The notes beneath the pieces were generated by a model. The model did not search any database. It was not told the DNA's origin and saw nothing but the letters and a program-made list of their open reading frames with translations. DNA of 34,438 nucleotides from Planctomycetota bacterium (GTDB lineage Bacteria; Planctomycetota; GCA-002687715; DRQF01). The stretch covers positions 1 to 34,438 of the forward strand of contig JALTLO010000174.1 of the NCBI GenBank assembly GCA_027001995.1. The letters are read 5' to 3'. The translations under genes were made by a program, and so were the position numbers. How positions within the stretch are numbered: the first letter of the stretch is position 1; each line of letters opens with the position of its first letter. Below, piece by piece: positions 1-34,438 of the stretch.

Positions 1-15
1 ATCGGGGCTGCAATA

Positions 16-105
16 TGGCGGAGAGACAGGGATTCGAACCCTGGGTACCCTTTCGAGTACACACGCTTTCCAAGCGTGCTCGTTCGACCACTCCGACATC
101 TCTCC
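16..105 (-). tRNA. tRNA-Ser(GGA), CCA encoded
   Basis: Reverse complement folds as a class II tRNA: GGAGAGA/TCTCTCC acceptor stem, anticodon arm CACGC-TTGGAAA-GCGTG, long variable arm, GGTTCGAATCC T-arm, G discriminator and CCA. Confidence 0.97.
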
Positions 106-108
106 AAG

Positions 109-195
109 CGGAGGGACAGGGATTCGAACCCTGGGTACCCTTGCGAGTACACCGGTTTTCGAAACCGGCCCGTTCGACCACTCCGGCATCCCTCC
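109..195 (-). tRNA. tRNA-Ser(CGA), CCA not encoded
   Basis: GGAGGGA/TCCCTCC acceptor stem, anticodon arm CCGGT-TTCGAAA-ACCGG, long variable arm, T-arm; G discriminator followed by CTT. Confidence 0.97.
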
Positions 196-231
196 CTGTC
201 CGAGAGGTCGATCGCCTCGGACATGAGGCGG

Positions 232-260
232 ATTCTATGGCGCAGAAGAGGCCCCTTCAA
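232..260 (-). promoter_or_regulatory. sigma70-type promoter of the tRNA-Ser pair
   Basis: Minus strand TTGAAG (260-255), N17, TAGAAT (237-232), GC-rich discriminator, about 35 nt upstream of tRNA-Ser(CGA). Confidence 0.75.
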
Positions 261-375
261 TCCCGCAGAACCGAAAACCCAAGAGATCAGGCCCCAATTG
301 GGGGCTCACCATCAAATTTCGATTCAAAACCCGCCTTTAGACGGTGCAAAGGCCAAACTGAAATCTGAAATCTGC

Positions 376-867
376 CTAGGTTTCCCGCCTAGAACGGAAG
401 AAATCCTGAAGAATCCCTCCGCATTCTTCCTTCAGGATCGAGTGAACCACTTCAACATGGTGATTCAGACGATCGTGTTGGGCGATATTGAGAACGGAAC
501 CACAACCACCGGCCCGGCGGTCGTCAACACCAAACACAACCCTTTTCATCCGCGCATTGACCAAGGCCCCAGCGCACATCGGACAAGGTTCCAAGGTCAC
601 GTAGAGAGTAGCCCCAACCAGTCGCCAATTCTCTAATTCCGCCGCAGCTTGGGTGATGGCAATCATTTCCGCATGGGCCGTTGGGTCATTGAGAGTTTCC
701 CGTTGATTGTGGCCTCGCCCAATAATCTTGCCATTCTTGACTATAACGGCCCCCACAGGTACTTCACCTTCTTCCAAAGCGTAAGATGCCTCTTTCAAAG
801 CAATCCGCATGAAAGCATCATGGTTCACGATTGGTGAAAACTGGATCTCATCGTCGAAATCAGGCAT
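376..867 (-). CDS. tadA: tRNA adenosine(34) deaminase
   Basis: EVPVGAVIV, HNQRE, TAHAE and LEPCPMC motifs. Start trimmed from the 317-aa ORF to ATG 867; GTG 828 or ATG 810 are alternatives. Confidence 0.95.
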   Translation of the reverse strand: MPDFDDEIQFSPIVNHDAFMRIALKEASYALEEGEVPVGAVIVKNGKIIGRGHNQRETLNDPTAHAEMIAITQAAAELENWRLVGATLYVTLEPCPMCAGALVNARMKRVVFGVDDRRAGGCGSVLNIAQHDRLNHHVEVVHSILKEECGGILQDFFRSRRET

Positions 868-985
868 CTTGGTTTGTCCTATCCGCCCCGAAATCAGTTG
901 GGGTCGATGGTCATCGATCAGTAACTTAGTTTCGAACCTTTGGTCGAAGCCTATTGTGGCAGAAATTGTGTGTTGGAGAAAATCC

Positions 986-1195
986 ATGATCGGGCCAGAA
1001 AAAATCCTTTTGGGCATTCTTTCGACTCTCCTGGCAATCACCCTGGGGCTTCTCATTCTTGAAGTCGACATGGAGACCACAAGACGGGTCGCCATTGGCG
1101 TCTGCATCGCCCTCGTCATTCTTCTGGGGATCGGAGTCATCTTTCCTGTCCGTCGGTACTTAAAGCAGCAAAAAGCCCTCAAGGAAAGAGAATAG
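986..1195 (+). CDS. Small two-TM membrane protein (69 aa)
   Basis: GGAGA RBS before ATG 986, two hydrophobic helices, basic C-terminus; its TAG directly abuts the next ATG. Confidence 0.7.
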   Translation: MIGPEKILLGILSTLLAITLGLLILEVDMETTRRVAIGVCIALVILLGIGVIFPVRRYLKQQKALKERE

Positions 1196-3640
1196 ATGAC
1201 CGCACTACGGTCGCTACTTCTTTTCTTCTGCTTCCTCAGCACCACCTCTTTCAGCCAAGAGCAAGAAGTCGTTGCCCAGGACATCATCTTGGTGGGTGGG
1301 CGCTCCCCCTTCGCTGAAGCTGAGGGCATTCAAGCAGGCATTTTCCTCCGGCAAACGACGCAGATTTACCGCACGCAGGGTCTTTGCTTAGTTGATGGAA
1401 ACAACACCAAGATCCCAGCTCACTTCGAAGTTCTTTCCCGACGGGCTGGCCTCATCTCAGATACCAGCGCCCCCATCGACTGGATCGAAGTTTCCTTTCC
1501 CCTAAACACAAGTTCCAAATTCCCGTTCAAGATAATCCAGAGCAAAGCTCCTGAAGGCCATATTCAAGTCACCCAAGAAAAGGATGTGACAACTGTTCTT
1601 TGGAATGGTCACCAATTATCATTCGACCGATCAAAACCCGCTCTACTTCGCTCAATCAAGAAAGGCTCTGAGGATCTTTTGGCTGCACCAGCCTTAGAAC
1701 TTTTCTACACCAACGAAAAAGAAGTCGAAGGCCAAGTGAGCCCATGGCAGTTCAAAATCGAAAAATTGAGTTCCCTTCAATTTACCTTCTTGGTTAGCAC
1801 TCAAGTTGATGGCCTTATTTTTGAAATGCGACTCAGGTTTATCTCCGGGGCGGCGGAGATCGCTGTCGATTTTCGCTTGGTGAACCCCGGCCCCTATGGA
1901 CACATGGCCACAAAAGAATCCCACGTTTGGTTTGACCGACTGAGTCTTAGCTTGCCGCGCCTCGTGGGCTCTACGACCGTATCCACATCAAGAAACTCCT
2001 ACCCTGCCCAAGGATTCGCATTGCTCCAAGACCATAGAGCGCCCTACAAGAAAAACCAACCGGCTGAGTCTTCCCGCTTTCAGATCTGGGCAGACGGCGC
2101 GGCAAAGTCACAGGGAGTTCGTCACCATGGCTGCTTTGCCTTAGGCAACAGCAAGAGAAGTTTCTCCTACGGTTTCGTCGATTTCTGGGAAAACGCTCCC
2201 AAGGCTTGGAGCGTCCAAGAAAGCGTCGTTCTCTGCGACATTTTTCCGGCCGGTGGGAGCGGGCCCCACTTTCGTGGACGATACGGTTTGCCCAACAAAG
2301 GGGAGCTCGATCCAAAATCGAAGAACAATTATCGTTTCGAAGGAGCGAGAGCCAAGAGCCATCGGTTGTTCATGAACATCAGCGGCCAAAGTCCCCATGA
2401 AGCGGCCATGCGCACCCGGGCGATCACGAGAAAGCCCCTTCATGTAACAGTTAGACCTGAAGCCATGGCTGGACGAGATCTCCTGGGCTACTTGATAACC
2501 CCACGGTCCTATTCCAAGTCATCCGACGCTCAAAGATTCGACCGGTTTTCTCAGCTCATGGTGGATGACCAAGCGGCAGACAACCAACCTGGTTTAGGGA
2601 AAATTGGTTATCCAGAATTCATCGCCCGGGGTGGCACCTATGGGCGGAGCGTCTTTTACGGTTGGTTCAATTTTGGCGATATTCCTTGGGGTGACGGCTA
2701 TTGCTCCCTTCACTACGACCTGCCATTTTCGATGCTATTTCAGTTTCTTAGAAGCGGCGACCCGCGCTTTTTGACCTTGGGACAGTCAATGGCAAAGCAC
2801 AGGCGGGACATCGATCAAGATCATGACCGAGACTCCCCCATCAATCGTCGCGGAGGTCAGTTCTATGAGAAAGGTTGGTGGCATGGAAACTACTACCACC
2901 CCATTGAATCTCACACTTGGGTCAAAGGTCCTTTGCTCCATTATCTCATTACCGGCGATCTTTGGTCCTTGGAAGCGGCTTTGCTCAACCGCGATTTCAT
3001 TCGGCGAAATCATCCCGACAAATGGAATGGCAATTGGGGAACTCGTATCCCCGGATGGAACATTGACAACTTAGTAGCCCTCTTTGAAGTCTTGGGACAC
3101 CAAGAAGATCTGAAGATGGCCAAAGGAACTATTGCTCGTTGGCAAACTCTCGAAACAAAGCGACATGGGAAGATGGGTTATTTGGATAACATTCAGATGA
3201 AACCCGTGTCCTGGAAACCATGGATGCACAACATTTTCTTCAATGCCGTTGCCATGTATCGCTTGAAGTCAAATGACAAGCAATTCGACCCTCTCTTGGA
3301 CCGTATGGCGAAACGATTCAGAACTGCCGTGCTCAAAAAGTCCCCTGGGGGCCCATGGATGGCGGCTAGAAACATGGTGCAAGGACGAAGAGACCGCCCC
3401 AGTGTTCAACTACTTTGGCCCATGGCGGCGAGCTTTTCCCTATTAGGGAGGATCCATAAGCGTCCGGCTGACATTCAGCTGGCCCGAAGCCTATTTCACG
3501 ATGCTCTTGTTTTCTTTCAAGGAAAACAGGGTTCACCCCTGGCCTTCCGCATCATGCAATTTCCCAATTCTGAATCAAAAATTCATAGTGGAATTCAACT
3601 GTGGGGCCTTCATGCTCTTCCACATTCACTCGATCCATAG
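1196..3640 (+). CDS. Secreted YetA/PcRGLX-like (PL26 exo-rhamnogalacturonan lyase-like) protein
   Basis: Signal peptide, beta-rich N-terminal half, DFWENAPK, and a C-terminal helical-toroid pattern GWFNFGD...YD...QFLRSGD...H..DID..H typical of this family. Substrate unknown. Confidence 0.65.
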   Translation: MTALRSLLLFFCFLSTTSFSQEQEVVAQDIILVGGRSPFAEAEGIQAGIFLRQTTQIYRTQGLCLVDGNNTKIPAHFEVLSRRAGLISDTSAPIDWIEVSFPLNTSSKFPFKIIQSKAPEGHIQVTQEKDVTTVLWNGHQLSFDRSKPALLRSIKKGSEDLLAAPALELFYTNEKEVEGQVSPWQFKIEKLSSLQFTFLVSTQVDGLIFEMRLRFISGAAEIAVDFRLVNPGPYGHMATKESHVWFDRLSLSLPRLVGSTTVSTSRNSYPAQGFALLQDHRAPYKKNQPAESSRFQIWADGAAKSQGVRHHGCFALGNSKRSFSYGFVDFWENAPKAWSVQESVVLCDIFPAGGSGPHFRGRYGLPNKGELDPKSKNNYRFEGARAKSHRLFMNISGQSPHEAAMRTRAITRKPLHVTVRPEAMAGRDLLGYLITPRSYSKSSDAQRFDRFSQLMVDDQAADNQPGLGKIGYPEFIARGGTYGRSVFYGWFNFGDIPWGDGYCSLHYDLPFSMLFQFLRSGDPRFLTLGQSMAKHRRDIDQDHDRDSPINRRGGQFYEKGWWHGNYYHPIESHTWVKGPLLHYLITGDLWSLEAALLNRDFIRRNHPDKWNGNWGTRIPGWNIDNLVALFEVLGHQEDLKMAKGTIARWQTLETKRHGKMGYLDNIQMKPVSWKPWMHNIFFNAVAMYRLKSNDKQFDPLLDRMAKRFRTAVLKKSPGGPWMAARNMVQGRRDRPSVQLLWPMAASFSLLGRIHKRPADIQLARSLFHDALVFFQGKQGSPLAFRIMQFPNSESKIHSGIQLWGLHALPHSLDP

Positions 3641-3723
3641 CACTTAAGTTTCTTTTCAATAAATAATTACGGCGTTCTTCTTAGCTGGAAAACAGGGTGA
3701 CTTTCTATCAGCACCTCAGGGCG

Positions 3724-3767
3724 GCACTGGACTTGACAGTGCCGCGCAGCACTGTAAAGTGCAGTGC
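3724..3767 (+). promoter_or_regulatory. Promoter TTGACA-N16-TAAAGT overlapped by two GCACTG-N7-CAGTGC palindromes (putative operators)
   Basis: Palindromes at 3724-3742 and 3749-3767; TTGACA 3733-3738; TAAAGT 3755-3760. Confidence 0.6.
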
Positions 3768-3840
3768 GTTGTCGATCCCGGTTCTCGGCCTTGAATTTGA
3801 GAGGAAATAGTCCCCCCAGCGGGGTCCTGTGTGATAATCC

Positions 3841-4404
3841 ATGCCAAACCACAATACGCGCCAAGAACTTCACGAACTCAAGAACCCCGCAGCAAGACCT
3901 GGAGTCGACTACGCCCACCTCAACTTGAAAGGCTGGAATTTTCGTGGCGCTGACCTCCAAGGAGCAAACCTCAGCTTCACCAACTTGCAAGACGCAGATC
4001 TCAGAGGATGTGATCTTTTTGGTGCCCAACTCTTAGGGACCAACTTGCGTGGCTGTCGTCTGGAGATGACCCGCCTTGTTGAGATTTGGATTCCCAAGGA
4101 GTTACCTCTTTCCATCAGCAATCAGATTCGCGCTTATGATTTCGGTCAAGTCATGACTCGATTTGTCGGACCCAATCGCGACTCTGAATACTTGAGTTGC
4201 CCCTATCAAGACGCCAAGATCCGACCTCTTCTTTATGAATGGGGGTCCCGCACATGGAACCACGGCGCCCAATGGTCCCACCCAGAAACACTTTGGACTT
4301 TGGAAGAGATCATTGCGGCTGTCTTAGATCATCTTGGCTGCCACCACGACCTTCGCCGAGCGTTCATGAAGCATCCTCAAAGCGCGCCAATAGTTTCTTG
4401 GTAA
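3841..4404 (+). CDS. Pentapeptide-repeat protein with a C-terminal domain of unknown function
   Basis: About 10 A(D/N)LXX-type repeats (RGADL QGANL SFTNL QDADL RGCDL FGAQL LGTNL RGCRL), then a Trp/Cys/His-containing domain. Confidence 0.85.
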   Translation: MPNHNTRQELHELKNPAARPGVDYAHLNLKGWNFRGADLQGANLSFTNLQDADLRGCDLFGAQLLGTNLRGCRLEMTRLVEIWIPKELPLSISNQIRAYDFGQVMTRFVGPNRDSEYLSCPYQDAKIRPLLYEWGSRTWNHGAQWSHPETLWTLEEIIAAVLDHLGCHHDLRRAFMKHPQSAPIVSW

Positions 4405-5431
4405 TTGTTGAAGTTGGTGCGTCTTTCAGTTCATCACGACTCACCCACTCCATCCCCTCCAGATCTTCTAGGTCAGATTCACATTGGTAGAGTGAGCAAG
4501 TCAATCGATGCTTGGTGATTGTATGTTTGCAGGACAACAAAGCCCTTCCCACTTGCACCTCAACCCCCCATTTTTCTCCAATAAGGTTCCTGAGTGCCTG
4601 CTTCGCATCTCCTTCTTTTTCCAGCCAAACCTCGGGAAGTTCACGAAAGTTCGGCATTCGCTTGGCATCGAAGGGACGGCGACACATGAGAAAAGAAGTG
4701 CCACGACGAACAAGGAGAACAGCGACCTCTACGTCCACCATTTTTGTTTTCGGAGGTCGTTGTGGAAAAAACGAAACTCGATCCGTGTGATACGCCCGGC
4801 ACCAAGGCACCAGGGGACAGGCATCACACTTGGGGTTCGCCGGAAGACAAATCGTGGCACCGAGATCGAAAAGCGCTTGGTTGAATTCAGAGGGGCTCAT
4901 CTTGCCCATCATCAATAAAACCAGGGTGCCAATCTGCCTTTTCGCCGCAGGTGTTTCGTGGATCCCTGAGATCGCCAACAAACGTGTCATCACCCGCACG
5001 ACATTGCCATCAACCGCAGCCTCAGGGTGATTGAGGGCAATGCTCGCAATAGCACCTGCTGTGTAATCCCCGATCCCTGGCAGGGCTTTCCAACCATCGA
5101 AGTCGTTAGGGAGTTCACCGCCCAAGTCACGCACCACGACCTCGGCTCCTCGCTTCATGGCACGAAAGCGACGGTAGTAACCAAGCCCCTGCAGGGCGGT
5201 TAGGACTTCCTCTTCGGAAGCGGCAGCCAAGGCCTCCACATTGGGGAATTGCTCTAAGAATGGCAAGAAACGTCCAAGAACGGCGGCAACAGTCGTCTGC
5301 TGGAGAAGAATCTCGGAAACCCAGATGGCGTAGGGGTCCCGCAAAGAACGCCATGGCAGGGTTCTTTTGTTCTTTACGTACCACTTAAGGAGATTCTTGC
5401 CACTGGCTTCGAAAGGAAATTCCTCGGCCAA
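4364..5431 (-). CDS. mutY: A/G-specific adenine glycosylase
   Basis: LPWR..DPYAIWVSEILLQQT, GLGYY, HhH LPGIGDYTA, VDGNVVRV, [4Fe-4S] C-x6-C-x2-C-x5-C, and a NUDIX-like C-terminus with HTITKH. Start inferred as TTG 5431. Confidence 0.95.
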   Translation of the reverse strand: MAEEFPFEASGKNLLKWYVKNKRTLPWRSLRDPYAIWVSEILLQQTTVAAVLGRFLPFLEQFPNVEALAAASEEEVLTALQGLGYYRRFRAMKRGAEVVVRDLGGELPNDFDGWKALPGIGDYTAGAIASIALNHPEAAVDGNVVRVMTRLLAISGIHETPAAKRQIGTLVLLMMGKMSPSEFNQALFDLGATICLPANPKCDACPLVPWCRAYHTDRVSFFPQRPPKTKMVDVEVAVLLVRRGTSFLMCRRPFDAKRMPNFRELPEVWLEKEGDAKQALRNLIGEKWGVEVQVGRALLSCKHTITKHRLTCSLYQCESDLEDLEGMEWVSRDELKDAPTSTITKKLLARFEDAS

Positions 5432-5447
5432 TTCTGGTAACCCTGAG

Positions 5448-5930
5448 CTATTCTTCTTCAACGGTAACCGACGGCGCCAAGCGCACGATATTAGCTGTCT
5501 CGGGATAGAAGAGTGTGGTCTCAGGATCAAGGTAACCTGAGATGTAGGTGCGCTCTGGTGGCGTGGCGCCATCCTTCTGAAATTTGATGCTGCGATCTTC
5601 AAGAATTAACCACACACGGTCGCAGCGGGGTTTCACAGGGGGCGTTTGTAGTTGTCCCTTGACATCCGTCAGAGCGACGAACTTCCAGCCCACCAAGATT
5701 CCTTCGATATACATGTCGTCCTCAAGTGGCGGAGTAGAGGACACTTCAATCTGGAGGGTTTTGGGGTTCAGCCAACCGGCTGTAGTCTGAGCTTCAGGAT
5801 GAGTTTCAAGAAGAGAGATTTCTTGGTCGCCAAAGCCTCGTTTAGAATCGCTGTCTCCTGATGATTGACAAGCTCCCAAGAGGGCCATAGCAAGGGCAAC
5901 ATAAGTCATGTGCTTCCAGAACTTGATCAT
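5448..5930 (-). CDS. Hypothetical lipoprotein
   Basis: Purine-rich RBS; MIKFWKH..VALAMALLGA-C lipobox followed by a Ser/Gly/Asp linker. Confidence 0.75.
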   Translation of the reverse strand: MIKFWKHMTYVALAMALLGACQSSGDSDSKRGFGDQEISLLETHPEAQTTAGWLNPKTLQIEVSSTPPLEDDMYIEGILVGWKFVALTDVKGQLQTPPVKPRCDRVWLILEDRSIKFQKDGATPPERTYISGYLDPETTLFYPETANIVRLAPSVTVEEE

Positions 5931-6023
5931 CTCTTTCCCCAAAATGCTGCAAAACCAAATGTTGAGATCAAATAAATACTCTGTCAAACAGCCTAACCAG
6001 TCCAGGGACAAATCCCAGAGGGT

Positions 6024-7583
6024 CTATTCGTCCACCCCGTGGGGCAAAGAAAGGGTCATCAAGGCGCCGCCAGAAGGGCTTTCACCCACAGAGATTCGTC
6101 CTTGGTGTAGTTTTGCCAAGGCCTGAGTGATTGTCAGACCGAGACCAGACCCGGCAGAATGGAGATCCGACCCTCGGGACCGACGATGGAATCTTTCGAA
6201 AACAAGTGCCCGTTCGTCTGCTGGAATTCCTGGCCCTTCGTCTGAGACGACGAAGTGCATCTCTCGTCCCAAGGGGCGAATGATCACCCGAACAACACTG
6301 TCCGTTGGGGAGAATTTCACCGCGTTATCCAAGAGATTGACCAACATTTGTTGGACCAACTCCAAATCCACATGACAAGAGGGGTCGTCGTCAGGACAAA
6401 TCAAGTCGAAACGAATTCCTTTGCGCTTGGCCCCCATGGATACGGTGTCAAGAGCTTGTTCAACCAAGGAACGAGCAGTGCAAGTGGCAAGCATCATGGT
6501 GACGCGGCGCGCCTCAACACGAGAAAGGTCAAGGACGTTTTCGACGAGCTTGATCATGCGTCGGTTATTGCGCTGGATTAGGTCAATGAGTTGGCGATCT
6601 TCTGGATCATATTTACCGTAATCTTCTTGCAAGACATCGAGGGCTCCGGCCATCGCTGCCAAAGGGCTCTTTAGTTCGTGGGCAGCAACCCCCAGCATCT
6701 GATCTTTCGTGTGCCCTTCCCGCTCAAGACGAAGATTCGTGTCACGAAATGCTTTGTTTATCGTACGAAGCATGGCATTGACACGCTGAAGCTCTTGCTG
6801 CTTACTGATGATTTCAGAATCAAGTTCCCGGCGTTTCGCCAGGCGATTCCGATCCTCTAAAATACCTGACAACGCCCGAGCAAAGTAATTCTTGCCCTTC
6901 GTTGGGTCTATCCAAGTGACACCGATAGCTTCTTCGCCAACTGCCGTCCCTTGGGCCCGCGCCAAGAATCCAAGGAAATCTGCACCCTCACAGCTTGGCC
7001 GCACTTGTCCATATACTTGATGATAGGCCAAAGATCCGGCAGTTTCGCAAACAACAACGCAGTCAAAGGTCAATTGTCGGCAACGGCGCTGTGCTTGAGC
7101 CTGATCTTGGCAAAAAACACAGACCACCGAAGATGTAGACACCGATTCGCGGACAAACTCGACAAGGCAGGCATCGTCACCCACCACCAAAACCAATGGA
7201 ATTGAGGCGAGAAGGAGTTCCTCCGCAGGATATTCGAACTTCGAACGTGCCAAAGCACTTTGCAAATCCCCCGCCGAAGTTGGTTGGCAAAGAACCTGTT
7301 CAATTCCGTAAGCATGAGCAGCCTTTTCTAGTTGCTCATCGGCAGCAGGAAGTATAGCAATAGTCGGTGATGAATGACCTTGACACCAATAGCTGAACCC
7401 TTGGAGTTCATCACTCAGAAGTTGCTTTTCTTCCGAGAAATTCCAAATGAAGACATCTTGCTTGGTTAGATGGAGTGCCTGATCATCCGCGACGTTGGCA
7501 GCAACAACGCTGTGCCCCGCCGCTTCAAGAATCGATTGATAAGGAGCCGAGTCACCTTGGCTATTAAGTAGACAGATTCTCAC
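6024..7583 (-). CDS. Cytoplasmic sensor histidine kinase with two degenerate N-terminal receiver-like domains
   Basis: H-box AAHELKSPL, N-box NLLDNAVKF, G1 DEGPG, F-box FERF, G2 GSGLGL; coiled coil before HisKA; no TM helix. Confidence 0.9.
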   Translation of the reverse strand: MRICLLNSQGDSAPYQSILEAAGHSVVAANVADDQALHLTKQDVFIWNFSEEKQLLSDELQGFSYWCQGHSSPTIAILPAADEQLEKAAHAYGIEQVLCQPTSAGDLQSALARSKFEYPAEELLLASIPLVLVVGDDACLVEFVRESVSTSSVVCVFCQDQAQAQRRCRQLTFDCVVVCETAGSLAYHQVYGQVRPSCEGADFLGFLARAQGTAVGEEAIGVTWIDPTKGKNYFARALSGILEDRNRLAKRRELDSEIISKQQELQRVNAMLRTINKAFRDTNLRLEREGHTKDQMLGVAAHELKSPLAAMAGALDVLQEDYGKYDPEDRQLIDLIQRNNRRMIKLVENVLDLSRVEARRVTMMLATCTARSLVEQALDTVSMGAKRKGIRFDLICPDDDPSCHVDLELVQQMLVNLLDNAVKFSPTDSVVRVIIRPLGREMHFVVSDEGPGIPADERALVFERFHRRSRGSDLHSAGSGLGLTITQALAKLHQGRISVGESPSGGALMTLSLPHGVDE

Positions 7584-7616
7584 GATCGACGAGTCCTGTC
7601 CAAAAATGCTCTTACA

Positions 7617-8012
7617 TCAAGAGCTACCGGCCAATACGTGGGCCTGTGCCTGTTGCTGCACAACTCTCGCGAAACACCCCACATCAAGGGGAAATGCAAA
7701 CTGCTTGTCGACATCCACCACTGTTGAATAGCTTTTATGTTTGTCACTCTCTCTCGCCCATCCCACAATTCGCGGACGCCGTGCAATTGGAATCGATTCC
7801 AGTCGCGTCATCGCTTCGGCAACAATCTCTTGTTTCATGCCGAAATCGAGGACGACAACATCTGCCTGATAGCTGCCCCGCTCTACTTTCCCTAACCACT
7901 CTAAACGATCTGACGCCACAGCTCGCATTTCATTGCAGTTGACCACATCGCTCATCAAACGACGATGAAAATCATTTTCTGCCAAAATAAGGACTTGAGG
8001 TCGCTTCATCAT
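7617..8012 (-). CDS. Single-domain atypical receiver (response-regulator-like) protein
   Basis: AGGAGG RBS; receiver pattern VLILAEND...DVVVLD...PRIVGWA...FAFP. Confidence 0.7.
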   Translation of the reverse strand: MMKRPQVLILAENDFHRRLMSDVVNCNEMRAVASDRLEWLGKVERGSYQADVVVLDFGMKQEIVAEAMTRLESIPIARRPRIVGWARESDKHKSYSTVVDVDKQFAFPLDVGCFARVVQQQAQAHVLAGSS

Positions 8013-8047
8013 AAAGCCTCCTAATGCTTAGCCCCGCCGGAAGCCTC

Positions 8048-8076
8048 ATTGTCGTTCGGAAGATGATCGAGGTCAA
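8048..8076 (-). promoter_or_regulatory. sigma70-like promoter for the receiver/kinase operon
   Basis: Minus strand TTGACC (8076-8071), N17, GACAAT (8053-8048). Confidence 0.5.
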
Positions 8077-8125
8077 GGGAAACGTAGGGGCATCTCAGAA
8101 AGCAGCTCTACAACGCTAAGTCTTA

Positions 8126-8641
8126 TTATATTTGTGACTTATGGTGCAAAGTGTGAATCAGAACTAGACGAACCCAATGAAAAAAACTCATGGCTCCGAA
8201 ACGAGGATGTTGCACCAAAAACGTTTTATGGCGGCCAATGAGGATGGCCTCAATCCTTAAGAGGTGGTCTTTGGCCTCTTCTAAGCGAGAACAGATTTCA
8301 TCACCTGTGAGCATGATTCCCGGCACCAGCCCTTGCAGCGCCTGAAGCTGAGATGGGTAGCGAAACGTCGTCAGAATCATCTTTTGGTTGAGAATTTGAG
8401 TAAACGACGGCGGAGTAGGAGGTTCCCTATTCTCATCCAAAGCCTCTTCAAATCGCTGATGGCAGTCTTCCAACACCAAAACGATGTGAAGAGCAACTTC
8501 TGCCAAGCTCCAGCGCCCCCCACCTCCCGGCCGATGTAGTTCTGGAAGATCCCGATTCAGAAGTTTTCTGACTTCAGCCACAATGCGGACCAAATCCTCA
8601 AGAATGGCGCGCCGAAGGGCTTTGTCTCTGTCTTTTGTCAC
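8126..8641 (-). CDS. DinB/YfiT-like (DinB_2) four-helix metalloprotein
   Basis: RWSLAEVALH, HPRFG and HTLHHKSQI; the His triad is present. This is not DNA polymerase IV. Confidence 0.85.
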   Translation of the reverse strand: MTKDRDKALRRAILEDLVRIVAEVRKLLNRDLPELHRPGGGGRWSLAEVALHIVLVLEDCHQRFEEALDENREPPTPPSFTQILNQKMILTTFRYPSQLQALQGLVPGIMLTGDEICSRLEEAKDHLLRIEAILIGRHKTFLVQHPRFGAMSFFHWVRLVLIHTLHHKSQI

Positions 8642-8777
8642 AGGTCTACTCGATTGCTAAGTGTGGAATCAACGCCCTATTCTGCTATCGTCGTCAGTCT
8701 CCACAACCCCGCCGACGGACATCGTGGGTTTTTTCACTACCGTTGCCATACAATTCGAAGAAGTATCACAGCCGATC

Positions 8778-11606
8778 ATGAATAATCTCAAATCTACATG
8801 CGCCGGGGTCTTTGTCTTGGGTGCATCCATCATCCTCTACGAAATTGCTCTCACCCGTGTTTTCGCTGTGATGATGTGGCATCACTTCACTTACATGGTG
8901 GTTTCCATCGCATTGCTGGGCTTCGGAGCCGCCGGAAGTTTCCTCACCGGAGCGCGAGAAGATTCCCAGGCTAAACCAGCAAGTCGGTTGGCCATGCATT
9001 CCCTGCTCTTCGCATTGACATCAACTTTGGCATTTTGCTTCGTCACTCTCATTCGCATCGACACTCTTCATCTCTTGGACCAGCCAAAGAACCTCATCGC
9101 TCTTCTTTTGTTCTACATCATGATCAGCGTGCCCATGCTTTGCGGAGGCTTGGCCATCGGCGTTGCTCTCATGACCATGACCAAACAAGTCAATCGCATC
9201 TATTTCGCGGACTTGGCTGGGTCTGCCTTGGGCGGTGGAGTGAGTGCTCTCATCTTGGGCAACTTGGGAGCGGAAACAACCATCATGATCGTGGGTGCCT
9301 TGGCAACATTGGCCGCCCTGCTCTTCTCTTGGGCTCTACCAATTCGCAAGCGTATTCTACCAGCATTCGCTTTGCTCATTGGCATCTACTTCGTCATCGG
9401 TTTCGTTGGCGGCATGCCATCATTGAAGATCCCAGCCATGAGCTGGGACGTCCCTTTTGCTCCAGACAAAGAAATGACTTCCATCAGCGCAACCGGTGTC
9501 ATGACCCGACTGCCGAGTGCCACTGCAGAAGTCGAAGTGAGTTTCCCCTACCCGGCGCTGCCAATTCACGGAGGCGATTTCGCTCTCGAAGGTCTCCAAC
9601 GTGTGCAAGCCCGATTCGTGACCCAAGATGGCACTGCTCCGACCATGCTTTTCGAGGGCGCTGGCAATCTTGAAAAATTCCCATTCTTGAGAAAGACCCA
9701 AGCAGCCACCGCCTTTGTCACCCGGGAGTCCCGGGGAGATATGGAACCAGAAGTCTTAGTGATTGGCGTCGGGGGTGGATTCGATATCATGATGTCTTTG
9801 GCTCACAACGCCAAGAACGTCACTGCCGTCGAAATCAATCCAGCTATGCATCGCATGGTCACCGAAGAATTTGACGATTATATCGGCGGACTCTTCCGTC
9901 CCGGTGCCCACGAATACTCCGATCGAATTAACTTGGTCTATGGCGAAGGGCGCAGTTATATGCGCCACAGCGACAAGAAATTCGACGTTATCCAAATGAG
10001 CGGCGTCGACTCCTTCACTGCCCTCAGCACTGGTGCCTACACGCTCTCGGAAAGCTATCTCTACACAGTCGAGGCGGTGAAGGAATTCTACAACCACCTC
10101 AATGAAGGTGGCATTGTCAACTATTCCCGCTTCATCTTGAGCTATCCAAAGAAACCGAGAGAAACACTCCGTTTGGCGGGTATCGCCCGACAAGCATTAG
10201 AAGAGTTAGGTCTCAAAGATCCTTCAGCTCACATATGTGTCTTCCGCGGGCGTAACTGGGCCTCTACCATGATCCGCAAAGGCCCCTTCACCAAGACTGA
10301 AATTGAAGCCCTCTATGCCTACGCGCTTCGCAATCAATTTCGCGGGTTGATCTACGATCCTCTCTTGGAAGAAGGGACTAACTTAGAATCCGTCGCTGCC
10401 AGCCCCAAAGCTGTGGCCGATTTCTTGCGTCAAGCTCTCCTTGAACACATGCCAGAAATCAAAGATGACTTCCCCATTGAAGAAGTCACTCTGGCTTTGG
10501 CAAACGCCACTTTGAAGGAAGCAACAAGTACCGGGGGCATTTCGGATTCGACTTTAGACCGGCTGGTTAAGCCTTTTCCTAAGGAACTTCAGGGACGAGC
10601 TCGGGTCCTGGCGCGCACCTTCATTCGAGAGACGCGGGTTTACTTAGAGAAGGACAGCAGCTCTTTCAATCTTTCCCGCAAGGACTTCTCAAGTCTACTT
10701 TCTCGAGACAAGAAAACGCGGGAAGACTTCGTGGCTTCATATCCCTACGAGATGGAAGCTTGCCGCGACGACAATCCCTTCTTCTTCAACTACTACAAAT
10801 GGTCTTCCCTCTTCAGCTACGACAAGAGCTTACTTTTCGCCGAAGGGTTCACCAGCAATTATCATCCAGACTTCCCTGTTGGTCACGCAGTATTGGCCAT
10901 CTCAATGATCCAAATTGGTATCCTGGCGATCATCCTCATTTTCTTGCCGATCCGGCGTTTGAAGAAAAAGGGTGTTCCCACCCCTGGACGTTGGCGTTAC
11001 ATGACCTATTTTGCATCTCTTGGTTTGGGTTTCATGTTCATTGAAATCACGCTGATGCAAAAGCTCGTCATTTTCTTGGGACACCCCACTTACGCCCTCA
11101 GTGTTGTTCTCAGTTCACTGCTGGGATTCGCTGGCTTAGGATCATTTTTGGCAGGCCGAATCAAAGTTGCGACCCGCAGCCGCTTCCTACTTTTGCTCGT
11201 TCTTATCCTCGCTGCTATTGCCATCGAACTATTAGCCTTCCAATACTTGCTCAACGAAATGCTTGGAGCAAGCTTCCCAGTTCGTGTGATTACCTCAGTG
11301 TTACTCTTGCTGCCACTGGGATTGGCATTGGGCACAGGATTCCCCACGGGGATCCGGGCCTTGGAGGTCAATTGTAAACCTCTCGTACCTTGGGCCTGGG
11401 CAGTGAACGGCTTCATGAGTGTCATGGCATCCGTTTTGTGCATTGTGCTCAGCCAAGAAATCGGCTTCACCAAAGTCTTCTGGATCGCCGCCGGGATCTA
11501 CACCATAGGATTTTTGATCATGGTTCCTGAGAAATCAGGGAGTCAATCGACGCTTGGCGATGCGATAGATAATAAGTCCGACGACCACCATGACGAAGGA
11601 AAGTAG
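8778..11606 (+). CDS. Membrane-fused spermidine-synthase-like SAM-dependent transferase
   Basis: N-terminal TM bundle (LYEIALTR, YFADLAGS), central SAM fold (VLVIGVGGGFD, AVEINP, GEGRSY, FDVIQ..VD, LYTVEA), DDNPFF, and C-terminal TM bundle (GLGFMFIE, LGHPTY, WAWAVNG). Start trimmed to ATG 8778. Confidence 0.85.
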   Translation: MNNLKSTCAGVFVLGASIILYEIALTRVFAVMMWHHFTYMVVSIALLGFGAAGSFLTGAREDSQAKPASRLAMHSLLFALTSTLAFCFVTLIRIDTLHLLDQPKNLIALLLFYIMISVPMLCGGLAIGVALMTMTKQVNRIYFADLAGSALGGGVSALILGNLGAETTIMIVGALATLAALLFSWALPIRKRILPAFALLIGIYFVIGFVGGMPSLKIPAMSWDVPFAPDKEMTSISATGVMTRLPSATAEVEVSFPYPALPIHGGDFALEGLQRVQARFVTQDGTAPTMLFEGAGNLEKFPFLRKTQAATAFVTRESRGDMEPEVLVIGVGGGFDIMMSLAHNAKNVTAVEINPAMHRMVTEEFDDYIGGLFRPGAHEYSDRINLVYGEGRSYMRHSDKKFDVIQMSGVDSFTALSTGAYTLSESYLYTVEAVKEFYNHLNEGGIVNYSRFILSYPKKPRETLRLAGIARQALEELGLKDPSAHICVFRGRNWASTMIRKGPFTKTEIEALYAYALRNQFRGLIYDPLLEEGTNLESVAASPKAVADFLRQALLEHMPEIKDDFPIEEVTLALANATLKEATSTGGISDSTLDRLVKPFPKELQGRARVLARTFIRETRVYLEKDSSSFNLSRKDFSSLLSRDKKTREDFVASYPYEMEACRDDNPFFFNYYKWSSLFSYDKSLLFAEGFTSNYHPDFPVGHAVLAISMIQIGILAIILIFLPIRRLKKKGVPTPGRWRYMTYFASLGLGFMFIEITLMQKLVIFLGHPTYALSVVLSSLLGFAGLGSFLAGRIKVATRSRFLLLLVLILAAIAIELLAFQYLLNEMLGASFPVRVITSVLLLLPLGLALGTGFPTGIRALEVNCKPLVPWAWAVNGFMSVMASVLCIVLSQEIGFTKVFWIAAGIYTIGFLIMVPEKSGSQSTLGDAIDNKSDDHHDEGK

Positions 11607-12335
11607 CACCGAAGTGGAGATGCCCTCAGGGGCATCTCCCGGTGCCAACCCCTCGCCACCAAAGACGAAGCGCCTGCCCGGATCACCGCGAAACAACTCG
11701 GTTATGCAACGCAGGATGGAATAACCGATAAAGTAACTGACCAAGAGCTGACCGTCGAAAGTCTTGCGGGGGCGAAGGTAGTACCACAGGTAGATGAAGA
11801 GAGCCGTAAGCCCAAAGAACTCGTAAAGCTGCACCGGATGCAAAGGGATTCCACGAAGCCCAACTCCATCGTTGAAAGTGACACCAAGGAAATTCTCGCA
11901 ACGATGCCCGTAGCAGCAACCTGCCAAGAAGCATCCGAGACGTCCCAAGGCATGTGACATAGGACATGCGGCGGCGAAAACATCCAACCCTGCCAAGACC
12001 GGTACGCCCAAATAGCGCAATCGAAAATACATGGCAGGAGAGGCCGCCATGATGGAACCCCAAAACACAAATCCAGTTTGTAGATTCGCAGAATCAATGG
12101 CATCCGTATCAGCAATCGTCAAAAGATAGAGTCCCTTGCCACCCAAGAACAACGCCGCCACGAGGATGAGCATGGTAACAGTCGTCCCATCAGCCATCCT
12201 CTGATAGCCCAGCCGTTGAGCTTCCTGACGCACAAAGTGCCCCCAGAGAATCAATGAAAGACCGATCATCAGACCATAACTATGAAACGGGATCGAACGA
12301 CCAAGGAGATGGAGTTCAAAAACGACGGGGTGCAT
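11535..12335 (-). CDS. lgt: Prolipoprotein diacylglyceryl transferase (Cys-rich subtype)
   Basis: MHP...SYGLM, GRLGCFLAGCCYG, HPVQLYE, ELFRGD; multiple TM helices. Confidence 0.9.
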   Translation of the reverse strand: MHPVVFELHLLGRSIPFHSYGLMIGLSLILWGHFVRQEAQRLGYQRMADGTTVTMLILVAALFLGGKGLYLLTIADTDAIDSANLQTGFVFWGSIMAASPAMYFRLRYLGVPVLAGLDVFAAACPMSHALGRLGCFLAGCCYGHRCENFLGVTFNDGVGLRGIPLHPVQLYEFFGLTALFIYLWYYLRPRKTFDGQLLVSYFIGYSILRCITELFRGDPGRRFVFGGEGLAPGDAPEGISTSVLLSFVMVVVGLIIYRIAKRRLTP

Positions 12336-12775
12336 TAGGCGCTGACACTCTCGATTTTCGGCTCGGTCAGCTCCAGATCGCCTGCATCTAAACTACGCGC
12401 CCGTACCAGTGCCCCCCTACGGGCTCTAAAACGACCCAAGTCAATACCCGCCTTGATTGCCACACCACCCCAGGCCACCAACCGCCATTGGGGATCTATG
12501 AGTGCGACGAAACCGAGGGCAACAAGGAAACAAAGTGTCACCGACCGGATCACTCTTTGTTTCTCGACGGTGCCCAAATGGTCAAGGGCAAGATTGCGCA
12601 CTTGAGGTTTGGCTGCAACAAAAGCCTCGGCGGATATTCCGAATGGCAAAAGGATCAGATCGGCAAGGGAGAGACCGCCATGCCAAGTTTGAATCTCGCC
12701 CAGGCCATCGCTGCCACTTTGCAACAAGGTGATGGCTTCCTGGGTGTACTCTTCTTCCTCAGATTCAAGACTCAT
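12335..12775 (-). CDS. Hypothetical membrane protein (two TM)
   Basis: ATG 12775 overlaps the upstream TGA and its TAA overlaps the lgt ATG (translational coupling); two hydrophobic segments. Confidence 0.7.
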   Translation of the reverse strand: MSLESEEEEYTQEAITLLQSGSDGLGEIQTWHGGLSLADLILLPFGISAEAFVAAKPQVRNLALDHLGTVEKQRVIRSVTLCFLVALGFVALIDPQWRLVAWGGVAIKAGIDLGRFRARRGALVRARSLDAGDLELTEPKIESVSA

Positions 12776-14385
12776 CAGCGACGCCTTTTCTTCTTTTTTG
12801 ATGCTCTTTTCTGCCCGGACCGTGCATAAGTTTTCCACGCCTCATCTAAATACTTAAAGACATCCACACCCGGTTTTAGTCCAAACAAGGGGGGGGCATC
12901 TTCCCGCACAGCGTTGAGAAGTTTCCCTTTTTTGCGGGCGCCCTGGCAAGCAATGCGCAAGAACTCCACCATCTTGTCAGTCTGTTTGCGAGCTAAGTAG
13001 TCAAAGAAACTCCAACTCTTGGCCAAGTCGGCGTCTTGCATTTCATATAGCTCTTTCGGCATCAAGGCATGCAAAGGCAATGCTGCTTTGAGTGCCAGAG
13101 CATTGAAGGATGCTCTTTGACCGGTTTGAAGAGTCTTCAAACCTTCAGCGCCCGGTTGACTGTCATACTTGCCCCGCTTGAATTGGTAACAGGTGACGGT
13201 ATTACGTCCCAGGAACTCGAACGAGATGTAGTAAGCGCATCCTTCTTCCAACCAATCCATCGTCCCGCGAAAATGATCGTCATTGAAGTGAACATTGGCA
13301 AGATCATGCCCCAAGCTGTGAGCAACAGCTCCTTCAAAATCCCCATCATTGCCAAAGCGGGAATAATGAACGTAGGCATTGCCCCGAGCATTTTGCATAC
13401 GGGTACCAGTCGTTTTCAAACGCTGCTCGCGGGTATTGCTGAATCGACGGCCATAGAATTCCTGCCAGTAAGTGTCGTAAAGATCGATATCGTCTTCCAT
13501 GTAGAAGAACTCTACAAAGATCTTGTCCGGGATGGTGTCTTCGAACTCGTGGGCAAATGGATCGACAAACTCTCGCCGAAATCCTTCAATCACCTTCTCA
13601 GCCAACCCCAGCAATTCCTCGGCTCTTTTCTTCGGAATAATCTTGATGTCGCAGATCATCCGGCAATGAAGACTTTCGACGGTGGTAAAGGTGAATTTCT
13701 TGCCCTTGAAGCTCACTTCAGCAAGACCCTCGGGATTATCAACACTTTTGACTGATTTGAGAGCCTTGCCTTTGCGTTCGGCGAGGGCATCGCCTTTGAG
13801 TAAACTGCGAATTTTGTCTGCTTTTGACCTCCATGTCTTGGCAGCCTTCTTGAAAACCCCAGCACTCAACCATTCTGCCAGACGATCGCAACGCCCCATA
13901 AGCCGACGCTGAGCGTTGAACCACTCCGTGCTCGCCTTCTTAAGACCCGAGATCTTTGCTTCGCTGGCATCAATCGCTTCTTTTCGCAAACGAAACTCAC
14001 TGGCCAGGCCGAAGAAGGTTTGATCTCTGGCCACCATTTTCATGTAGTTCGCTTTAGGAATGTGGTCCCGGGCAATCTTCACCACTCCCTTGCGTCCCTG
14101 CGGCACCTTCTTTGTGCCATCTAATCGGTAGGGTACTTTCTCTGGGGATTTGGGATCGGCGACCCAAAGCTCAATAAACTTCTTGCCAAAAATAGACACG
14201 GCTCCGGCTTCGTATTTGATGCCTGACTTGAGTTCACCGCAGATGACGTTTTCGCCATCAATTTCAACGAGGAACTTCTTGTATTTCTTCTCGATCTTCG
14301 GTGACGTCAAACGAATACCGATGATTTGCGCCTGAGCAGAGCCAAGAAAGAGAGCTAAGAAAACAAGACTAAAGATATTGCGCAT
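12775..14385 (-). CDS. Secreted peptidase-MA-like protein with a degenerate HExxH (HSLGH)
   Basis: Signal peptide ending AQA; VAHSLGH...DWLEEGCAYY...AKSWSFFDYL matches the gluzincin/peptidase MA-like layout. Confidence 0.65.
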   Translation of the reverse strand: MRNIFSLVFLALFLGSAQAQIIGIRLTSPKIEKKYKKFLVEIDGENVICGELKSGIKYEAGAVSIFGKKFIELWVADPKSPEKVPYRLDGTKKVPQGRKGVVKIARDHIPKANYMKMVARDQTFFGLASEFRLRKEAIDASEAKISGLKKASTEWFNAQRRLMGRCDRLAEWLSAGVFKKAAKTWRSKADKIRSLLKGDALAERKGKALKSVKSVDNPEGLAEVSFKGKKFTFTTVESLHCRMICDIKIIPKKRAEELLGLAEKVIEGFRREFVDPFAHEFEDTIPDKIFVEFFYMEDDIDLYDTYWQEFYGRRFSNTREQRLKTTGTRMQNARGNAYVHYSRFGNDGDFEGAVAHSLGHDLANVHFNDDHFRGTMDWLEEGCAYYISFEFLGRNTVTCYQFKRGKYDSQPGAEGLKTLQTGQRASFNALALKAALPLHALMPKELYEMQDADLAKSWSFFDYLARKQTDKMVEFLRIACQGARKKGKLLNAVREDAPPLFGLKPGVDVFKYLDEAWKTYARSGQKRASKKKKRRR

Positions 14386-14456
14386 TGAGCAACCCTCATA
14401 CTGGGAGATTCTTGAGCGGCATTTTGTCATCGGGAGCAAGTGGTGATGCCCAGATC

Positions 14457-16025
14457 TTAGCGATCAGCGCCAGAAGACAAAGCCCCAGTTTTTTCTCGTG
14501 GCTGATAATAAAGCACTCCAGCACAGATAGCCCCGAGATTCGTCTCTGGTTGAGCTTTCAGGCTCCAATTGAGATCCGAAAATGGAAAGCGATCCAAGGC
14601 CCGATAGCGATTGGCAGAAAAGCCCTTGTCCGGGCCCAAGTGCCAACCTCCCCACAGGCTTGTGGCCACGGGTGAACCTTCTCCACCGGGATGGGCAAAA
14701 TGAATCCTCAGACTCGCGGGGCTCAAAGCCGACTTCGATTGGCTCGAGACTTCAACCTGAACCTCACCAGAGCTAAAATCGGAGCGGCTCATAATCATCT
14801 CGCCAACGAGAAATCCCTTGCCCTTAATGGCGAGTTCCAACGATCCCATGTTCGCTGAACTTCCCTTCACAAAGGTCGAGCCCAAGCGCCACCGTTCTTC
14901 CTCGGGACGAGCATCTCGCACGCCAAAAGAGAGACGCAAACCACGAACCGGACTTCCGGCGTTATTCCGAACAGATACTCTCAGACTTTTCGCAAAAGGC
15001 ATGGGCAAGCGAAACTGCCAACGCCGCATTGCAGGGAGGGCCTGGTATGTTTGAACCGCCAAAGTAGAGCCCGGAACAAAGACGCTGTCAGTACCGAAGA
15101 GGAGGTTCATGGGTAAAGAGAATGAGTTAAGGCCATCGCAATTGACCTTCAACTCTAAGTCTTCAAGACGGTGAAATTGTCGAAAGGGCTTCAACAAATC
15201 GAGGGTAATGGTTGCCAGAACTTTCGCTGTGCTCGTTGCAAATTCAAAAACAGTTACTTCTTGTCCGCTGCCAATCGAAGCATCGAAGTGAGGGCGAGGC
15301 ACGACCAAAGCTTGCCCAGCCTTGGCCGTAAGAGGCTTGGGGGATTCGGTCAATTGATCAAGACCAGCAATGATGTGAGGGGCTCGATAGATGGTCTCCA
15401 CGCCGCGGTCAGCGGCGAAGGATTCAACCTCAACGTCTTTAGCAAACTGACGATATTGAACCTCATAGCTGGTGGACGGACCATCCAAAGTCACGACCAC
15501 AGATTCCTTGAAGGCAAGAGGCAAAGACAAGATCACAGAAGAACCCAAACGGGCACCCAGTTGTCCAGAAAAGAACCGTTGATGATGGCCAAATATCGTA
15601 TCGCAGGGCATGTCGATTACGGGGGCAGCCCCACCGTCCATGTAGACACGAAAATTTCCGCTCTGCCTTCCGATCCACAAGCGAGTGAGCACACCTGGTC
15701 CCTGAACGCTTGCCAAGATTCTCTCCCGTCGCCGCCCTCGTTTGATCAGGCCACGATGATAAATGCCCTCATCATCGACAAAAGCACCTTTTTCATACTG
15801 TTCCAAGGGTGGCTCCTGCCCGGTTTGCCGTCCTACCCAGTAAGGGACAGTTTCTTTGGGGTAAGCAATCCCTGGCGGTGTCAACTCTGAGAGAACGGAC
15901 AAGGTCCAAATATCTGGATCCGGCGGCCCTTGGGGCCGCTCTTCTTCTTGGGCCCAAGTCATTACCACAAGGGCGAAAACCAAAAGAGCAGAACAGCAAG
16001 TTCGTTTAGTCCAGATGCGCAGCAT
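14457..16025 (-). CDS. Secreted DUF2961 (GH172-like) protein, probably non-catalytic
   Basis: Signal peptide; GPGVLTRLW...FRVYMDG..PVID, LPLAFKES, LPMPFAKSLRV and YRALDRFPF match the repeated DUF2961 jelly-roll motifs. Confidence 0.65.
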   Translation of the reverse strand: MLRIWTKRTCCSALLVFALVVMTWAQEEERPQGPPDPDIWTLSVLSELTPPGIAYPKETVPYWVGRQTGQEPPLEQYEKGAFVDDEGIYHRGLIKRGRRRERILASVQGPGVLTRLWIGRQSGNFRVYMDGGAAPVIDMPCDTIFGHHQRFFSGQLGARLGSSVILSLPLAFKESVVVTLDGPSTSYEVQYRQFAKDVEVESFAADRGVETIYRAPHIIAGLDQLTESPKPLTAKAGQALVVPRPHFDASIGSGQEVTVFEFATSTAKVLATITLDLLKPFRQFHRLEDLELKVNCDGLNSFSLPMNLLFGTDSVFVPGSTLAVQTYQALPAMRRWQFRLPMPFAKSLRVSVRNNAGSPVRGLRLSFGVRDARPEEERWRLGSTFVKGSSANMGSLELAIKGKGFLVGEMIMSRSDFSSGEVQVEVSSQSKSALSPASLRIHFAHPGGEGSPVATSLWGGWHLGPDKGFSANRYRALDRFPFSDLNWSLKAQPETNLGAICAGVLYYQPREKTGALSSGADR

Positions 16026-17814
16026 CACTGTCTCCCATTTCTTGACCACCAGGAAAATACTCGGTCCAGCGCTGATCGACGAGAGTCTTGGTTTTTTCAT
16101 CGCAGAAAAGTTCGGCCGGATAGTTGGGTTTCATCCTTGCATCGATGACAAAAGGCGCCTCAAACACCCGATGATTGCGAACGATTTCCCTAGCTCGGGT
16201 ATAAACGTCGGCAGCCGGTTCGAAACGGGTGAAAGTGGTCCACAGGAAGTTCATGTCGCTGCGGGTAGCCTTCTCTCCATCATCAACCAGAACAACCATA
16301 GGCCAATCTCTGAAGACCTCAGCGTCCGCGATGCGCTGGGGTAATTCGCGGTCAAGAGGACTTTGGTTCTTGCCATCTAAGACCAAACACCCCGGGCAAT
16401 AGACAAAGGCCCCGTCGATTCCCAAGGGCAAGTCCCCCGAAAAGCTGTCCTTGAGGCGGCGACGTGGTTCCCCCAAACCAAGCAGAACTCCCTTCGAACC
16501 TTCGTTCACTTGGGGGCCTGTATAGTCCAGAGTATCCATACTGAGATTGGCCATGATGAAGACGTCCGTCTCAAACTCGCATCGAGCAAGAACATGAGAG
16601 AGAGTCGCTTTGAAGTTCTTCAAGTCAACATGGCTATCGGTGAGAAGTAAGAACTTAGTGAGGGAGAGTTGCCCTTCGCCCAAGATCCTAAAAGCAGACG
16701 CCATGGCTTCTTTCTTGTAGCGTTGCTTCACAACGGCGGCAGCCAAACTGTGATAGCCAGTTTCGCCGTAAGACCAAAGATTTTCCACCGCTGGCATGAC
16801 CACAGGAAAAAGCGGGGACAAAAGTTCTTGTAAGTAATCACCAATGAAGAAATCTTCCTGTCGAGGTTTGCCCACAACTGTAGCGGGATAGATAGCGTCT
16901 TTGCGATGGTGTACAGCCTTAACCTTGAATACCGGGTAATCGTGTTTCAATGAGTAATAGCCATAGTGATCACCGAATGGCCCTTCTGGCTGGCGTACGT
17001 TGTGGATAATTTCGCCAACCAAACAAAACTCAGCACGGGCCGCCATGGGCATCGAAGAATGAGGGGTTTTTGTCATGGCAAGCTTCTCCCCCATCAACAG
17101 AGAACACAACAGAAGTTCTGGTACGTTCTCTGGGAGGGGCGCGATTGCTGAGACGATCAAAGCCGGAGGGCCACCGAGAAACACATGGCAGGGCAAATTC
17201 TGGCCCAAGGCCTCTGCCTGCGCCAAATGGGCACCACCACCTTTGCCAATTTGAAAGTGCATACCAGTATGGCAGTCGTCATGAATCTGCAGGCGGTACA
17301 TACCAAGGTTGTGCCCACCGGTATGAGGGTCCTGGGTGTAGACCAGGGGCAAAGTCACAAAGGGCCCGCCGTCCTCTTCCCAAGTAGTCAAGACTGGCAA
17401 TTGGCTGAGTTTTGGCGGCATGAGCGTGCAATCGAGAAGAGGAGCGCGGCGGCTATTCTTCAGACCAACCCTTGACAGACGGCCAAAAAGAGAACGGTGG
17501 TCCCAAAGTTTGCCCAAGCTCGGCGGCATCAACTCCTCCGGGCATTTGGCCAAAGCCTGAATCATCTGTCGCGGGCCATCTCCAAAGGCCAAGTCTACGC
17601 GTTTCTTGGTGCCAAAGAGATTGGTCACTAAAGGGAAATCTCCCCCTTTGGGGTTGTTGAAGAGGATCGCCGGGCCACCGGCAGCAATAATGCGGCGGTG
17701 AATCTCCGGAGCTTCTAAATTGGGATCGACTTGGGCATCGACTTCCAGCAATTCCCCCTCCCCCCGTAAAACGTGCAGAAAGTCCCTCAGATCGCTCAAT
17801 TTCGATTTGGACAC
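16006..17814 (-). CDS. UbiD-family prFMN-dependent decarboxylase (MqnL-like subtype)
   Basis: GPAILF, NLFGT, EDGGPFVTLP, NLGMYRLQ, EGPFGDHYGYY, TVVGKPRQED and DARMKP; GTG start. Confidence 0.93.
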   Translation of the reverse strand: MSKSKLSDLRDFLHVLRGEGELLEVDAQVDPNLEAPEIHRRIIAAGGPAILFNNPKGGDFPLVTNLFGTKKRVDLAFGDGPRQMIQALAKCPEELMPPSLGKLWDHRSLFGRLSRVGLKNSRRAPLLDCTLMPPKLSQLPVLTTWEEDGGPFVTLPLVYTQDPHTGGHNLGMYRLQIHDDCHTGMHFQIGKGGGAHLAQAEALGQNLPCHVFLGGPPALIVSAIAPLPENVPELLLCSLLMGEKLAMTKTPHSSMPMAARAEFCLVGEIIHNVRQPEGPFGDHYGYYSLKHDYPVFKVKAVHHRKDAIYPATVVGKPRQEDFFIGDYLQELLSPLFPVVMPAVENLWSYGETGYHSLAAAVVKQRYKKEAMASAFRILGEGQLSLTKFLLLTDSHVDLKNFKATLSHVLARCEFETDVFIMANLSMDTLDYTGPQVNEGSKGVLLGLGEPRRRLKDSFSGDLPLGIDGAFVYCPGCLVLDGKNQSPLDRELPQRIADAEVFRDWPMVVLVDDGEKATRSDMNFLWTTFTRFEPAADVYTRAREIVRNHRVFEAPFVIDARMKPNYPAELFCDEKTKTLVDQRWTEYFPGGQEMGDSDAAHLD

Positions 17815-18052
17815 GGGCGAAAACTCCCAAGCTCACAATGAGAAGAACAATGGCTCAAAAAGCCAGCCTACCTTGCGAGGTATGCCCCAGGACATCAACC
17901 TCGATCTGCTGAATAAGGTTTCTTAGGGCTCCAGGAAACGAAAATGACGCCACTTGGGGAAGCCACTTTCGATTTGGCCCCATTCGCATAGAATTTGGGC
18001 GTCAAAGCTCGGTATTTCGCCGATCACCCCTGGGATTGGAAGGTAAGCCCCA

Positions 18053-20467
18053 ATGACCTTGAAAAAGAACCGCGTTCATCCGGTTTCCGTCAATCTTTCT
18101 GAAGCCTGCTGGCAGCTCCCCCCAGATGCCCCAGTCCCAGAAACAACAGCGGATCTTACCCCCGATGATGCCATCATTGGTCAAGAGCGAGCTCTCAAGG
18201 CCCTCAAACTCGGCCTTGAGCTCTACAAAACGGGCTACAATGTCTTCGTTTGTGGGATCGCCGGGACCGGACGTACGTCAACAGTCAAGCGCATCCTCAA
18301 TTCCTTAAAGCCAAGTTGCGCCTTGGCAGATGACCTGGCTTATGTCCACAATTTCGACGATGCCGAACGTCCACGGCTCATCACCCTGCCAAGAGGGAGT
18401 GCTGACAAGTTCAAGACATTGGTTCACGAGTCTCTCCGGTTTCTCCGGTCCGAAATTGATCGTCTCATCAATTCTCCAGAGACCAGTGAACGCTTAAAGG
18501 CCATCGAAAAAAGCTATTTGGCCGTGGCCAAGAAAGCCACCGAGGACTTCCGCAAGAAAATCGGGGAAGCCGGATTCGCCCTGGCAGCAAGCAATGAGGA
18601 CGGCACTGTCGTCCCAGACTTAGTCCTCCTCATAGGCGAAACGCCCTATCATATTCAAGATTTGCCACGACTCGTCGCCGAAGGCACCATCACCGAAACT
18701 CAGAGCAAAGAATACAGCGAAAAAGCTGAGTCTTTAGAAGAAGATTTGGTTGAGTTTGTGGCCCAGCACCAACGCATTGGCCGAGACCTGGCTGCTACAA
18801 CCACAAAAACCCAGCGCCATATTGTGCGCTTGGCCATTGGCGGTTTCTCCAAGTCCATCCTGAACGAATTCGCCAACCCGGCGATTGAGTCCTGGTTGGG
18901 GCAGGTTCGGGACACCATCTTAGAAAACCTCGATGTTTTCCAACGTCCCCAAGACAAAGAAACGAATCCGGAAGGAGGAGATGGGCCTGACTTCTCCGCC
19001 TTTGATGTCAACATCGTCTTGAGCAGTCATGCACAGGGCTGTCCCGTCGTGGTGGAGAACCATCCTAGCTATCAGAATCTCTTCGGTAGCCAGGATCGAG
19101 TTGCCGTGGCCCCTGGGGTCTTTGGCACAGATTTCACCCGCATTAAGCCAGGGGCCCTCCTACGGGCCCAAGGGGGCTATCTCATCGTCAATGCTCCAGA
19201 TCTGCTGGTAGAAAACGGCGTATGGCCTCAACTCAAACAAACCTTGCGATCGGGAGAGTTGGTCATTCAGCCCATGGACGGAGCTGCCCAAGGTGGTGTC
19301 CCCGTGCTCAACCCCGACCCGATTCCTTTGAACGTCAAAGTCATTCTCTTGGGTAGCAGCGCCCTCTACGAATCACTCCACGAAAAAGACCACGAGTTCG
19401 GCAAGATATTCAAAGTAAAAGCCGACTTTGATACCTCCATCACAATCACCGATGAGTCCCTTCCCAAATACCTCAATGCCGTGGTGAGAATCATCCGTGA
19501 AGAAAAGTTGATGGACTTAGATCGAGATGCCATGGAGGCCTTTCTTCAATTCAGCATGCGCGCAGCAGATCGACGGGGCCGTCTGTCAACCCGGTTTTCG
19601 ACCTTGGCTGATGTCCTCAGGGAATCGGACTATGTCGCCAAGCAATGCGGTGACGCGACCATCAGCCGCCAGCATGTGGAGCAAGCCATCGAAGACGCCA
19701 AAGAACGCCTCAGTCTCTACGAAGACAAGATGAAGGAGAGGATCGACTACGGTGAGGTCATTTTAGACACCCAGGGGTCTCGCGTGGGCCAGATCAATGG
19801 CCTCACGGTCATGAGCATCGGCGAATACGCATTCGGCTCCGTCTCACGTATCAGTTGTCGCACCTCAGCGGGCAAAAACGGCGTGGTGGATTTAGAACGG
19901 GAGGCAGACTTGTCAGGCTCAAGCTATGACAAGGGCTCGATGATTCTCCAAGGTTTCTTGAATGGGCGATTTGCTCAGGAATTCCCCCTAACATTCTCAG
20001 CAAGCATCTGCATCGAACAGTCCTACGGTTATATCGATGGCGACAGTGCTTCATCCACAGAGTTGTTCCTCTTGATGTCAAGTTTGGCGGGCATTCCTCT
20101 GCGCCAAGATTTGGCCTGTACCGGATCTGTGGATCAATTCGGAAACATTCAACCCGTTGGCGGAGTCAACGAGAAGATCGAAGGCTTCTTTGATGTCTGC
20201 AATCGCCGAGGACTGACGGGGACTCAGGGTGTCATCATTCCCCAGACCAACAAGAGCGACCTGATGTTAAAGCGGCCAGTTCGAGAAGCCATCGCCCAAG
20301 GCCGTTTTCACATCTATCCCATTCGCTCGGTGGATGAAGGGCTGGAGATTCTCACCGGTTTCCAAGCGGGTATAAGGACTCGCACCGGAGCTTGGACCAC
20401 GGGGAGTGTAAACGCCGAAGTTCAGGCATCGTTAGAACTCTTACACAAGTCCGGTTCGGAATCTTAG
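18053..20467 (+). CDS. LonC-type (AAA_32 plus Lon_C) Lon-like protease
   Basis: IIGQERA, Walker-A variant GIAGTGRT, coiled-coil insert, GALLRAQGG, GQINGL, and catalytic dyad DGDSAS / GGVNEKIEGF. Confidence 0.92.
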   Translation: MTLKKNRVHPVSVNLSEACWQLPPDAPVPETTADLTPDDAIIGQERALKALKLGLELYKTGYNVFVCGIAGTGRTSTVKRILNSLKPSCALADDLAYVHNFDDAERPRLITLPRGSADKFKTLVHESLRFLRSEIDRLINSPETSERLKAIEKSYLAVAKKATEDFRKKIGEAGFALAASNEDGTVVPDLVLLIGETPYHIQDLPRLVAEGTITETQSKEYSEKAESLEEDLVEFVAQHQRIGRDLAATTTKTQRHIVRLAIGGFSKSILNEFANPAIESWLGQVRDTILENLDVFQRPQDKETNPEGGDGPDFSAFDVNIVLSSHAQGCPVVVENHPSYQNLFGSQDRVAVAPGVFGTDFTRIKPGALLRAQGGYLIVNAPDLLVENGVWPQLKQTLRSGELVIQPMDGAAQGGVPVLNPDPIPLNVKVILLGSSALYESLHEKDHEFGKIFKVKADFDTSITITDESLPKYLNAVVRIIREEKLMDLDRDAMEAFLQFSMRAADRRGRLSTRFSTLADVLRESDYVAKQCGDATISRQHVEQAIEDAKERLSLYEDKMKERIDYGEVILDTQGSRVGQINGLTVMSIGEYAFGSVSRISCRTSAGKNGVVDLEREADLSGSSYDKGSMILQGFLNGRFAQEFPLTFSASICIEQSYGYIDGDSASSTELFLLMSSLAGIPLRQDLACTGSVDQFGNIQPVGGVNEKIEGFFDVCNRRGLTGTQGVIIPQTNKSDLMLKRPVREAIAQGRFHIYPIRSVDEGLEILTGFQAGIRTRTGAWTTGSVNAEVQASLELLHKSGSES

Positions 20468-20490
20468 AAAACACCCGGGAGATCCCGCCA

Positions 20491-21162
20491 ATGAAACGCG
20501 TCCTTGAAGCCGAATACATGGATGACAAGCAAGAATCCAATGACTACGACGCCATGGATCACAGCTTGCCCAATGGCGCCTTCGTCGATCGTCTGATGGA
20601 GTTGGGTGCCAGCGGGACCATGCTCGACCTAGGGTGTGGCCCAGGGCACATCCCCCCGATGATTGTCGACCGCTCTCCCACGTCGCGGATTATTGGCTTA
20701 GATGCGGCCGCCACCATGTTAGAAATTGCCGAAAGCCACCGTCTCTCTTGTTCGGCGCCAGAGCGAATCACTTATCAATTGGCCGATGCCAAAGCTCTTC
20801 CCTTCTCGGACAATAGTTTCGACGTTGTCATGAGCAACACCGTCTTGCACCACATTCCAGACCCTATACCATTCTTGGAAGAAGCCAATCGCGTACTAAA
20901 AGCGAAGGGTGTGCTGTTGATTCGGGATTTATTTCGTCCCGATAACATGACCATGGTCGAACACTTGGTCCAGCTCCACGCATCTGGAGAGAACCCTGAG
21001 CAGCAAGCTCTTTTCCACGCCAGTCTCTGTGCCGCCTTAACGCCGGAGGAACTTCATTTGCTCGCGGAAAAAGCCGGAATCGGAGGTTTCGAAATCGTCC
21101 GAGATTCCGATCGGCACATGTCCCTCCAAAGAGCGGCAATCCAACCTGATTCAGCGCGGTGA
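20491..21162 (+). CDS. Class I SAM-dependent methyltransferase
   Basis: GGGAG RBS, LDLGCGPG, GLD, DAKALPF..FDVVMSNTVLHH; N-terminal RVLEAEYMD..YDAMD. Confidence 0.9.
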   Translation: MKRVLEAEYMDDKQESNDYDAMDHSLPNGAFVDRLMELGASGTMLDLGCGPGHIPPMIVDRSPTSRIIGLDAAATMLEIAESHRLSCSAPERITYQLADAKALPFSDNSFDVVMSNTVLHHIPDPIPFLEEANRVLKAKGVLLIRDLFRPDNMTMVEHLVQLHASGENPEQQALFHASLCAALTPEELHLLAEKAGIGGFEIVRDSDRHMSLQRAAIQPDSAR

Positions 21163-21227
21163 TTCCACTGGGGAGCGGCCTCAGAGTGATAAATCAGGTG
21201 GGTTCCCCCCGAATAGGGAGCAGAAAT

Positions 21228-21266
21228 AAAAAAAGGCGGACCAACGGGAGGATGTCGGTCCGCCTT
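21228..21266 (-). terminator. Rho-independent terminator, minus orientation
   Basis: AAGGCGGACCGAC-ATCCTCCC-GTTGGTCCGCCTT followed by further T residues on the minus strand. Confidence 0.8.
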
Positions 21267-21350
21267 ACCAAGGCGACTATGGCCGGTATCAGGCGTAGTT
21301 GGAAGAGGTGGGTGTGTCCCCGCGCAAGCACGGGAACGAACCACAGCCGC
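21228..21350 (-). ncRNA. Candidate structured small RNA (5' end uncertain)
   Basis: 12-bp helix (21350-21339 with 21284-21273), 9-bp G(CUUG)C hairpin (21337-21316), C-rich linker, and a 13-bp terminator with a U tail. All non-Watson-Crick pairs are G-U on the minus strand. Confidence 0.55.
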
Positions 21351-21446
21351 AAATGGCAACCAGTTCATAAGGCTCCCAAAGGTACCCTCCGTTTCTCCCC
21401 CAAGCGGGACGAAAATCGAGGAAACCCAAGAAGTCACGATTTCGGG

Positions 21447-21475
21447 TTGAAGCGAAGGCCCAGTGGAAATATCTT
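21447..21475 (+). promoter_or_regulatory. sigma70-type promoter of tRNA-Met
   Basis: TTGAAG (21447-21452), N17, TATCTT (21470-21475), GC-rich discriminator GGGCCTCC; same -35 hexamer as the tRNA-Ser promoter. Confidence 0.65.
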
Positions 21476-21520
21476 GGGCCTCCTCATTGAAGCGACATTT
21501 CTTGAGGAAACTGGCTACAA

Positions 21521-21594
21521 GGCGGCGTAGCTCAGCTGGTTAGAGCGGAGGATTCATAAGCCTCAGGTCACTGGTTCAAGTCCAGTCGCCGCTA
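21521..21594 (+). tRNA. tRNA-Met(CAT), elongator type, CCA not encoded
   Basis: GGCGGCG/CGCCGCT-A acceptor, TAGCTCAG..GGTTAGAGC D-arm, TTCATAA loop, GGTTCAAGTCC T-arm. No C1 mismatch or three consecutive G-C anticodon pairs, so not the initiator; Ile2 is less likely. Confidence 0.93.
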
Positions 21595-21603
21595 CTCAGA
21601 AAG

Positions 21604-21632
21604 AAAACTCGGCCTTACGGCCGAGTTTTTTT
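21604..21632. terminator. Intrinsic terminator, possibly bidirectional, between tRNA-Met and aroF
   Basis: AAAACTCGGCC-TTAC-GGCCGAGTTTTTTT. Confidence 0.88.
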
Positions 21633-21709
21633 GTGCCCACGGGATCCACAACTCAGAGGCCATTGGGGCCCCGTTCTTGGCTCTACAGCCCCAATCATTG
21701 AGTTCTGAG

Positions 21710-22750
21710 TCAGGCTTGAGCAACGGACGTCATGGGCCCAGGGAGGCTACGGCCCATAATCTGGACAATGGGGGCCAACTCTTTCATCAGCTGCCCAAAT
21801 TCCTCCAGAGAAAGAGATTGCCGACCGTCCGAAAGAGCCAATTCTGGCCGTGGATGAATTTCTATCATCAGACCATCGGCACCAACGGCCACAGCGGCCT
21901 TGGACATGGGCCCAACGAGCTCAGAAAGCCCTGTACCGTGGCTGGGATCGACAATGACCGGAAGATGGGTCAATTGCTTGAGAAGGGCAACAGCCGCCAA
22001 ATCCAGGGTATTTCGCATGCGCGGCTCAAATGATCGAATGCCCCGCTCGCAGAGAACAATGTTCTCATTCCCCCGCATGAATATGTATTCAGCAGCACCC
22101 AAAAACTCGTCTACGGTAGACATCAAGCCACGTTTGAGAAGAACCGGAGTTTGGGTTCGCCCAATGGCTTCCAAGAGCCGAAAATTTTGCACATTGCGAG
22201 ACCCCACCTGGAGCATATCTGCGGACTGAGCCACTAAGGGGACTTCTTCCGGTGACATGACCTCGGTCACAACCATAAGCCCAGAGTTCTTGCCTGCGGT
22301 GGCCAAGTAGTCCAAACCCGTGGAGCCTAAGCCCTGAAAGGCATAGGGCGATGTGCGGGGCTTAAAGGCCCCACCTCGAAGACCCACGGCCCCGGACTCT
22401 TTGGCGCTTTGGGCAATTGACTGGAGTTGCTCCAACCCCTCGACGCTACATGGCCCGGCAATCACCGGGAATTGGCCACCGCCGAAGCTCACCTGGCCCA
22501 CAGAAACCGCCCGGGTGCCTTCGTTTCCGGATTTCCCGATCATGCCCCACGGGCCAGTCATCACCACCACACGGCTGACCTCCGGGCAGGTTTCAAACCT
22601 TTCCACCAGAGAATCCCCACCACGAAAGCTCAAGACCCGGCATCCATCACCGCGTTTGACGACGTTTTCAAGCACACCCTGAGTCCCGGCCAAGCTCGTT
22701 AGAGCCTCAACCACGGCTTCATCGGATGTTTTTGTGACCACCACAATCAT
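21710..22750 (-). CDS. aroF: 3-deoxy-7-phosphoheptulonate (DAHP) synthase, type I-beta with N-terminal regulatory domain
   Basis: IAGPCSVE, RGGAFKPRTSPYAFQG, QVGSRN, LLKRG, LCERGIRSF, VDPSH, EIHP and SDGRQ; MIVV-type N-terminal extension. Confidence 0.95.
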   Translation of the reverse strand: MIVVVTKTSDEAVVEALTSLAGTQGVLENVVKRGDGCRVLSFRGGDSLVERFETCPEVSRVVVMTGPWGMIGKSGNEGTRAVSVGQVSFGGGQFPVIAGPCSVEGLEQLQSIAQSAKESGAVGLRGGAFKPRTSPYAFQGLGSTGLDYLATAGKNSGLMVVTEVMSPEEVPLVAQSADMLQVGSRNVQNFRLLEAIGRTQTPVLLKRGLMSTVDEFLGAAEYIFMRGNENIVLCERGIRSFEPRMRNTLDLAAVALLKQLTHLPVIVDPSHGTGLSELVGPMSKAAVAVGADGLMIEIHPRPELALSDGRQSLSLEEFGQLMKELAPIVQIMGRSLPGPMTSVAQA

Positions 22751-22847
22751 GGAGCGATATTTGGACTCCCATGGGGAATCCTCCTAAGCCTATTGTCGGA
22801 AAGGAGATCGAAGCTATCGGGCTGGATAACTTCAACTGATTCACGTC

Positions 22848-22875
22848 ATTCTATCAGCCCGAATCAGGCGGTCAA
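22848..22875 (-). promoter_or_regulatory. sigma70-type promoter of aroF
   Basis: Minus strand TTGACC (22875-22870), N16, TAGAAT (22853-22848) with extended TGn. Confidence 0.65.
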
Positions 22876-22888
22876 GAATGGTTGTTCC

Positions 22889-24574
22889 TTACCAATCCTT
22901 TCGCGAGTAGATAAAGGTGGCGAGATCGTGCTCGAACCCCCCTGTTCCGCACACACCCAAGACCTCAGCTTTTCTCATCCACTCTGCGGCTTTGGCTTTG
23001 TTCTTGCCAAAGAAGTAAATCATGGAGAGAAAAGATTGGAGGTTTGGATTGCGTGGATCTTTCTTGATGGCGCTTTCAAAAGCGGCAATGAGGGCTGGAC
23101 GCGCTTTGGGATTTGCCGCCATTTCCGCGATCAACCGTTCCCGAGCTACTGTGGGCACAGGCCAAGCTGGCCCTTCTTCATCACCCTCCCAGCTATCAGC
23201 GCGGCAAGAAACAAGACGACAAACGCCAACCAATTCAGCCCCAGTGGCTGCCCAATCCTCTTGCAGAGCATAAATGCCAGCCAACTTGTCCCGCAACGGC
23301 ACGAAGAATGGCACTCGCTTGATGCTCTCTTTCAAGAACTTCACTGCCTCTTGGGGTTTGTCAAGTTTACTGGTGATATCAGCCAAAAGCAGCGCCACAG
23401 AATCAATCTCTGGATTCGACTTCTTAACAGCCAAGGCCAAGGGCAAAGCTTCTTCATAGGCCTCGCGCACCTGGACCAAAATTTTCTCCTTGTCGCTGGT
23501 GAGTCCTTTGATTTTCTCACGCAATTCGGCAGTTTCTGCGTTCTTGGATTCCCGCTCAGCGTCAGCTAAGTCCCCTTCAATTTCTTTGATCCGTTCTTCG
23601 ATCTCAAGGATGATGCGCTCGCCTGTATAAGCTTTGGCTTTAAGACGCACTGCCAAACGATAAGTGAGAGAAAGGTTGTCCTTGTCAGCCGCGCTGCGCT
23701 CCCGAAGCTCGTCTAAGTCAAGACCCGTGTAAGCCGGCACATCTGCATCCTCTGGGCAGCGCCACTCTAAGAACTGTGTGAGCGGATGGCGTCCACCGGT
23801 GACATCATCGCAAAGACCCACTTGCTCCGCCCCTTGCATGACGGCCCAAGCCGACTCGTGCCGCCCAGAAACGTAAAGCGCACTGGCGTAGCTGATGAGT
23901 AGGTTCGTGTTGGTAGAGCCACTATCGTACATGGCTTTGAAGCTCTTCAGAAGAGCCCGTCGAAAGCCCTGGTCGATCATCCATGTTTCCTCTGATGCCA
24001 GTGTCTCAGAGAAAATTGGGGCTGTACCAGACGAAAACCAAGTCGACACATATTCAGCAGCTTCCTTCGTTTTCGCCGGGTCTGGCTTCTCGTCATTGTT
24101 GCCCATTCGGAGCAATGCCCGGACACGCATGACGCGCATGTCATAATCCAAGTCCGTGACTTGGGCATACTCGTCCAAAACCTCAAGCACTTTGTCAAAC
24201 TCGCGCCTGCGTTCATGCTGACGAGCCAAGACTCGGTAGACGTAAGTGAATTCTGGGCCAAGTTTCTTGATTTCATCCAGTTGGTTCTGAAGGTCCTCCA
24301 ACATGGCTGTGCGACGACGCCGATTGTCAGTCTTCGGCAATTCGTCCAAGATCAGGCGAACCGTACGCATCCGGAGGCCAATATTGGCTGGATCCGCTTT
24401 GATGGCGGCCTTGAGGTCTTCCATGTCGTTGCCCGTGCAAGCCGTGGGACTATCATCGTCTTGAGAGAAGCCCTGGGGTGACAGGAACAAAAATGCAGCC
24501 AAAATGACTATGATAGTCATGACATACTTGTGAGGAATCATCGTCAAAGTCATGAGATGGAGTAATCCTTCCAT
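22889..24574 (-). CDS. Secreted TPR-like protein with internal duplication
   Basis: Hydrophobic signal region, TPR-like helices (AIKADPAN, AVKFLKESIKRVP, AIKKDPRNPN) and a coiled coil. The start could be one of several downstream ATGs. Confidence 0.75.
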   Translation of the reverse strand: MEGLLHLMTLTMIPHKYVMTIIVILAAFLFLSPQGFSQDDDSPTACTGNDMEDLKAAIKADPANIGLRMRTVRLILDELPKTDNRRRRTAMLEDLQNQLDEIKKLGPEFTYVYRVLARQHERRREFDKVLEVLDEYAQVTDLDYDMRVMRVRALLRMGNNDEKPDPAKTKEAAEYVSTWFSSGTAPIFSETLASEETWMIDQGFRRALLKSFKAMYDSGSTNTNLLISYASALYVSGRHESAWAVMQGAEQVGLCDDVTGGRHPLTQFLEWRCPEDADVPAYTGLDLDELRERSAADKDNLSLTYRLAVRLKAKAYTGERIILEIEERIKEIEGDLADAERESKNAETAELREKIKGLTSDKEKILVQVREAYEEALPLALAVKKSNPEIDSVALLLADITSKLDKPQEAVKFLKESIKRVPFFVPLRDKLAGIYALQEDWAATGAELVGVCRLVSCRADSWEGDEEGPAWPVPTVARERLIAEMAANPKARPALIAAFESAIKKDPRNPNLQSFLSMIYFFGKNKAKAAEWMRKAEVLGVCGTGGFEHDLATFIYSRKDW

Positions 24575-24693
24575 ACAATAGCAATCGTGGCATCATGCCG
24601 TTTAGCGAACGCGCGGCATTGTAGGCAGCGGGAAGGACGGAAAAAAGGCAGAAGAAGACGCAATCCACGGGCAAAATCGAGCAGCACAAACCA

Positions 24694-25101
24694 TTGAATA
24701 AGAAGAACTTACGTCAATTCGTCCAGAACCCAAGTCCCACAGCCCTCGGCTGCGGTGTAGTGCTGGTCTTCCTCAGTTGCTTTGGCTTGGGCGGGATCTT
24801 GAAAATGATGACCACCAGTGCAGGAAAAAGCCTGATCTTTCTGGCCGCCATTTGGCTTCCCGTCTTAGTCTTGGGCTTCTATTCTTTGCGCGTCATTCGG
24901 TCATTTGGACGGCTCCCTCGGGGTGGGGACGCCGAGCTAATCGCTCGTTTGCAACAGAAGATTGAGAAAAGCGATCTGAAAACCAAAGAGCCGCCAGCAC
25001 CTTTGATGGAACCGGCGGCTGATGATTTGGAAAGCTCGAAGTCTACTTCTCTTGATCTTGAGGAACCTTCGGAGTCGGGTCCACTTTCTTCTCCTGAATG
25101 A
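24694..25101 (+). CDS. Hypothetical two-TM membrane protein with an acidic tail
   Basis: TTG-start ORF filling the gap between two minus-strand genes; two clear hydrophobic helices. Confidence 0.5.
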   Translation: MNKKNLRQFVQNPSPTALGCGVVLVFLSCFGLGGILKMMTTSAGKSLIFLAAIWLPVLVLGFYSLRVIRSFGRLPRGGDAELIARLQQKIEKSDLKTKEPPAPLMEPAADDLESSKSTSLDLEEPSESGPLSSPE

Positions 25102-27412
25102 CATAGACCTTGCCGTCCACCTTCAAGTGGACTTCAGTCAAGCGAGCCAAGATTTTGGCGATTTCTGGCTGGGCCTTAATCAAAGCGAAGTAGGTGTCAG
25201 ACCAGAGGGAAACTTGGATCGCGGCAGACTTGTCCAGCTCGGACTTGGACAACCCGTCTTCGGTCCACAGTCCATTCAATTTCGTGAAGCTGCGACCTTG
25301 GACCCGAATCCGAGACAAAGCATTCACATCTTTGCTTGTGGGACCGGACAACTCTTCTTGCATTTTCTTGGCCTCAAGGCTCAAGAGCACAGCCTTCTTG
25401 CTCTTGGACATTCTGCCAAATCTGCCAGCACTTCCGCCGCCAAGCCCGATGGTTCCAACCATATCAGCTTCCTCCTCTTCAGGTGGACTGTGAAGCCCCT
25501 GCTTGTTGCCCCCATCTACAACTGCACCCCCTCCCGGGGTTCCTCCGGACGAAGGGGCGAGCCCTCCTCTTCCTCGGAACGATCCTGGGGGCAGCGGGCT
25601 CGACCTCCGGCGATTGCTATGGTGACGGTCGAAGGTATTCCCTCTGACACCGGCGGTTGGCTGATCCTCCTGCACCAAGATGGAAGTGTAAGGTGTGGCA
25701 ATGGCGTACTTCTTCCCCAATCGAACGATCTCATTCTTCAATTCGTTGTTTTCACCTTTGAGTCGAATCTGATCCCAAAGGAAACCAACCTTTCGTTTTG
25801 CCCAGAGGACGGCAATGAAATCACGCCCGGCCTTTTGGTCGCTAAAACGATGTTCAAAAACGAAAGTTTTCTCCTGCTTCCCCAATCGTCCTTTCAATCG
25901 AATGACCCCATTCCCAGCTTTGCTATAGGAACCCAAGAGAGTCAATTCACTGCCTTTGAACAGATCAGGGATGTCTTTGGGATAAACCTGCGAGACTTCC
26001 ACCCCTTCCACAGAAATTTGCACATCGGTGAGAACAGGAAATGCCACCTTGTCAAAGAAACGGGAAAGAGAAAGCTCCAAGTTACTGCTACTCGTGATGT
26101 AGTCGCGGGCACCTTTGCCTTTATCCGCCAACAGATCCAGAAGCCTTGCATTCACGTCATAGCCCAAGCCGAACACGAAAATCCTCGCCCGAGTGCTGTT
26201 GGCAGAGGTAGCTCGTCCAAGGATGGAATTTTCATCTGTTTCTCCAACCGTGGGAACGCCATCCGTCAAGAACACAACCATGGGCAGACGCTCGCTCTTG
26301 GTGAACGACGCCAAAGCTGTGGTCAATGCCTCATCAATATTTGTCCCTCCACTGGCACGAATCTTCTTCACCCAAGCCACAGCTTCGGCCACTGCCAATT
26401 TGTCCACACCCACCATATTGCTGCGCCAAGGGCGCGCTTCAGTTGAAAAGGAAACGATATTGAAACGATCCCCTGGCCGCAGAGTCCTTAGACCGTAGAT
26501 CAGCGCGCTCTTGGCCTGCTCGATTTTGTTGTCGTCTTGCATGGAACCAGAAGTATCCATGACAAACACAATGTCCCGCGATGCCAGTTCCTCAGCCTTG
26601 AAGTCAACCTTAGGCGTTAGCTTCATCATAAAGTGACCAACTTCACTGCCGTCTTTCTCACTCAGAACGTGCAACCCCACATCGCTTTTGCTCGTGGTGT
26701 AGAACAAGTGAAAGTCGCCTTGGGCCAGAACATTTTTGCCTTCGAATGATGCGCTCACCTCTGTTTCCGACTTCCGCGCCTTGCTGATTTTATGCGAGGA
26801 AGAGAAAACGCTCTTGATGGGAGTCTGCTCAACGACTTTGACATGAACAGCGATGCTACCCACCGCCTCCCTGCTGAATGCCTGGGTCTTGAGTGGATAG
26901 CGATACTCAGAGACACCACCCTCACTTTTCAACTCTTGAACATAAGTAAGAGACACCTGCACATCACCATGGGCCGGAATCGGGAACACACGGGCCTTGA
27001 ATAAGTCCCGTCCCACATACTCCAGCAAGGCCGGATCTTTCATGCTGCGCACAATACCCTCATAGATACGTCGAGCTTTACCCTTCTCTAACACCTCCCC
27101 TCGAACTTCCTTGCCATTCATCACCATAGTAAAGGCGGTGATCGAAGCCCGGTCAGGAATAGGGAAAAGATAACTCCCCTCAAGCATGGCGCCATTAGGA
27201 TTGTGGAACACCTGGGTCAGCTTAGTAACAGCAACACCGGACTCAATGTTCACCTGAACATGGTGGCTTTTCACCTGCACTGCATAAGCACGATTCGGCC
27301 AACGATGAGCCTGAGGCCCAGAAAAAGGGCGAACATTTGCGATACCCTGCCCCCATGCGCTGAGGGAAAAGAGAAAAAACAAAGCGATAGTCAGGACGTT
27401 TCTTGCGTTCAT
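25043..27412 (-). CDS. Secreted VIT plus vWA domain protein (inter-alpha-trypsin-inhibitor-like)
   Basis: Signal peptide, VIT (QVFHNP...EGSYLFP...DPALLE), intact MIDAS DTSGS/GGTN/LTDG, LWA..K..L and TPYTS; GGAGA RBS. Confidence 0.92.
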   Translation of the reverse strand: MNARNVLTIALFFLFSLSAWGQGIANVRPFSGPQAHRWPNRAYAVQVKSHHVQVNIESGVAVTKLTQVFHNPNGAMLEGSYLFPIPDRASITAFTMVMNGKEVRGEVLEKGKARRIYEGIVRSMKDPALLEYVGRDLFKARVFPIPAHGDVQVSLTYVQELKSEGGVSEYRYPLKTQAFSREAVGSIAVHVKVVEQTPIKSVFSSSHKISKARKSETEVSASFEGKNVLAQGDFHLFYTTSKSDVGLHVLSEKDGSEVGHFMMKLTPKVDFKAEELASRDIVFVMDTSGSMQDDNKIEQAKSALIYGLRTLRPGDRFNIVSFSTEARPWRSNMVGVDKLAVAEAVAWVKKIRASGGTNIDEALTTALASFTKSERLPMVVFLTDGVPTVGETDENSILGRATSANSTRARIFVFGLGYDVNARLLDLLADKGKGARDYITSSSNLELSLSRFFDKVAFPVLTDVQISVEGVEVSQVYPKDIPDLFKGSELTLLGSYSKAGNGVIRLKGRLGKQEKTFVFEHRFSDQKAGRDFIAVLWAKRKVGFLWDQIRLKGENNELKNEIVRLGKKYAIATPYTSILVQEDQPTAGVRGNTFDRHHSNRRRSSPLPPGSFRGRGGLAPSSGGTPGGGAVVDGGNKQGLHSPPEEEEADMVGTIGLGGGSAGRFGRMSKSKKAVLLSLEAKKMQEELSGPTSKDVNALSRIRVQGRSFTKLNGLWTEDGLSKSELDKSAAIQVSLWSDTYFALIKAQPEIAKILARLTEVHLKVDGKVYVIQEKKVDPTPKVPQDQEK

Positions 27413-27437
27413 AGGAAGTCTCCGTTGCTCCGCAGTA

Positions 27438-27465
27438 TAAGACGCCCCTCATCACCATTCGTTCA
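27438..27465 (-). promoter_or_regulatory. ECF-sigma-type promoter for the VIT-vWA gene
   Basis: Minus strand TGAAC (27465-27461), N16, CGTCTTA (27444-27438). Confidence 0.65.
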
Positions 27466-27503
27466 CGAAAAAAACCGACATCTGACGATGTCGGTTTTTC
27501 GTG
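27464..27503 (-). terminator. Intrinsic terminator after the anti-sigma gene
   Basis: AAAAACCGACATC-GTCA-GATGTCGG-TTTTTTT on the minus strand; flanking CACG/CGTG extends the stem. Confidence 0.8.
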
Positions 27504-27556
27504 TTCTTCAAACAAGGTGATTGAGGTCAACCGTGGCTCACCTGAAATATCTTCAT

Positions 27557-28756
27557 TCAGAGAATTCGTGCCCGCTTTTTTACCCACCTAAACTGCATAC
27601 TCTTAGACTTAGTCTCGGGAGTCTTAAAGAAGAAATTCTTGCGATTGTCATTTCTGGATCCATGCAAGAACAAGTTTCTCCCTTTTGATTGCATCTGCTT
27701 GGGTTGCAGCCCTTTAAGAATAACTTCAGTACTCCACGCGCCCTCTCCTTGTGGTGTCGTCAAGGTCAAAGTCACTTGATTAGCACCGCCATCACCTCGC
27801 TTCGCCGAGAAGACTCTTTCCAATTCACCGATGACATGGAAGAGCTTCTGAGAACCAATATTGAGAAGTTCCGGCTTCACCAAGTTGAGATGCACTCGCC
27901 CTTGCTGAGCATCTCCCCGAGTGTAACTCCTCAGTGCCAACTCAAATTGATGAGTCACAGGGTCATGGCGCCTGACCGTCAAACCATGAAGATCATTACT
28001 CCGGAATCCCCGGACCATCTTCTTCAACTCGTGCCGGCGATCCACAATAACCGTCTGATAGAAATGTCGTTTCGCCCAACGAATTGCCTTCTTCGGATCC
28101 CGAACGCCCCGGAGGTGATCGTCCATTTCAGAAAGACAAAAGACGAGATCATTGGCAACCTTCTTGGTAGGACGATGAAGCGAGCCAAGACTTGTCGCAT
28201 CGACACCAAGCAAGAGCTTGCCTTCATCCCGAATGCCCGAAACATAGGCTGCCACAAGCTTTTGAACTTCACGGTCAGGATAGCGATCTGCTGCTTCCAA
28301 GAGCACAGGAAGACTCTCGACGTCTTGATGAAAACCCTTCAACTGGCTGGCAGTCTCTTCTGTCGGTTGAACGATCTCGATCTCATCTAAACCCGCCACA
28401 TCTGAGCCAGCTTCATCTCGAACACGATTGCGGCCAGCTTGAAAAGCTCCTAGACCAACAATTGCCAACAGCACCGCAGCCGCCGCTGTCGATCCGAATC
28501 TTCCCCACCAGGGGACATCACCATCACCCACGCGAAAAGCTCGGACGGTTTCTGGAAATGGAACGGGCCCTGGCATACGACTCCCAGAGAGGGAGGCGAC
28601 TGCAGAGAATAATCGTTGATATTGATCGAACTCACTTTGGCAGGAGTCACAGCCACGCAGATGATTATCAAATATCATCTGCTCGCCAGCCTCTAAGCGA
28701 CCATCAAGTGCCGGGCTGAACAGACGATCCATTTGAGTGCATTGTGTCTTGTTCAT
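27557..28756 (-). CDS. Membrane-anchored ZAS (zf-HC2) anti-sigma factor
   Basis: C..M...F...LDG.L...HLRGCDSC (Hx3Cx2C), one TM (AAAAVLLAIVGLGAF) and a large extracytoplasmic domain; ATGA overlap with the sigma gene. Confidence 0.88.
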   Translation of the reverse strand: MNKTQCTQMDRLFSPALDGRLEAGEQMIFDNHLRGCDSCQSEFDQYQRLFSAVASLSGSRMPGPVPFPETVRAFRVGDGDVPWWGRFGSTAAAAVLLAIVGLGAFQAGRNRVRDEAGSDVAGLDEIEIVQPTEETASQLKGFHQDVESLPVLLEAADRYPDREVQKLVAAYVSGIRDEGKLLLGVDATSLGSLHRPTKKVANDLVFCLSEMDDHLRGVRDPKKAIRWAKRHFYQTVIVDRRHELKKMVRGFRSNDLHGLTVRRHDPVTHQFELALRSYTRGDAQQGRVHLNLVKPELLNIGSQKLFHVIGELERVFSAKRGDGGANQVTLTLTTPQGEGAWSTEVILKGLQPKQMQSKGRNLFLHGSRNDNRKNFFFKTPETKSKSMQFRWVKKRARIL

Positions 28757-29379
28757 TCTTGTTTCTTCCCCGACAAATACGGCCGAAAACTTTTCAAGAA
28801 ACGCTTCCGAGCTCGGGAGAGCCGTGAACTCACGGTCTTGGCCGGGCAACCCACAATGTTAGCCACTTCTTCATAAGACAGGCCTTGAATCGCGCACAAA
28901 ATGAACACCTCCCGAAGTTTGTCACTGAGGGTCATCAAAGTCTTTTGGATGTTCTCTTCTAACTCACGGATCAAGGCTGCATCCGCTGGCCCTTCCGTGA
29001 CAAAGTCTGGTAGATCAAGAGTGAAGGAATTGTCGTCACTATCGCCAACAACCAAGGCCGACACAGGCTTACGACGACGTAAGAAATCGATTGAGAGATT
29101 TCGTGCCACTGTAAACAACCAAGTGACAAATCGATTTCTGGGATCAAAGGCTCGGGGGTTCTTGTAGAGCTTGAGGAAAGTCTCGTGGGTCAAGTCTTCA
29201 GCCCATTCCCGGTCCCCCACATAGCGATGGATAAAAGTCAAAATGCGGTTTTTGTAGCGATGATAGAGGACTTCATAGGCCGCAACGTCCCCTTCCGCCA
29301 CCCGGACCATGAGGACTTCATCAGATTCCTCTGGAATCGGCGCTGGATCTTCAATTGTAAGTCTTTGCTGAGCCTTCAT
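28753..29379 (-). CDS. ECF RNA polymerase sigma factor
   Basis: Region 2 AEDLTHETF..TWLFTVARN..IDFLRR; region 4 GLSYEEVA....TVSSRLSRAR. Confidence 0.95.
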   Translation of the reverse strand: MKAQQRLTIEDPAPIPEESDEVLMVRVAEGDVAAYEVLYHRYKNRILTFIHRYVGDREWAEDLTHETFLKLYKNPRAFDPRNRFVTWLFTVARNLSIDFLRRRKPVSALVVGDSDDNSFTLDLPDFVTEGPADAALIRELEENIQKTLMTLSDKLREVFILCAIQGLSYEEVANIVGCPAKTVSSRLSRARKRFLKSFRPYLSGKKQE

Positions 29380-29503
29380 TTACCGCGCACATCAAGAACG
29401 AGAGACAGCCAGAGGCAGAAAACGCCTAGGGCTCACATAACTCTACGGTGCAAACGGGCATCTACCCCCACGAAAATGAAGATCTCACAGAAAATCCCCC
29501 CGT

Positions 29504-30637
29504 TCAAGGCTTCTGGTGAAAGGCTACAACTGATTCAACTACCCGCTCCAACCGTTCCTCCCCTAGTTCAGGAAAAATCGGTAGGGCCAAGACTTCCCTA
29601 CAAGCGCGCTCGGTTTCAGGGAAATCCCCTGTGGAGTATCCCAGATTGGAGAACGAGGCCATCAAGTGAAATGGCTGGGGATAATAAACTGCCGAAGCCA
29701 CAGATTGAGAGTGCAAATGAGCCTTCAGGGCGTCTCGGTCAGAGGAGCGGATAACGTACTGATGTGCCACATAGTCACAAGTTTCTCCAATGACTGGAAG
29801 GTGCAGAACATCCTCCAACCCTTCCTCTTTGAATCGGCGATTATAATAGCGCGCGTTGCTCCTCCGAGCTTCCGTCCAAGAGCTCAGGTGACGGAGCTTG
29901 ACTTGAAGAATCGCTGCCTGAATGGCATCCAAACGAAAATTCCCGCCAATGACCTGGCTTTCATAGGCCTTCACAGCTCCATGAACTCGAATTCGTCGAA
30001 GATCCTCGAGCAAGCGCTCATTGGTCGTCACGACGCAGCCCCCATCCCCTGCCCCTCCGAGATTCTTGGTGGGGAAAAAGGAAAAACAGCCGAAATCTCC
30101 GATTGTCCCGCAATGACGTCCCCCAGAATCCCGCACACCTATGGCTTGTGCTGCATCCTCGATGATGGGCAAGCCAGAGGACTCAGCCCAAGCTTTTAGC
30201 CCAACCACATCGGCATAACGACCGTAGAGATGAACCAGGATACAGGCCTTGAATCGACCTGGCTCAAGATCAACGAGCTTCTCCGTGTTCAAATTGAAAC
30301 TTCGAGGATCAATGTCAACAAAGACGGGCTTAGCATGAAGTCGCGCAATAACTCCAGCGGTAGCAAAGAAACTGAAAGGTGTGGTGAGAACTTCGTCCCC
30401 GGGCCCTACACCTAGGGCCATCAGTGAAGCCAAAAGCGCATCCGTCCCAGAAGAGACACCTACAACCCCACCTTCGGCCAGCCCCATCCACTTGGCCAAG
30501 TCTTCCTCGAAGCTTTGCACCCCTGGGCCAAGAATAAACTTTTGGCTCTCAAGAACGGATTGGATGGCCTCAAGGATCTCTTCCTTAATTGCCTCGTGCT
30601 GGACTTGCAAATCAATGAAAGGAACAGCCGCAGTCAT
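29504..30637 (-). CDS. DegT/DnrJ/EryC1/StrS PLP aminotransferase (WbpE/GnnB-like)
   Basis: VPFIDL, SSGTDAL, VHLYG, IEDAAQAIG, SFFPTKNLG..GDGG and NFRLDAIQAA. Confidence 0.95.
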   Translation of the reverse strand: MTAAVPFIDLQVQHEAIKEEILEAIQSVLESQKFILGPGVQSFEEDLAKWMGLAEGGVVGVSSGTDALLASLMALGVGPGDEVLTTPFSFFATAGVIARLHAKPVFVDIDPRSFNLNTEKLVDLEPGRFKACILVHLYGRYADVVGLKAWAESSGLPIIEDAAQAIGVRDSGGRHCGTIGDFGCFSFFPTKNLGGAGDGGCVVTTNERLLEDLRRIRVHGAVKAYESQVIGGNFRLDAIQAAILQVKLRHLSSWTEARRSNARYYNRRFKEEGLEDVLHLPVIGETCDYVAHQYVIRSSDRDALKAHLHSQSVASAVYYPQPFHLMASFSNLGYSTGDFPETERACREVLALPIFPELGEERLERVVESVVAFHQKP

Positions 30638-30639
30638 AA

Positions 30640-31209
30640 TTACGTCTCAACTTCAGTCACCTTGTTGGCATCGAGACAATAACAACGATCACAAGAATTG
30701 CATTTTCCACGGGCGGCATCGAAAGAAAGTGGCTCACCACAGCGGCAAACATAGCCGCAAATTTGAGCTGGGGTCCCTCGCACCATGGCGAAATCAGGTA
30801 CATCCTTGGTCACCACAGCTCCCGCCCCAATGAAGGCACAAAGCCCCACAACCCGGCCACAAACAATCGTCGCATTGGCACCAATAGTGGCACCTTCACG
30901 AATTAAGGTCTTGGCGAATTGGTCTTTTCGGGGAAAACGAGCGCGAGGGCGTTTCACATTGGTGAAGACTGCTGAGGGGCCAACAAAAACGCCGGTTTCC
31001 AGGATCACGCCAGAATAGAGAGAAACGTTATTCTGGACCCGGCAGCCATCGCCAATGACCACATCATTGGCGACAAAGACGTTTTGCCCCAGGACAACGT
31101 CCTCCCCTACCAACGCTCGTTCGCAAACGTGAACATAGTGCCAAATAGAAGAACCGGCACCAATCTTGGCGCCGGCATCTATGACTGCAGTTCCGTGAAT
31201 GAAAGGCAT
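30640..31209 (-). CDS. Hexapeptide-repeat sugar N-acetyltransferase (WbpD-like) with C-terminal Cys cluster
   Basis: IWH, GQNVFV, VQNNVSLY.GV, GPSAVFTNV..PR, GANATIVCG, and CRCG...CNSC. Confidence 0.92.
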   Translation of the reverse strand: MPFIHGTAVIDAGAKIGAGSSIWHYVHVCERALVGEDVVLGQNVFVANDVVIGDGCRVQNNVSLYSGVILETGVFVGPSAVFTNVKRPRARFPRKDQFAKTLIREGATIGANATIVCGRVVGLCAFIGAGAVVTKDVPDFAMVRGTPAQICGYVCRCGEPLSFDAARGKCNSCDRCYCLDANKVTEVET

Positions 31210-31212
31210 GGG

Positions 31213-32775
31213 CTACTTGCCTTTGGAAGAACCTTTGTCCTTCTTCTTCGCCGCTTTGGGAGAGTCCTTGCCCTTCTTTTTCCCATTAGCCGTTTTCTTC
31301 TTAGGAGCATCTTTTTTCTTGGCCTTCTTGGCCTTCAAAGCATCTGCCGCATCTTTCGCTTTCTTCTCAGCAGCTTCCTTTGCCGCTTTCGCAGCAGCTT
31401 CCGCTGCAAGCTTCTTGTCTTCTGCGGCGGGATCATGAGCCCAAGCTTCTGGCATCGGCTTCAGTGGTCGAGGCCACCATTGCTCGCCTTTCTTCAATTT
31501 CGGATCCCGAGGGCGAATATGGCGAAACAGGGGGCTGGCATCTCGGTCGTAAGAGATCTTGCCGTTAACGATTGTCCAGTAAACTTGAGTCTTGTAGTGC
31601 AACATTTCACCATCACAGATGACAATGTCCGCATCTTTACCCACCTCCAAAGACCCGATGCGATCGTCCAAAGCAAAAACTCTGGCGGCATTCAAAGTGA
31701 TGGCCTTCAAAGCTGCGTCCTCTGGAAGCCCGCCACTGACCGCCGCTCCGGCGTCCCAGGCCACCGCCAAGGCATCACGACCGGGCTGCCCGTCCGCCCC
31801 AAGACTGCTGTCTTGGGTAGCAATGGCAATAACAACCCCATGATCATGGAGGATAGCCGCATTGGCCATATTCGAGCCAGTTTCTCGATTGAGTTTCTCG
31901 TCTGGATCACTGCGACGACGAGGCATCAAGATAGCAGAGACGTTCGCTCGCCCCATGGCACCAGGAGCTGTCCAACCCTCTGTGGCTCCTCGAACAACGG
32001 CGCGAAAACCAAATGCCTCTGCCAAACCGCAAGCGTCCACGATATCTTGATATTTCTCGACGTTAAAAACCGCAATCTGTTTGCCCTCAAGAAGAGGAAG
32101 ATAGCGACTCGCTGAACCGAGCTTCTTGGCAGCCGCCTTCTTTTCCTCACCCTTCATCCCAGCTCGCAAGGCGCGCATGTAGATCAACGCCTTGGTCATG
32201 TCATTGCGAATGCGCGTCTTGTTGCTAGCGAAACGAGAGGAGTATTGCAGCCCCATGTAGAGACCCGTCCTCAGGATGGCATCGCGGGTGGCATTGGCGT
32301 CCATCTTGAGCGCTGTTGTCCCCACCACCAAAGTCGTGATGCCATGAGCCAAGGTGATTTGTGCCATCTGTCCCTTCGGATCGAGATTATCCCCCTTGCT
32401 GCCAATCATCCGTGGAATCAGGCCCTGCCCATTCAAAGAGACCAAACCGGGATAGGCACGCATGCCCTTACCATCCAACTCCTTGCAATCGTCTGGCTGA
32501 TCCAGTTCCCGACCGATCTCTTCAATTTTGTCGTTCTTCACCAAGATTTGCGCGTCACGCAGGATCGGACCGTTCACAGGATACACATCCACATTCTTGA
32601 TGAGCAGAAACGTATCTTTGTCTTCGCTTTTCTTGTCGTCCTTTTTCTCCTCCTTCTCAGGGGCAGAAGTCGGTGGTTTCGACGGACGAGAACGTTGCGC
32701 GAAAACCGGACTGACCATGAGCAACATCATGATCCACAAAGCTGGTGTCAATTTTTGAATACTCATGCTTATCAT
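31213..32775 (-). CDS. Secreted amidohydrolase-superfamily protein, degenerate metal site, Lys-rich tail
   Basis: Signal peptide, ILVKNDKIEEIG, DGKG..YPG, GITT, ALKAITLNAA..IGSLEVGKDADIVI. Start at 32775 (ATGA overlap) or 32766. Confidence 0.85.
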   Translation of the reverse strand: MISMSIQKLTPALWIMMLLMVSPVFAQRSRPSKPPTSAPEKEEKKDDKKSEDKDTFLLIKNVDVYPVNGPILRDAQILVKNDKIEEIGRELDQPDDCKELDGKGMRAYPGLVSLNGQGLIPRMIGSKGDNLDPKGQMAQITLAHGITTLVVGTTALKMDANATRDAILRTGLYMGLQYSSRFASNKTRIRNDMTKALIYMRALRAGMKGEEKKAAAKKLGSASRYLPLLEGKQIAVFNVEKYQDIVDACGLAEAFGFRAVVRGATEGWTAPGAMGRANVSAILMPRRRSDPDEKLNRETGSNMANAAILHDHGVVIAIATQDSSLGADGQPGRDALAVAWDAGAAVSGGLPEDAALKAITLNAARVFALDDRIGSLEVGKDADIVICDGEMLHYKTQVYWTIVNGKISYDRDASPLFRHIRPRDPKLKKGEQWWPRPLKPMPEAWAHDPAAEDKKLAAEAAAKAAKEAAEKKAKDAADALKAKKAKKKDAPKKKTANGKKKGKDSPKAAKKKDKGSSKGK

Positions 32776-34244
32776 CGCAACCGTTTCTTGAATTCAACAA
32801 ACTTGCCGTCGACCATCACTTTTTCGACTTCTGAAGTGTAGGAAAGCGGATCACCGGAAAGAAAAATAAGGTTGGCCACTCTGCCAGATTCGATTGTGCC
32901 CACCTGGTCATCAATGCCCAGCATTTGTGCAGGATAAAGCGTCACAGTCTTGAGAATTTCCTTCTTAGGAAATCCCGTGCGAACCATGTTCACCAAATCG
33001 TCCCGCATGGAAGCATAGGAATCCCAGCGATCATCTTGAGGGATAAAGACAGGCTTTGATCCTGTATTTCTCAATAGGAGAGCCAAGTTGTATTTGTTCC
33101 GCGTGAATGGGTGGTGATTGACGACGGGGTAAAGAGCAACAAAACTCTTACGCTTGCCAATTTCCTCCGCCACCTTTTCCACGTTCGTCTCTGAGGTCAC
33201 AAAGAAAGGGCTATTGCGCGGAACAACTGTGTTGTAAATGCGGTAGGAATGGGCGAAATCAAAATCCTTGAGTACGTCCTTCCAATGGAGGTAGGTACTG
33301 GCCGCACTTGGGCTGGCCCGAAAAATTGATTCTCGGCTGTTGCCAAACTCAACAATGGCCGTGGCACCCTCTTTCTTTTCCATTAAGTCAACCAAGGGCT
33401 GAAGCGAATCTTTCACCTTGGGAATCTTCGCTGCGGGGGTCTTCTTCTTGGTTGGCTTAGGAGGATCAGCCAAGGCCTCCATGCTCTTCGGCTTTGGCTT
33501 CGGTTTGGGGGCAGGCTTAGGCTTGGGAGCCGGCTTCGGGCCGGGTTTCGGTCCAGGCTTAGGTCCTTTTTTGGGCGCTGTCTTTGCGGCTTTGGCTTTC
33601 TTCGCCGCTGCCTCCTGGGCCTTCTTGATCTTGGCAAGTTCTTTCTTGGCCGCCTCGAAGGCCCGAAGAACTGCTGCTTTGGAAGAGCCCGGGCTATTGA
33701 AAGAAACTTGGACGGGTCCTTTACCATTGACGATAAGATCCGCCGGTTTCTTTCCTGCGGTCTTCACGATCAAGACTCGCCCAGGCATGGGCGCACCACC
33801 GGAAAGTAGTCCCAATGTCGTATATCCCGTTGCCGCGATATCAACCAATTCTTTTCCTGTCAGCGTTAGATCTTCAGACTTGTCCATGTGGGGAGAAGAA
33901 CCCCCACCTGGAAGTCTACCCATACGGCTGACTGGGTTGATCATTCCTGGCATGACGACCAAATCCGTGGCGTCAATGACCTTCGCACCATAGGGGTAGT
34001 CAACATTTTCCCCCACTGCTTCGATCTTGCCATCCTTGATGACAATCGTCGCGTCCTCCAAGTCATCACCACTGATCGTGATGACTCTCTTGACTTTGAT
34101 CACCGTGTAAGAACGAGGATCTTCATCTTCTTGAGGGCAATTAGAACGATAGCCTGACTCCACGAAATTCATCGCCCAAGCGACTTGAGAAGTGGACATC
34201 AGTATGAGGCCAGCTATGGCCGTAAAAACAACTCTTCTGAGCAT
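32772..34244 (-). CDS. Secreted amidohydrolase-superfamily protein, degenerate metal site, Lys/Pro insert
   Basis: AGAAGGAAG RBS before ATG 34244, signal peptide, IKDGKIEAVG, VVMPG, GYTT, VTLYPAQMLG..VGTIESGRVANL..GDPL. Confidence 0.85.
   Translation of the reverse strand: MLRRVVFTAIAGLILMSTSQVAWAMNFVESGYRSNCPQEDEDPRSYTVIKVKRVITISGDDLEDATIVIKDGKIEAVGENVDYPYGAKVIDATDLVVMPGMINPVSRMGRLPGGGSSPHMDKSEDLTLTGKELVDIAATGYTTLGLLSGGAPMPGRVLIVKTAGKKPADLIVNGKGPVQVSFNSPGSSKAAVLRAFEAAKKELAKIKKAQEAAAKKAKAAKTAPKKGPKPGPKPGPKPAPKPKPAPKPKPKPKSMEALADPPKPTKKKTPAAKIPKVKDSLQPLVDLMEKKEGATAIVEFGNSRESIFRASPSAASTYLHWKDVLKDFDFAHSYRIYNTVVPRNSPFFVTSETNVEKVAEEIGKRKSFVALYPVVNHHPFTRNKYNLALLLRNTGSKPVFIPQDDRWDSYASMRDDLVNMVRTGFPKKEILKTVTLYPAQMLGIDDQVGTIESGRVANLIFLSGDPLSYTSEVEKVMVDGKFVEFKKRLR
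33430..33640 (-). repeat. Low-complexity Lys/Pro/Ala coding repeat, (PKPG)n/(PK)n
   Basis: Encodes AAAKKAKAAKTAPKKGPKPGPKPGPKPAPKPKPAPKPKPKPK; synonymous codons vary between units. Confidence 0.8.
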
Positions 34245-34304
34245 GATCTTCCTTCTTGAGATGAGCCTCACGGCATTCAAGACGATTGTATTCTGAATCA
34301 AGAT

Positions 34305-34438
34305 TTAGAAGCGTCGACGTTTGCCGGGTTTGTAAACCAGCTCACCGAGCTGATAAACCGCTTCGACTCCTGAGCGAAAATCCAATGGGTCACCTGTCCA
34401 TGCGACGAAATCAGCATCCATACCGGGTGATAGAGATC
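34305..34438 (-). CDS. C-terminus of a third amidohydrolase-superfamily protein (partial; absent from the ORF track)
   Basis: Translated by hand: SLSPGMDADFVAWTGDPLDFRSGVEAVYQLGELVYKPGKRRRF*. Confidence 0.85.
   Translation of the reverse strand, partial: SLSPGMDADFVAWTGDPLDFRSGVEAVYQLGELVYKPGKRRRF

Follow-up and report, generated by a model that had tools for sequence, protein, structure and literature searches.

We conclude that a 34,438-nucleotide contig of a Planctomycetota bacterium (JALTLO010000174.1 of assembly GCA_027001995.1; the whole stretch analyzed is called the window here) carries an element best explained as a divergent representative of a small non-coding RNA family that is conserved and multi-copy. 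The element lies on the minus strand, facing tRNA-Met, and we have high confidence that it is a real RNA gene. Elements taken to be homologous were found opposite tRNA-Met in other genomes of the same order (tRNA-linked copies) and at other loci (siblings). The hosts are bacteria, probably planctomycetes; the closest named relative (66%) of a methyltransferase encoded beside the element is on a Planctomycetota contig. The genome from which the window comes is called G000.

A predicted small RNA gene opposite tRNA-Met

The features at and around the element are as follows.

20491..21162, plus strand: class I SAM methyltransferase gene, convergent with the small RNA and not a fixed neighbor
21228..21373, minus strand: predicted small RNA of ~146 nt, its 5′ end placed from the −10 box
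21228..21266, minus strand: intrinsic-terminator-like hairpin and U tail
21273..21284, minus strand: closing helix P1, 3′ strand
21286..21312, minus strand: unpaired C/U-rich loop, whose end is CUACGCCUGA (21298-21289), common to the sibling RNAs
21316..21337, minus strand: inner hairpin P2 with a CUUG loop, its length and loop differing among orthologues
21339..21350, minus strand: closing helix P1, 5′ strand
21379..21386, minus strand: putative −10 box GGTACCTT, of which GGTA..T is invariant across six family members and also found in G011
21447..21475, plus strand: putative sigma-70-type promoter of tRNA-Met (TTGAAG, 17 nt, TATCTT), found by eye and divergent from the small RNA
21521..21595, plus strand: tRNA-Met(CAT), head-to-head with the small RNA
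21710..22750, minus strand: DAHP synthase gene, ending beyond tRNA-Met

A first-pass annotation of the window had described three helices, the last a terminator, and refolding confirmed all of them. On the minus strand, the outer helix P1 joins 21350-21339 to 21284-21273 (12 pairs, 4 of them G-U), P2 occupies 21337-21316 (9 pairs, 2 G-U), and the terminator hairpin spans 21266-21233 (13 pairs, 1 G-U) with the loop AUCCUCCC, followed by the U tail. All seven non-Watson-Crick pairs are thus G-U on this strand, as the annotation had said. The minus-strand fold of 21228-21350 has an energy of −54.9 kcal/mol (z, −4.89), and none of 200 shuffled sequences folded as well; for the plus strand the z value is −2.62, with 3 of 200 shuffles as good. 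The loop is predicted to be unpaired (mean, 0.85). Among the homologues, the plus strand has the lower folding energy in 11 of 14, so that energy alone is no guide to the strand there, and we assigned the strand from the U tails, the G-U pairs, and the −10-like box upstream.

The hairpin is the sole terminator-like site within 21000-21800, and no minus-strand gene is available to own it, since the DAHP synthase gene ends at 21710, on the far side of tRNA-Met (21521-21595); on this point too the annotation was right. The GGTA..T box lies upstream in seven genomes, which puts the probable RNA start near 21373. No −35 box was seen ahead of the small RNA, and the −10-like box was absent from the output of a consensus promoter scan. 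In two other families, the upstream element resembles the sigma-28 consensus. As far as can be read from the sequence alone, the element has a promoter and a terminator of its own, independent of its neighbors, and the small RNA is likely to be transcribed from that promoter opposite tRNA-Met. Two reading frames overlap the element; neither gave a Pfam match. Between the methyltransferase stop codon and the terminator (21163-21227) is a G/C-rich stretch that may fold on the plus strand and is absent in G001. Elsewhere in the window, a tandem tRNA-Ser(GGA)/tRNA-Ser(CGA) pair, 86% alike (16-195, minus strand), lies directly downstream of a gene (376-1329, minus strand) whose product has a long N-terminal part and, at the C terminus, a domain of the TadA/cytidine-deaminase type.

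The annotation had proposed a search of Rfam and had read the element as a stand-alone structured RNA other than the signal recognition particle (SRP) RNA, 6S RNA, tmRNA, or RNase P RNA. That reading holds: no model matched, and the genes for these RNAs are located elsewhere, in G000 or in its relatives. With Rfam 15 at the gathering threshold, only tRNAs were found in the window, in 20 tRNA-Met loci, and in 20 sibling loci, and no family matched the copies from outside the order or those with further loop types. No existing Rfam family therefore covers the window RNA, for which the best subthreshold match was ar14 (RF02344; 21.4 bits against 58.8). SRP RNA was rejected because RF00169 and RF01854 gave no match and SRP RNA is found elsewhere in 21 of 23 genomes, including carriers of the element; it was not found in G000, probably owing to an assembly gap. 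There was likewise no match to 6S RNA (RF00013) and no pair of long helices around a central bubble, and 13 of 23 genomes have 6S-like matches at different loci. These 6S-like RNAs (L049-L053 and eight more genomes; none found in G000) are 175 to 220 nt long and fall just under the Rfam cutoff. For tmRNA (tRNA-like ends, tag frame) and RNase P RNA (RF00010), both genes are on other G000 contigs. A Y RNA was rejected because Ro60/TROVE was found in none of five genomes (88 to 93% complete), and a CsrA-sequestering RNA because csrA was found in none of the five and the loop has no GGA.

Orthologues and sibling copies

We compared tRNA-Met loci from 20 genomes of the order, at first by eye. The whole element lies opposite tRNA-Met in 14 of them; of the other loci, one has a partial copy at a contig end, one is on a contig that is too short, and in four the element was not seen. 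No tRNA-linked copy was seen in G004, G006, G015, or G020. In an alignment of six genomes from the window's own family, 90.5% of positions expected to pair do so, 9 of 25 pairs show double changes, and none of 500 shuffles equaled this, although these kin are not independent and the structure was derived from the same sequences. When applied to two further families, a model built from the six genomes recovered the syntenic element in six of their genomes (E, 3e-5 to 8e-4 in 41 kb); it scored G011 at an E of 0.066 and missed G014, which a second model scored at an E of 0.004. An alignment of 12 sequences, fitted to the model, has double changes in 22 of 25 pairs. Collecting the related intergenic regions, as the annotation had suggested, thus showed conservation in 14 genomes, with helices that covary beyond all 500 shuffles.

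What is conserved in sequence among the tRNA-linked copies is the open loop, ending in C(U/G)ACGCCUGA; the stems vary. The window loop is nearly identical in G000, G001, G002, and G005: over 24 nt, it is the same in three genomes and one base different in a second genus. In G014 and G016 the loop has drifted. Two features that had been put forward as central did not hold up in this comparison. The anti-Shine-Dalgarno-like terminator loop is not the key feature, with CCUCCC in only 4 of 14 orthologues and the conserved part being the internal loop, and the CUUG tetraloop is present only in G000 and G001. Near the RNA 5′ end in G001 and G002 (L002 and L003) there is a second GCCUGAAAAAC, which resembles the loop end. 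In a distant family, another structured stretch faces tRNA-Met (L029 of G026, about 1130-1330, minus strand); it contains CCCGCCUGAG and was scored neither by our models nor by Rfam. Terminator hairpins at unrelated gene ends (L083 in G002, L082 in G011, and L084 in G005) have the arm GGCGG.CCGAC/CCGTC in common with the window terminator.

The second model, trained solely on tRNA-linked copies, also matched other loci in G003, G009, and G000 (53, 40, and 34 bits); the annotation had overlooked these siblings. A pattern drawn from those loci was found in all 23 genomes of the order and in 1 of 378 others; a reversed control pattern was found in 5 of 401. Of the 23 genomes, 22 contain the exact 20-mer loop block TCCTTCCTCTCTACGCCTGA, with a total of 33 copies; the order's four available 16S genes are 75 to 92% identical. 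Three of the copies are in G000:

G000:C34:18513-18673, plus strand: sibling RNA gene, between a divergent sigma-factor gene and a gene for a hexapeptide-repeat (LpxA-like) acyltransferase
G000:C49:32102-32246, minus strand: sibling RNA gene
G000:C84:54924-55069, minus strand: sibling RNA gene

Two sibling copies in G008 likewise adjoin divergent sigma-factor genes. In an alignment of 20 siblings, the shared parts are GGUUGUGU, a short hairpin, a stretch rich in A, and a block of 24 nt; the search pattern itself had selected 20 nt of this block. The siblings show covariation in the closing helix (91.6% paired, 42 double-change cells, 0 of 500 shuffles), the structure register having been fitted after inspection of the data. 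In the scaffold, a closing helix of 12 to 13 bp encloses a small hairpin and a long C/U-rich loop that is unpaired, and a terminator follows; the helix junction of most siblings reads GGUUGUG...CACGUAAAA. Across the family the loops are conserved in sequence and predicted to be unpaired (0.70 to 0.85). Genomes carry one to six copies, and a block of 25 to 26 nt is identical between genomes of different families. When G000 was compared with 1.99 Mb of G014, which gave 89 exact matches outside called genes and found no 16S end in G000, this block was exceeded only by the tmRNA end and two tRNA stretches. Besides the commonest loop, three or more loop types are found repeatedly in different genomes; on the same scaffold, one type is common to G012 and G010 (L389 and L383) and another to G012 and G014 (L388 and L228:5527). 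The family thus has multiple copies, taken to be homologous, that conserve a CU-rich region free of pairing, as in anti-Shine-Dalgarno sibling RNAs of the LhrC/RsaE kind.

Outside the order, the sibling model matched 9 of 144 genomes. Seven of these, from five families, have P1, GGUUG, a short hairpin ending in C(A/G)CGUAAA, a pyrimidine-rich loop, and CCUUGG; their loops differ, and in three (G150, G134, and G043) the scaffold faces tRNA-Met. One of the other two matches lies inside a coding frame and one is partial. The model had no match in five near-complete genomes from four further families. The phylum searches scored only 20 to 23 candidates in each genome, which makes the numbers for genomes beyond the order lower bounds. 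A pattern scan of metagenomes gave 19 stretches, 1 of them a true homologue (L060) and 18 judged to be chance matches; viral contigs and plasmids gave none. We dropped L035 and the G038 match as lying inside coding frames, the G303 match as chance-like, L132 and L133 as gene 3′ ends, and L082-L084 and L088 as terminator-only matches; the G183 match is partial.

We infer that the tRNA-linked copies and the other siblings share ancestry. Because the sibling model fails on the window copy, homology rests on matches to the tRNA-linked model, covariation, the position at tRNA-Met, and the shared 10-nt motif. It seems improbable to us that the window RNA is instead a genuine small RNA not homologous to the other siblings, its 10-nt motif and layout being convergent, or a decaying paralogue. 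Such an origin would fit the failure of the commonest sibling's model to score the window copy at an E of 0.5 or better, a profile search with the tRNA-linked alignment that reached siblings at an E of only 3.6 to 3.7, the loci at which no copy was seen and those with drifted loops, and the lack of a GUAAAA junction in the window copy. However, the tRNA-linked copies of G012, G014, and G018 keep a sibling-like ACACG(C/U)A and so look like intermediate forms, in the three genomes from outside the order it is the full scaffold that faces tRNA-Met, ten bases are common to the window copy and the siblings at the same position, and the window-type loop is itself preserved across two genera. Equally slight, in our view, is the chance that the elements are cis-acting leaders (riboswitches or attenuators), short peptide genes, or mere terminators with a DNA-level motif. 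Many siblings do have a same-strand gene 100 to 200 nt downstream of the loop, some are without a clear U tail, and several have an AUG within the P1 5′ strand. Against this, the flanking genes of siblings are unrelated and in either orientation, the next gene being convergent in G000, G001, and G002, and we rejected a riboswitch or attenuator because the elements are not consistently upstream of same-strand, functionally related genes. A small peptide was rejected because the core block is found in each of the three frames and, of 33 copies examined, 14 lack an AUG near enough to serve as its start. A covarying P1 with G-U pairs also argues for RNA.

Candidate modes of action

Our leading reading, held tentatively, is that the family members are trans-acting sibling small RNAs that pair with purine-rich ribosome-binding sites without Hfq. 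The window RNA would be made from its own promoter opposite tRNA-Met, its closing helix would keep the loop accessible and shield the RNA ends, and the open C/U-rich loop would pair in trans, probably Hfq-free, with purine-rich ribosome-binding sites, damping translation. The different, separately conserved loops of the siblings would then serve different target sets. We prefer this reading because the loops are open, conserved in sequence, and of separately conserved types, like those of LhrC. Start sites in G000 have an AG-rich Shine-Dalgarno (SD) sequence. In a test of start regions over coding windows, for which starts were chosen for having an SD sequence, the commonest sibling loop scored −3.08 kcal/mol, against −2.01 ± 0.40 for its shuffles, none of 12 being as good; the window loop showed no preference for start regions over its own shuffles (6 of 12). 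SD pairing by C-rich segments, suggested by the annotation, is a candidate mechanism: the commonest sibling loop has a general preference for SD-bearing starts, and neither the window loop nor the search for a conserved target adds support. Hfq was found in none of five genomes; as CsrA was not found either, the RNA would pair unaided or use a partner protein.

Comparative target searches gave no result above chance. For 499 orthologue pairs of G000 and G014, the top score for a start region did not leave the range of the shuffles; no complement of at least 8 nt was common to the members of any of 1,040 gene pairs, and 211 short-frame pairs gave nothing. These comparisons covered two genomes, one of them 86% complete and 84% covered (1.99 of about 2.37 Mb of G014), with simple gene calls and crude energies, so the negatives only weaken the pairing reading. 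With the commonest sibling loop, the leader of nrdJ (B12-dependent ribonucleotide reductase; G000:C77:9636, plus strand, and L281 in G014) ranked top in both orthologue scans but within the shuffled range, which makes it no more than a lead. Several individual candidates were rejected. The window loop has a 17-nt complement within the coding region of alaS; 15 nt of this complement are kept in G001, and it is broken at synonymous sites in G002. The seed TCAGGCG occurs in 3 of roughly 55 flagellin leaders listed and in 1 of 20 leaders of trypsin-like proteases, at sites that are not conserved. A scan of the order for seed, SD sequence, and ATG together gave no recurring target. Complementarity to rRNA, tRNA, and tmRNA reached at most 10 nt and was mostly no better than in shuffles; in 2 of 10 duplex tests, no more than 3 of 100 shuffles did as well, a result without repeat in other genomes. 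Flagellin-domain matches number two to six per genome in 22 of 23 genomes (L143-L199), and many flagellin leaders have a CGATA element similar to that which, in two families, lies upstream of the tRNA-linked RNA.

Since the comparative target searches did no better than shuffles, a protein-binding alternative comes close, and we regard it as possible, if doubtful. The RNAs would be decoys or scaffolds in which the junction and the pyrimidine tract titrate an RNA-binding protein. Csr/Rsm RNAs bind CsrA. Consistent with protein binding, distant families have the scaffold in common and loops that agree in composition but not in sequence, CUACGCCUGA is duplicated in tandem in G003 and G007, and no mRNA target emerged from the searches. 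On the other hand, neither CsrA nor Ro60/TROVE was found in any of the five genomes, the window copy has retained its loop without the GUAAAA junction, and several separately conserved loop types are accounted for more simply by different pairing partners. A precedent is Rli31 (PMC4959528), which has a long 5′ hairpin, an open C-rich apical loop, and then a terminator, binds SpoVG in vitro, and offers that binding as an alternative to regulation by pairing, which complementarity need not imply. The family described here differs from Rli31 in having no sequence match to it and in being multi-copy; SpoVG was matched in only three of the five genomes and not found in the other two. G000 has four SpoVG-like matches (L360, L362, C91, and C16), one of them above the cutoff.

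A rather unlikely arrangement is a system of constant handles and variable guides in these Hfq-less planctomycetes. The junction would dock one protein, and each pyrimidine loop would guide it to different RNAs; the locus facing tRNA-Met would be ancestral, and the window copy would be derived, with the handle partly lost.

Known systems and the planctomycete context

The leading reading, pairing with ribosome-binding sites, has its nearest parallel in LhrC1-5 of Listeria, whose CU-rich loops act on AG-rich SD regions. LhrC1-5 (PMC5880928) share with this family several near-identical copies per genome, single-stranded CU-rich regions, and AG-rich SD sequences as natural partners; LhrC has three CU-rich regions, whereas here there is a single long loop that one helix closes, with a conserved junction. 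LhrC belongs to a different phylum, and neither Rfam nor sequence comparison matched it to the family. The cuckoo RNAs (ar14/RSs0680, RF02344; PMC4615179) similarly have anti-SD-like C-rich loops, variable stems, and multiple copies. They consist of two to four adjacent hairpins, each with CCUCCUCCC; we rejected membership because that motif is absent here and the layout, a single closed loop, differs. IhtA of Chlamydia is also a PVC-group small RNA that lies beside a tRNA gene and acts through an open loop, but that gene is tRNA-Thr, IhtA has three stem-loops, and it pairs with the first 6 nt of hctA (PMC3469542). An IhtA-type target was rejected, as no leader of a lysine-rich frame stood out among the AUG-started frames of G000. 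The resemblance to 6S and Y RNAs, a closed helix with a large open region, is one of outline only, with no model match.

Literature searches, for which the supplements of large motif surveys were outside the scope, returned no description of this RNA family, and the main text of PMC8632094 does not mention planctomycetes. We conclude that this is a new small RNA family that, by analogy, may work like LhrC, the cuckoo RNAs, or Rli31 and is a member of none of them. Little has been published on the regulatory RNAs of Planctomycetota. The family is ready for an Rfam-type model, and finding its partner protein or its targets would give an entry to posttranscriptional control in a poorly studied phylum.
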